Source: Methanobacteriota archaeon
GTDB lineage: Archaea; Halobacteriota; Bog-38; Methanoflorentales; Methanoflorentaceae
Reading direction: 5' to 3'
DNA length: 64,000 nucleotides
NCBI GenBank assembly: GCA_963720465.1
Contig: OY970393.1
Coordinates: 768,001 to 832,000 of the forward strand
Shown: positions 1 to 64,000 of the stretch, one piece after another
Numbering within the stretch: the stretch's first letter is position 1
How the letters are laid out: every line of letters begins with the position of its first letter
Position numbers and translations under genes: made by a program
The notes under the pieces: model-generated
Told to the model about the DNA's origin: nothing
Databases searched by the model: none
The model's input: only the letters and a program-made list of their open reading frames with translations

Positions 1-633
1 CTCCCCGCAAGATATTGTGTTAAGGTCGGGGTTTGCTGTCGAAACGGCGTTATAGGCCATAATTCGGCACAAAAGAAGGATGTATACGCGACCGTTCAGA
101 AGGCGTTTATTTCAAAGTACGAGCGTGCACGTTGCTGCTAAGGTAGTTTTGATAATTCCCGTGTTTTTCGACCCATCACACCACAAAGATGGCTGGCCCG
201 CTAAACAACAGCACCCAATCTGTCACACCGCCGTTAGACCTTTTTAACTCTTTCCTAGGCGGTCCGCTTTGTCATTTCTTCATCATTTTTTTTCAAGGGC
301 CTCTATGCGTTCCCCCATCGAGCCCTTACACGCTCTGAACTCTTGACAGCACTTCTCGAGCTCGTCTACGCGCTTCTTTAAGTCATTTATTTCGTTTTTC
401 GTATTCCATTTTTTTCACCTCCACGTATAAGTGCTAGAAATTGGGGGCCGGAGCCATACACATGACGCCGGCAGTTTGCTCCACCACTGCCCGTAAGGAG
501 ATGTGTTCGTGGTGTTGCGGAAGTAAGGACGCACGAAGCGGCATAACATTTCCCTTAGGGTAGAGGTTAACGCACGCCTCGATACGCCGTGCGGCGATGA
601 CGGATATACAAGACGTCCATAAGGGTGCCCGCG

Positions 634-1266
634 TTAGCGGCTGGAGAGAGAGTCCGCGATCCGTTTCTTCATCTCACGAGCGGCGCGTGTGATGTCCGGT
701 TGCGCGACAATCGCTGATATAACAGCGATTCCGTCAGCTCCTGCCTCCAGAACATCACGGACATTATTCAGCCCGATGCCGCCAATAGCCACGACTGGGA
801 CCTCGACTGCCCTCTTGATTTGCCTGATTCCGACGATGCCACAAGCGGCTCCTGCATCGGGTTTTGATGCGGTAGGAAAAACAGGACTTGCCGCGACGTA
901 ATTTGCCCCTTGCTGGACTGCGAGAATCGCATCTGCAGCACAACTCACCGAGGCGCCGATAATGAACTCACGGGGAGCGCGAGCGCGTGCCTCATGAACC
1001 TGCAGGTCGCTCTGACCTAAGTGAACGCCGTCGGCCCCGCAGGAGAGTGCCACGTCAAGCCAGTCGTTGACCACAAAAAGCACATTCGCATCCCGCGTCA
1101 CCTTCCGCATGTGTCGCCCAGTTACAACGAGATCCTGCTTATCACATTTCTTGTCTCTAAGTTGGATTGCGTCAGCTCCGCCTTCAATCGCGAGCCGTGC
1201 TATTTCCTCGTGAGACAGCCCGCCCGCCAGCGTTGGGTCCGTTATCACGTAGAGTTCGTAGCCCAT
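634..1266 (-). CDS. thiE: thiamine phosphate synthase
   Basis: LYVITD, IQLRDK, VNDWLDVAL..GADGVHLGQSD, PTASK and VAIGGI motifs of ThiE; directly downstream of thiM. Confidence 0.95.
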   Translation of the reverse strand: MGYELYVITDPTLAGGLSHEEIARLAIEGGADAIQLRDKKCDKQDLVVTGRHMRKVTRDANVLFVVNDWLDVALSCGADGVHLGQSDLQVHEARARAPREFIIGASVSCAADAILAVQQGANYVAASPVFPTASKPDAGAACGIVGIRQIKRAVEVPVVAIGGIGLNNVRDVLEAGADGIAVISAIVAQPDITRAAREMKKRIADSLSSR

Positions 1267-2071
1267 AGCTTAGATTGACCGCACCTTCGCTCGCCGGAGT
1301 AACGTCTTCTGGCAGAAGACCCGCGACCTCGTCCATTAACGCCGTCCGGAACGAATACGGCCCTGAAGTCCGGCGGGCTGCCCCCTCACCTGCAATCCCG
1401 AACGCAGCCAATGCTGCTGTAGATGATGTCACATGGTCCGAGCAGACCGCCGCAAAGGCTGCTACTAGGGACGCCGCCATGCAGCCTGTTCCTGAGAGCT
1501 TCCCCATCATTGCATGGCCATTCTCCACAGTAGCCGAGCGGGTTCCGTCTGTGACAATGTCCTTAGCGCCACTGATGACCACGGTAAGGCCCGTCCGTCG
1601 CGCATACTCCTTGCCTATGTCCAGCGCATCTCCATTGAGACCTCGCGAATCAACACCGCTGACGATGCCTCCCGCATCCGCAAGTACACCGATCTCTCCG
1701 GCGTTGCCCTTTAGCACAGAAACTCTGATCTGTCTTATAAGCAATCGTGCGCTTTCTGTCCGCATCCTCGTCGCTCCTGCACCAACCGGGTCTAAAATGA
1801 CGGGAATACCACAGGAATTGGCGGTGCGTCCAGCTTTTAACATGGAATTAACCTGATTACGCGATAGAGTCCCCAGGTTAAGCACAAGCGCATCCGCCCT
1901 TGAAACCATCTCCTCGACTTCTTCAGGCGCCTCTGCCATGACCGGGGCAGCGCCGATCGAAAGCGTGACGTTTGCGCAATCATTGATCGTTACGCTATTG
2001 GTAATGTGGTGTATAAGTGGTCGCTTTGCCCGGATCTCGTCGATTAGGCTAGCGAATGTTTGGGGCGTCAT
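1184..2071 (-). CDS. thiM: hydroxyethylthiazole kinase, probably with a 3' frameshift (natural stop at 1270-1272)
   Basis: PLIHHITNSVTINDCAN, LDPVGAGAT, KGNAGEI, GTGC motifs; start set at MTPQ (ATG 2071). Confidence 0.93.
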   Translation of the reverse strand: MTPQTFASLIDEIRAKRPLIHHITNSVTINDCANVTLSIGAAPVMAEAPEEVEEMVSRADALVLNLGTLSRNQVNSMLKAGRTANSCGIPVILDPVGAGATRMRTESARLLIRQIRVSVLKGNAGEIGVLADAGGIVSGVDSRGLNGDALDIGKEYARRTGLTVVISGAKDIVTDGTRSATVENGHAMMGKLSGTGCMAASLVAAFAAVCSDHVTSSTAALAAFGIAGEGAARRTSGPYSFRTALMDEVAGLLPEDVTPASEGAVNLSYGLRTLRDNGPNAGGRAVSRGNSTARD

Positions 2072-2194
2072 GCAGGATCTCTTGAATATCTGTATAACGC
2101 GGTATATATCCACTACCTAGCGAATATGCTCTCTTCAAACACGGTGATTCTGAGGTTCGACACCTCTGTTTGTCGCGGAAGGTAACGAAAAGGG

Positions 2195-2998
2195 ATGAAG
2201 GTTCATTTGAACAACGTCGAGGAAACGCTATTGATCCCGTTATGGGGTCGAGCACAATCAAACAGCGCGCACAATTCGCTGCTTAACGACGCGAAAGCGA
2301 TTGAGATCATTGACCGAATCGACTATGACTTCTCAAAACTCCTCGGCGTCAGATTCTCAGACGAGATTTCTGGTTCGTTATACGGGCAAAGCAGTTCGAC
2401 GATAAGATACAAGCTTACATTACCGAGCACCCACGCGGAACAGTCGTGAACATCGGCGCTGGACTTGACACCACGTTTTACCGCATCGACAATGGGTCGA
2501 TTCGGTGGTATGACATTGACCTTCCAAACGTCATCGATATCAGAAGACGGTTGCTTCCTGAAACCGACAGAACAACATCGATAGCGCGATCCATTTTCGA
2601 TTCGAGCTGGTATTCTGAAATCAAACACACGCAAGACGGCCTGTTTCTGATGGCGGCGGGCGTCTTATTTTATTTTGATGCGGCGCAGGTACGACAGTTT
2701 TTTTGTCGTTGGCAGACGACCTTCCCGGCGCTGAAATTGTGTTTGATACGTTGCCTAAACTCGCTGTTACTTTCACGAACTGGAATGTGAGGAAAGCGGG
2801 AATGAAAGGGGCTACCGTCAAATGGGCACTAAGAGATGCGAATGAAATCACGAAGGGGACAGCCGCATTACCGTGATCGATCAGGTTCCGTTCTTCAGAA
2901 ATATCCCAAGAGATCCTTCATGGGGCATAGGCACTCGCAGATTCATGGATTTCAGCGACAAGTTCAAGATCTTGAATATTTTCCATTTACGAGTATAA
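2195..2998 (+). pseudogene. class I SAM-dependent methyltransferase (leucine-carboxyl/TcmP-like), multiply frameshifted
   Basis: ETLLIPLWGRA, VNIGAGLDT, WYDIDLP motifs spread over several frames (ORFs 2195, 2446 and a C-terminal KFKILNIFHLRV*). Confidence 0.85.
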
Positions 2999-3057
2999 TA
3001 ATCAGCATTTCCATAGCGTGTCAAACTGGTTGAAGGTTCGCCTGAAGGCCCCAATTT

Positions 3058-3462
3058 TTGAGCAGACAATACGCGGCTGCAACAACAGAGGCGCAGAAAT
3101 CCATGATATTGGCGGCATGGCAGGCAATACTTGTTAATACGAACCAACGTGCTGCTGGCGGTTTCAATCTGGGGTTCTTTTTAATCTCTGTAGGTGGTCT
3201 CTTAGTCTCAGCTGTCATGTTGCGCAGCAATATCTTTAGCAAAGCAACAGCATATGTGGGAATTCTAGCTTTTGCAATCTCATTATCCGATTACGTCAGA
3301 ATAATTGTTGCACCATCGGCGCTCACCCTCACCCTCGTCATCGCCCTCGCATCCGCCGTATTTTTGATTATCTGGTTGATCTTAGTTGGCCGAAAGCTAC
3401 TCCAGATAGGCGAGCCATCTCGAAAGAACGGGCGCTTTAGTTTACAGATCAGACCACTTTAA
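3058..3462 (+). pseudogene. C-terminal fragment of a DUF4386-like membrane protein
   Basis: Three hydrophobic helices, VMLRSNIFSKATAYVGI motif, no clear N-terminus. Confidence 0.55.
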
Positions 3463-3831
3463 CTGACGGACAGGATTCGAGTTCTGCAGATGTTTTTTAC
3501 ATCCTCTTTAACTAAGTCATTCGAACGTTACTCTATATGTAAAGGAACTGATTTTTCCTCGGTCGTCGTGCCAACATGCAAGCAAGGCTCGGTTTAGAAT
3601 TTCTGAGGCTGTGTAACCGTTCGGTGCCCGGGTCGATGCTTGGATTAAAAAAACAAAGAGGTAACTAAGGCTGTTAACCGCCCCGCACTTTTAAAATGTC
3701 ACATGAACTTATTTTGGTCAAAGCATCGAACCTTTTTGAACCGGAGCGGTCACACAACCTTAGCAATTGTAGACCGAGACAAAATATAGACCAATGAAAG
3801 CTATTTGAGCGTCAATAACAAATTTGTTACA

Positions 3832-4866
3832 ATGTCTGTACTTCCAGCACACCAGACGACGATGATTGGCAGTATGCCCCATTTGACCCCCAAAGAGGCT
3901 CTTCAAGCGCTTGAACGAGTTCCACTCACTATCCCAGCCTGGCCGCAGTTGCCGAGACGGTCATTTAAGGAAGCCATGATTCCTCAGTACACCGAAGCGT
4001 TTCCGGGTATTCGAGTTGATGAGGTCGCGAAGCGCATCTGGGTGCAGGTTGATGACGACCTGCCCAATGCCATGGTTGAGTTTTATGAACACCTTGTCGC
4101 GGAGCATGTGGACGCCTTTGCGATTTCTGAAGAGTACGCCGCCGGCCTGCATGGTATGCTGCGACAGTTGGCCACTGCCAATATGAAACTTCCATTTCTG
4201 AAAGGGCACGTTACAGGCCCCTTTACGTTCGGTTTAGGGCTGGCGGATCAAGAACACCGCTCGGTCTGGTTCGACGAACAATATCGCGATGTTGTGCTGA
4301 AAGGGATGGGCATGAAGGCGCTCTGGCAAATTCAGCAATTGCAGCCCTACACTGAGCAGGTGGTGATCTTCTTCGATGAGCCGGTGCTTTCCGCGTTAGG
4401 CACGGCCGCATACATGACGATTCAGAATGAAGATGTGATTAATGGGCTGAATGAAGTCCTTGAAATCTCTCACAATGCCGGCGCGTTGGTGGGCGTTCAT
4501 TGCTGCGGCAACATGGAGTGGGGCCTGCTTGCCAGTACCAAGATCGACATCATTGCCTTTGACGCGTATTCTTATGGCGCTAAAGTGGCGCTCTATCCTG
4601 ACAAAATCCAGGCCTTTTTGAAACGCGACGGGATCTTGGCTTCGGGCCTAGTGCCGACCGGTAAAGCCGAGAAACTGCGCGCCGAAACTCCCGATAGCCT
4701 CAAGACGAAACATGAAAGCCTTATCCAGGAATTTGTCGGCAAAGGGATTGCTGAAAATCTGTTACGTGAACAATTTCTTTTCACGCCGTCCTGCGGCATG
4801 GGCACACTCTCAGAAAGCGATACGGCGATAGTGCTGAAACTGCTTGCTGCCACCCAAACCTTTTAG
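3832..4866 (+). CDS. core (folate-independent, MetE C-terminal/URO-D fold) methionine synthase, MesB/MesC-like
   Basis: IGSMPH, WPQLP, KGHVTGPFT, FFDEP, zinc ligands VHCC and TPSCG. Confidence 0.8.
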   Translation: MSVLPAHQTTMIGSMPHLTPKEALQALERVPLTIPAWPQLPRRSFKEAMIPQYTEAFPGIRVDEVAKRIWVQVDDDLPNAMVEFYEHLVAEHVDAFAISEEYAAGLHGMLRQLATANMKLPFLKGHVTGPFTFGLGLADQEHRSVWFDEQYRDVVLKGMGMKALWQIQQLQPYTEQVVIFFDEPVLSALGTAAYMTIQNEDVINGLNEVLEISHNAGALVGVHCCGNMEWGLLASTKIDIIAFDAYSYGAKVALYPDKIQAFLKRDGILASGLVPTGKAEKLRAETPDSLKTKHESLIQEFVGKGIAENLLREQFLFTPSCGMGTLSESDTAIVLKLLAATQTF

Positions 4867-5050
4867 GATTAGCAGCGTTTTTCAGCCTGGGGACGCCATA
4901 TATCTCCAGGCTTGCAGACGAGCGGTGATCTTACCCCGGAAGCATGAAGCGTTGGCCTGGCCTGTAAGCGCGTCGGCCGGGGCATTGACGTAAATTGCGC
5001 TGACTCGTTCACCTACTGCGTTACACGCCGCGCTCGCCGTTTCGAGGCGA

Positions 5051-5266
5051 TTAGCTAAAGTAAGCCACTAGGTTGTCCCAATAAAACTCGACCCACCCGG
5101 ACTCGAGATCTGCGCACAGATCTTCTGGAATGCAGGCCTGAGTAAAAACCGCCTCTGGCGCGAACCGCTCCATAACATATCCGAGGATTTTCGCCGGCCC
5201 GCCTTCTTCGAAGTCTATACGATTGCCTACTTCGGTCGGAACCTCCATATATACTAAGTAACGCAC
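5051..5266 (-). pseudogene. chimeric ORF: DUF3303-like N-terminus fused to an SRPBCC C-terminus
   Basis: First ~42 aa resemble 56457-56768; last ~30 aa (FTQACIPEDLCADLESGWVEFYWDNLVAYFS) align with the end of 31374-31763. Confidence 0.8.
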
Positions 5267-5465
5267 GATCGATCACCTCTCGCACAAGTCAACGTTCAAA
5301 AATAAGTCCTTTCACCCAGATTTCCCGCTATTTCGTCTGATTAAAAAGGTAATACGCAGGTTTGATTCCGTGCTTTCCGCGGCAAAAAAGCATCTCGAAC
5401 ACAGTTCCCGGCCAACGTGTGTAAGTATTAGCGTCACAAAGAGGCAAAAAATTAGGAGGATAATA

Positions 5466-5840
5466 ATGCCACAAGGAAGAGTAATGTATTTTGAGCTGCC
5501 TGCCGATGATCCAGCGCGGGCGATAGCGTTTTACGAGAAGGTGTTTGGCTGGACCATCACGAAGTGGGATGCGCCTATGGACTACTGGCTAGTCACGACA
5601 GGACCCGATGACGAACCGGGAATCAATGGTGCGATAATGCCGCGCAGAATGCCTGAGCAGGTGACGGTGAACACGATCAGCGTAGCGTCTGTCGACGACT
5701 TTACGAAAAAGATCGTGGACGCCGGCGGAAACGTCATGGTGCCAAAAATGGCGGTCGCAGGTCAGGGTTATCTCGCCTACTGCACGGACACAGAAGGGAA
5801 CGTTTTTGGCGTCATGGAGATGGACCCGTCTGCGAAATAG
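5466..5840 (+). CDS. VOC/glyoxalase family protein
   Basis: [36 protein letters not shown]; AGGAGG RBS before ATG 5466. Confidence 0.92.
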
Positions 5841-5875
5841 GATCTGCCGGGTTCATTGGACACGGGGGATCATCT

Positions 5876-6376
5876 ATGAAAAAAAAGAATCCTGCCAAGA
5901 TTACTGCAGAACCTGGAAAACAGGAGCTCCTCATCGCCCGAGAATTTGACGCCCCGCGAGAGCTCGTCTTTAAGGCATTCACCGATCCGGATCTCTATGT
6001 GCAGTGGATCGGTCCGCGAAGGCTCACTACGACTCTCGAAATATTCGAGCCGCGAAATGGTGGAAGCTGGCGATACGTTCAGACGGATCAGGACGACAAC
6101 AAATTTGCTTTTCACGGGGTAAACCATGAGGTCTTAGCTCCGCAGAGGATAATTGGCACTTTTGAGTTTGAAGGGCTCCCGGAAACAGGGCACGTTCTCC
6201 TCCAAACGGCGAGATTTGAGGAATTGCCAGGTAACCGGACAAAGCTAGCGGCTCAATCAGTCTTTCAGTCTTTGGAGGATCGCGATGGGATGATGCAATC
6301 AGATATGGAAGAAGGGGTAAACGATTCGTACGAACGTCTCGATGAGCTGCTGGAAAAACTGCAAAAAAGAACATAA
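5876..6376 (+). CDS. SRPBCC (AHSA1-like) family protein
   Basis: [37 protein letters not shown]. Confidence 0.92.
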
Positions 6377-6625
6377 AAGTAAGCAGGGGTTTGTTAATCC
6401 TGTTGTGAGTTGCACTTGGCACGCTATAATGAAGGAGAGCGACAAGACCATTACTTTCTAAGCGGGCTGGAATGTGAGCCAAATTAGCCGTCTGGCGTTC
6501 AATAATTCAATTTTGTCGGCCCCCGAACAAAGGTGTTCTTGCTCAACGGAGTGGTTCTATTCACGCGAAAAGTATTCTTGACGACAGTAATAGAGCGCAA
6601 AAAGGCACAAAAAAGAGACGGTACC

Positions 6626-7072
6626 ATGACGCTGCCGATACGTATCGAAAAGGATGAAATTCCGTTTTTTATTGCGGGATGCGCCGTTGAAGCAATACAA
6701 TGGGAAGTTGAAGGAATGCGGTACGAGGAGTGGCATGCCGAACGTGAACGAGGGGACGACCCGTCTGCCACGTGGCGCGATGAGATTGTGGTACCGTACC
6801 TCCAGCGCCGGTTTGAAGCGCTGGAAGTTCACAAAGATGGCCGTCTCTTCGGCATCCGACGCGAAACGCAAGAGCTGATCGATGAAGGTTTTTTGCGATC
6901 CAGAACTGCTCGAGGAATGTTTGCTCGCCAAATGTCCGGGACAAGGATGGCGGTTTGCATTAGGATGCTGTCGCAAACAACACTCGAAGTAACGCTCCTC
7001 CATAAAGGGCGGGCCTTGAGGCAGCCCCTAGTCTATTCGCGCGCAGCTGGCAAACTGCGAGTAAAGCCTTAA
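6626..7072 (+). CDS. hypothetical protein
   Basis: 148-aa ORF with protein-like composition; ATG 6626. Confidence 0.6.
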   Translation: MTLPIRIEKDEIPFFIAGCAVEAIQWEVEGMRYEEWHAERERGDDPSATWRDEIVVPYLQRRFEALEVHKDGRLFGIRRETQELIDEGFLRSRTARGMFARQMSGTRMAVCIRMLSQTTLEVTLLHKGRALRQPLVYSRAAGKLRVKP

Positions 7073-7232
7073 ATCTTTATAACTGAATTAGTAGCCGTTA
7101 CGTTGTCCGCTGTGCTTTGACACCGCGAGAGGCTTATCCGCGCCTGCGAGTGTTGGCGCCTTTAACCGATCGATTACGATCTTGGTCGGGTTCTTTTGCT
7201 GTCCTTGCTGCGGGGGAAGGGAGAACAACATA

Positions 7233-7631
7233 ATGGAACAATATGAGTTTTCATCAGACTCTACGAGCAGCGATTTAATCCCAATCGCATTGGCAGTTCA
7301 CGCCGTATTAGGCGGCCTGCCCGTTACGATGCGAAGCCAGAACCATCGCGGCGTTCAAATTGAAGACGGCAAAGTGAAAAGTCGGAACTATACGGGCCCT
7401 ATACTCGAACGAGTTCTTGCCGAGAACACATTGATAAAGACGCGGCCGCAAGCGGGGGAATACACGAACGTACCGGTCATAGTTGCCCCCATTCAGGACA
7501 GTAGAGGTTCGGCAATGGCTGCCATTGGCGTTGTCGATGTCACTGGAATATTCGACCTGGCGGATGCTATGAGCCAGCAATCGCAGATCATCAACCAACT
7601 GCGTTATTGCGCCGTGCCTGCGAGCAAGTAA
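7233..7631 (+). CDS. DUF2111 family protein (typical of methanogens)
   Basis: LAVHAVLGGLPVTMRS, YTGPILERVL, VPVIVAPI, AAIGVVD motifs. Confidence 0.85.
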   Translation: MEQYEFSSDSTSSDLIPIALAVHAVLGGLPVTMRSQNHRGVQIEDGKVKSRNYTGPILERVLAENTLIKTRPQAGEYTNVPVIVAPIQDSRGSAMAAIGVVDVTGIFDLADAMSQQSQIINQLRYCAVPASK

Positions 7632-7684
7632 GGGGACTCGGAGGCGATCGATATCGAAGAAATATGGATTGAGAATTTTGGTCA

Positions 7685-7903
7685 CTACTCGGCGGCGCCG
7701 TGAATACAATAGTAGCCTCTAGTCAGTCCGTATTGTGTGTAGACGGGGCACTTGCGGCAGCCGCATCCCAGCATTTCAGGAGGCTTTTTACTCTTACCGG
7801 TTGCGCAATGAATCCACCCGCTGCAGCGGGTAAGCTGGAACGTCGGGCAAGTCGTGCAGCAGAGACATCTGACCACGTTTTCTGATGTAATCGGAACCGT
7901 CAC
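7685..7903 (-). CDS. DUF2769-like cysteine-rich protein
   Basis: VPITSEN..CLCCTTCP..HCATGKS..GCGCRKCPVY..YYCIHGAA; GTG start 7903 after GAAGGGG. Confidence 0.75.
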   Translation of the reverse strand: MTVPITSENVVRCLCCTTCPTFQLTRCSGWIHCATGKSKKPPEMLGCGCRKCPVYTQYGLTRGYYCIHGAAE

Positions 7904-8195
7904 GAAAACCCCTTCACCAGGTAGCCTAGGCTCGTACAATAGCCCTTTTGCTCTCTCCCTTGAGACGTTAACGGCTATATCTGAAATGTCCAGGATCTAA
8001 TAAATATTACCTTCAACCGCTTCGCCGTCGTTATTAATTTGCCTGCAGAAACAGGACGATGACAAAGCCAAGGAGCAATATGACACTAGATAATGCGCAC
8101 TGCCGTGGTGATCGTGCTGGCTACGACGCTGCGCTTCAGGAATGAAACTTTGGGGGATGTTCAGCGGCGTGGACCATCAATTGTTTTCCATTATC

Positions 8196-8612
8196 TCAAA
8201 GGAAGCCGTTATACAGCTTTTTGATATCTTTGAAAATATCCTCTTTTGAAATTTCGTTGATATCACGAGGATAACGGTCTTCTTGACTAGGCCCCCGTCC
8301 ACCTCTATAGGTGCCACACGGTCCGTGTCGCCAAATTATACGCTTTACGATATAACCACCACTTGAAGACGCAGGTTCCGCCCAAATCGAATAGCGAAAT
8401 TTTCGTCGTCCCCTCTCAGCTTTCGCATGAAAGTTGTTTATCAATCTGTTATCAAGCCAAGAAATTGGGTGTCCTGGATCATCATGAATCTGGAGATCTG
8501 TCTCCCGGCCGCGTTCTTTTGGTTCGGCGTCACGGTCTTTGAGTGCGGGATTAACCACGGACTTAAAGAACTGTATAATCTCTTCCTTCGGATATTCTTT
8601 CAGTATCAACAC
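8196..8612 (-). CDS. hypothetical protein (lower GC)
   Basis: 138-aa ORF with GAGGTG near the start; no family recognised. Confidence 0.55.
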   Translation of the reverse strand: MLILKEYPKEEIIQFFKSVVNPALKDRDAEPKERGRETDLQIHDDPGHPISWLDNRLINNFHAKAERGRRKFRYSIWAEPASSSGGYIVKRIIWRHGPCGTYRGGRGPSQEDRYPRDINEISKEDIFKDIKKLYNGFL

Positions 8613-9595
8613 CTCAGATGCATCCTACGCGTCAATCTGCTCTATTTTAGCTCGAAGTAATCAAGTGTGTCGTGCGGCGAAGCGTCAGACCGGCGCAGAA
8701 CCTGATGCAAGGGACACAGGCGTTGCAGGGTTCGTGAGGGGCTTTCTTTATCAAAAACTGATCGTTTTCAAAGGGTTAAAATAGTATTAACAAGATAATC
8801 TATTCTTTGGTCAAAGCCCTAAGGCAGCTTATACCGTTTGCAGTGATTCAGCCGGTCGCACCCGGGTTTATTTTCTTGCGATCCTGTATCAAGTCTTTGG
8901 GCATTTGACCACCAGCAGTCTCTTGCTACAACGCGCCGAACTCCCAATAGAGTGGGATCGATCTGCCCCCTTCCTCCCTAACTTTTCTTCACTTTCAACA
9001 CGTTTTCGCCGCAGGATTATCACCCGGAGCGCAATAGTGGAGTTGTGCAAGCAACCTAGCCCAGAACCAGTATAGGCGAGACGAATCAGGCCGTCTACAA
9101 GCTGTTTGTCGCCTACATTCACACAATACCGCTGGAAGAGCTAATAGAAAGTTGAACGGGCCCGGCTAGATGCCAAACTAAGGTATGTGGTAATACACGG
9201 GGCTGCCTGCAGCTACTGCCTCGGCAGGGCTGAACGCCTTGAAGGATCGTACCTACGGACGTTTGCTCTCGAGTTGAAAGAACAGCTTGCCCAGACTCTC
9301 GCTGCGTTTGTCACATCGGTTCCAACAGGGCCGCATAAGCGCTTAGACGCGAAAGAGGGTGAATAGTTCGCTAAAGGCGATCCGTTTGTATTGCTGGCAT
9401 GGTCAGTAAATGGCACATCTCACAATGGGCTAATCTGCTAAAAGAATAAAGCAATCTAGGCAAACTAATAAGAGGGCTTTTCCCGATGGGAGCCCCGAAG
9501 CTATCCAGTAAATCTTGCACATTAGACCCATGGAAGGGACCATGACATACACTACGAACCTATATGAAAGATGCATTTAAAAGGATAGTCTGAAG

Positions 9596-9706
9596 ATGAA
9601 TGTCATAGCCAAATACGGATTTATTTTTTTTGTTGGCTCTATCTTAGCGGTAGGAGGCATTTGCGGTCTTATGTTCCTATTGGCCCCCATATTCGGCACG
9701 TTCTGA
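9596..9706 (+). CDS. small single-pass membrane protein (36 aa)
   Basis: MNVIAKYGFIFFVGSILAVGGICGLMFLLAPIFGTF*; AT-rich TATA-like sequence upstream; below the ORF-track cutoff. Confidence 0.5.
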   Translation: MNVIAKYGFIFFVGSILAVGGICGLMFLLAPIFGTF

Positions 9707-9842
9707 ATTCTTGACAAGTATCTCACGCCTTATCTGGGCGTTGTAGAGACCTTTCTTTTTGAGGCTTCGGTTGAGTTACGCGCTTGCGTGCGCCACTAAT
9801 CTAAAAGCCGATGAGCGCAGCCCACGTGAACTCCTAAACAGA

Positions 9843-10889
9843 CTATTCGCTCTTACTCGCAAAGAGCTTAAGATACTCCTCGTAGCCCTGCTTCTCCAGA
9901 TCCTCTTTCGGGATAAACCGAAGCGCCGCCGAGTTCATGCAGTAACGTTGCCCAGTCGGCGGGGGCCCGTCGGGAAAAACGTGACCCAGGTGGGAATCTC
10001 CGTGCTTGCTTCTCACTTCAGTCCTCACCGCGAAGAGCTTCCGGTCCTTTCTCGTCGTAACGTTCTCCGGTTCCAGGGGTTTCGTAAAGCTTGGCCATCC
10101 CGTCCCGGAGTCGTACTTGTCGAGCGAGCTGAAGAGAGGCTCTCCGGATACGATGTCAACGTAAATACCTTCCCTCTTGTTGTCATGGTACTCATTTTGG
10201 AAGGGCGGCTCCGTGCCTTCGTGCTGCGTCACCTCGTATTGAAGCGGTGTAAGCATCTTTTTCAGGGTAGCGTCATCGGGCTTGCGATAGGCCTTCGTTC
10301 CCCCCGGATTGCCGCCGGGGTTGCTGCCCGCCTTCTTCTCCTTTCCCCAGGTCTCATCGAGGAACCGGTCGCGGCCGGAGCCCAACCGGTAGATCTTATA
10401 CCGTAAGGGGCTCTTCTTGTGGTAATCCTGGTGGTAGAACTCAGCCTCGTAGAACTTTGAGAATTTCACAATCGACGTGACTATAGGCTTCTTGAACGGA
10501 CCGGATTGTTTAAGATCAGCCTTCGATTTCTCCGCGATGCGCTTCTGTTCCTCGTCGTGGTAGAAAATCGCTGTTCTGTACTGAGGGCCTCGGTCCGCAA
10601 ACTGCCCGCCCGGATCCGTCGGATCTATATGACGCCAGAAGATATTCAAGACCTGCTCATAATTCACCTTTGAAGGATCGTAGTATACCTGTATGGCTTC
10701 GTGGTGCCCGGTCTTTCCCGTTGAGACTTCCGCGTAGGTGGGGTTTTCCTTCTGACCACCCGTATAGCCAGATATGACTTTTATAACGCCGGATACCTTT
10801 TCAAAATCGGCCGCTAAGCACCAGAAGCAGCCACCCGCGAGGGTTGCGACCTTCAAATTTGTCTGCTCTTCTTGCATAGGATTGTTCAC
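9843..10889 (-). CDS. msrAB: bifunctional peptide-methionine sulfoxide reductase MsrA/MsrB
   Basis: MsrA GGCFWC and EAEFYHQDY; Msr[25 protein letters not shown]. Confidence 0.95.
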
Positions 10890-11197
10890 CGGTTTTGTTT
10901 TTTTGCCTCTATCCTAATACTCGCTTAGCGCGAATATCAGCGAAAACATGATGATAAGGATTTTCATGGGAATTCCGTGTCTCGTTTCACCCAAGGCCCT
11001 GACAGAGTAAGGAGAGTACAGTTAGTAACAATTCCCATCGGCAAATCCTTCACCGCGCGTTCAACATCAGCCTAGTTTGAGTAAGCACAGTCATCGCCTA
11101 TATCGGCGAACGTCACTTTCTTTTAATCGCTCAACTCGACGCTAAAACTACTCGCATTATGAAATTACTGTAGGCGTAGTTCAAAAACCTCCAAGAT

Positions 11198-11718
11198 TCA
11201 GAGGACCCTAGACGCGAACGGGATCTTCAGAACCAGATAGGCTGCCGCAAAACAGAGCGGAACCGTGATCACCGCTGCCAGACCGAACTTGAGCAGGTGC
11301 TCGAGAGAGAGTCCCATCAGCGCAACGGCAACGAATACGATGATTGGGGCCTGGATGACATAGACGGTGTAGGAGTGTCGCTGTAGGAATCGGGTGAAGC
11401 TGCCCGACCAGTTGAACCGGTCACGGAAGAGCGTGACCAGTCCGAGGGTCATTCCCACCGCAACGGTCGAATCCCACAGCGCATAGACCGCAGACTGCCA
11501 GGACCCGTAGCCTGTACATTTATGACGCCTCCGCTGATCGCAATGGGAAAGACAATGATCGTCGCGACCAGCACGGCGAGCGCCAGTGGGTCGTTGAGGG
11601 TCGGCTCCACGTAATAGAAGGCCCCCGCCGCAGTGTAAACGATTGCCAGGTGGTGCAGCACCACCAGCGTGATCAGCCAGGTCCGCAGGTTGTCGGCGAA
11701 ATAGAGGCGACCGGACAA
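11198..11718 (-). pseudogene. acyltransferase family 3 (OpgC/MdoC-like), internally deleted and frameshifted
   Basis: N-terminal RLYFADNLR..LVVLHH joined to C-terminal HSYTVYVIQAP; high GC. Confidence 0.8.
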
Positions 11719-11748
11719 GTTTCTTGGCGGAGGAGGTGTTTCTGCCGC

Positions 11749-12081
11749 TTAAGGCCGCGGGGGCTTGAGCGATTCGTACAAATTGTCGAAATATACTTTT
11801 AGTTCTTCGATCATCGGTTCTAATTTTTCAATAAAAGCCGTTCCCCCCAGCCGTGTTATTTCGTGTTCAGCCTCGCCGATATCTTGATCTAGCTGCGTGA
11901 CTAGGTTTAACGCCTCATCACGTAAGGCGACCGCATCGGTAAGCATAGCCATTGCTTTTCGTATGACGTCTTCTGCCTCGGTCGTAGAAAGCGACTCGTA
12001 CCGCTTCATCCACCACGCGATATCGTCTTTATGCCGGTACTTTGCGCCGGCTACGCCCCCGCGCAGAGATGGCATCTTCAT
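11749..12081 (-). CDS. hypothetical helical protein
   Basis: 110-aa ATG ORF with coiled-coil-like composition. Confidence 0.6.
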   Translation of the reverse strand: MKMPSLRGGVAGAKYRHKDDIAWWMKRYESLSTTEAEDVIRKAMAMLTDAVALRDEALNLVTQLDQDIGEAEHEITRLGGTAFIEKLEPMIEELKVYFDNLYESLKPPRP

Positions 12082-12155
12082 CTATTCCACCTTGTCTTGC
12101 AACATCGGCTCATCCGCCTGTTACGAGGACCCTAGAACGGTATGTCGATTGACGT

Positions 12156-12695
12156 CTACAGTATTACCGGCGTGATATTGACGTCAGTCGTAACAAAGCT
12201 GTATTCCAACTCAGAAACCGGCCGCCCAAAGAACGCAGCCGGAAAGTCCTGCGTTAAAAGCGCATTGTGTATTTCGACATCGTAATATCGGCCGTATTTA
12301 GTGTGTGCGAAAGTGCCCTTTATGGCCACGCAGGGTAAAGAGAAGTCGCTAAGCTGACGTAAAGTGAATTTTTCATAGAGCATAGCATGTAGTTCTTCCG
12401 GACCGGGATCCCATTTACTATAACTAGCAGGGCCTATCGTCTCTTTTGGATCAAGTATAACAGAGAAATCCCCTTCGACAAAAACTCGCAGCAGTTCGAT
12501 CTTCGCTTTGTTATCCGGACTATCGTCAAATACATATGTTTTAATAACCTTAAAAGACGCCTTTTCTAGTTGTGGATAATGACCATCGCTAGTTTTAATA
12601 ATCAACTCCGTGGTCTTATGCTTCTGGTCTTTCACTAGAGTATATTCGTCTTGAACAACGTAACTTCCACTTTCGGGTGCATACAATTCGTACAT
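12156..12695 (-). CDS. hypothetical protein
   Basis: 179-aa ORF with GGTGA RBS. Confidence 0.65.
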   Translation of the reverse strand: MYELYAPESGSYVVQDEYTLVKDQKHKTTELIIKTSDGHYPQLEKASFKVIKTYVFDDSPDNKAKIELLRVFVEGDFSVILDPKETIGPASYSKWDPGPEELHAMLYEKFTLRQLSDFSLPCVAIKGTFAHTKYGRYYDVEIHNALLTQDFPAAFFGRPVSELEYSFVTTDVNITPVIL

Positions 12696-13043
12696 ATTCT
12701 CACCAGCGATGTTAATGCGCAGTCATGTGTCTGATTAGAACGAAGAATGTTTTGCTCAGAAAGGACAGCAGATATAGAATGCAATATGTGCGCCAGTTTC
12801 GTCTCACGACTCTGTCTCGACAAGCACGTACAAACGCGCTAGCGTTGTTGTTTTTGCTCATTCCGGCAGTTGAAAAAGCAGAGAAATCAAATTTAAACGT
12901 TTGCTGGCATTTTTGCTTATAGCCACCTTTGCAGCGCTTGTGCTGTGCCCCGATTAACGGCATTATGGAAGATTAAATAACTTGGAACACAAGAACTAGT
13001 TACAGCGACGCTGAGATTGTAAAGCAAAGGAGTAATTTTTGAT

Positions 13044-14201
13044 ATGTCTCCGTCTTCTACCGATGATAATGAAAAATTGAGCGATGAAAAATCAAAGAGA
13101 TATGTTCGTCCAATAAACGAGTTATGGGCAATGTGGGGCCCTAGAGTCAGAATGAGGATTTACCCCTTCACTTATGCGGTATACGAAGATGTGGAACGGG
13201 TGATGACTAGTCTCACGACTTATGACAGAGACAAGTGGGCAGCCGCGTGGAGCTCGATAGCCAAACCATATGAAGAAAAAGCAGCCCAAGCGGACAAAAC
13301 AGGCGATGCCCAAAACGCGAAAGAAAACTATCTCCGAGCCTACCAATACTACAGACTTGCTCGGTACCCAACTATTAATTCGGACGGAAAAAAGCAAGCC
13401 TACAGGAAGTCACAGGAGATGCTCTTTAAGGCTTCGCAATTCTTTGACATTCCACTGGAACGCGTTGAAATACCATTCATCGGAAAAACGGGGGAAGGCA
13501 ACAAGATTGTTGCTTATTTGCGATTGCCAAAAAAGGGCTCGGCGCCTTTTCCCGTGCTTGTAAGCTGGGGTGGAATCGACGGTTTCAAGGAAGAACAGCT
13601 AAATGACCCTGCTCTGGAGCATGGCCTAGCCACTTGTGCAATTGATGGGCCTGGAGTTGGTGACTCGCCACTCAAAGGCTCAGAGGATGCGGAAAGACTA
13701 TTCGGAGCAGTCTTCGACTGGATTGCGACGAATGAGACCTTGGACTCTCATCGGATTGGAGTCTGGGGTTATAGTACTGGCGGTTATTGGGCAGTGAAGG
13801 TTGCCCATATTTACAAAGACAAAATAGCCTGCGCTGTAAGTCAGGGTGGACCCGTCCACTATGCTTTCGAGCTGGACTGGATCCATAAGCAAGACACAGG
13901 AGAATACCCTTTTGAATTCTTCGAAACTATCACTTACGCCTTCGGATTGCCCGGTTACAAGGAATGGGTAGAATACGCACCTAAGCTCTCTCTGCTTAAA
14001 CAAGGCATCTTAGACAAGCCAAGTGCACCCCTATTACTTATCAACGGAATACACGATTCAGTGTTTCCAATCAAAGACTATTACTTGCTCCTTGAACATG
14101 GCAGTCCAAAATGCGCTAGATTTTATGAAGCTGGACACATGGGATTCACCCGCGACACGTTTGACACTATTATGAACTGGATGTACGAAAAGTTAGGCTG
14201 A
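13044..14201 (+). CDS. alpha/beta hydrolase (FrsA/DUF1100-like esterase)
   Basis: GGIDGFKEE, IDGPGVG, nucleophile GYSTG, NGIHD, GHMG; AAGGAG RBS. Confidence 0.9.
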   Translation: MSPSSTDDNEKLSDEKSKRYVRPINELWAMWGPRVRMRIYPFTYAVYEDVERVMTSLTTYDRDKWAAAWSSIAKPYEEKAAQADKTGDAQNAKENYLRAYQYYRLARYPTINSDGKKQAYRKSQEMLFKASQFFDIPLERVEIPFIGKTGEGNKIVAYLRLPKKGSAPFPVLVSWGGIDGFKEEQLNDPALEHGLATCAIDGPGVGDSPLKGSEDAERLFGAVFDWIATNETLDSHRIGVWGYSTGGYWAVKVAHIYKDKIACAVSQGGPVHYAFELDWIHKQDTGEYPFEFFETITYAFGLPGYKEWVEYAPKLSLLKQGILDKPSAPLLLINGIHDSVFPIKDYYLLLEHGSPKCARFYEAGHMGFTRDTFDTIMNWMYEKLG

Positions 14202-14324
14202 AAAATGGCGCTGAAATGCTGGGCTCATTGTTGACTTTTATTCAGTCGCTAATAATAACAAAAACGGGAAGCTAGCTGCAGCCGCAGCAGGAATGAAAGA
14301 AGACATTAAGGAGGGAAATAGTAA

Positions 14325-14450
14325 ATGCCACATCCACTTTTGGCAGCACTGAGAATTACCGTAAGCATCGTCGTAGTCGTTGTACTGATCTGGGGGGCCT
14401 ACACGCTGACGCAGATACGCAAAACTCTTGAGCAGCTTCGGAAGCCGTAG
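14325..14450 (+). CDS. small membrane protein (41 aa)
   Basis: MPHPLLAALRITVSIVVVVVLIWGAYTLTQIRKTLEQLRKP*; AAGGAGG RBS. Confidence 0.55.
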   Translation: MPHPLLAALRITVSIVVVVVLIWGAYTLTQIRKTLEQLRKP

Positions 14451-15159
14451 CTGCCTTGCATGATTTTTTTGAGCGGTTCTACTGTCTCCCCGATTGAATT
14501 CCAAGTCTCTCCAATATCGCATATACACGTCATACACGTGCTGGGGGAGCGGATGCAGATTATTACTCCACTGAACTCCCGCAGCTGTGGTGAAACACAC
14601 GATCGATTCGACTTATTCTTCTGATCACCCAGCGCTGCACGGCAATTTTGATTGCAGAGTAGGATCTTTGCACTCCCCGTGTGGCAAATCTATTCTGCAA
14701 GAAGTTCTAGGCGCAAAATACCAGCTTATTTTACATTGTGCTGCGTTAGATAGCTAGATATGCGTTATTATCTAAAAATAGCGAACCTAGTAGGCGCTAA
14801 GGTGCGCAACGCTCACATTGTAAATCTTGTCCTCGCGCCTTGCAGCCAGTTGAATGCTAGACAGCGAAGCCTTTGTAAGGCGACTGACAAGAAATGCATA
14901 GGTAACCCTTATCGATAGATAGAACAGCAGGTTTACTTTTCTTTTTGCTTAGCTCCTGATCTTATTATTTTTTTGATTTTGACGGCTTATAGGCCTTCTA
15001 TCGAGGTAATATAGCTGAGCCCTCCAACAGCTCTAAATTTAAAAATAAACGATAAAAGAGCTGATAGAAAGAATAACTAGAAAACGCTGCAGTATGTTGA
15101 AACCTATACCTAAAGAAAAAAAAAGAAAGAGATTTTATGTATTCAAGGTTATGACTGAA

Positions 15160-15318
15160 TTATCGTGTGAATAAGGCAGCAATTCCACCTAAGAACAATA
15201 TGATAATTGCGAGCCAAGCTAGCCAAATTACCAAAAATGGAAACAGCGCTAAGATGATTGCGAGTATAACAGCAAGTAGTATCATCCCACCGCCACTCAG
15301 TTGTCTTCTCTCAGCCAT
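15160..15318 (-). CDS. small hairpin membrane protein (52 aa)
   Basis: MAERRQLSGGGMILLAVILAIILALFPFLVIWLAWLAIIILFLGGIAALFTR*; GGAGGTGA RBS and TATA box upstream. Confidence 0.75.
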   Translation of the reverse strand: MAERRQLSGGGMILLAVILAIILALFPFLVIWLAWLAIIILFLGGIAALFTR

Positions 15319-15676
15319 GATTTTCACCTCCCTGCTGAATTTTAGTTAGAGCTTTATATTTATCTGTTTCTTTATTGAGTGGAAAACACTGAATTTACGA
15401 GTTTCTTTCGGGTTCAGACGTTCGCCGCAATGCGGGTAGCCGAATTTGAAGGTAAATCTTGCATTTTTGTCGAAAGCCGACCAATTTTAGCCGTTCTATG
15501 CACCGAAAGCGATTAGGGCAACTCCTATAATAACAAATAGGGATATGAACTCCTTCATTTTTCTTCCATCATGTTTCTATTCTTTATTACTATTATAGCA
15601 ATTGTAGGCGCCATTGTATGCTCCAAGGGACGACAAAATGTGCAGCAAAAGAAAAAGAAAAGGGGCCAAAGCCCCT

Positions 15677-16192
15677 TCACGCGGTCACTACGACGGTGTG
15701 CGCTGCGCGGTCTCCTATCCGCTGTCTCGTATCCGACGTCCATATAAGAATTGCACCGAGCAAGAACGGAATAACGTACGGTATTGCGTCGATGATCAGC
15801 AGTAAGGAACGCACAAGTGCATCAACATAGCCAATCTTTGAGCCATCCTCTTTGACCACTTTTATCTTCATGGCCATCATGCCCACCGTCTGTCCATACG
15901 CTCCCAAGAGGAGAGTGAAATAGATGAGCACAACGAGTGCTGATATGGTGCTGCCGAGTCCTGCGAGCGAATTTGCTGTGCTGGATACGTGAAAGGTTCC
16001 ATTGGCAAAACTCGCGCTATTGAAGACGGGCGTTTGCAAAGGACTGGCGAAAACTGCCGCAATAATGCCTGCAATAATGACATCAATAAGAAGAGCTACG
16101 AATCTGACACCGACGCTACGGTACTGCAGCGGGGCTGGGGCCATTTCAGGGGCTGGGGCCATTTCAGGGGCTGGGGTCATTTCATTTGCCAT
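15677..16192 (-). CDS. RDD family membrane protein
   Basis: RFVALLID, GQTVGM..IKVV, QRIGDRAAHTVVV; GGAGGTGA RBS before ATG 16192. Confidence 0.92.
   Translation of the reverse strand: MANEMTPAPEMAPAPEMAPAPLQYRSVGVRFVALLIDVIIAGIIAAVFASPLQTPVFNSASFANGTFHVSSTANSLAGLGSTISALVVLIYFTLLLGAYGQTVGMMAMKIKVVKEDGSKIGYVDALVRSLLLIIDAIPYVIPFLLGAILIWTSDTRQRIGDRAAHTVVVTA
16131..16184. repeat. 18-bp tandem repeat x3 (EMAPAP) in the RDD N-terminus
   Basis: GGGGCTGGGGYCATTTCA three times. Confidence 0.95.
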
Positions 16193-17500
16193 TCGTTCAC
16201 CTCCTTTGTGGCTGTCGCCTAGTTGTGTGTCTTTAGGTAAAAACATATGGATCGGATAGAAGCACCCGTCGCTACTTGTTGCACGACGCGCGATGCTGCA
16301 CCATGCTGTAAAAAGGCAGTGGGCGCCAACGTGATGGTCAATCCGACCTTACCCGAGCGAATTTTTCCAATTGCTATACATCGCTGTTGTGCCTGTGTTT
16401 ATGATCGTCGCCCACTGAGCGCGCTATGCGACAGAAACCCAAGGCTGAACCCAATCATGGCGGCCCAACTGAGTGCGAGGGGGTCGCCGCACTGCCAAAC
16501 AAGCCGAGATTAAACCCATCAACGACATAGGTAATCGGCGAAAAATAGACGGCGATCCGTGCAAACCCCAGCCCTGATTGTCAAAAAATGGAAGCCAGAA
16601 CAGCTGCCTTAAGTTTCAGTTATGCACCAGCCCTAATTCTTTCAGCGACTTTCGCTCGTCCTGATGGGCGATAAGCACGATATTTTAGGCTCTCGCCCGA
16701 TCCGGTGCACGACATAAGAATCATCAAACTCAACAAGCTTATCGCCAGTCTTGCGGAACGTCGCTCCCGCGAACCGTAACAAGTGAATAGTGGTTGCTTA
16801 TCTGTGTTTCCTCTAATGACGCAATCTTCAATGATGTCTGCCTGATGCTCTTATAAAACCCGCTTGCTTGGCGCGTTCCCTTTGACCAATAGCAAGCGCA
16901 GAGAAGATATATCCATTTTTAGATTTCCTTTGATGCAGAGCCTCTTTTTTGGCCTATTGCTTCAAGGAAGTCGATCGCACAAAAGCCGGTTACATCTATC
17001 CAATGACAAGATTGCCGTGCATTAGCAGCGCTCAAACCGAAACATAACGTTCCTTGCGTGGGGGGTCTTCCTTCGTTTTTTTTTAAGTGTTTGACTTGAC
17101 CTTAAGCTGTCATCGGCCACTATGAGGGCTCACTCCCACCGTAATTATTAAATAGAATGATTAATAATGACAGAATCACTATGATGAACAACCTTCTAAC
17201 GATTTCAGAGAAGGCAACCCAAACGGCAAACCTGTTTGGCATAGACTCAGAGAGAAGATCGCGGCTATCCGCTGCACTAGCCATTACCGTGTGCCTAGGC
17301 AGTATCTGTTCGTGGAGCCTCATCCGGGCACCGCGTCAGAAGCTTTTTTCGATAGATGCGGCAGCACGTTCATTAGCGTTCATCGTATTTCTACGGTCTT
17401 TGCCATTCTAAAGCCGCTTGCTGAACGGCCCTTGGCAAATGACAGTTGCTGCATTTGAGTGGATACACACGTGACTAAAAAAATTCAGGAGAGTAAACGT

Positions 17501-18097
17501 ATGACAAACGAATCAGAAGAGATCGACGTCACCCATGTGAGGAACCTGGACGTGACCGCAAACCCAGCGGCGCTCGGGCTGACGGCCTTCGGGATGACGA
17601 CCGTCCTTTTGAACTTAAGCAATGCGGGGTACTTTGCGCTCGGTTCGATGATCCTCGCGATGGGGATCTTCTACGGAGGCCTCGCCCAGATTATTGCCGG
17701 GATCATGGAGTGGAAGAAGAACAACACGTTCGGGATGACCGCATTCCTGTCTTTCGGGTTTTTCTGGGAGACTCTTGTCGCCCTTCTGATCCTTCCGAAA
17801 CTAGGGCTCGCGGATGCGGCAAGCGCGAATGCGTTGGCGGCATATTTTGTGATGTGGGGGATCTTTACGCTCGTCATGTTCATCGGGTCGCTCAAAGCAA
17901 ACCGGGCATTGCAGGTTGTCCTTGGCTTACTTACCGTTCTGTTCTTCCTACTGGCAATCGGTGAGATGACAGGGAACGCCAACATAGTCACGATTGCCGG
18001 CTATGAAGGGATCCTCACCGGTTTCGTGGCAATCTATGCCGGCCTCGCGCAGGTATTAAACGAGATGTACAAGAGGACCGTTGCTCCGCTGGGGTGA
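17501..18097 (+). CDS. satP: acetate uptake transporter (GPR1/FUN34/YaaH family)
   Basis: [28 protein letters not shown]; immediately upstream of acs. Confidence 0.92.
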
Positions 18098-18104
18098 ATA
18101 GAAC

Positions 18105-18140
18105 TCCCTGCATCACTCGCAGGGATTCTCTTTTTATTTT
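18105..18140 (+). terminator. hairpin plus T-tract after satP
   Basis: TCCCTGC-atcactc-GCAGGGA followed by TTCTCTTTTTTATTTT. Confidence 0.5.
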
Positions 18141-18228
18141 CTGAAAACCGGTGCTTTTGCGCAGATGAATATTTTGCTGGAACGAAGCAAATAATCGATT
18201 TTACGAGAACCAACAAAGGAGTGGCATT

Positions 18229-20175
18229 ATGGAGGCAGAAGGAGATAAACACCAAAAAATGAAAAGCGAACGGCAGGAGGACGTCTCAGTTCTCCTTAAA
18301 GAAGAGCGTCTCTTCACTCCGCGGAAGGAAGTGACCGATCTCGCGCACGTGCAAGACTGGGATACCGAGCTCGCTGCAGGGGAGGACATCGAAGCGTACT
18401 GGGCTGAAAAGGCACAGCAGTTCGAATGGTTTGCGCCGTGGACACAGACTCTGGACACGAGTGGGGCACCATTTTACAAATGGTTTGTCGGCGGCAAAAC
18501 GAACATCGCGTACAACGCTGTCGACCGCCATGTCCGGACTGATAAACGATACAAGCTCGCCATCCTCTACGTCAACGAGCGCGGCGACGAGCGGAAGGTC
18601 ACCTACTATGAGCTGTATCGGGAGGTCAACAAGGCAGCAAACGCGCTCAAAAAACTGGGAGTGAAAAAAGGGGATCGCGTTGCGCTCTACCTACCGCCGT
18701 GCGTTGAATCGGTCGTTTCCATGCTTGCCTGCGCGAAGATTGGGGCCGTGCATAACGTCGTGTATGCCGGGTTCAGCGTGCACGCCTTAGCAGAGCGAAT
18801 TAACGACGCGAAGGCAAAGGTGCTGATAACGGCGGACGGAACGTTCAGGCGGGGGCAGGTGATCGACCTGAAACAGGTCTCAGACGAGGCGGTCAGCAGC
18901 TGTCCGAGCATCGAGACGACGATCGTCGTAAAGCACGCGGGGAATCCGGTAACGATGTCAGACCTTAGCGGAAAAGAGGTGTTTTTCCACACCCTGGTCG
19001 AGGGCGAACCGGCCGAATGTCGGGTCGAGTCCATGGACGCTGAAGACATCCTTTACATCCTGTACACCTCGGGCAGCACAGGGAAGCCAAAGGGCGTCGT
19101 GCACACCACAGGCGGCTACATGGTCGAGACCGCGACTTCGCTCAAAGACGTCTTTGATATCCACGACGATGACCTGTGGTGGTGCACGGCGGACATCGGG
19201 TGGGTCACGGGACACAGCTACGTCGTGTACGCACCGCTGCTCCTGGGGACCACAACGCTCGTCTACGAGGGCGCCCCCGACTACCCGCAACCTGACGCAT
19301 TCTGGAGCATCGTCGAACGGTACGGGGTCACGAAGTTCTACACCGCCCCGACGGCGATTCGGCACTTGATGCGGTTTGGCGACAAGTGGCCCCAGTGTCG
19401 TGACTTGCGATCACTCAGAATACTCGGCACCGTCGGCGAGCCAATCAACCCGGAGGCGTGGATGTGGTACTACACGCACGTCGGTAATGAGCGCTGCCCG
19501 ATCATGGACACGTGGTGGCAAACCGAAACGGGAAGCTTTATGATATCCCCCTTGCCGACGGCTCCGCTGAAACCTGGATCGGCGACCAAGCCACTACCGG
19601 GGATCCGCGCAGACGTGGTCGATAAGGACGGGAAACCGGTGCCTCCCGGGAAGGGTGGATTTCTCATCATAACCACGCCGTGGCCTTCGATGCTCAGGAC
19701 GCTCTACAAGGATCCTGAACGGTACGTGAAAACGTCCTGGGAAGTGATTCCCGGTGGCGCGTACTGTCCCGGGGACATTGCACGAAAGGACAAGGACGGG
19801 TACCTCTGGATTCAAGGGAGGGCCGATGACGTGCTCAAGATCGCCGGCCATCGAATCGGAACGAGCGAGGTGGAATCTGCCTTCGTCAGCCATGCGACTG
19901 TGTCAGAGGCCGCGGTTATCGGGAAACCTGACCCGATACGAAACGAGGTTATTAAAGCGTTTCTCATCCTCAAAGAAGGACAATTGGGTGATGCGCACTT
20001 GATGGAGGAGCTTAAGAAACATGTGCGACACGAGTTAGGGCCGGTTGCCGTGGTCGGAGAAATCGTCTTCGTCCAAGCCCTTCCTAAGACGCGCAGCGGA
20101 AAGATCATGCGGAGGGTTCTCAAAGCACGAGAGCTTGGCATTGACGCCGGTGATGTGACTACGCTCGTGGAATGA
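18229..20175 (+). CDS. acs: acetate--CoA ligase (AMP-forming acetyl-CoA synthetase)
   Basis: [36 protein letters not shown]. Confidence 0.96.
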
Positions 20176-20626
20176 GCTTCTGCCAGCTTTTTGCAGGATT
20201 AAACGGCCTTAAAGTTACGCCAAAAGGCAATTCGGTGACGTGAAAAAAGGGCATTTACTCCTCCGTTGATCGAAATTAGCTATCAAAAACGGCCATCTCC
20301 TGCGCATTCGGCTAAAAAGTGGCTGTCGCTTCACCGTGTCACTTGGAGATATCGCTCGTTGGTCATACGTTTCGCCTCAATCGCGCGGCTAGGTAAACCG
20401 TTTCCGACGCGGGCGGATCTACTTCCGGCATTAGTAACTCTTGTCTCGCGCAATGCCCGCCGTAGAAATGGCGCGTCATCACTTTGCTGTGATCTCTTTC
20501 GTTCCTCCTATACAGACCGCATCAAAAGCCGTTCTTAAAAAATCACAACAGTTTTTGGTTTCCTTAGCTCCGATAGGCAAATCAGAGATATCACAAATGG
20601 TAGGAGTAGAGAGCGCTTCTCAAACT

Positions 20627-22024
20627 CTATCGTTTTCTCATGAGAATGTATATTGCTCCCACTACAAGCGCTGGTATGCCTAAGCCTAGGAGCGAGAACT
20701 CACCGACGGGCTGGGGCGGCAAACTCGCCACGCTACTCGTCTGTGCGCTCGCCTGTTCTGTCGGCACTGCAATTCCAGGCACCGAGGCATTCGTCGTGTC
20801 AGTTGTCACGGGAGCAAGCTGTGTTGCCTGTGGACTTGGCGTTGAAGCTGCTGTTACGACAGTTGGCTTTGCGGTTGCTGTTACGACCGTTGGCTTTGCG
20901 GTTGCTTTTACGACCGTTGGCTTTGCGGTTGCTACGACCGTTGGCTTTGCGGTTGCTTTTACGACCGTTGGCTTTGCGGTTGCTACGACCGTTGGCTTTG
21001 CGGTTGCTGTTACGACCGTTGGCTTTGCGGTTGCTACGACCGTTGGCTTTGCGGTTGCTTTTACGACCGTCGACTTTGCGGTTGCTGTTACGACAGTTGG
21101 CTTTGTGGTGGGAGTCTTTGCAACGAGCTTCTGCGTTGGCGTGGGCGTCACCTTAGGTGCGGGTGTAGCAGTCGGCTTGATGGTCGGCGTCGCGGTTGTC
21201 CATGCCAGTTTATCGGTGTTCCAGCTTCCACCACTGCTAAAATCAACGATCGAATTGTATTGCCGGTATACAAAGAAGCCGCCGTTGAGCCAGGCAGTCT
21301 TGACTGATGCGATGCTGTTCCCGTCTGAAGCCGTATTTCCGAGGTTCGCGCCGCCTACTGCGTCGTTGTACCACGATCCGGTTCCGCTAAGCGCGCCGCC
21401 AGTCTCGTCCCAATGGGTTTGATGCACAGGGGCGTTTCCGTCCTCACCGATCCAGACCGTCGGATATGGTTCGTGTCCCGGCCCTGCACTGGTGTCCCAC
21501 GAAATTTGAACGTAATAATTGTGGCCTGCGCGGAGTACGGTATCAGTTGGGATGTACCACCGCGCCCCGCTGCCGCCGGTCGTGGCGCGGTAGATCGTCA
21601 GTTCGCTGTGGCTGGCGCCGTAGTTGGTGTCAATTTCAATCATGAAACCGCCATACGCTTTGTCCCAAATTTTCTGGAAGCGCTGGCCGGGTACTACTCC
21701 GGCGAAATGAAACCCTATCTCCCACGAAACGACGTTCTGGTTGTTGGTTGCGGTGCCCGCCGGGATGCCGATAAAATCATTTTGCCCGATGGTACCCCAA
21801 TATGGGTAGCCGTTTGATTGGGTCTGAAATAAGCTGGGGGTGCTGACGTACGCGTTATAGCTGGTTCCTGCCGTTCCCTGGTTGACCCACGTTGATCCCG
21901 CTTGGGGGACGTAATATATCGTGGGGCTAGGCTGTGCTGCCACTAGGGTGGTTGTAACGCCTGTAAATAATACAGTAATGAGGAGGGTGACTACACAAAT
22001 TGAAACGATATTGTGTGCGCGCAT
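20627..22024 (-). CDS. secreted surface protein: beta-sandwich (LamG-like) domain, Thr/Ala/Lys/Pro repeat stalk, C-terminal membrane anchor
   Basis: Signal peptide; Trp/Tyr/Gly-rich domain; TAKPTVV repeats; VGEF-TM-RKR tail resembling archaeosortase PEF-CTERM. Confidence 0.8.
   Translation of the reverse strand: MRAHNIVSICVVTLLITVLFTGVTTTLVAAQPSPTIYYVPQAGSTWVNQGTAGTSYNAYVSTPSLFQTQSNGYPYWGTIGQNDFIGIPAGTATNNQNVVSWEIGFHFAGVVPGQRFQKIWDKAYGGFMIEIDTNYGASHSELTIYRATTGGSGARWYIPTDTVLRAGHNYYVQISWDTSAGPGHEPYPTVWIGEDGNAPVHQTHWDETGGALSGTGSWYNDAVGGANLGNTASDGNSIASVKTAWLNGGFFVYRQYNSIVDFSSGGSWNTDKLAWTTATPTIKPTATPAPKVTPTPTQKLVAKTPTTKPTVVTATAKSTVVKATAKPTVVATAKPTVVTATAKPTVVATAKPTVVKATAKPTVVATAKPTVVKATAKPTVVTATAKPTVVTAASTPSPQATQLAPVTTDTTNASVPGIAVPTEQASAQTSSVASLPPQPVGEFSLLGLGIPALVVGAIYILMRKR
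20850..21105. repeat. 24/27-bp tandem repeats encoding (T/K)ATAKPTVV, about 10 copies
   Basis: Repeated ACGACCGTTGGCTTTGCGGTTGCT units. Confidence 0.95.
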
Positions 22025-22069
22025 AGGTTGCCTCGGAAAGACGTGTTTGACGTAAAATGTTGCTTAACG

Positions 22070-22310
22070 AAAAACGCGTTACAGAAGTATATAAAAGCTT
22101 TGGTTGTGCGTGACCATAAAAACGATGCTGCGGTGTTCAAATGGCCAAAAAATGGCTACGATCGAACGATTAAACTTCCGCCTGGTCGCCTTTCTGTGTT
22201 CCACCGCCCGCGTCGCAGCCGCTTAGCCGGTGCCTCTTCTTTCTTAGCGGGTTCTTCCTCTTCGGAGTGCTGCGCAGTCAGTCTTTGAAACGCAGCTAGC
22301 CGGTACGCGC
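22070..22310 (-). promoter_or_regulatory. duplicated promoter/upstream module, copy 1
   Basis: Minus-strand BRE-TATA CAACCAAAGCTTTTATAT; homologous to 54290-54505. Confidence 0.75.
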
Positions 22311-22773
22311 AAACCCGCCGTGAGAGCAACAATCCATACGGCAAGCGTTTCCAAGATGATTGCGCGCGTTGCTGTTCATTTGTTCTTAGTCGTCGAAGGC
22401 TAATCATAACGACTAAATGACAGTGTCGACTTTCCACGACTGGAGTTGAATCAAAATGGTGACCACCACGCCATACGGCGTTCATAAGAACCCTGCTCGG
22501 CACGAGGTTCAGCGCGGGACGATAAGTGCCACGACGCGAAAGCAGGATACGACTATCCGACGATTCGGCTTCCCTTCACGTTATCAGGGATTATTGGGTT
22601 GCAGACGCGTATCTACCAGACGGTTCACGAACAGGGCACTTGCGTCCCTTGTGGTTGTCTCGCCGACGTCAACAAGCACTGCAGATAAACACAATTCACG
22701 GGCCCAAAACGGGTTACTGCAAACGTCTTTAGAACCAGACGTTCTCTTCGGACCATAAAAAAGAGGTTGACTT

Positions 22774-23701
22774 ATGGGAAAGATCTGCGACGATCTCACC
22801 AAGACCGTTGGCAATACGCCTCTGGTCAGATTGAATAGAGTTACTAAGGGCCTGGATGCAACTGTCGTTGCCAAGGTTGATACTTCAACCCCCTAGGAAG
22901 CGTCAAAGACCGAATAGGCGTGGCCATGATCGAAGCAGCCGAGAAAGAGGGCATATTAGAGATGACACCATTATCTTGGAGCCGACGAGTGGAAGTACCG
23001 GCATAGCTCTAGCCTTCGTCTGCGCTGCTAAGTGCTACAAGCTAGTTCTGGTTATGCCTGAGACGATGTCGATCGAACGGCGCAAGCTTCTCAAAGCGCT
23101 GGGGGCGGACTTGGTGCTGACTCCGGGCCCCTTAGGAATGAAAGGGACAATTGCGACTGCAGAAGATATGCTGGCCAAGAACCCGAGCTACTATTACCTT
23201 CTCCAACAGTTTAGGAGTCCTTCCAATCCAGAGATTCACAAGAAGACTACTGCCGAGGAAATATGGCGCGATACGGACGGCAAGGTCGACATAGTAGTGG
23301 CAGGTGTGGGCACGGGCGGAACGATCACGGGCATTGCTGATATGATAAAGTCCCGCAAGAGCGGCTTTAAAGCTATTGCCGTCGAGCCTGCCGCGTCCCC
23401 TGTTCTGGAGGGCGGAACGCCAGGACCTCACAAGATACAGGGAATCGGTGCAGGCTTTATTCCGGATGTTCTGCGGCTAGATCTGATTGATGAGGCCATC
23501 CCGGTAACAAATGGAGATGCCTTCGCTACATCCCGCAGACTGGCCAACGAGGAAGGATTAGTCATAGGAATATCGTATGGGGCCGCAACCTAGGCTGCTT
23601 TGAAGGTAGCCGCAAGACCTGAAAACAAAGGTAAGCTGATAGTGGTAATACTTCCCGATACTGGCGAGCGATATCTCAGCACAGAGCTCTTCGAGATTTA
23701 A
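22774..23701 (+). pseudogene. cysK: cysteine synthase A, frameshifted with an internal stop
   Basis: [44 protein letters not shown]; frameshift near 22880-22900 and TAG at 23591-23593. Confidence 0.92.
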
Positions 23702-23715
23702 GAGGTGGCCGGAAG

Positions 23716-23797
23716 ATAAACATTAGAGAGGATATCCAGACGGTTTGCTAAAGATCCTACTGCCAAAACCACTTTAGAGGTTATCACTTGCTATCCG
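23716..23797 (+). pseudogene. cysE: 5' remnant of serine O-acetyltransferase
   Basis: NIREDIQTV-AKDPTAKTTLEVITCYP directly after cysK, then truncated. Confidence 0.75.
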
Positions 23798-23974
23798 CCT
23801 GCAAAAGCAACACGTAAAGCAAAGATCGAATGCCCTACAGATAAGAGTCTAGCTCCGCACTATGCAGCGATGCTTCTATGATCAGCCTACGGAGGGCTGT
23901 GCTTTCCGCCTACTGTATCAACTTGCCGCCTTAGCAACTCTTCTTGTGTTGTGAGCTTCTTTTTACACGCGTCT

Positions 23975-24718
23975 TTAAAACAATACGTTTACCGGAATCC
24001 CCTCCCTCTCGAAACCTCTCTTCAACTCGTCGCCCTTTTCAGCAAAGAACCGATCCTCGATAGCCCACTCCAGGTTGTTTTCCCGGTAGATGCGGTTTGC
24101 ATAGTGATAGTTCAGCCGGTCCACCAGGACGAAATCAACGGCACCCGCAAGTTCGCGAGGCAGCCTTTCAGCTCCGGGCAGGAGCGGAGCGATCATGACA
24201 AAAGTCTTGATCCCTTCGGCATGAAGCGATTTCAGGGCATTGATCCGTTCCTTGATCATCGAGGCCCCTGGTTCAAAGATCCGTCGGATCTTTTCCTCAG
24301 CCGTAGTTATGGAAAAGCCGACCTCCACTTTCCTAGATGTTTTAAGGATGTCGATATCTCGCAGCACGAGAGTGGACTTAGTCTGAATCGTTACCGGCCA
24401 ATCGCTCCCCAAAAGGATTTCAAGACATTTCCGGGTCAGCAGGTACTTCTTCTCTGCAGGTTGATACGGATCGCATACACCGCTTACCCAGACCCTCCCC
24501 ATTGGCTTCCTTGTTATTTCCTTCGCTAACAGCTCCGGAGCATTGATCTTGACGTCAACAAACTCGCCCCACGGTTCCCGGTGACCGGTGAACCGCTTCA
24601 TGAACGCAGCGTAACAATATCTGCAGGCATGGCTACATCCCCTATATGGGTTCATGGCGTAATCATAGACCTGGGATTTCGAAAGGACGGATTTTGCAGA
24701 TATTTCTTGGATCTTCAT
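23975..24718 (-). CDS. radical SAM protein (SplB/Rv2578c-like DNA repair family)
   Basis: NPYRGCSHACRYCYA, DPYQPAE, TKSTLVLRD, FEPGAS. Confidence 0.9.
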   Translation of the reverse strand: MKIQEISAKSVLSKSQVYDYAMNPYRGCSHACRYCYAAFMKRFTGHREPWGEFVDVKINAPELLAKEITRKPMGRVWVSGVCDPYQPAEKKYLLTRKCLEILLGSDWPVTIQTKSTLVLRDIDILKTSRKVEVGFSITTAEEKIRRIFEPGASMIKERINALKSLHAEGIKTFVMIAPLLPGAERLPRELAGAVDFVLVDRLNYHYANRIYRENNLEWAIEDRFFAEKGDELKRGFEREGIPVNVLF

Positions 24719-25154
24719 TCGATCTCATCATATTTAGCGCGGGATTCGCACTACCGTGTTTGTCGGAGAAGTCGTTGCGACACGCAGTGAGCCGCAAAAG
24801 GCGGAGTACCTGTATGTCACGTCGAATTACAAAATATTTAGCTTGGAGGGCGCAGAAGTCCCTTTGGGCGATCACAAGCAGTAACCTAAGGCACGGGCGA
24901 TGTTAAGTTGGCAGGAACGGTTCCTACAGCCAGAAGACGAGGACGAAGTCAGCTCAGAGATCTAGCTTCGTGGACCGAGATGGGAACATCCATTCGCGTG
25001 AGTTCCTTTCGGAAGATCGGTCGCTGTGTCGAATTGAGCCTTCAAAGCGTTCAGTGTTAATAGGTCGGTCCCAGCCTCAACAGGAGGACTATAACCTAAT
25101 AAAAGCTTGTTCGCGAAAAAAGGAGGAACGCCTACCCTTTCAGTACACCTTTAT

Positions 25155-25295
25155 TCAGGTCCACTCGTGGCCTTTTTCACACCTGTGCTTCCCTTCGTGC
25201 TTTGCGTCTTCGTGCGAGCACACAATCTCGCCACCACACTCAGGGCACGTGACAGTGCACTTAATGATTTCATTTTGCTCGTCATCCTCTGCCAT
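25155..25295 (-). CDS. small zinc-finger protein (46 aa)
   Basis: MAEDDEQNEIIKCTVTCPECGGEIVCSHEDAKHEGKHRCEKGHEWT*; GAGGTG RBS and TTTATA box. Confidence 0.7.
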   Translation of the reverse strand: MAEDDEQNEIIKCTVTCPECGGEIVCSHEDAKHEGKHRCEKGHEWT

Positions 25296-25585
25296 TGTTC
25301 CACCTCTTGGACTACTAATTAAAGCGTAGTAGAGTATAAAGTAGTGTGGTAAATTCAGCTACCCTTGGCGGTAATCAGCAGGTACCCCCATCTTTCTGTT
25401 ACATTATACCGAGGCACTGTCGACTCGAAGTGAACCCAGATGGGTGCATTATCTAACTCAGGATGCGCTGCAAAAAAAGCCGAGCACGTGCCCGCAAATG
25501 TGTCAGGTGGATTCTCAGAGACCCACAGCAGCGTTTCAATGCTTACGGCAATAGCGATTTAAGTCTAAAAAAGGAGTTTAGCATA

Positions 25586-26113
25586 ATGAATTTTAGAGTG
25601 AGACGATGCTTAACGCTTCTTTTCTTTGTTTTTCTTATTGTAGTGAGTGCTTTAGTTAACGCACAAATAGGGATAGGCGTTTCACCAGCCCGTATTGATT
25701 TCGGCACGGTCGTACGTGGAGGTAGTGTAGAGCGAGACGTGATACTCTACAACACCGGCGGCAATTCGACGCTCGCTTATTCTATCAACTTCACGAATGT
25801 TACGAATACGAGCGGACAGCTAAGCGCGAGCCCAGCAAGCTTGACAATCGCTCCAAACTCAAACGTAACGGTGGCCGTGAGGCTTGACGTACCGAGCGAC
25901 GCCAAGGACGGCAATTTTAGCTCAAGCATGCTCATTAATACGTCGTCGGCGGTGCGCCCAGCGCTACGTGCTAACATCACTTACACAGTCCAAGGTAACG
26001 CACCTGCACAAACAGAGCAAGGCGTAGACGTGCCTCTCGTTGCTGGGGCTCTTGGAGTCTTTGCGCTCGTGGCTATTGGAGCGGTTTATGTTATCTTACT
26101 AAGGGGAAAATGA
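25586..26113 (+). CDS. secreted Ig-like domain protein with C-terminal membrane anchor
   Basis: Signal peptide, GIGVSPARIDFG, many N-x-S/T sequons, TM helix plus RGK. Confidence 0.8.
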   Translation: MNFRVRRCLTLLFFVFLIVVSALVNAQIGIGVSPARIDFGTVVRGGSVERDVILYNTGGNSTLAYSINFTNVTNTSGQLSASPASLTIAPNSNVTVAVRLDVPSDAKDGNFSSSMLINTSSAVRPALRANITYTVQGNAPAQTEQGVDVPLVAGALGVFALVAIGAVYVILLRGK

Positions 26114-26454
26114 AGACCAGCACTCATACCGATATTGAAACGACACGCGAGGCTATTGCTGACGGTGAGATACAGCAACATTTGAGTAGAGCATGCGTAA
26201 GGTGAACCGCTTGAGATGCTTCACGAAACAGAGTATATCGCCATTCACTTAGCACAAATCGTAATACTTTGACGTCATCCGACTGAATTCAGAAAAGCAA
26301 AAAAGCAAAAACGCCGGAGCGGCCATAATCATTTCACAAAATGATGATAGCAGCATGATCTTAACGACGTCGAAAGCGCCAAATGTATAAAGTCCGCCGC
26401 ATACAATAACAGTCGGTACACGCTGAGCTAGGCGGTTAAGGAGGCGCTCTGTTT

Positions 26455-26598
26455 ATGACGGCTATGATACCGCAATGTTATTTCTGTAAGCTCCACGAAC
26501 AAGGTATAAAATGCGCCAAATACGACCAAATCGCCCCCGAAATATTGGTTAATCAAAGGAACTGCCCGTTCAAAGAAGATACCGACCCGAATGGGTAA
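26455..26598 (+). CDS. small CxxC protein, virus-like (47 aa)
   Basis: MTAMIPQCYFCKLHEQGIKCAKYDQIAPEILVNQRNCPFKEDTDPNG*; AAGGAGG RBS; next ATG 3 bp after the stop. Confidence 0.6.
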   Translation: MTAMIPQCYFCKLHEQGIKCAKYDQIAPEILVNQRNCPFKEDTDPNG

Positions 26599-26926
26599 AC
26601 GATGACCGACAACGATAATAACCGATTATAGCGGTTATTATAACAAACTATGGAAAGAGGGCGTAATTGAAACGCCGTTTTATAAAACGGCGAATGAGCG
26701 GTATAACGACGTATATGTTGGCGTTACTCGACAAGCCGCAAAGCAATATAAGAACACGATTGTGCGGAGGCTCACGAGTTCGCATCATGGTTTTTTGACA
26801 TTACCCTCATCATCTGGGCGATTATAAGGTTGTACGAACAGTTCAGATGGGATATGACCTCCAAAACCATGGCCCCGTTGGAACTTCCGATGGGTCCTAG
26901 TTTGCATGGGCTCAAACCTTATTGGA

Positions 26927-27757
26927 TTAATGATTAATTACCTGTAGCCATTTTGGGTATTTTTGTGCCCACAATAGCTCGAAAGTAGAGGTGAGATACC
27001 CGGCGTAAGCTCGGTCATCAATCCAAAGCACAGTAAGGGGGTTGCCTCGCGAGACTAGTCGGACGTCGCCGTTAATAACGCTAAAACAGGTCTTTGTATT
27101 TGATACTGCAAAAGATAGCCCGTGGTAGTGATCTAAGTAGCGCATATCTGCACCTATGTCCAGGAATTCCTGTACTGGTTCTACCGGTTCGATCCCAGTA
27201 CACGGCGCATCTTTACACGAAATATCTGCGATACCCCGTATGTAGACGCCACGTGCCGCGACTTCTTTCCATGCTTCAGTCGCGCCGCCAAATAAAGATA
27301 GCACCCTTGCAGGAAAGACAAAGACGCCCTCGTCCTTTATTGAGCCCGCACTAGACAGAGACGTGGCTACAAGTTCTTTCAAGTTTTTAATGATGTTGAA
27401 TGTGGCAACTTCCTCAACGGGGGGAAACCGCTGCTGCTTTGAAAGCTCATGCAGCTCCTGCTTTCGCGCCTCCATCTCACGCAGTTCGCTCTCACGCTTC
27501 TTTAGCGGAGTCGAGCGCCGCGTCGAGGTCGACAGCAGTGTAAATTGTGGGTGAATCAAGCGACGGACGCACCATGACCTTCTCGATGAGGCTAATGAGT
27601 GTCCGACGCGCATCCTCTCGGTACGTCTTCAACGACTTAGCGAGAGGGGATGGGGTTTTAGGCCCGTACTTGAGCAAATGGAGGTAGAGCTGTGCCTCTT
27701 TTTCGCTAAGCCCAAAATCAATCAAGCGGCGGTGAATTCGTCATCAGTGGTCGTCAT
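26927..27757 (-). pseudogene. TrmB-family transcriptional regulator, frameshifted
   Basis: DFGLSEKEAQLYLHLLKYGP HTH followed by a PLD-like effector domain in another frame. Confidence 0.85.
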
Positions 27758-27930
27758 TGATCACAATGTAAGTGTGTAAAACACAGATATAGGTTAGCTT
27801 AACGAAGGGTGGTCAAGCACGCAATGTTGAGCGTTACGGGGGGGGCAATCCACTGCGTCAGTAACACTGAGCCCTATCCTTAAACGTGGTCGGATCTTAC
27901 TGTGCGGGTCTTCTCGCCTTCCCGTTGTCC

Positions 27931-30030
27931 CTAAGTTGCGAGCTTAAGTAACCGCGAGTTGACCGCGACGATAACAGTGCTTGCTGACATAAGCACCGCA
28001 CCTGCAGCTGGCGTCAGTATGATGCCAAAGGGATAGAGGATACCCGCCGCGAGCGGTATAGCAACGGCGTTGTAGCCAGTCGCCCACCCAAGGTTTTGCA
28101 CCATCTTCCGATACGTGCTGCGCGCCAACCTCACAATAGCGACGACATCGAGGGGCGTGTTCCGCACGAGGATGACGTCACCTGCCTCTACCGCCACATC
28201 TGTGCCCGCCCCGATCGCAATGCCCACATCAGCCTGCGCGATCGCAGGAGCGTCGTTGATGCCATCACCGACCATGGCGACAACGAGACCGCGGGACTGC
28301 ACTTCCTTTACTTTCACCACCTTGTCCTGCGGCAGAACCTCGGCAAAGTACTCGTCAAGCCCCACCTCATCTGCCACCCACTGCGCCACCTGCCGGTTGT
28401 CGCCAGTGAGCATCAGGCTGCGTATACCCATCTCGTTGAGCGCAGCAATCGCCTGCTTCGATTCAGGGCGAATTATGTCGGCAAGGGCAATGGCGCCGGC
28501 TACTACCTCATCGATGACCACGAACACCACTGTTTTGCCCTGGGCAGTTAGTCGCTCAATTCGCTCATCGGTGACCGTGAGACCCTGCTCCTTCAGGTAT
28601 CCTGGACTGACAACCCGTACCGGCTTGCCATCAACTGTACCTTGAACGCCTTTTCCCGGCAGCGCCTTGAACGCTTCAACCTCCAGGGATGCCGCCGGTT
28701 GTGCTGACGCAGCTACTCCCTGGGCGATCGGGTGCTCAGAGCGTTCTTCAAGCGCTGCAGCATACGACAAAAGGGCGTTCTCGTCTGTGTCACCGGTGAA
28801 GGTAACGACATCCGTCACGCCAAAGCGTCCTTCTGTCAGCGTTCCTGTCTTGTCAAAAATGACGGCCTGCACATTTCTCGCTTGCTCGAATGCGGCACGA
28901 TTTCTAACGAGGAGCCCGTTTTGGGCTCCAAGAGCTGTCGAAATAGCGACGACCAACGGTATGGCAAGCCCCAACGCGTGCGGACACGTAATCACCATCA
29001 CCGTCACCGCGCGCTCAAGACCAAAGTCGACGCTCGTTTTGATGAGCAGCTCCCACACGAGAAACGTGAGCCCTCCGCCGACAAGAGCGATAATGACGAG
29101 TGCCAGCGCCGCACGGTCAGCCAAGTCCTGCGTCCGCGACTTGCTCTCCTGTGCCTGCTTCACGAGATCGATAACCTGTGAGAGGAACGAATCTTTGCCC
29201 GTCTTCTCGACCTCCACCGTGATGGCACCTTCCCCGTTGATAGCCCCCCCGATGACTGTTGCACCGGCCTTTTTAGTCACCGGCGTTGACTCCCCGGTGA
29301 GCATCGATTCGTTTACCAAGGTCGCGCCATCAACGACCTCGCCGTCAGCAGGAACCTTCTCGCCTGGCTTCACGCGGACGTAATCCCCAACGATGAGTGA
29401 GTCCAAAGGAACGTCGCGCACGCTTCCGTCGGGAAGCAGTTTGTGGGCGTCAGAGGGCATGATCTTCGCCAGCTCTTCAAGCGCGTTCGACGCCCCCAGA
29501 ATAGAACGCATTTCGATCCAATGACCGAGGAGCATGATGTCAATTAGGGTGCTGAGCTCCCAAAAGAGCACACCGCCACTTAGCCCGAACGTGATCGCCG
29601 TGCTGTAGAGGTACGCCGTGGTGATGGCGACAGCGATGAGCGTCATCATGCCAGGGAGTCGCGCCCGCAGCTCGTTGACAATCCCCTTCAGGAAGGGATA
29701 GCCGCCGTAAACGTACACAAACGATGCTAAAATGAAGAGAACGTATTGATCGCCGGGGAAGCGGAGCGCTCCATTGAGGCCTGCAAACGATTGAATTGAG
29801 GGGGACAGGAGCAGGATTGGTATGGTGACGATGAGCGACACCCAGAACCGTCGTCGGAAATCGGCTACGTCGTGACCCGCGTGGCGAGAGTACGTCGGTG
29901 CCCCTTTTTCCGGTGCTGGGTGCGATGGGCCGGCATGGGCACCGTGCTCTGCGTGGTTATGCCCTGCCGCGTGCATCGCTTCTTGCATTCCGTAGTCTTC
30001 GTGTCCTTGGTGGGGATGCTTACCGTTCAT
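27931..30030 (-). CDS. copB: copper-translocating P1B-3 type ATPase
   Basis: His-rich N-terminus, CPH motif, DKTGT, TGES, GDGINDAP, YN and MSAST. Confidence 0.95.
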   Translation of the reverse strand: MNGKHPHQGHEDYGMQEAMHAAGHNHAEHGAHAGPSHPAPEKGAPTYSRHAGHDVADFRRRFWVSLIVTIPILLLSPSIQSFAGLNGALRFPGDQYVLFILASFVYVYGGYPFLKGIVNELRARLPGMMTLIAVAITTAYLYSTAITFGLSGGVLFWELSTLIDIMLLGHWIEMRSILGASNALEELAKIMPSDAHKLLPDGSVRDVPLDSLIVGDYVRVKPGEKVPADGEVVDGATLVNESMLTGESTPVTKKAGATVIGGAINGEGAITVEVEKTGKDSFLSQVIDLVKQAQESKSRTQDLADRAALALVIIALVGGGLTFLVWELLIKTSVDFGLERAVTVMVITCPHALGLAIPLVVAISTALGAQNGLLVRNRAAFEQARNVQAVIFDKTGTLTEGRFGVTDVVTFTGDTDENALLSYAAALEERSEHPIAQGVAASAQPAASLEVEAFKALPGKGVQGTVDGKPVRVVSPGYLKEQGLTVTDERIERLTAQGKTVVFVVIDEVVAGAIALADIIRPESKQAIAALNEMGIRSLMLTGDNRQVAQWVADEVGLDEYFAEVLPQDKVVKVKEVQSRGLVVAMVGDGINDAPAIAQADVGIAIGAGTDVAVEAGDVILVRNTPLDVVAIVRLARSTYRKMVQNLGWATGYNAVAIPLAAGILYPFGIILTPAAGAVLMSASTVIVAVNSRLLKLAT

Positions 30031-30286
30031 CGTCAGCTTCAGATCGCCTGCTTTTTTAATCGTCAGACGTTACATAGTTTCCCCTGTCTTAGCTCTGAGA
30101 CAAAGCGAGAGACCGGACCACTGAGCAAGTATTTATTGTGGCCGGCGTCTACCTGTGGGGGGCACTTTGGCGCGGTCGCTACCGGAGCGCCTGACGATCA
30201 GGCGTCGCAGGAGCGCAGGGGTTTGGCAAAAAAAGTGGTAACGCTCGCCATGAAATTGCAAAGCGGGTAGCGCGCGTTAAGAGGCT

Positions 30287-31063
30287 TTACCCGAACCAGC
30301 GAAGGAGTGGAAGAAAAACCCATTCCCATCCGGGAGCGACGTACCTGCGCCTGGGCCACCGGGATTCCACAGCTTTCACCACTTGTCTTGCGATGCTCCA
30401 CGTGCTTGGTAACTCGAGCTTCATGACCCACTCCCCCTTGCGGCGAACATACGTCATGTGATCTTTGTACAGGCTCTTTGCGCCCATCCACTCGTATTTC
30501 TGCGACATGAAGCGCTCATTGAAGCCTGTCTTGTACACCCCAGGGTTGACGATGATGACTTTGATGCCAAAGGGTTTCAACTCCGTTCGTAACGAGGACG
30601 CAATGCTCTCGAGTGCGAATTTGGTGATCCCATAGGGCGCGTAAAAGGGCGTGGGAGTAAGCCCTGCCATTGAGCCCATAAATATAACCCTCCCCTCGCC
30701 CTTTGCGATGAGCTTCGGCACGACTCTTTGTGTTAACCGTAACACTGAAAACACGTTGGTCTCACAGACGGCCTTAACTCTTTCAAGATCTATTTCTACT
30801 AAAGGCCCTGAATCGCCGATCGCTGCATTGTTGATTAGGACGTCAATATCCCAGTTATCTACTTTGTTGACGTCGCTCGATTTCGTTATATCAAGTGTGT
30901 CTACTATGAAGTTCTCGCCACACGACTGCAAGGCGGTTCGCACGTCATTGACCGAGATCTCACGGTGAACGGTTGCATACACCGTGTGTCCTCTTTTCAG
31001 GAGCCGGCAGGCCACATCGAGCCCTATGCCGCCCCTGCAGCCTGTTATGAGAATGCTTGCCAT
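30287..31063 (-). CDS. short-chain dehydrogenase/reductase
   Basis: TGCRGGIG, NNAAI, YGITK. Confidence 0.93.
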   Translation of the reverse strand: MASILITGCRGGIGLDVACRLLKRGHTVYATVHREISVNDVRTALQSCGENFIVDTLDITKSSDVNKVDNWDIDVLINNAAIGDSGPLVEIDLERVKAVCETNVFSVLRLTQRVVPKLIAKGEGRVIFMGSMAGLTPTPFYAPYGITKFALESIASSLRTELKPFGIKVIIVNPGVYKTGFNERFMSQKYEWMGAKSLYKDHMTYVRRKGEWVMKLELPSTWSIARQVVKAVESRWPRRRYVAPGWEWVFLPLLRWFG

Positions 31064-31373
31064 GCGACACGGATCGCCTCTCTGGTACTATTTTCACGGC
31101 ATGTATAAAGCTACGTCGCACCCAGTAATGCTCGCGCAAATTTGCGCTCGGTAGACGACTGATCGGTTGTGGTGCGAGCTTAGTCTATTTTCGGCTGTGC
31201 GCGTACCCAGATTTCCCGCTAAACATCGTGCCGTTCGCGGAGTTTATTCTTCAATTGCGCTTGGAGAGAACAAGCGCCAACTAGGACAAACGCCGTTCCC
31301 TACGCGAATGCATCGATTTGTCGCTCGTTCCGCGCGCAGATCTTTCATTTCTTGAACTCCAAACTCCAAGACC

Positions 31374-31763
31374 ATGAAAACCAAAACCCTTCACCAATCG
31401 GTTTTACTGAAAGCAACGCCTCACGAGGTCTACGAGGCCCTAATGGATTCTAAGAAGCACACAGCGTTTACTCATTCCCCAGCGGTTATACGTAGGGAAG
31501 TTGGAGCTGAGTTCAGTGCCTTCGACGGCTGGGCCTCTGGAACGACCATTGAACTGATTCCAGACAAGAAGATCGTGCAAAAATGGCGAGCCTCTGACTG
31601 GCCCCCAGGTCATTATTCCACGGTGACGTTCGAGCTGCAGGCGGAAGGTCATGACACCAGATTAGATTTTACCCAGGCCGGTATCGCTGAAGATCTTTAT
31701 CCAGATCTCAAAGCTGGGTGGGTCGAATACTATTGGGACAACCTAGCGGCTTATTTTGGCTAA
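31374..31763 (+). CDS. SRPBCC (Aha1-like) domain protein
   Basis: ATPHEVYEALMD, KKIVQKWRASDW, GWVEYYWDNL. Confidence 0.9.
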   Translation: MKTKTLHQSVLLKATPHEVYEALMDSKKHTAFTHSPAVIRREVGAEFSAFDGWASGTTIELIPDKKIVQKWRASDWPPGHYSTVTFELQAEGHDTRLDFTQAGIAEDLYPDLKAGWVEYYWDNLAAYFG

Positions 31764-31855
31764 CACATTGAAACTGCGGCCACGCTCCGTTGCAGCAGAG
31801 TACTGCTCCTTATCCAACAAGTCGAAAATACCTCGTGCCTCGGAAGCGCTTCTTC

Positions 31856-33079
31856 CTAACTCCGCGCCAATATGCCTCGCGTTGAATAGAGATAAACAGT
31901 AGGTGCTAAGTTAGCGAAAATGAGCGTGAGAGCAGCTCCGGAAATACCGATCAAGGGAATCAAAACCACGTCTAGGCTGATGAGCACTGCCAGCGCAAGA
32001 ACGCTGCTTATGGTAACCACTTTCGCCCCACTCGTGCCAACGGAGCCTGCGAGCGAAGCGTAGGACTCATCGACTACCACGATCACTGCCGCGATTGCAA
32101 AAAAGAACGCAATCTGCCAGCTGAAGGGGTAGCGACTTCCATAAAAAATGAATGCGACAAACTCCAAAAAAACTATTGAGGGCACAAGCGCGACGGCCAA
32201 GTACGGCACTGCCCTATTTATCTTGCGAAAGAGCGCCTCCCTATCGCTGCTCTTTGACGCATAGGGAAAGAAGCTTGTGTTAAAAATACCCCACAGCATG
32301 AGGGCTACGGTTATGGACGGCAGGAAGTACGCGTTGTAGATGCCGACGTTCGCTGTCGTCGTGAATGCATTGATCAGCAATCTGTCGACGCCCAGAAATG
32401 CGGCTGCGAAAGCACCGGGAGCAGCGAAGAGCGAGTAGTTGATTATTTTCTTCGCCCAAAACCGGTCAAATTGAAGCCTCAGGTAGGTGCGAAGGTACAC
32501 GACCAAGATGAGGCCAATGACCGCGTACGAGACATACGATGAGTACGCAGCTACCTGCCACGACCTCATATCGTCGCTCACAAGTGTGAGAAACACGGCG
32601 AGCAATATGACTGATTGAAAAGCATTAGCAAGGGCGTATGCCTTCATTCTTGATAGGATTCTGAGAGGGCTCATCATGAGCGCAAAAAACGCAGAGATAA
32701 CGGCGTACGCGATCGAGAAGAGGAATAGTGCCGAAGAAATCCCGAACAGCCGGGATAATTGCGGGGTGAGTAGAACGTAGATGGCCGTGAGAGCGGCAGT
32801 GAGCAATGCGATTTGAATGCTGGAAGTGGAGATGATTCGAACCCGAATGGCATCGTTTTGCGCCCCTGAAGCGTATTTTATCATCGGCGCCATACTTAGC
32901 CCCATAAGCACGGCGAGGATAACACTCACCGTCACGATGATGCTGAAGCTGCCGAACTCGCCTGGGCCCAGTGCGCGTGCCGCTACAATGCTGAATACAA
33001 GCGTCACTAGTGCTCCGGCAAGCGTGCCGACCGCCACCTGCGAGGTGCTCACGAAGAACCTTTGAGCTTCGCGGCCCAT
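31856..33079 (-). CDS. oligosaccharide flippase (Wzx/MATE-like)
   Basis: About 12 TM helices; ARALGPGEFG, VDRLLI..VGIY, LIPLIGISGAA. Confidence 0.88.
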   Translation of the reverse strand: MGREAQRFFVSTSQVAVGTLAGALVTLVFSIVAARALGPGEFGSFSIIVTVSVILAVLMGLSMAPMIKYASGAQNDAIRVRIISTSSIQIALLTAALTAIYVLLTPQLSRLFGISSALFLFSIAYAVISAFFALMMSPLRILSRMKAYALANAFQSVILLAVFLTLVSDDMRSWQVAAYSSYVSYAVIGLILVVYLRTYLRLQFDRFWAKKIINYSLFAAPGAFAAAFLGVDRLLINAFTTTANVGIYNAYFLPSITVALMLWGIFNTSFFPYASKSSDREALFRKINRAVPYLAVALVPSIVFLEFVAFIFYGSRYPFSWQIAFFFAIAAVIVVVDESYASLAGSVGTSGAKVVTISSVLALAVLISLDVVLIPLIGISGAALTLIFANLAPTVYLYSTRGILARS

Positions 33080-33423
33080 CTCTTCCTTGAAGATAAGTCC
33101 GTAGGGCGCGCTGAGCAGACGATAGCCGAATTGCCTAAGGTTTGCCACGAGTGGAACCGAGACAGAATTGGCTTTGTTTGGTATATAATTTGAGCAGCAT
33201 CGACTCTTCAAGACTAGCAAACACTATTATTTGACATGGGCAATCTCGTCAAAGTAGCCTCTCTCGTGCATGCCCTCCCATTCTCCCGCGTGCCAGCGCA
33301 TTCGTCTGACGGCTAGAATCTTTATCTGTTGCCCTTCACGATCACTGCAACGCTCGCTCATGTCCGTGCCGCATAGCGAATAACTGGACGCACGCTGCCT
33401 TCTGCATTACAATGCGTTAGTGC

Positions 33424-33812
33424 CTAGATCACGTGCAGCCCGAGAGAGAAGACCCCTGGGTATTCGAGCGTACCCGTTATGAAGAGACAATCGCCCTTGC
33501 TGGGGACGCCGGAAGCGATGAACGCAGCACCCAAGTAGCCAGACCGGGCGTATTGGAGCAAGTATGTCGCGCCGGGCATCATCCCGTGGTCATAGCAGAC
33601 GCACACGAAGTGACCGTTATAGGTGTCAACGATTATTATGCCGCCGACTTTGCCATCTGGAGCGATAACGGTGAAAATGGAAATGGGCGATTTGCTTGCC
33701 TGCACTCTTTTGGGGCGACCGGCACAGCACCCGCAGGGATCGCACCAACGGTGGTTACCAGCAGTAGACACACGATGCCTGCCAGTGCTGCGGTTCTCAT
33801 CTTAATTCTCAT
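33424..33812 (-). pseudogene. frameshifted secreted protein
   Basis: Signal peptide MRIKMRTAALAGIVCLLLVTTVGA in one frame, beta-rich body in the next. Confidence 0.5.
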
Positions 33813-34189
33813 ATGCTTGCATCTCCGTTCGTCGTTTTTGAAACCGATTAGTGTAGGCTGTTATCAGATAAAGATTGCCCTTTTTGAAGCGCCTTATGTA
33901 CAGTGCCGAACGCGGGAGATTCAGCGTGAATCGCAATGGCTATGTTTAACGATTGTTCGGCAGTGCGTGTAACGATTTGCCGGTCTAAAAACTGACAGCG
34001 ACAGGCAAAGCGCAAATTGGTGAGGGATAATTTTGATGAGCAAGGTTGTGCGCGTTCTGCGTGCCGCTCCCCGATTCTGGTTCTAATCCCAGGGTCGCTA
34101 ACTCGACGATGTCAACGTTGATGCTCGTTCTTCCTTCTAGCAGGTGAAGGAAACGAGCACGCAAAACCAATGTGAGTATCTCGCAACGC

Positions 34190-34822
34190 CTATAACGTTG
34201 GGATGCGACGCGCGAGTTCGGCCCAGTCGCTGCCGACGGCCTTTTTGATGAGTTCCTTTGCTTCGGCGAAGGCAGGTGCCGGCATCACCATCTGCCAGAT
34301 ACGGGTCATGTTCTCACGATCGTCCTGTCCCATCAGCGGGAACATCCACGCCACCACTTCCGGGAACCGCTCCTGGGGAATCTCGCCGGCCATGATACCA
34401 ACCGCCTTCTCTTGCTCGGGCATAGGAACTCGTTCCCTGACAATCCGATAGAGGTGCGTATCTTCCTTGTTTAAGTGCATGTTAAGGTGAAAGCGAAATG
34501 CGGCGGTGGCCCTGGCGGTTCTTAATGGGTCATGCGCAGAATACGACGTATTCAACTCATCAAATGCCGCGTCCAAACCACGGTGGTCTTTCATATAGGC
34601 TTCAGCAACTAAAGGGGCGACTTTCTCGAGTGCCGGAAAGACGGCCAACTCTTCGCCGTGGGCGTGCCAGACCAATACTTCGTTGAACAACCAGAAACGC
34701 TCGACTGTGGCGTCAAGACCCTCCTTTCCCCGTGCTGAGCCCAACGCTGCAGCATCGATATGCTCCATGTCATTCCTGAACGCATTGTGAATGGCTAGTA
34801 TTGCATCTACAGGTTCTACCAT
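34190..34822 (-). CDS. hemerythrin-domain protein
   Basis: IHNAFR, HAHGEE..FPAL, DH, HLNKED iron-ligand pattern. Confidence 0.88.
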   Translation of the reverse strand: MVEPVDAILAIHNAFRNDMEHIDAAALGSARGKEGLDATVERFWLFNEVLVWHAHGEELAVFPALEKVAPLVAEAYMKDHRGLDAAFDELNTSYSAHDPLRTARATAAFRFHLNMHLNKEDTHLYRIVRERVPMPEQEKAVGIMAGEIPQERFPEVVAWMFPLMGQDDRENMTRIWQMVMPAPAFAEAKELIKKAVGSDWAELARRIPTL

Positions 34823-35497
34823 GACAATTCCCTCCGTGTTTTGGTTACAAAACATTACCTGTCTGAACAGGTAGATCCGATTCCCCACACTGAAACGTGA
34901 ACGTACGAGGTGTTGGCGAGAGTACTTTTTCTTGGCACGCCTGGGCCACGATAACACAGCATGTTCCTTTTCCCAATTCCGTAGCTCCTAGCTCATTATT
35001 TCTTGTGCCGTGGCGGATAATACAGTAAGAGCTATTACAGCCAGCCTGGAAGCACCCCAAAATACAGCCCTATGCCCCAAATGAAAAGAATCAGCACGAA
35101 ACCCAGCACGATTGCGTTCATCGCTTTTATCGACCTGTGATTCATCCCGACGTAGGTAATAGGCATACGTACTCTTGTTATCGCATCCGCTTGTCATAAT
35201 CCTGTGGGACGAACAAATGCAACAAACGCCTATCTTAACGAGCGAAACCCATTCGACTGCGCACAGCAGAATACTTATCTCGACCGCGGGAGCGCACTAC
35301 GTCCCTTGTCATCCGACCGACGTCCAAGCCGCACGTGCACGACATAGGTATCCCACCACAGAGGGCTTCCCTTACCTCAGCCGCCATCAGTTCGTCCGGT
35401 CATGCTGAGCAACTCGTGAATCTTATAGCGAGACTCGACAACTGCCTAAAAAGCAGGATAACAACTATAAACACAAAGACTGACGTACCAGATTATT

Positions 35498-35980
35498 ATG
35501 TCGATAGAGGAGAACAAAGCAGCCGTCCGCCACTTTTGGCAGGACCACTTGAACAAAGGTAACGCGACGATGTGCGAGAAGGACTTCGCTCCCGACGCCG
35601 TCAACCACGACCCAAGCAGCCCCGCGGTTCCGCCTGGCCCCGAGGGCATCGGACAGCTCATCACACTGTACCGCACCGCGTTTCCCGATCTCACCGCGAC
35701 CGTTGAGGACGTGATCGCCGAAGGCGACAAGGTCGCCTGCCGCCTTACGTTTCGCGGCACACACCAAGGTGAGCTCATGGGGATGCCAGCGACCGGAAAG
35801 CACGTGACCTACACGGGAATCGGCATCGACACGGTTGTCAATGGGACAATCATGGAGATGTGGCTCAATTTTGACGCTCTTGGGTTGTTGCAGCAGGTGG
35901 GAGCAGTCCCCTCGCCTGGGGCGATGGCAAAGAAGGCAGAATACTACTATAAGGGAAAAGAGGTCAAAGGACAGAAGTAG
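35498..35980 (+). CDS. SnoaL-like ester cyclase family protein
   Basis: EENKAAVR, AFPDL, IAEGDKV, GTHQGELMG, PATGK. Confidence 0.92.
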   Translation: MSIEENKAAVRHFWQDHLNKGNATMCEKDFAPDAVNHDPSSPAVPPGPEGIGQLITLYRTAFPDLTATVEDVIAEGDKVACRLTFRGTHQGELMGMPATGKHVTYTGIGIDTVVNGTIMEMWLNFDALGLLQQVGAVPSPGAMAKKAEYYYKGKEVKGQK

Positions 35981-36258
35981 GGATCAGCATTACGGTTCCC
36001 AAATCTCCTCTTTCATTACTCCGTCCTCCATTTTTATGAAGCGAATGTCCGGCTGAAAGGGTGCTTAGAAGACCTGGGCTTGAGAGCGTTTCGTGTCGTC
36101 GACTTGCTGCCTCATCTACGTTAACCTAGAAGTTGGACACGTCATCCGGCCCGTCGTCAAACGCAAGAACGTCATGCGGACTGCTCTCGTCGTGTGACTG
36201 ATCGCTATCGCTTTCGGCATTAACATTTATCTCACAGTCTACTACGGGTGAGCAGATC

Positions 36259-37173
36259 ATGACCAAAACAGTCGACCCAGCTGTAGCTTATAGAGATTCA
36301 TCATCAGGATTCAACGTGCTAAACGAGCATATCCCTTCTTTGGCACACACCGCATTATCGGAGCGTTTATGCATCTCGCTACGAGCGCCGAGCAGCAATG
36401 GCCCATATACAACAAGCAAAATACAGAAAGGGCCAGTGCTCGTGCGCGGATCTGCTGACTTGTCTGGAGAAGGCGTTGGGCTAGGCGTGCCCGTCGCTAA
36501 GTTCGCGCATCGTGTCGTTTTTCCGGGAAAAGCGTGTCTAGTCGAGCAACGAAAGGACAATCACCTTTGTACGTGGGTTGTGGACTACGAACTCAACTTA
36601 GAAGAGCTGGTAACATTCAAAAGTGGTAAGAGCATTCGAAATGAGAACTTCTACCGGCTTAAGGAATGGTTCGCAGGCCTGCACAAAGCAATCCCTATCT
36701 CACGCGGTCTTGTAGAACGCGGTAACCGAGCGGTTCGGTTCACGTGGAGACTGACCACGACGTTCGAAACGACGCCTTCTGCTGGAAGCGTACGAGTTTC
36801 TTACACCGTCGACCGTGGCGAAGGCGTACTCCACATCAGCGTTGACGCAAGCCGCCTGGGCAAGACCAGATGCACGGAAGTGATCCTTCTTAACGAGCAA
36901 GATGGGAGCCTCTTCGATCGCTACAGCGATTCCAACGGCGTAGAGCTCGTCGGCAAGGAAATTGGAACGTGGGAAGAGACCGGTGCCGATTCGGTAACGC
37001 TCAGCGACTCCCGTCATAACATCACCCTCGCGCTTCGGAGCGTCGCTCAGTCCACGATGTACCGGGGAAGAGAAGTGGCGCCAGGACGGCTCTCCTGGAC
37101 GGGTGTCGCTTACGTCATCTCGCCACGCTGCGTCGACTTTGACTATGATATCACGATTCGCGAGGCAATATGA
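36259..37173 (+). CDS. conserved-looking hypothetical protein, translationally coupled to a radical SAM gene
   Basis: 304-aa ORF; its stop overlaps the next start (ATGA). Confidence 0.75.
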   Translation: MTKTVDPAVAYRDSSSGFNVLNEHIPSLAHTALSERLCISLRAPSSNGPYTTSKIQKGPVLVRGSADLSGEGVGLGVPVAKFAHRVVFPGKACLVEQRKDNHLCTWVVDYELNLEELVTFKSGKSIRNENFYRLKEWFAGLHKAIPISRGLVERGNRAVRFTWRLTTTFETTPSAGSVRVSYTVDRGEGVLHISVDASRLGKTRCTEVILLNEQDGSLFDRYSDSNGVELVGKEIGTWEETGADSVTLSDSRHNITLALRSVAQSTMYRGREVAPGRLSWTGVAYVISPRCVDFDYDITIREAI

Positions 37174-38552
37174 CGCGCGTTCTCCTCATTTATCCGTATT
37201 TCAAACCAAAGAACAGTCGGTCGATATTTCGTTTCCCCCCACTGGGGATCTGTTACGTTGCCGCAAGTCTGCAGCAAGCTGGACACGATGTGGATATTCT
37301 GGATTGCACCTTCAAGACGCAGAAAGCAGCGCTTGAACAAGCGGCTCGCGCCGACGCCGAAGTTGTAGGGATTTACAGTATGATCACGATGCGAGAAGAG
37401 AGCATTTTGTTCGCACAGCATCTGCGCTCCCGCACAAAGCTGCTCGTGGCAGGTGGTCCTCTCCCATCGTGTGACCCTACAGCGTTTTTAGATGATTTCG
37501 ACGTGGTCATTGTAGGAGAGGGAGAGCGCACCATGGTCGAGCTCGTGCGTGCGCGTGCTACGGGCGACGCCCTTACTGAAGTCGCGGGGATTGCATATCG
37601 TGACGACCTGAGTGGGGAAGAAAACGCTCGCAGTCACCATGGCCGCGTCGTAGTCACCTCGCCGCGCCCGCTCGCAGCCAATCTTGATCATCTGCCCTTC
37701 CCAGCGCGTGATCTGCTCCCCAACGAGCAGTATATCCAGTATGGACGCCAGAAGTTTGGATATAGCAAGACGACGGTGATGACCACGCGCGGGTGCCCTT
37801 TTCGGTGCGAATTCTGTAGTAACGCCGTCTTCGGAGTCTCGTATCGGGAGCGGTCAGCGGCGAACGTCGTTGACGAAGTAGAACAAGTTCTTTCGTTGGG
37901 CTACGATTACATCCACTTCGCTGACGACGTGTTTACGTTCAACAGAGAGCGTTTGCTCGACATTTGCGCCGAAATCAAAGAGCGGGGGTTATCTTTTGCC
38001 TGGGAGTGCCTGGGCAGGGTAGATTCGATGAGCGACGAGATCGCTTCGGCGATGAAGAGAGCAGGCTGCCGCCGCGTTTTCTTTGGTATAGAATCGGGCA
38101 ATGACGATATTTTAAAGCTGATGAACAAACATATTACCGTTAGGCAAGCGCGGTCTGCGGTAACTTCTGCGCGCGAGGCGGGACTCAATGTCGGCGCATT
38201 CTTTATTGTGTGTTATCCGGGAGAGACGAACGAAACAGTGCTTGACACGCTTCGATTTGCTTCCTCGCTCCCGCTCGATTACCTCTCTTTCACTATGCCG
38301 TATCCACTGCCGAATACGCCGCTCCACGAAAGAATAAAAGAGCGAATCAACAAATCGTGGAGGCCTCCCGAAAGCGGTTTCCTGGCGCACGTGTGCATCT
38401 TTGATGCGGATTTCTCGGAGACCAAGATGAAGTTCGCTATCGTTAAGGGCCAGATCGCCTTCGTGCTGAAAAGGAGGCTCGGAAAACACGCATACGTAGT
38501 GGTAAGACCATTCGAGGCAATAACAGACTTCTTGTTCCAGCGCATGAAGTGA
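37170..38552 (+). CDS. B12-binding class B radical SAM enzyme
   Basis: PPLGI cobalamin-binding N-terminus, GGP, GEGE, TRGCPFRCEFC, GIESG. Confidence 0.93.
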   Translation: MTRVLLIYPYFKPKNSRSIFRFPPLGICYVAASLQQAGHDVDILDCTFKTQKAALEQAARADAEVVGIYSMITMREESILFAQHLRSRTKLLVAGGPLPSCDPTAFLDDFDVVIVGEGERTMVELVRARATGDALTEVAGIAYRDDLSGEENARSHHGRVVVTSPRPLAANLDHLPFPARDLLPNEQYIQYGRQKFGYSKTTVMTTRGCPFRCEFCSNAVFGVSYRERSAANVVDEVEQVLSLGYDYIHFADDVFTFNRERLLDICAEIKERGLSFAWECLGRVDSMSDEIASAMKRAGCRRVFFGIESGNDDILKLMNKHITVRQARSAVTSAREAGLNVGAFFIVCYPGETNETVLDTLRFASSLPLDYLSFTMPYPLPNTPLHERIKERINKSWRPPESGFLAHVCIFDADFSETKMKFAIVKGQIAFVLKRRLGKHAYVVVRPFEAITDFLFQRMK

Positions 38553-38555
38553 CCT

Positions 38556-38790
38556 CAAGCGCAGTGCCGCCACTGCGTCCCGACTCTGCCCCTGATCTCA
38601 AAGTTTTGCGGATCGTTCATTGTACCGCGGGCATTGGCACGGTGATCTCAGGTAATGACGTTGTTTTCATCAGACAGAATATCTGCTGTGGCTGCGTAAT
38701 ATTCCCCGTCCCCGCCGGCAGCCGGGATCATCAGCAGCGGCTGTCCCTGTCCGCGCATTTCGTAGTACAGTTCATCGCGCGTCCAGATTT
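38556..38790 (-). pseudogene. N-terminal fragment of an alpha/beta hydrolase
   Basis: ELYYEMRGQGQPLLMIPAAGGDG..VIT*DHRAN with an internal stop, truncated. Confidence 0.7.
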
Positions 38791-39145
38791 TCAACTTTCT
38801 TCTACATATAAAGGTCTTGACAGATTGGCCGCCTCACTAGGCAAATCGCACGTGCGCATATGGAGCGAAAATAACCTAGGCACTTCACGTGCTGATTTGT
38901 GCTTATTCGCCGACAGCACGTGAGGCTCTTTTGGCCTCGGAGGTGCGATCCGCCTGTTCATCTATCGTCTATTGTGGAACAGAGCCTCTGCTGTCAAACC
39001 TTCAGAGAACTCGCACAGCTGTAGCTAGACAGAAGTGATATCGCAGTCTCAAGATGGAGAACAGCGGCAGTCATGGTCAAGCCGCGTGAAGTGCTATGTC
39101 GCGCTACTTGTCGTAAAAACAAGGGGAAAAAGGGGGCGCGCCATT

Positions 39146-39388
39146 TCAGCGCTTTAGCCCCGTAAGTCGTTTGTTAACCTTTTCGAGATGAGCATTGAGG
39201 GCGTCTCTATACTCTTCCAGCATTTTGATTTCTTCATCGACATCCATCAATGGCACCGGCGGTTCCATGCTCATTCCCATGCCCATCCCGTGCCCGTGGT
39301 GCCCGTGGTGGTGATGCGTGCCGCAGTTGCAGCCACAGCTGCAGCCACAACCGCAACCCTCAAATGAACAACTATCTTGTCTGCACAT
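39146..39388 (-). CDS. small Cys/His-rich protein with coiled-coil tail (DUF5320-like)
   Basis: CGCGCSCGCNCG-HHHHGHHGH..EEIKMLEEYRDAL..VNKRL; GGAGGTGA RBS. Confidence 0.8.
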   Translation of the reverse strand: MCRQDSCSFEGCGCGCSCGCNCGTHHHHGHHGHGMGMGMSMEPPVPLMDVDEEIKMLEEYRDALNAHLEKVNKRLTGLKR

Positions 39389-39409
39389 GTATCGTTCACC
39401 TCCTTTGCA

Positions 39410-39775
39410 CTACGGCCTAAAACGCCGTTCGTAGAACCCGATTAGATCATCAAAGAGTTGTTTTCTGCGTACAATCGCACTCAGCCCCGCCTTTAGGAAA
39501 GCAGCGCCCGTCTCGGTCACGGTATACACTCTCCTGTCAGGGCCGGAATTTCCTTTCTGCCACGTCGATGCCAGCAACCCCTTCTCCTCCATTCGTCGCA
39601 ACACGGTGTAGATGCCTCTTGGCTCGAGCTTGTGACAGCCGCAGCTTCGTTCGTCGATCTCGTTGAGGAGTTGATAGCCGTACGTCGGCGTTTCATGGAG
39701 GATTCGTAGGATGAGGAACTGTATCCAGCTCCGTTCCGGATATTGCCAACAGTTGCAGCTGCTTTGATTGTACAT
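39410..39775 (-). CDS. PadR-family transcriptional regulator
   Basis: YGYQL, IYTVLRRMEEKGLL..W, GPDRRVYTVTETG. Confidence 0.92.
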   Translation of the reverse strand: MYNQSSCNCWQYPERSWIQFLILRILHETPTYGYQLLNEIDERSCGCHKLEPRGIYTVLRRMEEKGLLASTWQKGNSGPDRRVYTVTETGAAFLKAGLSAIVRRKQLFDDLIGFYERRFRP

Positions 39776-39801
39776 TGGGCGTACAAACTCCAAACATATG
39801 C

Positions 39802-39825
39802 AACATTGTTATATACGGCAATGTT
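39802..39825. promoter_or_regulatory. palindromic operator upstream of padR
   Basis: AACATTG-N10-CAATGTT perfect inverted repeat in the promoter region. Confidence 0.65.
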
Positions 39826-40013
39826 ATGTAAACATTCTCAGACTTGTTAAGCGCATAGAGTTAGAGGGATGAAACGAGAACTGTCGAAGTCATTACAGTT
39901 AGCAGATTAAGAAAACGATTCGAACTCCGTCCTTTTTCGACGTATCAAACGCGCGCAGCTCTCCAAGCTCTCCAGCTTAAGCCTTTATAAATCAACAGAG
40001 AAAGGGGAAGCGT

Positions 40014-40574
40014 ATGGTTGAACCGCGGGACACTATTAAAATTGTGAATGTGGTTGCATCCACCGGCATCGGACAAGAAATAGACCTCAAGCAAGTAACG
40101 CATGGGTTAGAAGGCGCAGATTATGATCCTAAACGGTTTCCGGGCGTCGTTTACCGCACAAAGGACCCGAAGACCGCTGCGTTACTCTTTCGGTCAGGAA
40201 AAATTGTCTGTACGGGTGCGAAGAGCATCGATGAGGCTCATGAAGGCATTAAAAACGTATTTCAAAGTCTACGAAATATCGGAATCGACGTGAAGGGAAC
40301 GCCGGAGATCACGGTTCAAAACATCGTCGCGTCAGCAGATCTGCACTCAGCTTTGAATTTGAACGCAATTGCCAACGGTCTGGGGCTTGAGAACATTGAG
40401 TACGAACCCGAACAGTTTCCAGGCCTCGTCTACCGGGTATCGGATCCTAAAGTGGTGATTCTTCTCTTTGGTTCCGGCAAACTTGTTATCACCGGCGGGA
40501 AAAAACCCGAAGATATGGTCAGCGCGGTCGATCGAATCGTTACGGAGCTTAAAAGCTTAAGCTTTCTTCGCTGA
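40014..40574 (+). CDS. tbp: TATA-box-binding protein
   Basis: Two repeats: NVVAS..YDPKRFPG..FRSGKIVCTG and NIVAS..YEPEQFPGL..FGSGKLVITG; TTTATAAA promoter upstream. Confidence 0.97.
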   Translation: MVEPRDTIKIVNVVASTGIGQEIDLKQVTHGLEGADYDPKRFPGVVYRTKDPKTAALLFRSGKIVCTGAKSIDEAHEGIKNVFQSLRNIGIDVKGTPEITVQNIVASADLHSALNLNAIANGLGLENIEYEPEQFPGLVYRVSDPKVVILLFGSGKLVITGGKKPEDMVSAVDRIVTELKSLSFLR

Positions 40575-40659
40575 ATGATTCTCCCTGAATCAGAGCGCTC
40601 AACGCAACGATTGAGGGGGTTGCAAACCGCGTGAAGTTCCAAAAAGCAAGCGCTTCGGC

Positions 40660-40970
40660 TTACCTTTTGAAGCGGGATCATTCGATGCCGCGGTAAGCAA
40701 TCTGGTCTTTCATGAAGTGAGTGACACCAATGACAAGCGAGAGGTGATCAAGGAGGCATTGCGGGTCGTCAGGGAGGGCGGGGCGTTCGCCTTTTAAGAT
40801 CTGTTCCGGAAGCGTGTGTACGGCGACATCGAGGAGTTGCTCGAAGTAGTCAGGAGTTGGGCTATCGAACGCGTCGACTTTTTTCGAGACCGCTCATTCG
40901 GGCATGGTTCAAGGCGCTGAGGCTTCCCTTTATGCTCGGCACTATTGGCATTCTCTACGGGACAAAATAA
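40660..40970 (+). pseudogene. C-terminal fragment of a class I methyltransferase
   Basis: LPFEAGSFDAAVSNLVFHEV..EALRVVREGG with a stop and a frameshift. Confidence 0.75.
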
Positions 40971-41134
40971 TACGGCGCACACCCTACTACTTCCGCACCT
41001 ACTACTCCCGCAGCACATTTGACGTCTTTACTGCGCAGCAATTGGCGAACGGCGTTCTCTAACGCGTCTCGTAACCGTATAAAATGTGAATATGACGGGC
41101 ACGAGCACGAATACGAAAAAACTTCCGATTGGAC

Positions 41135-41683
41135 TTATAAAAAAAGCGTGATTGCCATTAAAGCCAAAATTGGCAATGAGAGGTTCGATCGCTTGATCTG
41201 GTCTGCATAGGGCATCACCTTCTCAACTACGAACCCTTTTTTCGAGGCATAATACCAGTTGGCATACCATAAAAGACCTATAATGAGCATGTTTACATCA
41301 AATATGAGTTGCGCAAGCTGGAATTGGCCATATTTGCCGATAATTGACGTGGAAAATGGCACAATGGCAATTGACATTAGCCACAGGATATTTATCCAGA
41401 GAAGCGTGGTGTTGGTGTGTTTTATTATGTAGAATATGTGATGATTCATCCAAAAAACAGCCAGAAGGATGAAGCTGATCACGTAAATGAATATCTGAGG
41501 CAGAATGCTTGTTACGTACGCTCTGAATACAAGGGGAGTTACAACGCCCGTTAGGGTAGGTACTTCAATACTTAAAACCAGCAAAGTCATGGCTATGGCA
41601 AATATCCCATCGGTCAGCGTTTCAATTCTACCCGTAGGAATTTTCGGCGCGGGAATTTCGTGCTCGTGCATCGGCATCTTCAT
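41135..41683 (-). CDS. TMEM175 (DUF1211) potassium channel family, possibly 3'-truncated
   Basis: RIETLTDGIFAIAMTLLVL signature, FWMNHH, PFST. Confidence 0.88.
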   Translation of the reverse strand: MKMPMHEHEIPAPKIPTGRIETLTDGIFAIAMTLLVLSIEVPTLTGVVTPLVFRAYVTSILPQIFIYVISFILLAVFWMNHHIFYIIKHTNTTLLWINILWLMSIAIVPFSTSIIGKYGQFQLAQLIFDVNMLIIGLLWYANWYYASKKGFVVEKVMPYADQIKRSNLSLPILALMAITLFL

Positions 41684-42357
41684 GCAAATCCTGTTAGCTT
41701 AATCTTGCGGATTTGATGCGACGCGCGGAGGAGACCAACTATAGAAAAATATTCACTACGCGAAGATGCCACTTCAACCATCTAACCTCAATACTTTGCG
41801 CACGTCAGAGATACAAATCGCCCTACGACTTGGAAACTGCCCTATCTATTAAAGGATGGTGGAATAGATACAAAACGTCTTCCAAAGGCCGTGCAAGCTA
41901 TCTTGATCAGCTATCGCGGAGCACGCGTTTCTTCCGTTCCAGAGAAAGCTATTCCCGATGTGGTAAGACTACTTGCGGAAGCTGCAGTAGCAAAGCAGGA
42001 TGCCCCATTAGGGTGAAACGGCAGAAGTGTATGAAATGCTCGCGTTAAAGCAAGTGGAGAGTTCATAGCGTGATAGAATGAGCGTTAGAGAGATCATTAG
42101 CGATTTTGTGTTTATAGCGCTTCTCTTCGCAGACGGGTTGTATCGGAAGTTGCGGGGGCTGCCGCCGCGGATCGACTAATTATAAAAAAGGATAGTATCT
42201 AAGCTATCGAAGAAACGGGGGATAAAAATCACGCGATGCGGACTAGGATTGCGAGAGATCGTTGACCGATATATCGACCGCAAAATCCAAAGATATATCG
42301 ACCATTAAACCCGTTCGAACGAACCCAAGCAGGAAAAAAAAAGGAGGTGAGCGTAAA

Positions 42358-42504
42358 ATGATAGTGCCTAAATCCATAATGTTTGTCAAAAATTGTGGCA
42401 GTTATAAGACTGGCGACGGCTTGAAACTCGATAGCGCGGACGCGGCTACATTCGTAGCCGCAGGGTACGCTGTATATCGTGAAGATGATCATGAAGGTCA
42501 ATAA
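42358..42504 (+). CDS. small virus-like protein (48 aa)
   Basis: MIVPKSIMFVKNCGSYKTGDGLKLDSADAATFVAAGYAV..; perfect AAGGAGGTGA RBS. Confidence 0.6.
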   Translation: MIVPKSIMFVKNCGSYKTGDGLKLDSADAATFVAAGYAVYREDDHEGQ

Positions 42505-42721
42505 TGACTAGTGGATAAGGGCGTCTTTTAAGGAATTGGAGGGCGCTCAAAGCTTCTTTTTCCCCATTCTCCTTCTCAGTACTAACAAACAGGCACACGG
42601 CAACTTTAAGTTGTTCGCAAGTGCCATACCATTGGAATTTCGAACGACCGACCTTTGCTCCCTTTTTTTGAGCCGCTCGTATGGGGGGGGGCAGTTCGTC
42701 GAATCGATGGCGCGTAAGGTA

Positions 42722-43117
42722 ATGAGTATGGCATTCACAGAGATTACTATCCTAAGCGTTGATTGTGCTCACGCCGAGGAGTCGTTGCGCTCAAGGAATG
42801 ACATGATTGTCCCCTATATTTTGTCTAACACGCCACCCGAAGAATGGAAGGGTTACTTCGAAGAGCAAGCCCCTGCAAGTGCCAACGTAAAGATTGTGGG
42901 CAACACAGTCCGCTATAAATGCCCCAAAGACAAAGTGGCGATACAAAGGGACGGAGCATGCTGGACGATGGTGGCTAGCTTGGTGGAGGACGCAAACCGA
43001 TACTATCTCGAGAGCGAATTGAGGCGAGCGCAAGATCGACAAAAAAAGGAACGTGAGGAAGAACAACAACCAAGGGAATTTGAGATGGAATGGGATCGCT
43101 ACATGAGCCGAGACTGA
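42722..43117 (+). CDS. hypothetical protein
   Basis: ORF with a charged C-terminal helix; ATG at 42722 or 42728. Confidence 0.65.
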   Translation: MSMAFTEITILSVDCAHAEESLRSRNDMIVPYILSNTPPEEWKGYFEEQAPASANVKIVGNTVRYKCPKDKVAIQRDGACWTMVASLVEDANRYYLESELRRAQDRQKKEREEEQQPREFEMEWDRYMSRD

Positions 43118-43713
43118 ATTCCGGGCACGTATCAAAGAGCCACATGACAAGACGCTGTCATTGTGAGGTCGTTTCTGGACAAGACAATTTCGTTAGGCAC
43201 GTCTGACACTTTTACTATTTTTTCTGCTGAAGCGAGTTCCGTCAGGGGAAATAATCGTTTGCGACCTGCTTAGTTACAAACTGAATCATAACGATGAAGA
43301 GCATAGCGCTGACAGTGCCGCGTTACGGGCAGCTGAACGCTACCCTAACATTCCTGCTGACTTAGCACTGCTAAAACACGAGCTGCTGGAAGCGTATCGC
43401 TGTAAGTCTTCTCCTCGACGCGAAAGCAGGCTGCATTATCTGACAATACTATTACGCGGCGTTCTCAACGCTTACAGGGCCACAAGAACTATCAGACTGC
43501 GCACGATTACGAGCGATCTAAGTTGAATCGATCGGACTTCAAAGCGTCAATCAATTTCTCTACGATGTTCTTTGAATCCAACATTGCTGATACAGGTTCC
43601 AACCGGAATACTCCAATGTTTTCAGTCGATTTTTTACACCAGAACTATTTTCGGAGGATCAATATCTACTACTATAGGCGAGAATTACAGATCATCCAGT
43701 GCAGGTGGTGACT

Positions 43714-44061
43714 ATGAGTTACTTCTCCGAAGCGACCGAAACGATGGACCGAGGTGAACTAGACGCATTGGTTGACGAGCGCGTACGCTACACCGTCCAG
43801 TTTGCTGCGGAAAATTCTCCCTTTTATCACAAATGGTTCCGTACAAATAAGATTGTGCCCTCAACCATTAGAGAACACGAAGACCTACGCGATTTACCCA
43901 TTATATCCGGTAAACACGTCAGAAAGAGGCAGCTCCCTGAAACGCCCGAATTCGAGTTCAAGTGCACAGACTTGCCCGAGGACCTCGTGCACCTGGACGT
44001 TTACGACCCTGCACTTGACAAAGCGCTTAGTCGACCGTCGCTGAGACGAAATAAGAAGTGA
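43714..44061 (+). pseudogene. coenzyme F390 synthetase / phenylacetate-CoA ligase family, internally deleted
   Basis: ETMDRGELDAL..ENSPFY..DLPII N-terminus jumps directly to PEDLVHLDVYDP. Confidence 0.78.
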
Positions 44062-44161
44062 AGCCCGGGTTCCAAAGCTATCGATCATAGAATTTAACGG
44101 CACTCATCACCTCAGCGAGGCGGAGGTCAGATCTCATCATTAGCAGGCTGGTCGGTTGAGT

Positions 44162-45166
44162 TCATGGCGTCTCGCATGACCCTTCAACCAGCCAGTTTGT
44201 AATGGCAGAAAGGGCATCGGAATCGAGAACGCGACCCTCGGCATTGTAATGCGCTCCGACTTCAGCGGCGACAAGCTCCTCTCGCGGTCGAGGTTCGTAC
44301 TTGAGCACGTGATCGGCGTTGTCAGGGAACATGAAGATAGCATTGCCATTCTTAGCGGTGGCAGTTTGCAGCGGACCACCGTCAGCACGCCAGTCAACTT
44401 GGATGTCCTTCTTACCGATAAGAACCAGCATAGACTCCGATACCTGCGATGCGAGGTGCACCGGATTTTCGAGCCACAGCTCGCGAGCGAATGGTAGGTT
44501 TACCGGGACAGTTAAGCTGGCTAAAAGGCTTTTCATAACTTCAGGCAATGATGCATCAGGCACGATCGGTTTGCCAGCAACGAACGCAGCGATGCAGGTA
44601 TCATAGCGTTTCATTATTTCATCTCCGTTGGCAAGAGGCGAGACTTGTGCGAGCAATTGATCCCGCGCCACGAGGCCGATCGCACGACCCGGGGCGCCAG
44701 TCAGCACGAGACCTTTGAACCGCCGATGAGGTCCCCTGGCTTGATAGTTCAAAGCATGGATGACGCCTTCGCTACTCGCTAACACAAACAAACGCGATGC
44801 ATCTACGTCGCGTAGCGACACAAGCTTGGTGACAGCGTCGGTCAACTCGTCGAGGTGTCCTTGCATGCTTATCTTACCGATAAGCTGTGGGAGGTTTTCA
44901 CGCACACGTGGCCCCGCGGCTCGTTTGTCATATCGCAGCGTAATGAATCCCTTTTCAGTAAGAGCGTTAGCAAGGAGCCGACCACTGCAGTTCGTACCAG
45001 GCAGGAGTGGCGAGCACCAGTCTCGGTCAGTCGGTCCGCTGCCGGCGACAAAAACGACGACCGGATGCGGGCCGGTGTCGGTGGGGTGCGTTAAAGTCCC
45101 GTAAACTGCGATCCCATCGACGTCCCATGTGATCTCTTCACTCGTGCGTTCCAGTGTTTCAGTCAT
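44162..45166 (-). CDS. alpha/beta hydrolase (S33-like)
   Basis: AGSGPTDRD, LRYDKR, ASSEG nucleophile elbow, GKKDIQV, ADHVLK. Confidence 0.9.
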   Translation of the reverse strand: MTETLERTSEEITWDVDGIAVYGTLTHPTDTGPHPVVVFVAGSGPTDRDWCSPLLPGTNCSGRLLANALTEKGFITLRYDKRAAGPRVRENLPQLIGKISMQGHLDELTDAVTKLVSLRDVDASRLFVLASSEGVIHALNYQARGPHRRFKGLVLTGAPGRAIGLVARDQLLAQVSPLANGDEIMKRYDTCIAAFVAGKPIVPDASLPEVMKSLLASLTVPVNLPFARELWLENPVHLASQVSESMLVLIGKKDIQVDWRADGGPLQTATAKNGNAIFMFPDNADHVLKYEPRPREELVAAEVGAHYNAEGRVLDSDALSAITNWLVEGSCETP

Positions 45167-45357
45167 GTTTTTTTACCAGATACAAACTCGCCAGGAAGTC
45201 GCTTTAAACTTCATGGCGCAAGGACAGCATATATACCGACAGGGATAACCCAATTGAAAAACCTGCGGAAAGTAAAAGAATCTATGATGACAAGGCCAAA
45301 CATTAACACTGCCCGATATAGAACGGTACACGCTAGAGCAAAGGAGGCGATCAACAA

Positions 45358-45519
45358 ATGGCAAAAAATGCCCTTACCACCATTACGGCAGAGCCAGGAG
45401 GACGAGAAATCGTCGTTTCTCGAATCTTTGACGCGCCGGGCGAGCAGACATTCAAGGCGTCTACAGATCCAAATCTTATGCCGCAATGGTGGGGCGTTAG
45501 TAGCCTGGGTATGTTATAG
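45358..45519 (+). pseudogene. 5' fragment of an SRPBCC protein
   Basis: ITAEPGGREIVVSRIFDAP..TDP..QWWG, paralogous to 5876-6376, truncated. Confidence 0.75.
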
Positions 45520-45565
45520 GTCACGTTCACTCTGAGATCAAAACGGCATGTTCGCTTGTGAGATT

Positions 45566-45745
45566 ATGGACACAGGAATTGAGAAGAATGGGATAAACTA
45601 CGATAGCGGTACCAACTTAGCTCAAGACGCAGCGACGCGTGTCGGCTTGCGCGCGGATGCGATGCGCCGCGAAATTGGGGTAACAAAAAACGACCTACAC
45701 TGTGATTCCATTCGGATCTATGGCGATAGCATCGATAAGCTGCGC
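45566..45745 (+). pseudogene. N-terminal fragment of a TIM-barrel-like protein (family often labelled abortive infection protein)
   Basis: GINYDSGT..RREIGVTKNDLHCDSIRIYG; family recognition from memory. Confidence 0.55.
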
Positions 45746-45789
45746 AGTATGATCGTGATGCTGCCAGGCTCGTCCAAGGAGGATGGCTG

Positions 45790-46953
45790 ATGATCAGCAA
45801 GGAAGTAATGCTAAAGGACCACCGCATGATCGTCGATCTGAACTGTCCAGTGGCGCGGTTCCCGGATAACCCCGTGCTTACGGCCAAAGACGTGAACCAC
45901 GTGTGGCAGGAACCGGGCCTTCAGGTAACGACCGTCCACAACGCGGGCATCGCGCTGCACGGTGGCGACATGGTCATGCTGTTCCGGTCGCATCTTCGTT
46001 GCGGCATGAGCGTGCTTGGGGTCGCCCGCAGCAGCAACGGCGTCGACGGCTGGCGTGTCGAGCCGCGACCTGCCATGGCGCCGGCCGCCGAGGGGGACGC
46101 CTTTGCCCTCGGCACCGATGCCAAGGCCCTCATCGAGAACGAGTCGGGCGGCGTCGAGGATCCGCGGATCACCCAGATCCGCGACACCTACTACATCACT
46201 TACAGCGCCTATCACGCGACGGTGAAGAACCGCGTGCGCGTCTCGCTGGCCACGACCCGCGATTTCTCCCACTTCATACGCCACGGCCCGGTGCTCGAGC
46301 GAGATATGCGAAACGTGGTGATTTTCCCCGAGCCCATCGGCGGCCGCTATGCGGGTCTGTTCCGACCCAATGACACCACGGCCGGCGAGGTCGGGGGCAT
46401 CTACACGCAGCTCAAACTCGGCTGGACGAACTCGGTCGAGTCCAATCGGTGGGAGATCCAGCCGGAGCCCGTCATGAGGACTGAAGGGGGCCCGAGCGCT
46501 TTCTCAGACAAGATCGGTCCTGGCGCGCCGCCCTTCAGGACCGCCAAGGGCTGGCTCAGCGTATTCCACGGGGTGCGCAACACCATGGACGGCAACCCGT
46601 ACGTACTCGGCGTGGCGCTACACGACCTGGCGGACCCAGCGCGGGTGAAGATGTCGAGCATCCCCATCCTGTTCCCATCCAGGGCTGACTGCCGCGTCGA
46701 GGAGGCAGACTACATTCACGTGCCGCAGGTCGTGTTCACCTGCGGGGCCGTGCACCGCGACGATGGCACCATCCTCATCTACTACGGCGGCAATGATACC
46801 GTCATGAACGTGGGCGTGACCCACGAGGACGTGCTCGTCGCGCTCTGCGAGAGCTACGGCCAAAACCCGCTGACCGGGCATCTCAGGTACGACATACGAG
46901 CCACCGAAGCTAAGGAGCTCGGAACCAGCGGCCATAAGGGCACCTGGAAGTAG
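45790..46953 (+). CDS. glycoside hydrolase family 130 (mannoside phosphorylase-like)
   Basis: VHNAG, GVEDPRIT, YTAY-like YSAY, KIGPGAPP, VVFTCG, IYYGGND; visibly GC-rich. Confidence 0.9.
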   Translation: MISKEVMLKDHRMIVDLNCPVARFPDNPVLTAKDVNHVWQEPGLQVTTVHNAGIALHGGDMVMLFRSHLRCGMSVLGVARSSNGVDGWRVEPRPAMAPAAEGDAFALGTDAKALIENESGGVEDPRITQIRDTYYITYSAYHATVKNRVRVSLATTRDFSHFIRHGPVLERDMRNVVIFPEPIGGRYAGLFRPNDTTAGEVGGIYTQLKLGWTNSVESNRWEIQPEPVMRTEGGPSAFSDKIGPGAPPFRTAKGWLSVFHGVRNTMDGNPYVLGVALHDLADPARVKMSSIPILFPSRADCRVEEADYIHVPQVVFTCGAVHRDDGTILIYYGGNDTVMNVGVTHEDVLVALCESYGQNPLTGHLRYDIRATEAKELGTSGHKGTWK

Positions 46954-47134
46954 ACCGTTCGGTGCCTCGGGGGCAAGGTCGGTGTCAACACGATGATCCA
47001 GGTGGCGCTGGCTCAAAAAACAGTGCTGAGCGATCGCAAAATGGAGAAATAAGCGCCAAATCCCGCGTGTTCACACAGCGGAGGTCGCCGGTTCCAATCC
47101 GGCTGAGCCTATCGTTCTTTTTTTGCAATGCGCA

Positions 47135-47377
47135 TCATTTCATAAATGGAAGCTGATGTTCAACAAACGTACGTGTCGTGGTGACCCCTTGAATGAGCTT
47201 TATGTCATCAACCGCGCGGGTCAATTCAGAAAGGTCTTTCGCTTCGATGATGGCGACATAATCAAACTCTCCAAAAACATGCACAGCTCTTGTTATGCCA
47301 CTAATCTTCACTAGTTCTTGCCACACGCCGTATTCTGCGCCCCGATTAACGTTCATCATTGTGAAACCAATTACCAT
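47135..47377 (-). CDS. stand-alone Lrp/AsnC ligand-binding (RAM) domain
   Basis: VHVFGEFDYVAIIEA, IQGVTTTRT. Confidence 0.88.
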   Translation of the reverse strand: MVIGFTMMNVNRGAEYGVWQELVKISGITRAVHVFGEFDYVAIIEAKDLSELTRAVDDIKLIQGVTTTRTFVEHQLPFMK

Positions 47378-47590
47378 TGATCATTCCCCTCTCGCAATCA
47401 TAGCACAACACCATCTTTTTTCAGCTTTTCACGCAGCAAAAGCCCGTAACTAAGTCGTTTGAAATGATCCTTAAATCTATTTGAATTCTGCGTCATCCAA
47501 CTTTGCGCATATTCATCAAAACAGGCACCGTGAATCGCATATTTCCGGATTAAGTTTCGAAAACGTCTTTTAACCTGGTGGCGGCAAAGG

Positions 47591-48295
47591 TTATCGCACT
47601 TCCAGCCTAGACGCTAGATCCAAACAATTCTTAGGCCCGTATGCATTGTGGTTCCAGTAGCCGAAAACGTCAGCCTCGCTTGAAAGCTCTCGGATTCGAC
47701 GCGCCCAGTAGTCTAGTTCTTCTGAAGAGTAAACGTCCAGATTTCTATCACGCGCGTGCCATCTGATGTAAGCAAAATTCTTAAAACAGTCGATGTTGTT
47801 GTCGAATTGTTCACCGAGCATAACCATAGCCAGATTGCTTCGATCTTTAAAACGGTCAAAAACATCCTCACTGAACCACGAATTGTGACGAAATTCAAAA
47901 GCAAAACGATGATCAGGCAAGAGTGAAAGAAACTCGTCTAGACGGTCTATATCTTTTTTAAAGCTCGCAGGGAGCCCTACGAGATACGGACCCAACTTGT
48001 ATTCCAATGCCTCACAGATCTCAAAGAAGTCGCTGAGAGCTCCACGCGTTTCGTGCAGCCTCTTTGTGTGTGTGATGTGCCTGTTCATCTTTACAGAAAA
48101 AATAAAGTCGTCAGGAGTAGCGTTGTACCATTTTTTTAGCTGACCTTCCTTCGGAAATTGATAAAACGTCGAATTGACTTCGACTGAGTGGAAAAATTGC
48201 GCGTATTGCTCCAGCTAGCGACTACGCGAGTTATAAAGGACGCCTAGCCAATGATCATAATGCCACCCGCTGCAACCCAGATAAATGCTTGCCGT
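47591..48295 (-). pseudogene. DUF72 family protein with lost start (ACG) and internal TAG
   Basis: IYLGCSGWHY, VEVNSTFY, ITHTKRL, FEFRHNSW; TAG at 48215-48217. Confidence 0.85.
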
Positions 48296-48502
48296 TTACT
48301 CACCTTGCCCCTGTCGCGGCTCGTCTAATTCTTCTAGAAACGCGTTCATATCATTACGAAGGTTTATAATGCGTTCGCGGAGTTCGCCCGCATGCACGTG
48401 ACATAGTAATTTAGATACGGGTCTATTTGGCTCCAGTTGAAATACAACAATCGGACTAAGATAAGAGCAGTTATATGAACAAGCCAGCGGTATTTCCCGT
48501 GG

Positions 48503-48974
48503 ATGCTCGATGCTCTTTCTGATGATGCAAAACTGATCGCGCCGTGCGGTATGAACTGCTCGGTGTGCAGTCGTTATCTCGCGCGCCAACACGACGTAAG
48601 ACGCAAAGGGGTGAGGATGGCGTACTGCGCGGGATGTCGCCCCCGTGATAGGAAGTGCGCCTTTCTAAAGAAACGCTGTGATCTACTTCTGAATCACAGA
48701 GTTCGGTTTTGTTATGAATGTGGCACTTTCCCGTGCAGGAACTTGGAGCGAATCGACGCACGATATCAAAAACAATACCGAACGAGTTTCATCGAGAATC
48801 TCACCTTTATCAAGCGGCATTCGCTTGCCGCTTTTGTAGAGCGTGAGAATGCAAAGTGGCGGTGTACGCAGTGCGGAGCAGGTCCTGTGCTGCCATAATG
48901 GAATCTGTTTCAATTGCAGCGTTGATCGCTTGCAAACAAGGAAGAATTTGTACAGGTGGGAAGACGAACAATGA
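48503..48974 (+). pseudogene. DUF3795-like Cys-rich protein with a 3' frameshift
   Basis: IAPCGMNCSVC, CAGC, FCYECGTFPC; CCHNGICFNC continues in another frame. Confidence 0.78.
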
Positions 48975-49530
48975 AGTTGACCCTATCTAAACGTCAACAA
49001 TCCGCCAGCCTATATCAAGCCGAGGCTTCCGATTCGACCACAGGGTCATGATTTTTTTTTCCAAGCGGCTTACATACCATTTCTGTTGAGCGTTGGCGCA
49101 TCTATCGATAAACTACAATTGAACTTTTTTAAACAGACCTGCAAGTCTACCGTTACTGTAGCTTTTTACTACGATAAATCCACTGGCTTTGTTCAGAAAA
49201 AACGAAGGGTTTCGGTGGTGGATAAAAGGAGAAACAAAAAAGTGCTCCGATCGCCATGAGACATGAACCAGTGAGACACCATTTTCTTTTTCCGCTTTTT
49301 TGAGCCCTCAGTAAGACCTTTTCGTGCCACAACTCTGTCGAAACACTCGTCGCAAGTATGGTGTAAAGGTAGGATGAAAAAAGCTTGTAAAGAATCTGTT
49401 CTCACCTATTTCTGACTGAAGTGCACGGATAAAGGTTGAATTTGTGCTGAAGGCAATAATCTCGCCTCTCGAGATCTGTCATTCGCCTCCACAGAAAAAA
49501 CTAAGTGCGCACAAGTCGCTTGCTTCGCGC

Positions 49531-50151
49531 ATGAACAGGCTGAACGTCGCTGGCGCGCTGTTTTTCATCGCAGGAACGCTCATCCTCTTAGGAATCGTTA
49601 CGGCGGAAACCACATATCCCGGCTATAGCGTCTCGCAGAACTATATAAGCGATTTGGGGGGCGCGAGAAACGGCGTAATTATGCAGCCGGCCGCCGCCGT
49701 CATTGATACGACGTTAGTCGTTGGAGGGCTCTTGATCATCGGAGGGGCGTACGCGCTTCATCGCGCGCTTGATAAACGCGTTTTTCCCTCAGCACTTCCA
49801 TTGCTTATCGCTCTCGCTGGCATAGGCTCCGTTGGAGTCGGCGTCTTCAACGAGACCTTTGGTGTTATACACTGGCTGTTGTCGGCGCTCACGTTCATCG
49901 CCGGGGGCTTCGCCGCAATCGCGGCCTTCAGCCAACAAAAGGCACCCCTCCGCTATTTCTCGGTGATTCTGGGGATCATCACGATGGTTTTTGCCATAGG
50001 TCCATACATAACTCCCGCCGTCGCGTTCCTCGGCGTCGGAGGAGCAGAGCGATGGGTGGTATACCCTATCGTGCTTTGGCTTATAGGGTTTGGCGGGTAT
50101 CTGATGGGGACGTCGTCCGGCACGATGTCCTCTCAATTAGTAACCTCCTAG
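49531..50151 (+). CDS. DUF998 family membrane protein
   Basis: YPGYSVSQNYISDLG, GVGVFNE..H, GGAERW. Confidence 0.88.
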   Translation: MNRLNVAGALFFIAGTLILLGIVTAETTYPGYSVSQNYISDLGGARNGVIMQPAAAVIDTTLVVGGLLIIGGAYALHRALDKRVFPSALPLLIALAGIGSVGVGVFNETFGVIHWLLSALTFIAGGFAAIAAFSQQKAPLRYFSVILGIITMVFAIGPYITPAVAFLGVGGAERWVVYPIVLWLIGFGGYLMGTSSGTMSSQLVTS

Positions 50152-50562
50152 TAGAGAAGAGGAACGATTAAGCGTGGTTTCATTTGCCTTGAAAAAAAGC
50201 GAAGGCACGGGCCGGCGCTCTAAGAAGAGTAGATTGACAGTGAAAGCGAACAATACTGTTACTGTGCACTTACGCGCACGCTCTAGTTTTGGATCGTCGA
50301 AACCTAAGTTCGTTTAGAACGAGGAGCGAGAAGTTTAATGCAAAATGATCAAAAAATTACTCAAGTTAGTTAGCCGCAGCGACAACGCCGCGCGTGCTAA
50401 CAGATTATGTCGAGGGAGACTACCAACAACAATTTGCCAAGACGACACGGTGGGCTTCCCCTATGCAAAAAACGGAACCCAAGCGGCACGTCATAGAACC
50501 GGAGTGCTGGCATTTGAAGCCGAGGTGATAAAATAAGGGAGTCCTTTGTTCAGGGGCTGTTT

Positions 50563-50772
50563 TTGGGGCTATTTTTAGTCCTCGGCTTCTGGCTGCTTGT
50601 AGTCGCTGTGCTTATCATTTCCGCTATGTTTGCAGTGCTAGGGCCTGTTGGAGGAATCATAGTCGCTATCGTGCTTCTTGGCCTGTGCTCTTTGACGCTG
50701 TATAGGATTTTAATAAGATTCCGAGCAGCCTGGAAAGCTGCGAAGAAGGCGAACGAACTACCCTCTCCATAG
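50563..50772 (+). CDS. small two-helix membrane protein
   Basis: Two TM segments and a basic tail. Confidence 0.55.
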   Translation: MGLFLVLGFWLLVVAVLIISAMFAVLGPVGGIIVAIVLLGLCSLTLYRILIRFRAAWKAAKKANELPSP

Positions 50773-50999
50773 CTCCCAGTTCACATGCTTTTTTTAAGCC
50801 GGTTCATTTGCCGTGTCCGGATCAATAAGTGAGGGCCAAATTATCCCTTGCCTTTTGCGGACTGCCACATAAGAGCGTGGTGCAAAGGGGTCGCGCACAT
50901 TTGTTCGGTGAGCCTTTCAAAACCATTGTGTGTTCTTTTCGCTCGTTCCTTAGCTCGTAGCTCGTTGTTTCTTTTCCTTACTGCTTCTTGGGCGTGGTT

Positions 51000-51608
51000 T
51001 TACGAATTTTCTCGGCCGCCGGTTTCCCTTGTTGTGCGGTTGGTCTTCGGATCTATCGCAAGCGCCTTGTCAAAACACTGAAGCGCCTCTTCGTGGCGGT
51101 CTAACATGTCAAGCGCGTCTCCTTTGTAGTTCCACGCGTCAACATCCTGCGGGTTTATCGCGAGCGCCTTGTCGAAGCACAGAAGCGCCTCTTGGTGGCG
51201 GTCTACTTTCACAAGCGCAGTTCCTTTGTCGTTCCACGCCTTAGCATACCGCGGGTCGAGCTCGAGCACCTTATCGAGGCACTGAAGCGCCTCTTCGTGG
51301 CGGTCTAACATCCCAAGCGTAGCTCCTTTCAGAGCCCACGCCTTAGCATCCTTCGGATCGATCTCGAGCGCCTTGTCGAGACACTGAAGTGCTTCTTCGT
51401 GGCGGTCTAACATCCCAAGCGTAGCTCCTTTCAGAGTCCACGCTAAAGCATATTGCGGATCTATCGCAAGCGCCTTGTCGAAGCACAGAAGCGCCTCTGG
51501 GTGGCGACCTGACTTTGCAAGTGCATCTCCTTTGTCACACCATTCCTTCGCTGTCAACTCTTTCTGCGTTGGGGCAGTGCTCGACTTGAACCTGTCAAAT
51601 AATCCCAT
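51000..51608 (-). CDS. tetratricopeptide repeat protein
   Basis: Five 34-aa repeats (AW..KG..L..LDRHEEALQCFDKALAIDP) with 102-bp DNA periodicity; start MGLFDRFK. Confidence 0.93.
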   Translation of the reverse strand: MGLFDRFKSSTAPTQKELTAKEWCDKGDALAKSGRHPEALLCFDKALAIDPQYALAWTLKGATLGMLDRHEEALQCLDKALEIDPKDAKAWALKGATLGMLDRHEEALQCLDKVLELDPRYAKAWNDKGTALVKVDRHQEALLCFDKALAINPQDVDAWNYKGDALDMLDRHEEALQCFDKALAIDPKTNRTTRETGGRENS

Positions 51609-51939
51609 GTTGGTCGCCCAGTACATCCACGCAGGCATATTTATAATTCCTCTTTGAATTGGCAACACTGGTAGCTCACTTGCCCTCTCGGCGGATCCTT
51701 TAGCTGCTTCGCTGGGCATAAGAGAGCTTGCGCTTGTTTTCGGTCGTCCGAAGCCCAAAAAATAAGATAGATTAAGAAGTTAGGGAGTTATCAGAAACTA
51801 CCTTAGCGTGCTCGTGGCGGCTTTAGTCATTTCTCAAATCGATCATTCGTAAACAGAAACGTCCTCACGTTTACGCTCCATTATATGCTTTCGTCTAGCG
51901 CACTGGCAGCCTAATCCCGAGGGGGTCGACTTGAACCAC

Positions 51940-52011
51940 ATCAGTACAGTATCTCTTCAGGAGAAGCAACACGACAAGGGTGATTACGCTAGAGGAGTAT
52001 TTTCAGGAAGG
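51940..52011 (+). promoter_or_regulatory. CRISPR leader-like sequence A
   Basis: 52/64 identity to 55547-55610; abuts a 37-nt repeat. Confidence 0.8.
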
Positions 52012-52493
52012 GTTGCTGAGCAACATCCACTAAAACAACGATTGAAACTTGAGGGAGACAAGGCGCACATTCTACGATTAGTAAAAGACTCTGGAATGTG
52101 GGCTCTTGAACTTGTGAGACAGGAGATACTTATATTTCGTCAACGAAGGATTAAATGCCGACGATCAATACAAAAAGTTGTGGGCAATGAGCCCTGGTTT
52201 AAAAAAGGCAACGCAATAAGACCTTGACAAATCGAAGAAGTAATAGCTGACTGTTACAAGCACTGCTGATTATGAAAGGTGAATAAATGAAAGAGAGGTT
52301 ATTAGAGGTTCTTGAATTGCTCGACCATGAGAAGGAAGACCTAGACCAACTTTGTACAGACGTTTCGTTCCCTGAAACGACGCTGGCACGTTCTGCTGCG
52401 ATGACCAATAGACGGGTGCGAGAGATCGTAGAAGAAGTTCTTGAAGGTATTGAGAATGAGTGAATAAATGTAGCGATGCTGCAAAGCAATATC
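52012..52493 (+). CRISPR. degenerate mini-array A: repeat (52012-52048), 429-bp insert, 5' half-repeat (52478-52493)
   Basis: GTTGCTGAGCAACATCCACTAAAACAACGATTGAAAC; GCTGCAAAGCAATATC matches 14/16 to 56088-56103. Confidence 0.75.
52287..52463 (+). CDS. small acidic protein (58 aa) inside CRISPR insert A
   Basis: MKERLLEVLELLDHEKEDLDQLCTDVSFPETTLARSAAMTNRRVREIVEEVLEGIENE*; AGGTGA RBS and TAAATG coupling. Confidence 0.7.
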   Translation: MKERLLEVLELLDHEKEDLDQLCTDVSFPETTLARSAAMTNRRVREIVEEVLEGIENE

Positions 52494-52513
52494 GTGGTTG
52501 TTTACGAGAAAAC

Positions 52514-52539
52514 GAGCAGTTGCGCTTATTTTAGTCAGC
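52514..52539 (-). repeat. dispersed site, copy 1 (inverted relative to copies 2 and 3)
   Basis: GAGCAGTTGCGCTTATTTT is the exact reverse complement of 61347-61365. Confidence 0.85.
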
Positions 52540-52917
52540 ACACCTTCACCATTCACCGCCCGGCTAATAACGCTTAGACACGGCAGGCAACGCACAACCG
52601 TCAATCTGCCGCGCGGCGCGGACGGCGATAATACTCGCAGCGCGGGATGCGCTCATCATCGCCACGAAGCTTATGCCGACGAATTTGACGCACCTACGAC
52701 AGTCAATCATTGACGGCTAGTTTGATTCGCCCGTTGCATTCGTTACTATGTCCAGAGAAACTAATGATAGCTACGACTGCTTATACCGAGATTATGCCAA
52801 AAAACCACAGGCGTAGGTGCGGCTCCATTTCAGTGAGCGAATAGCAGCCGGAGGCGTTGATCTTTGCGGTCGCCTCATGCTATGTGCACAAACAACGCCC
52901 TCGCTCGCGTTTCTGGG

Positions 52918-54163
52918 CTAATTAACGGTGATCGTCAGGGCTGCGCTCGTCGATGCCTTGTACCACGTGTCACCGGTGAAGGTGGCGTAGTATAGACGTT
53001 TGCCGGGTGATGTCCACTTCTGTGTGAACGTGACCTTGCCGCTCGCGTTCGTCGTTTTCGTCACAACGTTGTAGCGGACGCCGTTAAGGTAGTGGTAGAT
53101 AGTGACTGACTCCGACGATAAGGGCGTCGTGCTCCCCCTGAGGCTGGCGGTGAAGGTGACCCGCTGATTGACAGTGGCGGTGGTGGTGGATGGGGTGAGG
53201 GTCAGCGCGGTGGGAAGTCTGGATGACGTTTGCGCTAGGGATGACGTTTGTGCTGAACTAGTTGGTGGATACTCAACCTGTAGATTTGCGACTATCTGTG
53301 GGAATCCTAGGTGCTCATAGTCGCTGAGCACGTGGGAATCCTGGCTACACCACACGCAAAACTGCGTGAAGCCGACCCCATTTGCGTAGGACCAGTCGAG
53401 CATTGACTTATAACTGGGCGAGCCGCCGCTTAGGGAGTTTGCGAGAACCGGGTTGTCGCCCCCGCTGTTGGCCCACAGGCCTGCCATGATGCCGTTCTGG
53501 ATGCCACGCGCAGCGGCCTGTGTTACTCCCTGTTGAACAGAGGACCACTCCGGCGTATAGTAGCTCTCCCAGCTGTTGATGACAGTGAATGGGTTCTTGT
53601 ACACGTCGAGCCAAAGGCCGCACTGGTCGCAATTGTAGTTTACGTATCCCTTGAAAAACTGCTTCATGTAACGTAAGATCACCCGGTCTGCCCCCTTCGG
53701 AGGCAACATATTGCCACCCGGCGTTTTTGAGTGATTGAAAGTAGGGACCGAAACTGGTTATGGGGGTGCTCTGAAGTCGTCCTCCGCTCCAAATGACCGC
53801 TTCAACATCAATAACCGGCTGCATGCCAAGCGCTTTGATCGTATTGAGCTCGGTCTGGTATGTTCCGCTATCTGGAGCTATAAGTTCCACGGTGGAGAAC
53901 CCGTGTGCCTTAAAATAGGCAAGTGAGCCAGAGTCTATCATCGATGGCGGACCCGCGATAGCGTACCCTATCGGGTGCGTCGCGGCTCCTACCGCAGGGC
54001 TCACGTTAGTTGCGCTTGACGCTGGACTCGCGGCATTTACCGTCGCTGCCGTGAGAGAGAACAAAACCGTAGCCAGAACTAAAAGAGTCATGAATTTTCC
54101 AGCACGCTGACTCCGACTGTGCGTGCGGATGCCCGTTTTTCTATGTAGGACTAACTTGTTCAT
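52918..54163 (-). pseudogene. secreted glycoside-hydrolase-like protein with C-terminal Ig-like domain, +1 frameshift near 53670
   Basis: Signal peptide and N-terminal half in ORF 53408-54196; the rest in ORF 52918-53709; one extra base at GATCTTACG-T-TACATG. Confidence 0.75.
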
Positions 54164-54289
54164 GGGTATCTCTTGCGAAAGAAGCTGCATCTGCAAATGA
54201 GGCGCTTATAATGGATATGACTAAAGAAAATGGGACGATTTTGTATGCGCGCATAACTTTCTCGCAAGAGCTTAGACACTAGGCACCTA

Positions 54290-54505
54290 AGAACGTTCAG
54301 AACATAATATAAAGGCTTCGGTTGAAATGTGACCGTAGAAACCGTGCTACGGTGTCCAAATGGCAAAGTTCGAACGATTTGACGTCCGTTAGATCCTTCT
54401 ATTTTCCACTGGCTTTGCTAAAGCCGTTTGACTGGCGTCTCCTCTTTCTTGGCGGGTTCTTCTTCCTTTAGAGTGCTTCGCAGCCAGTCTTTGGAACACT
54501 GCCAT
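54290..54505 (-). promoter_or_regulatory. duplicated promoter/upstream module, copy 2
   Basis: CAACCGAAGCCTTTATAT on the minus strand; ACCGTAG-N8-CTACGGT palindrome at 54332-54353; homologous to 22070-22310. Confidence 0.75.
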
Positions 54506-54622
54506 CACGAATCATAACGGTTATGCGTGCTCGGCGCATCTTGGCAATCGTCCGTGCTTGCCTTGCGCTCGACCCCCTTCGGGAAGCAAGGGTGAATGTG
54601 TGTGTGACCGGGAGAAAAGACC

Positions 54623-55357
54623 ATGGATGAAACTTTCGGAATGCCGATGCAATCAGCGCTGCTGACAATCGACTACAAACCGTGCGGCGCCGACGTACCG
54701 TCCAACCTGCAAGATGGTGCGCATAGTAGCTTCGTCGATAAAAACCGCTTAAACGAAGAAGATCTGCTCATTGTCGTCATGAGTCTCTTGCGGCCGGTTA
54801 CCTATGCGCGCCAAGAAACCGTGTTTGGAGAGAACAAAGAGAGAAATTGGCGCGCCTGCTTTGCTGTAGATGGGCTAACTCACGGGGGGTTTGTCGAAGG
54901 TTTTCGTGTCCTTCAATTCCTAGGAACGGTTATTAACTACTTCAGCGACGCTACCGTTATGAACTTGACTGGCCCCACGCCCGCAAAAGAACACAGAGTA
55001 AAGGATTGGGCCCTTTTCCTCGGCGACAACAATATACTATTCTCTCCTTTCGGTACTTTTGGGGTTGTTGACCATCGGCCGTATCATGACTCAATTTTTT
55101 GCACAATAGAGTTTTACACCGAACGACGACCAAACGAACTGGCGCGTTTTATCCTCGACTGGTTAAAGCCAGGCGTTGGAGAGGGGTGGGTGGCGTTCGA
55201 TTGCCTGACACCTGACGATGAAGTAAAAGCGCGGGAAAGGGTTGAGCAATTAGATCGACAGCTCGCGAGTTTGGGTTATAAGAGCATGACTTTTGATACG
55301 GAGACGCGCAACTTATGGCTGGAAAGAAAACGAGGCAACAAGCACGGGACGAAATAA
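54623..55357 (+). CDS. hypothetical protein (true start may be ATG 54779)
   Basis: Long ORF with protein-like composition. Confidence 0.65.
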   Translation: MDETFGMPMQSALLTIDYKPCGADVPSNLQDGAHSSFVDKNRLNEEDLLIVVMSLLRPVTYARQETVFGENKERNWRACFAVDGLTHGGFVEGFRVLQFLGTVINYFSDATVMNLTGPTPAKEHRVKDWALFLGDNNILFSPFGTFGVVDHRPYHDSIFCTIEFYTERRPNELARFILDWLKPGVGEGWVAFDCLTPDDEVKARERVEQLDRQLASLGYKSMTFDTETRNLWLERKRGNKHGTK

Positions 55358-55546
55358 GCAGCACGACCCCCAAGCGAACACGCGCCACGACAGCATCCAG
55401 CAGCAGCGACAGTCATTTTGTTGATAGTGACATACGACATCAGCTTTGATGGCGCCGCACCGGGCAGCTCCCATCACCCCGGGACGATTTTTGTATGCGT
55501 GGGAGATTGCCTCAGGCAAGTCCTCAAACGCCGAAGAACGTGTCTT

Positions 55547-55619
55547 ATCAATATGGTATCTCTTCTGCAACAGCAACATGACAAGGGTTATGACGCTAAA
55601 GGGGTATTTTGACGGTGGG
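55547..55619 (+). promoter_or_regulatory. CRISPR leader-like sequence B with BRE/TATA-like GACAAGGGTTATGA
   Basis: Homologous to leader A; TTATGA at 55588-55593, about 27-32 nt before the repeat. Confidence 0.8.
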
Positions 55620-56107
55620 GTTGCAGAGCAACATCCACAAAAACAAGAATTGAAACCGAGCGAGATAAAAAACATAAGGGTGGTTCGACAGCTGTGACGG
55701 AAGCAATAGATTGGTTTAAGGTTAGGATGTGGGAGCTAAAGAAGCTGCTTCGTGGTTCCGAATACAATACCGTGCACGACGAGTTTGGGGGCGAAGTTAT
55801 CGCTGACCTCACCGAATGGCTTAAGATGAAAGGAGCAGCGAAGTTCCATAATAACCTCAATCCCGTGGTTGCTATCACAAAGAACGACGATGTGATATTC
55901 CTCCAAGACTTCGAAGAAGCTCCTACAGACCGGAGCAAAGCGATTATTCACCTTGACGGGCTCTATGCGTTTATAAAAGAAAAGGCGTCCGAAGATAGCT
56001 AAATCCACAGTTGTGACGTTGCAAAGCAGCATCCACTGAAACTTCTATTGAAACTGCACTTAGATACAATAACGGCTGGAAAAATAAGTTGCACAGCAAT
56101 ATCCACT
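55620..56107 (+). CRISPR. degenerate mini-array B: repeat (55620-55656), 361-bp insert, repeat (56018-56054), 33-nt spacer, truncated repeat (56088-56107)
   Basis: GTTGCAGAGCAACATCCACAAAAACAAGAATTGAAAC; GTTGCAAAGCAGCATCCACTGAAACTTCTATTGAAAC; GTTGCACAGCAATATCCACT. Confidence 0.85.
55694..56002 (+). CDS. hypothetical acidic protein (102 aa) inside CRISPR insert B
   Basis: The ORF fills the insert; AGGGTGG SD-like sequence before the GTG; the frame is also open back to the repeat. Confidence 0.7.
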   Translation: MTEAIDWFKVRMWELKKLLRGSEYNTVHDEFGGEVIADLTEWLKMKGAAKFHNNLNPVVAITKNDDVIFLQDFEEAPTDRSKAIIHLDGLYAFIKEKASEDS

Positions 56108-56456
56108 TTTTCATATTCGTGCCCCTCGTGAAATGCAGATTGCCTGAAGACCCCTATTTGACGTGAAATGCCGCTGACATCATCACGCTTTTGTAGCGGC
56201 TTAAAAAATCAAAGGAAATCGAAAAAAGAAAGACCTATTGAGCTCTGAGAGGCAAAAGGGTATATCTGCTGGGCGCTGTGGAATTGTCAAGAGGAACGTG
56301 CCGTGCTATCCTTCGATGACCTCTGCCGACGTTGCCGACTCATTAACGACCAGCCAGCAGCTTTGTAGCACATCATCGGGCGTAAGTGAACGCCCCCGAG
56401 TTTTCCGCTACGAAAGTTTATCGGTGAGCAATGTAAAACTGATATGAGGATATAAC

Positions 56457-56768
56457 ATGCGTTTTATGGTTAAATGTACAATACCCGGTGAAATCGCCAA
56501 CCCGCTGATAAAGAGTGGAACATTATTCAAACAACTAATGAAGTATGTCGACGACGTGAAGCCAGAGCAGGTGTACTTTACGCCCTCTGACGGGCAGCGG
56601 ACAATCTATTTCGTGTTGGATATGCCGAGCATTGACAAAATGGCCTTAGTTACCGAGCCGCCGTGGCTCGATTGGGAGGCTGATGTTTCTATGACGCCTG
56701 TGATGACGCTTGCCGACTTGGAAAAGTCGGGACAGGATATGGAGAAAATAGTTCGAGACAGGAGATAG
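56457..56768 (+). CDS. DUF3303/GYD-like small alpha-beta protein
   Basis: MRFMV..P, KPEQVYFT..DGQRT, EP..L, TPVMT..DL. Confidence 0.75.
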   Translation: MRFMVKCTIPGEIANPLIKSGTLFKQLMKYVDDVKPEQVYFTPSDGQRTIYFVLDMPSIDKMALVTEPPWLDWEADVSMTPVMTLADLEKSGQDMEKIVRDRR

Positions 56769-56822
56769 CTCCGGATCAAAATAGAGATAATGAGTCAGGA
56801 GCTAAGCAAGGGGGCGACGTAT

Positions 56823-57251
56823 ATGATAAAAAAGTTCTTAGTTATCACCGTGCTCGTGATAGTGGCTTCATTATCAATAGCAGGTTGCACATCATCAACT
56901 AACACCAACCAAACGGCAAGCAGTACACCGTCCGCATCAGCAACGCCTAAACCCACACCAACGCCAACGCCGCCGCCGACACACTTGACGGTGCTATTCT
57001 TTTATGAGCCGGACTGTCCCTATTGCCAAGCACTAGAGAGCACTACGAGCTTTCACCAGCTTGAAAACACAAGCAAGGTCACCGTGACACCAATCGAGAG
57101 CTATACGAGCTCGCTGACAGATCAGTATAATGTGACGACAATCCCGACGCTGATCCTGCTGAACAACGGCCACGAAGTCGGACGTTGGGTCGCTCCTACC
57201 GATGCTTCTGCCATCAACGCACGAATAGCCAGCTTGTTCCGCGCAAAATAG
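56823..57251 (+). CDS. thioredoxin-domain lipoprotein
   Basis: SIAGC lipobox, Pro/Thr linker, CPYC active site, IPTL. Confidence 0.88.
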   Translation: MIKKFLVITVLVIVASLSIAGCTSSTNTNQTASSTPSASATPKPTPTPTPPPTHLTVLFFYEPDCPYCQALESTTSFHQLENTSKVTVTPIESYTSSLTDQYNVTTIPTLILLNNGHEVGRWVAPTDASAINARIASLFRAK

Positions 57252-57572
57252 ACGTGGCTTGACAAATAGCACGTTCCAGCGGTATTTCAAGCCACATGCA
57301 TAATCTTCAAAACTAATATCCTCTTGCGTGTTTCAAGCGTAAGGAGTTCGTTGCGCTAGCTTGAACGATTATCTGATGAACTGTTTGGCAACCTCTCAAG
57401 ATCACCAAACTTTTGCTGTGTTCCTTTTTAATGAGTTTGGGGGAAACCAACTTTTGGCCTTTCGACCATTCCGATCATTGTTCGACTGATCTTCATTCGA
57501 TTCCGCAGTCAAGACAATGTGCCGATTTAGTTTTGGTCCAAAAAAAGAGGAAAAAAGGAAGTTTTTTTTGGT

Positions 57573-57977
57573 TTAACCTACGATCTGCGTTATTTCTGTG
57601 ACGATGCCTTTTTCTACGTGTTCAGTCCACAGCATTTCAGGCACGTCAACAGCAAGAAATAGCCAAGTAAGCAAGATAGTTTCGGCTGCTGCCACTGCCA
57701 GGTTCTGGATCAACTTGCCTATTCCTATGTGGATTGAAAAATCATTCGGCTCACCCGTTATGAGGATGCTAAACGCTCTGTCCGCAGTAATGATATCCCG
57801 CAAAATCCCGGCCTTCTGCGCCTGTATTACTATTCCCAAAGGCGCAGTTTTTGACTGTGTTTTGTAGCCTTCAGTCGTAAGTTGCTGAACAATCTGCTGT
57901 GACAATTGATTTAGGTCCTTGTTTTTTCCTTGAAAATGCAGTATCTCTTTCAGATACCATTTTAAAGTCCTCGACAT
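57573..57977 (-). CDS. hypothetical protein
   Basis: IQAQKAGILRDII..IGIGK..AAAE ORF; start uncertain. Confidence 0.7.
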   Translation of the reverse strand: MSRTLKWYLKEILHFQGKNKDLNQLSQQIVQQLTTEGYKTQSKTAPLGIVIQAQKAGILRDIITADRAFSILITGEPNDFSIHIGIGKLIQNLAVAAAETILLTWLFLAVDVPEMLWTEHVEKGIVTEITQIVG

Positions 57978-58216
57978 CAGTTGATTAGCAACTAATTAAT
58001 AGTTTTTCATAATCAGGCCCAGTTCCTTCCATTCTCACAGTAGGAGGGCGTTTAATGGTAGAAACTCTTAGAAGGCCAGACAACGCCATCTTACCCCTCA
58101 TTTTTCAATGTATAATAAATAGACAAGGCAGGGCGCAATTATTCCTTCCTCGTCTTCGAAGATACGCCCGCTTTAACGCAACCCGTTTTGCTGGTCTTCG
58201 CAAGGGCGGATGTCTC

Positions 58217-58789
58217 TCATCTCGCTACAGCCTTCAGAAGCCACGCCATGTTTCTGCCGGCATTCTTTGCCCCTGCGAGGCCTTCATCGTCCTTGTCGAC
58301 GTCACCGATGTCCCTCCCGACACCAATCGCCGGGCGACCCGGAACGATCATATCCGAGCTGAGCAGGAAATGCAGCAGCGTATCGCCGGTATGGATCGCG
58401 CCAGTCCGCCGCTGCGCGACGACGGCGGATCCCACTTTGCGCTTGAAGAGCCCGTCGTTTGCCATAGAAACGAACCCGGCCCGGTCGACCAATGCTTTCA
58501 TCTCTGCAGTCACGTCGGTGAAATAGACCGGAGAGCCTAGAATGATCCCGTCAGCTCGCGCCATCTTTCCGATGCAGTCGTTGACGATATCGTCGTCGAG
58601 CACGCACCGCCGGTCCTTGTTTTCAAAGCATTTCATGCACGCGGTGCACCCCCGAATCCTCCTACCGGCAAGCTGGACCAGTTCGGTCGCAATGCCTTCT
58701 TTTTCGAGTTCCTCGAGCATGCGTCGGATTAGGATGGCGGTGTTGCCGTCCTTTCGTGCGCTTCCGTTGATAGCAATAACTTTTGTCAT
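58217..58789 (-). CDS. iron-sulfur flavoprotein (flavodoxin family)
   Basis: INGSARKDGNT, CTACMKC..C, GSPVYF, KALVDR. Confidence 0.93.
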   Translation of the reverse strand: MTKVIAINGSARKDGNTAILIRRMLEELEKEGIATELVQLAGRRIRGCTACMKCFENKDRRCVLDDDIVNDCIGKMARADGIILGSPVYFTDVTAEMKALVDRAGFVSMANDGLFKRKVGSAVVAQRRTGAIHTGDTLLHFLLSSDMIVPGRPAIGVGRDIGDVDKDDEGLAGAKNAGRNMAWLLKAVAR

Positions 58790-59658
58790 AGCACAACTCC
58801 TAATGATGTGCGTTCCTGGGAGAAAATCTGAAGTTTGCTTTGCTTCCCGCACACGATTTTTCAGAATGAGTAATCTTCATCATCAGTGTCGAATCTGCCA
58901 CAAATGCATATATAATATATACAGTGAAAAACGCAATGAATTCCCTTTTGGTAATCAGGAAGCTACGGAAAAAATGGCAAGAGATACCACTGCCGGTCGA
59001 CGCGGCATCACGATCCCAAGCGGGCTTGGTGTTCCTTGCTTTACTTGCAAGAGATACCGAACAAGAACGCCGGTATGTGACCGAAGATAAAACTCAGCCC
59101 CGCTTATCGCCATCATCAAGAAGCCCGGAGAGTGCATCCGCCCCTTTCTTTGATAAGCGATTTAATGAGAGCTTTGACGTGTTCTTTAGCCCTTGGGCTG
59201 TTTGCGACGAGCTCGTGCAGTGGCCTTCAATTTTCTTTCCTCAATCCTTGACTTCGTCCGGCTCACAGGTCGACTTGCAGGTCTGCTAGTTGGCGCAGGA
59301 CCGAATGCGGGGCGCGATAGTTTTAACAGGCTAGCGGAATAACTCACTTCATAACGATGATGGATTGTCGACGGTGCGAGAAGTATAACGGCTGTAAGCT
59401 GCGCGGTGAGAAGGATTACGTACCTTATTGCAATCTGTACCGACGTCCGCGCCGCATCATGTATACGACATAATGAAAGCTGTCACACAGGTTACCGATG
59501 ACTAGCCTGGAACCGCATTTTTATCCAAGCAAGGATGTTAAGTGTCTAAGTATGAACGCGCTATTATGTGGTTTATTGGTCTCGCGCTGATCATTATAGG
59601 TCTCTTTATCTTCTTATATTAAGAGTGATACTTGCCCACAGGAAGGGGGTACACACAA

Positions 59659-59943
59659 ATGACTGATAGAGAAGAGTTTATCTTGAGCGAACTCGAGCGG
59701 CTCCAGCGTGAGATCGACGTGCTGAAGGAAGTGTACGCGCATTCTTTGAAAGAGAGACTGAAGCGCGAGGAACTGGTCGAGGATGCAATGATGCGTGCTG
59801 TGGTGGAGGAAGTAACAGAGACAAATAGCGAGCAATTAGAGGAGGATATCACGCACTCAAAGGGGGCAGTAGAGAAGATTGAGGAGCTTGAGGTGAAGAT
59901 TGAGGAGCTTGAGGTGAAGATTGAGGAGCTTGAGGAGATATAA
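59659..59943 (+). CDS. acidic coiled-coil protein
   Basis: Glu-rich heptads ending in KIEELEV x3. Confidence 0.65.
   Translation: MTDREEFILSELERLQREIDVLKEVYAHSLKERLKREELVEDAMMRAVVEEVTETNSEQLEEDITHSKGAVEKIEELEVKIEELEVKIEELEEI
59874..59935. repeat. 21-bp tandem repeat x3
   Basis: GAAGATTGAGGAGCTTGAGGT. Confidence 0.95.
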
Positions 59944-60263
59944 ACAACGGCCGGGCCACCTATGACTGAGAGTTAACGCCTCTTTCTTTTTTCCGTGGTT
60001 CCTTTTCCCAGAGTTTGAATGGCGTAGAGCCTTCACGTTATAGAGAGACCGGCGGCTCCTATTCTCTAAAACTTCAGAAAGTTGAGTATGCAGGAGGATC
60101 AATTTGCGTGGGTTTACGGCCGCCATATCTCTGTCCACTGTGCAAAAGCAAATCACATTAACGATTGCCCCAATTCTTCTGAGCGATTTTGAATCTGCGA
60201 ACGCAGTCGAGGAACTTTGCAAGCGGCAGCAACTATAAGGCGGTGCGAGTCCATATATAAGTA

Positions 60264-60836
60264 GTGAAGAAAAACAAAGAAGACAAAGCAACGCTGGCGT
60301 ATCTCGAGAAGTTGGTTGGTCAACAGGGGCTTGAAATGATCAAGCGACTTTCAAAAAACGAGTTGACGGACCAGCAGATAGCAGAAGAAACTGGTTCTGA
60401 ACTGAACATTGTGAGGCGGACGCTATTCACTTTGTACGAACATCGCCTCGCCTTCTATACGCTTCAGCGCGACAAAGAAACTGGATGGATGCTGTATCGA
60501 TGGCGCGTAGACTTTGAGGATATTGAGCGCCGCGTCGCTAATGATGCTCAAAAGCTTATCTCAAAGCTCGAGACGTGGCTTGATGGAGAGCTGAACACGG
60601 CCTATTACACTTGTGACAACAACTGCGGCCGCTACACGTTTGACATGGCGAGTGGCTACACGTGTGGATACGAATTTGTGTGCCCTGTGTGCAAGCAACG
60701 CCTCTACTACGACGACACGTCCCAGATGACCGATACTATGCGAGGAAAAATTAGCGAATTAAAGACCGACGTTCAAGCCATTTTCTATCCGGAGAACTCG
60801 TCGATTTTTGAACTTGTCCAGACAGAAGAGGAATAA
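60264..60836 (+). CDS. tfe: transcription factor E (TFE alpha) homolog
   Basis: LTDQQIAEETG..NIVRRTLFTLYE, RDKETGW..Y.W, zinc ribbon C..RYTF..FVCPVC. Confidence 0.9.
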   Translation: MKKNKEDKATLAYLEKLVGQQGLEMIKRLSKNELTDQQIAEETGSELNIVRRTLFTLYEHRLAFYTLQRDKETGWMLYRWRVDFEDIERRVANDAQKLISKLETWLDGELNTAYYTCDNNCGRYTFDMASGYTCGYEFVCPVCKQRLYYDDTSQMTDTMRGKISELKTDVQAIFYPENSSIFELVQTEEE

Positions 60837-61099
60837 AACGCCCCGTCGCGTCAAGTCAGCTTCGTACCTAGTTTCGTGGTCCGCTGGTTGAACCCCTCAT
60901 GTCCCTGAAATGGAGACCAGTTCCACGCCCGCATTTCAGATTAGGACTGGAATAACCCCCGCAAGCAGTCAGCGATTTGATCAAGCGCGGCGCTGTCAGC
61001 TGTTCATCACGATGAGTGGTTGCTCGTTGAGCGACGCTGTGCAGGATGGAACGTGACAGCGGAGGTACGAATTCAACCATCAGAATCGCGCCGATATGC

Positions 61100-61340
61100 C
61101 TATTGTTTGGCGAAGTACTCGGCCACCGCTCTGAACAGCTCCTTTGGCTCCCACAGCATGTCTGGATAGGTTGTGCCACGTTTTCCGCCGCCATAGCTTT
61201 TGACCAAGCTGATGCTGACTATATCGAGGTCGTATCGGGGATCCTTATCATACGTGTAAATAGGGAAGGCAAAGGTAAACACAAACGCGCCGTCAACGCC
61301 TGCTGCATCAAGTATGCCGAGGGTCTCAATCAGTTCGCGC
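61100..61340 (-). pseudogene. C-terminal fragment of the same family as 45566-45745
   Basis: GVDGAFVFTF..DPRYDLD..TYPDMLWEPKELF; starts exactly at the dispersed site. Confidence 0.6.
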
Positions 61341-61373
61341 AGCGACAAAATAAGCGCAACTGCTCACTTTTTT
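61341..61373 (+). repeat. dispersed site, copy 2
   Basis: AGCGACAAAATAAGCGCAACTGCTCACTTTTTT. Confidence 0.9.
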
Positions 61374-61452
61374 GTATATAAGGGGTTCCTTGCTAGGCTC
61401 GAATCCACCACAAAAGATCAAGGCGTCAGGTGCCCTGTACAAGTAACTCCTT

Positions 61453-61989
61453 CTACAAGGTTGCGGTCGCCGTTCCCATCTGGATGGTATTATCGTACTG
61501 TATGAGCTCGTGTACCTTCACGAAGCCGCCCAATATGCTGCCCTCCGTGTACGTGTACTCCTTATAAACGCTGGGCGCATGCCCCGTCGCGTTGTAGTAG
61601 ATGTGGCTCGTATCGCTCGCGTAATCCGTGCTTGTCAAGCTGTAATTGGTCTTGTTAAATACGTTAAGAAAGTTCGTGGCGTCCAGCGTTGTAGCGAATG
61701 ACATGAACGTGCTGTTTGCTGCGACCGTTATTCCCGCAGACGTCTCTTCGACTGTTCCAAGGATGGTAACGCTCGTGGCGTTGTTCCACGTCACATCCCA
61801 CGACTGAACCGTATATGACGCGTTCCCGTATACTTCCTCCTTCGTAGCATTGACAAGCTTCTCAAGCAGTGCATCGTGCGTCGTGGGAGGGCTTGTCGCC
61901 GGGTTGTTGTTTGTGGTAGTAGTGCAACCGCACACCGAAAGCGAAGCAATCATAACAAGCACCAGAATAACTAACAACTTTTTTACCAT
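61453..61989 (-). CDS. lipoprotein of unknown function
   Basis: MVKKLLVILVLVMIASLSVCGC lipobox; many N-glycosylation sequons. Confidence 0.85.
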   Translation of the reverse strand: MVKKLLVILVLVMIASLSVCGCTTTTNNNPATSPPTTHDALLEKLVNATKEEVYGNASYTVQSWDVTWNNATSVTILGTVEETSAGITVAANSTFMSFATTLDATNFLNVFNKTNYSLTSTDYASDTSHIYYNATGHAPSVYKEYTYTEGSILGGFVKVHELIQYDNTIQMGTATATL

Positions 61990-62080
61990 ATACGCCGCCC
62001 CTTGACGGAAAAATTAATCACGAAGATAACACGGCCGTGACGTGGCTTAAGTGTTGTCGTTTAGCTGTGGAGGAGCGCTT

Positions 62081-62112
62081 AGCGACAAATAAGCGCAACT
62101 GCTCACTTTTTT
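62081..62112 (+). repeat. dispersed site, copy 3
   Basis: AGCGACAAATAAGCGCAACTGCTCACTTTTTT (1-nt shorter than copy 2). Confidence 0.9.
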
Positions 62113-62260
62113 TTATAAACAAAAGGTCTTCTGCATGCGGGCCTGTCTATACACTTCTTGTATTCATTTTGCGACTTTCAGGCTAAAAAAATGAAGACGC
62201 TTGTCAAGAAGTTGGGTAGAGTTATCCTTCATCTAGGTGGAGCATTCGCGTGTAAGAAGG

Positions 62261-62980
62261 ATGTCTTTTAAAGACTTGAACGGAATGAGTGCCCCCCTCG
62301 TCAGAAAGATTGGACTGCTTAAGGACTACTTAAAGGTACGTCCACACCACTCACTTCGAGAAGGCAGCAAAGTCATAGACATCGGGGGGATCTGTGAATA
62401 TTATGATTTGCTACGATCTGCAGTTAGTCCTGGTGAGCTGTACCTACTTAATATCGAACGACATAGTGTCAGAGCGTGTCAATCGATAGTCGCAAATGCG
62501 TTACAACTGCCGTTTTGCGACGAAACCTGGGATGCGGTCATATCGTTCGAGCTGGTCGAACACTTGACAGAGCCGGCAAGCTTGCTTTCGGAGGTCTCTA
62601 GAATCCTCCGAAGTGATGGATTGTTCGTTCTGTCCACCCCAAACTTGGCTGACATATACAGCCGCATTACATTTCTTTTTGGGTACAATCCTTTTAACTA
62701 TGATCCGAGCGCCTACAAATTTGGATCCCTTTCCAAGGTTGAAATTGCAGACCGAGGACACAAAAGCGTGTTAACCTTCAAGGGAATGAAAGGGCTCCTC
62801 GGCCATTATGGGTTCCGCATAGAGAAGTCCTATGGCTACTCTTATATCGAATCGCTGTACCGCAGATTAGATCCCCAAAAGGAAGAAAGGATCGGTTTCA
62901 GTAATCTACGGAGAGTACTTGGGTCAGTATTGCCCGTCTCGTTAAGTGATGGGATACTCTTCATTTGCAAAAAGGTTTGA
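62261..62980 (+). CDS. class I SAM-dependent methyltransferase
   Basis: VIDIGG, LPF..WDAVISFELVEHL, LSTPN. Confidence 0.88.
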   Translation: MSFKDLNGMSAPLVRKIGLLKDYLKVRPHHSLREGSKVIDIGGICEYYDLLRSAVSPGELYLLNIERHSVRACQSIVANALQLPFCDETWDAVISFELVEHLTEPASLLSEVSRILRSDGLFVLSTPNLADIYSRITFLFGYNPFNYDPSAYKFGSLSKVEIADRGHKSVLTFKGMKGLLGHYGFRIEKSYGYSYIESLYRRLDPQKEERIGFSNLRRVLGSVLPVSLSDGILFICKKV

Positions 62981-63329
62981 AAGAAGCTCCCGTTTGTTCA
63001 AAGGCACGCTGACCGCTCCTGCAGCGAATTACGATCAGATCGATGCAACTAGACAGAGCTTGAATCAGCTGCGAGGAACGTTATTTCTAGAATCCAAGGA
63101 CTTTATGGTTCCCAATGGAGGAGCGCATTCGTTACCGGGGGGGGGAGGGGAGAGACATTACCTTCTTAAGGTTAATTAGCCGCACGCCTGGATATCGAGA
63201 GCACGCTTTTGGTCTACGCAGCGTATGCGCTGCACCGATCTGACAGCGCATAGCGCACCGATTCTTTTCTAGTACAGCTCAATCCGCGCCGCTTCTCCAA
63301 AAAAGACGCAGAAACCCTTCTCGTTGCAG

Positions 63330-63530
63330 TTTACGCCGTGTCCTTCGCGCCGAGCTTCTGAAGAGCCTCTTCCACCGTCTAATGCGGCATTTTGCTTTGT
63401 TCACTCAGCAAGGCTTTAATAAGCGGCTGCACGGCTCCTGTATCTCCGATCTGGTCAAGGCATACGATCCGTTTTTAGGGCGATTCGCAGGCAGCGGCGT
63501 GCCTCAAGCGAACGTTCTCAATATGGACGC
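63330..63530 (-). pseudogene. HEAT/PBS-lyase repeat remnant
   Basis: LDQIGDTGAVQPLIKAL..*TVEEALQKLG with stops. Confidence 0.5.
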
Positions 63531-63719
63531 AGGCCTATAAAGTACGGTCAGAAAGCCCAAGAATTTGAGTACAATTCGAAATCGTTTAAAAAAGAGTGAT
63601 CGTTAAAGGAAAAACTGATGGAAAAACAACATCCTCGTCAATTACCAGAGGCCAAAACCCCACAACAACAACAATGCAGTCGATCCATCTCCAAAAACAA
63701 CGCAGATAGATAATCGAGG

Positions 63720-64000
63720 TTACTCGACCTCCCCTAAGGATTCTACTTCCTCAGGAACTTCGACGACCTCAGCGACCGCACAGTTGCGCTTTATAGATTT
63801 GATTTCAATCTTAACTGAGTCGTTGACCTTTGTGTTTGGCACAAAAATCACAAGACCGCTAATGCGCGCAATGCCATCCCCTTGTCTGGCAGTGTCTTCA
63901 ATCTTCACATCGTATTGTTTGCCGACGTCCACAGGAGCATCGTTAAACGATCCGCTGCCGTACTTGTTAAAACTGCTGCTGCCAAAAGAGCTTTGATTTG
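63720..64000 (-). CDS. stand-alone TRAM domain protein (5' end outside the window)
   Basis: APVDVGKQYDVKIED..QGDGIARISGLVIFVP. Confidence 0.92.
   Translation of the reverse strand, partial: NQSSFGSSSFNKYGSGSFNDAPVDVGKQYDVKIEDTARQGDGIARISGLVIFVPNTKVNDSVKIEIKSIKRNCAVAEVVEVPEEVESLGEVE

Follow-up and report, generated by a model that had tools for sequence, protein, structure and literature searches.

Two CRISPR leader-repeat units carrying small protein genes in a Methanoflorentaceae archaeon, probably remnants of mini-arrays

The window analyzed here, a stretch of 64,000 nucleotides from a Methanoflorentaceae archaeon (genome G000), carries two related units on the forward strand, unit A at 51940-52493 and unit B, 3.6 kb downstream, at 55547-56106. 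Each of them combines a CRISPR leader and a full-length repeat with a gene for a small acidic protein and a truncated repeat at the end. Leader, repeat, a 429-bp insert (52049-52477), ORF58 and the terminal half-repeat of unit A were all recovered where a preliminary description had placed them, and the unit consists of the following features:

51940..52011, + strand: leader A, a paralogue of a CRISPR leader (73-nt match of 51940-52012 to 55547-55619, 78% identity)
52012..52048, + strand: repeat R_A, a full 37-nt CRISPR repeat with the 3' end ATTGAAAC (Rfam RF01320)
52049..52066, + strand: stretch behind the repeat that can be aligned to the sequence following R1 in unit B and with which the duplicated module ends (pairwise alignment)
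52127..52493, + strand: ORF58 cassette, which comprises the upstream region, the micro-ORF, ORF58 and the stub and recurs as one block elsewhere in relatives
52155..52190, + strand: micro-ORF preceded by the SD-like GAAGGA (11 aa in this genome and 15-30 aa in 8 copies from relatives)
52287..52463, + strand: ORF58, a 58-aa acidic protein (pI 4.43), predicted to form a two-helix hairpin (dN/dS, AF2)
52478..52493, + strand: 5' remnant of a terminal CRISPR repeat, decayed (14/16 identical to 56088-56103)

Leader A has the motifs CATCAG.AC, ATGACAAGG and AAAGGAGTATTTT in common with leader B, with the leader of the main array of the genome and with the leader of a 16-repeat array in genome G007. 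The repeat R_A matches the Rfam family CRISPR-DR7 (RF01320) on the + strand with 37.8 bits (gathering score 37), differs from the repeat of the main type I-B array at 6 of 37 positions and is 90% identical to 55618-55656 and 77% identical to 56016-56054 in unit B. Past position ~52066, local alignment detected no significant similarity between unit A and unit B. The idea that 52049-52126 is a remnant of the ORF102 5' end was rejected, as the alignment score of 18 lies below the shuffle mean of 21.2 and was reached by 417 of 500 shuffles. The GC content of the two units is 44-46%, that of the genome 51.7%.

The half-repeat at the end of unit A had been claimed on its similarity to 56088-56103, and the alignment with relatives bears this out: other species carry GTTGCAGAGCAACATCCAC, a clear 5' half of the repeat, at the same position, and one copy (G001:C7) has a near-complete repeat there. 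This shows the stub to be a decayed copy of a genuine repeat. The possibility that it belongs to a conserved unrelated sequence is right about the conservation but not about the origin, which is repeat-derived. Allowing up to 3 mismatches, the stub pattern has 6 matches in the window compared to 0.51 expected, a number reached in none of 100 shuffles; one of the six, at 3219-3234, falls within the ORF of an unrelated membrane protein and is presumably a chance match. The stub starts 14 nt past the ORF58 stop and R2 of unit B 15 nt past the ORF102 stop. This spacing had been put forward as an argument for a common mechanism, yet two cases with linkers that are unrelated in sequence are too little to weigh it by.

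Unit B is a paralogue of unit A with the order leader, repeat, ORF102, repeat, spacer and stub:

55547..55619, + strand: leader B (homology to leader A, shared motifs)
55620..55656, + strand: repeat R1 (Rfam RF01320, 37.9 bits at the same gathering score of 37)
55657..55693, + strand: spacer-length 5' UTR of 37 nt with the SD AAGGGTGG (9-genome alignment, mean pairwise identity 0.79)
55694..56002, + strand: ORF102, a 102-aa acidic protein with a predicted alpha/beta fold (dN/dS, AF2)
56018..56054, + strand: repeat R2, decayed (7/37 mismatches to a genus-type repeat pattern that was composed for the repeat scan)
56055..56087, + strand: 33-nt spacer, alignable in four species (G000, G009, G002, G011)
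56088..56106, + strand: stub of the terminal repeat with a T5 run behind it (repeat comparison)
56107..56229, + strand: trailer segment, which also follows the stub of the ORF58 cassette in G014, G001, G002 and G010 (75-83% identity)

Trailer matches in L004, L005, L006 and L018 begin at the stub (56086-56088), end at 56170-56229 and stand directly after the cassette. The 33-nt spacer has no target in G000, where the best match is 25/33 at G000:302279, and not even an 11-mer seed was found near either unit or the cas locus. In contrast to adaptive spacers, it was inherited without turnover between relatives.

The insert of unit A had been described as a degraded reading frame coupled to an intact ORF for an acidic protein of 58 aa, and both parts of this description were confirmed. 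With a median dN/dS of 0.20 (13 copies, 76 of 78 pairs used), ORF58 is a real gene under purifying selection. It is preceded by the SD AAAGGTGAA at a distance of 5 nt, and the stop of the upstream frame overlaps its start, resulting in a bicistronic layout. The upstream frame, closed by the TAA ahead of the ORF58 ATG, stays open over only 11 codons in this genome, compared to 8-39 codons in 11 copies from relatives. The N-terminus of the micro-ORF (ML/PMI.TKVVGNEPW) is conserved and its tail is variable through indels at an A-run. Two further candidates for the upstream region were rejected: a long gene, as no copy has the 52155-type ATG frame open to the TAA at the ORF58 start, and a structured RNA in the conserved 160 nt upstream of ORF58 (consensus energy -13.4 kcal/mol, covariation term -0.89, 1 of 30 pairs compensatory). 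The AF2 model of ORF58 reached a pLDDT of 90; fold searches returned generic helical hairpins only, and the sequence relatives amount to 38 clusters.

ORF102 starts with GTG here and with ATG in relatives, has a median dN/dS of 0.144 (36 pairs, 9 genomes) and was modelled with a pLDDT of 81.5. Neither Foldseek against the PDB (best E 0.27) nor the VIA wide search (best Z 2.9) nor a comparison with BFVD revealed a similar fold. Among the fold searches as a whole, the ESM Atlas yielded no usable match. The family comprises 13 representatives at E <= 0.001 among 1.84 billion proteins. In a pattern search with a smaller alignment, metagenome contigs gave genus-type loci only; the genome contig set and the viral contigs contained no locus of an ORF102 relative, and among 401 genomes of the phylum such loci were restricted to the own genus. 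ORF58, ORF102 and a 244-aa ORF have no family in Pfam, PHROGs, PADLOC or NCBIfam, and an Rfam scan detected nothing besides R_A and R1. In a check against known anti-CRISPR proteins, neither ORF58 nor ORF102 had a sequence family, and the small size and acidity of both are not diagnostic.

The main CRISPR array of the genome, a type I-B array with 59 repeats, lies 1.26 Mb away from the two units and is preceded by cas8b, cas7, cas5, cas3, cas6b, cas1, cas2, cas4 and the leader (cas locus at G000:2.07-2.08 Mb). Genome-wide, matches to the leader core and the repeat outside this array were found in units A and B only, with identities of leader plus repeat to the main-array counterpart of 0.68 (A) and 0.63 (B). 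A genome-wide look at the leader had been proposed as a way to refute the unusual architecture; the outcome is mixed, with one copy at the head of a normal array and the other two in front of gene-bearing inserts. Spacers of the main array measure 33-39 nt in 55 of 58 cases. Regular spacing is absent from unit A, where the only full repeat and the 16-nt stub are 429 bp apart, and limited in unit B to R2, the 33-nt spacer and the stub. None of the 58 spacers matches the units or the fetched loci, and the one match elsewhere in the genome is 18 nt long and at chance level. No cas family was detected among the 40 ORFs in 36259-63179.

Outside of G000, cas genes were hardly found. In the 17 other genomes of the genus, including the single-contig unit B carrier G011, searches for cas1, cas6b and cas7 were negative throughout, although most of these genomes are bins of 59-91% completeness from which cas islands are easily lost, so that the absence rests mainly on G011 and on G008 with its 10 contigs. 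Neither cas2 nor cas6 nor cas8b was detected in the five genomes G011, G009, G002, G006 and G008, and the DNA of the G000 cas locus has no counterpart in G011, G008 and G009. Among 24 genomes of the family, cas6b and cas7 were each present in one and cas1 in two. The repeated occurrence of the architecture had been regarded as evidence for a mechanism and not a one-off accident. It does recur, genus-wide; an active CRISPR process is unsupported because cas genes went undetected in these 17 genomes, though 8 of them keep unit B.

In these 8 genomes unit B is conserved with 84-88% DNA identity; it is syntenic, vertically inherited and ancestral to the genus. The 21 ORF102 loci examined, from 9 genomes and from 12 metagenome contigs of which some are probably redundant, all carry a full repeat whose end is 37-38 nt away from the start codon downstream of it. 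Downstream of ORF102, a full repeat is present in 4 of the 21 loci, only a stub in 12 and nothing recognisable in 5, so that the loci form a graded decay series. The leader (identity 0.735) and the 5' half of R1 (0.81) are no better conserved than third codon positions (0.82). The 3' half of R1 is the best-conserved non-coding piece with an identity of 0.91, but its 18 nt are too few sites to weigh. The fixed distance between repeat and start codon, together with the finding of two unrelated genes tied to repeats, could point to function rather than descent.

Unit A was found in G000 and G009 only within the genomes compared. Sequence corresponding to the upstream flank of leader A continues, in G011 and G002, into just one leader and repeat with ORF102 behind them, and unit A with ~3 kb of extra DNA constitutes an insertion relative to both genomes. 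The leaders of A and B are 0.82 identical to each other and, with 0.81 and 0.76, about equally far from the leader in G011. Unit A had been called an independent unit, which does not agree with the paralogy of its leader and repeat to those of unit B within the same 3.6-kb neighbourhood and with its narrow distribution; it is probably a lineage-specific paralogue, in G000 and G009, of the older unit B.

The DNA of the ORF58 cassette is 82-88% identical in G011, G014, G001, G002, G003, G004, G010, G008 and G012, where the flanks differ, and ORF58 occupies 15 places in 11 of 18 genus genomes (three in G004, two each in G010 and G001, a single copy in G000). In G011, G014, G001 and G002 the cassette adjoins a TBP gene, and at least four further contexts exist. 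The repeat stub usually stays with the cassette and is kept in 4 contexts. Upstream, the aligned ~250 nt of the relatives' cassettes contain neither a leader nor a repeat, and a repeat scan of the TBP-adjacent copies was negative as well. Two copies are pseudogene-like, one of them truncated (G004:C113) and the other with ATA in place of ATG (G001:C7).

Contigs from RNA libraries (Logan) cover 51940-52559 in four runs and 55014-56199 in one run. As they are 90-95% alike, they derive from a relative, and they come without ends, strand or Cas6 cut site, with DNA carry-over possible and uncovered parts uninformative. Transcription of the units is weakly indicated by these data.

Taken together, unit A is probably what is left of a type I-B-like CRISPR array, a fossil, orphan mini-array made up of the leader, one full repeat and the truncated repeat of the trailer end, with a small-gene cassette in the spacer slot. 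For both units we favour, as the reading with somewhat better than even prospects, that the leader promoter and the first repeat now serve small genes and that cassettes were shuffled by recombination between repeats. The cas partner of the ancestral array would have been lost in most lineages. Ectopic homologous recombination between dispersed repeats would then have moved and re-joined modules, a step that we infer from the shared stubs and the swapped trailer, and the same process may account for the second leader and repeat and for the position of the ORF58 cassette downstream of them. Going by the anatomy, the leader promoter would transcribe the gene, the 3' part of the repeat and the spacer-length stretch would serve as 5' UTR, and the stub with its T-run may mark the 3' end. 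As far as the genome searches show, Cas proteins would be dispensable for this arrangement in most species; in G000 with its type I-B system and cas6b, the transcript could also be cut 8 nt before the end of the repeat.

This last point leads to the closest alternative, an expression module coupled to Cas proteins in which leader and repeat are kept so that CRISPR proteins handle the mRNA. In one variant, Cas6b would trim the transcript to an 8-nt handle, and the Cascade subunits Cas5 and Cas7 bound to it would mask the SD, located 20-27 nt from the beginning of the spacer-length UTR; the acidic proteins would be made only if Cascade is missing or blocked, so that the arrangement would work as an alarm or addiction module. 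In another variant, they might be accessory regulators co-expressed with crRNA. The complete type I-B locus of G000 with cas6b, the retained ATTGAAAC handle in repeats above the CRISPR-DR7 threshold, the constant repeat-to-start distance, the conserved 3' half of R1 and the shared size and acidity of ORF58 and ORF102 would all fit, and control by type I-B systems through ectopic repeats has a precedent in CreTA and CreR (PMC10120712). We nevertheless regard a coupling to Cas proteins as unlikely: all 17 other genus genomes appear to lack cas, among them the 8 that keep unit B, the 5' halves of the repeats and the downstream repeats are decaying in cas-negative genomes, units and cas locus are 1.26 Mb apart, no target of the unit B spacer was found in G000, and no PADLOC family covers ORF58 or ORF102. 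A bolder version, to which we give only a slim chance, sees the leader-repeat modules as exapted, portable expression heads. The mRNA would be crRNA-like with its 8-nt handle and spacer-length UTR containing the SD, Cas6b/Cascade would clip and coat the 5' end in a cas-positive cell, ORF102 and ORF58 would be translated only in cells whose type I-B effector is missing or blocked, and new cargo would be plugged in by repeat-to-repeat recombination. If true, the units would amount to a CreTA-like guard that works post-transcriptionally and at the protein level.

Another explanation for the ORF58 cassette is a selfish or mobile gene unit, possibly toxin-antitoxin-like, which pairs a basic micro-peptide with an acidic helical protein. 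It would spread within genomes and preferentially settle in CRISPR repeat remnants or move along with them, and unit A would be one of its landing sites. Its many places in the genus, the at least six flanking contexts with varying 5' boundaries, the bicistronic layout with overlapping stop and start and the pseudogene-like copies speak for such a unit. Still, neither a transposase or integrase nor terminal inverted repeats showed up, no partner gene is common to the contexts and G000 has just one copy of the cassette. Between copies the micro-ORF varies from 11 to 30 aa, with variable tails, and is not preserved intact, and ORF58 belongs to no toxin-antitoxin family; the two do not qualify as a type II toxin-antitoxin pair. 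Moreover, the downstream piece is the 5' half of a repeat, which fits a following repeat that was later truncated and not an insertion into a repeat. Overall, we consider a mobile unit of this kind improbable.

Finally, a virus- or plasmid-derived mini-array with cargo (a provirus remnant, a solitary-repeat anti-CRISPR RNA or an array from interviral conflict) is very improbable, since the resemblance of a leader with a single repeat to viral solitary repeat units and mini-arrays (PMC10651486, PMC6858448), the low GC content and the insertion of unit A relative to G011 and G002 are opposed by the lack of any match to ORF58, ORF102 or distant ORF102 relatives in IMG/VR, to either protein in 50,697 GenBank phage and archaeal-virus records (tblastn) or in PHROGs and to ORF102 in BFVD, by the absence of integrase and capsid genes from 36259-63179, by main-array spacers that never match the units and by the syntenic, chromosomal position and vertical descent of unit B; the viral look mentioned in the preliminary description is not supported.

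In comparison to known systems, the two units resemble orphan or degenerate CRISPR arrays most directly: they have a genuine leader, repeats of a known family, a decayed terminal repeat, no cas neighbours and a spacer frozen across species. Different from orphan arrays, they hold a translated protein gene under purifying selection in the spacer slot, genus-wide, and this slot measures 361-429 bp instead of 33-39 nt. It is also known that CRISPR repeats act as sites of genome rearrangement in Thermotogales and Pyrococcus, and dispersed repeats likewise seem to mediate flank swaps and module duplication here. In our case, the outcome is a promoter-gene fusion that was kept, and not just an inversion or a loss of spacers. 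CreTA, CreR and crlRNAs (Shmakov et al. 2023, PMC10120712) share the use of ectopic, degenerate type I-B-like repeats outside immunity, and ectopic CRISPR repeats are known to make regulatory RNAs. CreTA, CreR and crlRNAs lie inside cas loci, with two repeats 15-60 bp apart and a spacer that partly matches a promoter. The units described here, in contrast, are remote from cas, have a true leader, enclose a protein gene and persist in relatives without detected cas; a promoter-matching spacer was not found when the unit B spacer was compared with G000, and unit A has no spacer-length element. The lone promoter with a single repeat is shared with virus-borne mini-arrays and with the solitary repeat units known as Racr RNA anti-CRISPRs (PMC10651486, PMC6858448), from which our units differ in their chromosomal, syntenic and vertically inherited setting, in the absence of viral genes and in having a coding gene after the repeat and not a short RNA. 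In the literature covered, which comprised only part of PMC10120712 and not its mini-array supplements, we found no description of a protein gene that occupies the spacer slot after a true leader and has been maintained by selection throughout a mostly cas-less genus.

The analysis adds two uncharacterised small-protein families, ORF102 and ORF58. If leader and repeat are only a borrowed promoter and 5' UTR, the units would be a clean case of dead immune loci being recycled, with repeats as recombination joints for gene shuffling. If Cas6b or Cascade do handle the mRNAs of the cas-positive strain, the units would reveal a new tie of host gene expression to CRISPR status.

All elements that the preliminary description had listed for a second leader-repeat-long-insert unit were found at their place. 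The leader at 51940-52012 shows a 78% match to 55547-55619, and the 37-nt repeat at 52012-52048 has two more copies, R1 (55620-55656) and R2 (56018-56054); the first repeat and R1 exceed the gathering score of the Rfam family CRISPR-DR7 on the + strand. In unit A, this repeat is followed by an insert of 429 bp with ORF58 (52287-52463; 58 aa, pI 4.43), which ends 14 nt before a 16-nt stub sharing 14 of its 16 bases with 56088-56103. ORF102, the ORF of unit B, lies between R1 and R2, its stop 15 nt before R2. Allowing up to three mismatches, the stub pattern matched six times in the window, compared with 0.51 expected, and none of 100 shuffles reached six; the match at 3219, inside an unrelated ORF, was taken as chance. 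Tandem units of other kinds lie within two ORFs on the - strand (27 nt, 10 copies, 20849-21109, within 20627-22024; 21 nt, three copies, 59874-59938, within 59857-60291).

Among 40 relatives searched at the DNA level, unit B turned up in eight further genus genomes (84-88% identity), with an aligned layout of leader, R1, a 37-nt stretch with the SD AAGGGTGG, start codon (GTG in the source genome G000, ATG in the relatives), ORF102, 15 nt, and a repeat or stub. The ORF102 loci compared numbered 21, nine from genomes and 12 from metagenome contigs, of which some are certainly redundant. In every locus the start codon lies 37-38 nt beyond the end of a complete repeat; downstream of the ORF, four loci carry a full repeat, 12 the 5' stub alone and five no recognisable repeat. 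The median dN/dS of ORF102 is 0.144 (36 pairs). Unit B is old and ORF102 is a real gene. Between R2 and the stub, unit B has a 33-nt spacer that can be aligned across four species; a search for its target in the G000 genome found none, so this spacer behaves as frozen. Mean pairwise identity in unit B is 0.735 for the leader, 0.81 and 0.91 for the 5' and 3' halves of R1, and 0.82 for third codon positions. A transcription start within the repeat, 3' of the AAAGGAGTATTTT block, would fit this pattern. The conservation of unit B is compatible with the remnant of a former array but falls short of proving selection on the repeat.

ORF102 is confined to the genus, being present in 9 of 18 genus genomes and in none of six from the sister genus; in the phylum sample it occurs in 9 of 401 genomes and one of 121 genera. 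A profile search of 1.84 billion representatives yielded 13 proteins with E-values of 0.001 or lower; among these are a few relatives of about 100 aa with 24-45% identity. A second copy in one relative (G002:C91:9123-9511; L025, L057) is decayed, with 43% identity and four in-frame stops, and represents a pseudogene paralogue.

The full unit A was matched only in G009 (92%). The surroundings of the unit are as follows:

51000-51758, - strand: TPR protein gene, divergent, upstream of leader A, with a tandem repeat at 51048-51537 (4.8 copies of a 102-bp unit)
52918-54196, - strand: secreted glycosidase-like gene with C-terminal Big_3_5 domain, split into overlapping ORFs 52918-53709 and 53408-54196
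54623-55357, + strand: 244-aa acidic orphan ORF just upstream of leader B

The flank that precedes leader A, TPR gene included, leads in G011 and G002 into one leader and repeat and then into ORF102. G000 and G009 thus have 3.6 kb of additional DNA, made up of the cargo of unit A, the glycosidase-like gene with its Big_3_5 domain, the 244-aa ORF and another copy of the leader and repeat. The TPR gene also adjoins a single leader in G014 and G001, as it does in G011 and G002. About 18 nt past the repeat the duplicated module stops, and the remainder of 52049-52126 has no significant similarity to unit B. Identity between leaders A and B is 0.82; to the G011 leader it is 0.81 for A and 0.76 for B. 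Between G000 and G009, leader A is 0.95 and leader B 0.86 identical. These values indicate that the duplication is not recent. Judged from sequence comparison, unit A is probably the younger, lineage-specific copy with borrowed cargo. The 244-aa ORF, part of the DNA found only in G000 and G009, has no family match and belongs to only four protein clusters in 5.8 billion, at 76-98% identity. At 53672 and 53222 of the glycosidase-like gene, contigs from RNA libraries of a relative are shorter by 1 and 18 nt, respectively; together with the split ORFs, this makes the G000 gene a frameshifted pseudogene or an assembly error.

The cargo of unit A (about 52127-52493) was found as a cassette in nine other genomes of the genus at 82-88% identity, in 15 places in all. 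In G011, G014, G001 and G002 it adjoins the TBP gene, with a TATA-like box upstream and neither leader nor repeat seen in the aligned upstream stretch. The window holds the homologue of this gene:

40014-40574, + strand: TBP gene

The cassette lies about 105 bp upstream of the TBP homologue in these four relatives, in divergent orientation, where G000 has a PadR gene. The cassette's other contexts number at least four and vary in where the 5' boundary falls; the repeat scan of the cassette loci reported no repeat, and the upstream-specific look covered the TBP-adjacent context. Most copies terminate with the 5' half of the repeat, and the copy on contig C7 of G001 retains a near-complete repeat. 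The trailer 3' of the unit B stub in G000 also stands 3' of the cassette stub in G014, G001, G002 and G010. Median dN/dS of ORF58 is 0.20 (76 of 78 pairs from 13 copies, omitting the contig-cut L021 and the truncated L023). The reading frame first described as degraded turned out to be a micro-ORF whose N-terminus is conserved and whose tail varies; it encodes 11 aa in G000 and 15-30 aa in relatives, and in no copy does an open frame run from its ATG to the ORF58 start. Its A-run (52195-52205; homologous sites in L007, L008 and L017) varies from 5 to 7 A and shifts the frame, reflecting either decay or slippage-prone sequence.

ORF58 is predicted to form a confident two-helix hairpin (pLDDT 90), for which the fold search gave generic hairpins only. 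For ORF102, an alpha/beta fold was predicted (pLDDT 81.5), without a match in PDB (best Foldseek E 0.27), the VIA wide search (best Z 2.9) or BFVD. Neither protein matched Pfam, PHROGs, PADLOC or NCBIfam, and a search for viral matches of the unit A and B proteins found none. RNA-library contigs from four runs of four studies are 90-95% alike and therefore derive from a G009-like relative. In X1, X2 and X6 the stretch 51940-52559 is covered whole, in X3 in pieces; X3 also has one contig spanning 55014-55518 and 55617-56199. As assemblies lacking ends and strand, in which DNA carry-over is possible, these contigs are compatible with transcription and nothing more.

The source genome is a single contig of 2.31 Mb (51.7% GC), of which the window represents G000:C1:768001-832000. 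TBP and TFIIE-alpha genes within the window mark the organism as an archaeon, and its mcrA identifies it as a methanogen. It has one real CRISPR-Cas locus, of type I-B, 1.26 Mb from units A and B:

G000:C1:2072925-2085915 (L030, L031): complete type I-B locus, unique in the genus sample, in the order cas8b (TM1802), cas7, cas5, cas3, cas6b, cas1, cas2, cas4, leader and 59-repeat array

Over the 3'-terminal 18 nt, the main-array repeat equals the orphan repeats save one base in each, and it differs in the 5' part (6/37 mismatches); motif blocks of the main-array leader are common to leaders A and B. Outside this array, units A and B are the only repeat-like or leader-like sequences in the genome. 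Three main-array "spacers" of 65, 83 and 124 nt conceal decayed repeats. Among 24 family genomes, cas6b (PF17262) and cas7 (PF05107) were found in one each and cas1 (PF01867) in two, the second in the sister genus; cas2, cas6 (PF01881) and cas8b were found in none of the five genomes G011, G009, G002, G006 and G008. G011, G008 and G009 have no counterpart of the G000 cas DNA, whose left flank is syntenic and then passes into multi-copy sequence, as expected for an island. Sequences in this flank (L030, about 4900-8300) have dozens of copies in G009, G011 and G008, suggestive of a repeat-rich island. Since bins can lose cas islands, absence from fragmented genomes is weak evidence; absence counts for more in the 10-contig G008 and in G011, a single contig (90% complete; G000 itself 91%) whose unit B has three good repeats.

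A fossil mini-array is the simplest account of all observations. An ancestral array of type I-B type, with the repeat type of the G007 array, would have left behind its leader, its first repeat and, further downstream, decaying repeats. The spacer slot would be occupied by a small gene that depends on the leader promoter, its UTR formed by the repeat 3' part and a spacer-length stretch. Dispersed repeat copies may later have acted as recombination joints, which would explain the stub on ORF58 cassettes in unrelated contexts, the partner-changing trailer, and the duplicated leader and repeat heading ORF58 in G000 and G009. Alternatively, the ORF58 and ORF102 mRNAs could be under Cas-coupled control in the cas-positive G000. 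Two unrelated small genes are both tied to repeats, a constant distance separates repeat and start codon, the SD falls within the 37 nt that would lie under a Cascade backbone, and the G000 cas6b may cut the repeats of both units; we therefore keep such control as a candidate in G000, albeit an improbable one.

In the sister genus, G018 (L028, 1520-2300) and G023 (L029, 1520-2230) show a leader with three and two repeats, respectively, 30 nt, a GGAGG SD and a lipoprotein-like ORF (lipobox LVAGC) for which no canonical start codon is apparent. There, TTAGATAAC stands right after the last repeat and again after the ORF, whose end carries a duplication of 45 nt. This layout could be a looser echo of the same theme or mere adjacency.

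Known ectopic-repeat elements include CreTA, CreR, other crRNA-like RNAs, viral mini-arrays and Racr RNA anti-CRISPRs (among others Shmakov et al., 2023, PMC10120712). [quoted passage not shown] The literature found in our search describes no leader followed by a conserved protein gene in place of a spacer, and the supplements of PMC10120712 might list such cases. The architecture first described is thus real and recurrent; unit A is neither independent nor viral, and an active CRISPR process probably does not underlie it. Units A and B extend the orphan and ectopic CRISPR elements by a new variant.

Follow-up and report, generated by a model that had tools for sequence, protein, structure and literature searches.

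Organization of the mini-array and its surroundings

The stretch of DNA analyzed here comprises 64,000 nucleotides (hereafter the window) and belongs to the genome (G000) of an uncultured peat archaeon, which consists of a single contig of 2.31 Mb. It carries a small CRISPR array in which a leader and a 37-nt repeat (R1) are followed by an insert of 361 bp, a degenerate second repeat (R2), a spacer and a truncated third repeat (R3). The slots of this mini-array differ widely in length, with 361 bp in the first and 33 nt in the second. A first-pass annotation had described all of these elements and they were found exactly where it had placed them. Re-reading also agrees with its description of a sense-strand open reading frame (ORF102) that fills the insert, encodes 102 aa from a GTG at 55694, is preceded by a Shine-Dalgarno (SD)-like motif and stops 15 nt short of R2. 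What had been overlooked is the age of the structure and a second unit 3.6 kb upstream (51940-52513), consisting of a leader, a repeat, a gene for a protein of 58 aa (ORF58) and a degenerate repeat. The features of the region are as follows, with all coordinates referring to the window.

51000..51758, reverse strand: gene for a TPR-repeat protein (Pfam TPR_1, E 3e-48)
51940..52011, forward strand: leader A of about 72 nt, with homology to leader B and the leaders of real arrays (pairwise alignment)
52012..52048, forward strand: repeat A, 37 nt, CRISPR-DR7-type (RF01320, 37.8 bits), 33/37 identical to R1
52287..52463, forward strand: ORF58, gene for a conserved acidic 58-aa protein with an SD motif upstream (dN/dS 0.20)
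52477..52513, forward strand: degenerate repeat, 13 nt past the ORF58 stop (alignment of ORF58 loci)
55560..55619, forward strand: leader B, conserved part, mean pairwise identity 0.79; homology between species begins here
55620..55656, forward strand: R1, 37-nt CRISPR repeat (Rfam RF01320, CRISPR-DR7, 37.9 bits)
55657-56017, forward strand: insert between R1 and R2, 361 bp (sequence reading)
55657..55693, forward strand: 5' untranslated stretch, 37 nt, conserved at 0.81
55678-55684, forward strand: SD-like motif of ORF102, 9 nt upstream of the GTG
55694..56002, forward strand: ORF102, gene for a conserved acidic 102-aa protein (dN/dS, homologues)
56018..56054, forward strand: R2, degenerate repeat, identical to R1 at 29/37 positions
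56055..56087, forward strand: fixed spacer, 33 nt, conserved at 0.79 among four species
56088..56107, forward strand: R3, truncated terminal repeat, about 20 nt (sequence reading and repeat-pattern scan)
56108..56200, forward strand: array trailer, common to ORF58 loci of other species

The repeats had been taken for true CRISPR repeats, and this is corroborated by R1, which like repeat A reaches the gathering score (37) of the Rfam family CRISPR-DR7; R2 stays below it. With up to three mismatches allowed, the window contains four copies of the 5'-terminal 19 nt of the repeat, as compared to 0.01 copies expected from 100 shuffles. Leader B is homologous to the leaders of real arrays and, together with R1, shares 78% identity over 79 nt with the leader and first repeat of an array of 16 repeats in genome G021. 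When leaders are compared side by side, neither A nor B contains the canonical TATA-like motif that precedes real arrays by about 100 nt, and a promoter role of the leader is therefore an assumption. Leader and repeats are nevertheless derived from a genuine array of type I-B style.

ORF102 and its product

ORF102 exhibits a median dN/dS of 0.14 (Nei-Gojobori; nine sequences and 36 pairs, one of which is identical), in line with the earlier view that a whole gene on the sense strand occupies the insert. By this measure, ORF102 is a real gene under purifying selection. Translation starts with GTG in the window and with ATG in all eight orthologues, 33-38 nt past R1 and with the SD motif kept. 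In total, 49 close homologues were found. Public entries of the protein (P0002, P0004 etc.) often comprise 125-143 aa, many of them 131 instead of 102 aa, because the frame extends without a stop into R1 and part of the leader. In many entries the R1 repeat is concealed within the annotated coding sequence.

Profile searches retrieved about ten distant homologues (P0051-P0060) of 84-103 aa and 31-41% identity. No such homologue outside the genus came up in metagenomes (two scans), in viral sequences (one scan) or among 401 genomes of the phylum, and a cluster look-up for the distant homologues returned no names. Searches of Pfam, PHROGs and PADLOC gave nothing for ORF102, ORF58 and ORF244, a further ORF located directly upstream of leader B, and the protein atlas contains no usable match for ORF102. 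An AlphaFold prediction for ORF102 made with eight close sequences was poor (pLDDT 55), and addition of the distant homologues yielded a model with a pLDDT of 87 and a pTM of 0.78. When this model was submitted to Foldseek, no hit at E ≤0.001 was obtained, the best values being E 3.3 for the PDB and E 0.75 for the viral models in BFVD. ORF102 represents a new protein family without family or fold match in Pfam, PHROGs, PDB and BFVD. The protein is acidic with a pI of 5.0, and one might guess that it serves as a defence- or conflict-related accessory protein.

The sole data from RNA libraries are contigs of a relative with about 88% identity. One of them, 1245 nt in length, extends from inside ORF102 through R2 and the spacer into R3; this contig shows neither strand nor ends nor RNA origin.

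Conservation, age and decay of the unit

The comparison set consisted of 24 species genomes of the class, representing one family and two genera. In a DNA search of these 24 genomes, eight other species of the same genus proved to carry the leader-R1-ORF unit, with 84-89% identity. Misassembly, which had been named as a concern, is excluded by the recurrence of the unit in these eight separately listed genomes. In one of them, G010, a second copy of the unit is present that is 75% identical, contains a frameshifted ORF and has retained a diverged leader and R1.

Mean pairwise identities were calculated for each segment over eight species, leaving aside the pseudogene and one coding sequence that duplicated another. 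They amount to 0.39 for the 60 nt before the leader, 0.79 for the leader, 0.86 for R1 (0.90 for its 3' half), 0.81 for the 5' untranslated region and 0.90 for the coding sequence, with 0.81 at third codon positions. The step from 0.39 to 0.79 indicates that homology begins at the leader. Leader and untranslated region evolve no slower than third codon positions and selection on both is thus not demonstrated, and R1 appears to be at most mildly constrained. In the four species in which they can be compared, R2, spacer and R3 are identical at 0.84, 0.79 and 0.77, respectively, versus 0.84 at third codon positions in the same genomes. Across nine species, R2 is present in four, truncated in four and absent in one, and the set of R2, spacer and R3 has been lost in five of the nine. 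By their rate of change, R2, spacer and R3 are relics that decay near the neutral rate. Spacer turnover between related genomes is absent, with one spacer common to four species at 0.79 identity. The gene had originally been regarded as the occupant of the newest, leader-proximal slot. That view has to be given up, as the unit is common to nine species and R2, spacer and R3 are conserved relics without turnover. Going by this distribution, the insert is old and inherited and not a new spacer.

A second gene behind a leader and a repeat

ORF58 shows a gene-then-repeat layout like that of ORF102. In the window, a stretch of 428 bp after repeat A contains the 58 codons of ORF58 and then the degenerate repeat. 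A DNA search found the ORF58 region in 11 of the 24 genomes of the class, all from one genus, and 13 loci were aligned, with the partial loci L037 and L041 left out. The median dN/dS is 0.20 for 11 sequences, one variant of 59 codons and one with a non-start first codon having been dropped. The encoded protein has a pI of 4.4, and its matches in the protein atlas are confined to unnamed clusters. In seven of the 13 loci, a 19-nt repeat-like stretch (≤5 mismatches) begins 13-17 nt past the ORF58 stop; the repeat behind ORF58 in G000 itself exceeds the threshold of five mismatches, and one additional locus features a full-length repeat after the stop. In loci L030, L031, L032 and L035, ORF58 is followed by a truncated repeat and a trailer matching R3 and the trailer of the window. 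A leader and a repeat upstream of ORF58 are present only in G000 and its closest relative G023.

Chromosomal context

The TPR gene adjoins the ORF102 unit in seven loci and marks a conserved chromosomal site. Six loci from other species have the unit placed between the TPR gene on one side and a pair of conserved genes, one of them TFE-like, on the other. The arrangement in G000 and G023 is a different one and reads TPR gene, leader A-repeat A, ORF58, about 3 kb with other genes and leader B-R1-ORF102, with another 3.6 kb separating the ORF102 unit from the conserved genes. A copy of leader and repeat is found at both ends of 3.6 kb of extra DNA in these two genomes, and the DNA that immediately precedes leader A corresponds to the DNA ahead of the ORF102 leader in loci L007 and L008. 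Recombination at the leader-repeat copies would best explain this arrangement. ORF58 and ORF102 differ in their relative positions between species and have the terminal repeat and trailer in common. G009 and the pseudogene copy in G010 share a different context with ordinary transporter and regulator genes. These comparisons make it evident that the leader-R1-gene unit has undergone at least one event of copying or relocation as a whole. For three genomes lacking ORF102, a flanking gene was found; synteny is broken in one of them and the contigs end in the other two. A Pfam scan of 19 neighbouring proteins revealed neither an integrase nor a recombinase.

Some further features of the window deserve mention. 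ORF244 (54623-55357, forward strand), encoding 244 aa, is present only in the closest relative besides G000. On the reverse strand, a gene for a secreted Ig-like (Big_3_5) protein is split into overlapping ORFs of 263 and 262 aa (52918-54196). It is a single ORF of 425 aa in the closest relative (L056) and thus probably frameshifted in G000. A tandem array of 24/27-nt units in about 9-10 copies is located at 20801-21109.

The type I-B system of the host and the distribution of cas genes

A candidate for the cognate cas locus, which the first-pass annotation had suggested to look for, is present in G000. A complete type I-B operon comprising cas8b, cas7 (Csh2), cas5, cas3, cas6b, cas1, cas2 and cas4 (about 2,072,900-2,081,400 in the genome) is located directly upstream of the main array, which has 59 identical 37-nt repeats and lies 1.26 Mb from the mini-array at genome position 823,620. 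The repeat of the main array is identical to R1 in 31/37 positions including the final 8 nt, and its leader ends in a motif common to leaders A and B. The main array has 58 spacers, 55 of which measure 33-39 nt. The oversize spacers of 124, 83 and 65 nt sit between perfect repeats (G000:C1:2081815-2081938, 2082047-2082129 and 2085668-2085732, respectively). The spacers of the main array gave no meaningful match in G000 or in the fetched loci. As to the fixed 33-nt spacer of the mini-array, its first 12-14 nt have no match elsewhere in G000 and no partial match was found nearby. Its only full-length match in this genome (25/33; G000:C1:302279-302311) is situated inside an ORF of 486 aa; by a rough estimate, about 0.006 such matches would be expected by chance in G000, and the differences are not synonymous.

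Among the 24 genomes, the Cas6b C-domain and Csh2-type Cas7 were each found in one (G000), cas1 in two (G000 and G003) and type III RAMPs in none. The eight other carriers of the unit, most of them incomplete metagenome-assembled genomes, did not yield any match for Cas6b, Csh2 or cas1, and the general Cas6 model had no match in five chosen genomes. G018 and G002 are single contigs with an estimated completeness of 90% and 91%. In G002, a cas3 fragment is located right beside one array (G002:C1:1521312-1521566), pointing at cas loss and not original absence as the likely history. ORF102 is under selection also in genomes without a detected Cascade or Cas6b gene.

Gene-sized inserts in other arrays

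Rfam CRISPR-DR7 repeats are present in 16 of the 24 genomes. This census relies on the Rfam model instead of a repeat pattern, for which single matches at three mismatches remained at the level of a reversed-pattern control. Gene-sized inserts between repeats, which the first-pass annotation had proposed to look for in related genomes, do recur in other arrays of the lineage, namely in G002 and G001. The single-contig genome of G002 contains 34 CRISPR-DR7 matches spread over many separate loci, and no cas1, Cas6b, Csh2 or RAMP gene was found in it. Its first locus starts with three repeats and two spacers, followed by a 271-bp insert with an ORF of 67 codons featuring a CxxC...CxxC motif, a repeat-spacer-repeat unit, a 424-bp insert with an ORF of 123 codons and another repeat-spacer-repeat unit. 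In the second locus, five identical repeats are accompanied by a 268-bp insert with a hydrophobic ORF of 33 codons, and the third contains a gap of 297 bp. An array in G001 has inserts of 224 and 554 bp with hydrophobic ORFs of 59 and 57 codons, and at another locus of this genome a two-repeat unit is followed 24 nt on by a hydrophobic ORF of 32 codons with a strong SD motif. In G003, a three-repeat unit precedes a lipoprotein-like frame. A candidate start codon 35 nt past the last repeat in locus L017 had to be rejected as the codon is GTA.

Arrays with normal spacers in the sister genus thus also contain inserts of 224-554 bp with sense-strand ORFs. Altogether, nine sense-strand ORFs, most of them SD-preceded, occupy inter- or post-repeat slots of six loci and two more were noted elsewhere; these ORFs were picked by eye and only those on the sense strand were scored. 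Three inserts of G002 have no relatives among five genomes of its genus, a search with the 123-codon ORF returned only itself, and donor sequences of inserts were not found. Among the array-embedded ORFs, only ORF102 and ORF58 are proven genes.

Solitary CRISPR-DR7 repeats were observed 55-56 nt upstream of a gene start in loci L093 and L097 of G002 and L106 of G003, where the repeat lies inside a conserved upstream region of 110 nt. The gene comprises 267 codons in two of the loci, is cut short at 69 in the third and by eye seems to resemble a SAM-methyltransferase.

Origin and nature of the unit

We consider the structure to be an orphan mini-array, the relic of a CRISPR array, which occupies a conserved site in the chromosome of an uncultured archaeal genus. 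Its first slot is taken by the selected gene ORF102 and the leader-R1 segment now heads a resident gene; we assign this reading a probability of roughly 0.6. Like orphan or degenerate type I-B arrays, the mini-array combines a homologous leader with 37-nt repeats that carry the 8-nt tag found in the I-B array of the host, contains a single 33-nt spacer of normal length and closes with a truncated terminal repeat. It differs from them in that the first slot is a selected gene of 361 bp, that spacer turnover is absent and that most carriers are without match to the cas genes searched for. The gene may have entered the ancestral array through integration of an over-long fragment by Cas1-Cas2-Cas4 or through recombination at the repeats. 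Over-long integration by Cas1 is a possible origin, made plausible by the spacers of 65-124 nt in the active array, and the common terminal repeat and trailer together with the duplicated leader-repeat lend plausibility to recombination at repeats. The leader-R1 segment would now act as promoter and 5' region of ORF102. In G000 only, where Cas6b is present, this enzyme may process the transcript by cutting every repeat 8 nt ahead of its end; R1 and repeat A have each changed next to the Cas6b cut site and R2 is more degenerate. The best reading of the inserts in related genomes is that of a lineage in which arrays repeatedly gain genes.

The first-pass annotation went further and proposed an integron-like platform. 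Spelled out as a rival reading, the arrays of the lineage would actively capture gene-sized DNA by means of the adaptation machinery or repeat-to-repeat exchange, the leader would drive expression and Cas6b would cut the transcript into single-gene mRNAs. The part of it that concerns recurrent gene-sized inserts in the lineage stands: sense-strand ORFs, picked by eye as stated above, occupy slots in six loci, the 268-nt insert of G002 is enclosed by five identical repeats, and the active array of G000 contains oversize spacers. Furthermore, two unrelated conserved genes, ORF102 and ORF58, each end 13-17 nt before a repeat, one terminal repeat and trailer is found behind different genes in different species, and copies of leader and repeat bound the 3.6 kb of extra DNA in G000 and G023. 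The resemblance to integron cassette arrays extends to short ORFs in one orientation that are possibly promoterless, lie downstream of a single platform sequence and are each closely trailed by a recombination-prone repeat; here, however, the repeats are CRISPR repeats, and neither an integrase (19 neighbours scanned) nor attC sites accompany them. The part that concerns ongoing exchange fares less well: no cassette occurs at two places in otherwise identical form, no recombinase is encoded among the scanned neighbours, the ORF102 unit is a fixed feature of the genus, cas1 is present in just two of 24 genomes and the G002 inserts have no relatives. We therefore regard an active platform as a tentative and rather improbable option. 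The same holds for the broader notion that arrays of the class double as sites of gene capture and expression, and that useful genes such as ORF102 and ORF58 outlive cas and leave behind leader-repeat-gene units dispersed in genomes devoid of cas genes; it is conceivable, with the odds clearly against it.

An origin from an integrated virus or plasmid with a mini-array, in which ORF102 would be an anti-CRISPR or superinfection-exclusion gene, might be read from the small size and acidity of the ORF102 and ORF58 proteins and from the mini-arrays and solitary repeats that viruses are known to carry, as described in the available part of PMC10651486. These viral mini-arrays and solitary repeat units (RNA anti-CRISPRs) likewise have few repeats and no adjacent cas genes. 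The unit studied here differs from them in being chromosomal, syntenic, vertically inherited and equipped with a protein gene. A decayed virus, one of the alternatives originally offered, receives no support, in view of the lack of any PHROG match and of conserved synteny with housekeeping genes (TPR, TFE-like); PADLOC gave no match either, a scan of viral contigs with the alignment of distant homologues detected no relative and no integrase is encoded among the scanned neighbours. Such an origin is very improbable.

Slightly less probable still is a module similar to CreTA or crRNA-like RNAs, in which a guide made from R2-spacer-R3 would enable Cascade to keep a toxin (the product of ORF102 or of a different gene) repressed and would thereby guard the cas genes. 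With its degenerate repeats, the architecture recalls regulatory mini-arrays as described in the accessible text of PMC10120712. Like CreA of CreTA and crRNA-like RNAs, the mini-array has two such repeats flanking a single fixed spacer that lies apart from any normal array, and several of the small array-embedded ORFs of relatives are hydrophobic and toxin-like. Unlike in these systems, the unit lies outside the cas locus, 1.26 Mb from the operon, the gene is positioned between the repeats and not beside them, and a partially matching promoter target was not found near the spacer, the only genomic match (25/33) falling into a coding region. R2, spacer and R3 are about neutral and have been lost in five of nine species. 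A Cascade-guarded toxin is unlikely, since the gene is kept, under purifying selection, in genomes without Cascade match and the spacer is without nearby target.

Chance resemblance or an assembly artefact, for which only the degeneracy of R2 and R3 could be adduced, is virtually discounted by the shuffle control, the Rfam score and the presence of the unit in eight other genomes.

Implications

As far as the available portions of the sources go, neither regulatory mini-arrays (PMC10120712) nor viral solitary repeats (PMC10651486) nor orphan arrays have a conserved protein gene in the place of a spacer. Our literature search, with partial coverage, did not turn up any description of a protein gene located between CRISPR repeats. 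Units of this kind are invisible in standard annotation because gene callers read through R1 and array finders miss two to three degenerate repeats.

In the usual view, CRISPR arrays serve to store short non-coding memories. That a selected gene has stayed between repeats throughout the history of a genus indicates that arrays can be a source or home of genes, and the recurrent gene-sized, sense-oriented inserts in arrays of the lineage point to the same role, hinting at an ability of CRISPR arrays to acquire genes and carry them along. If capture were achieved by the adaptation machinery, it would link spacer integration by Cas1 to the casposon-like integration of long DNA and would mean that the use of CRISPR integrases for gene insertion has a precedent in nature.
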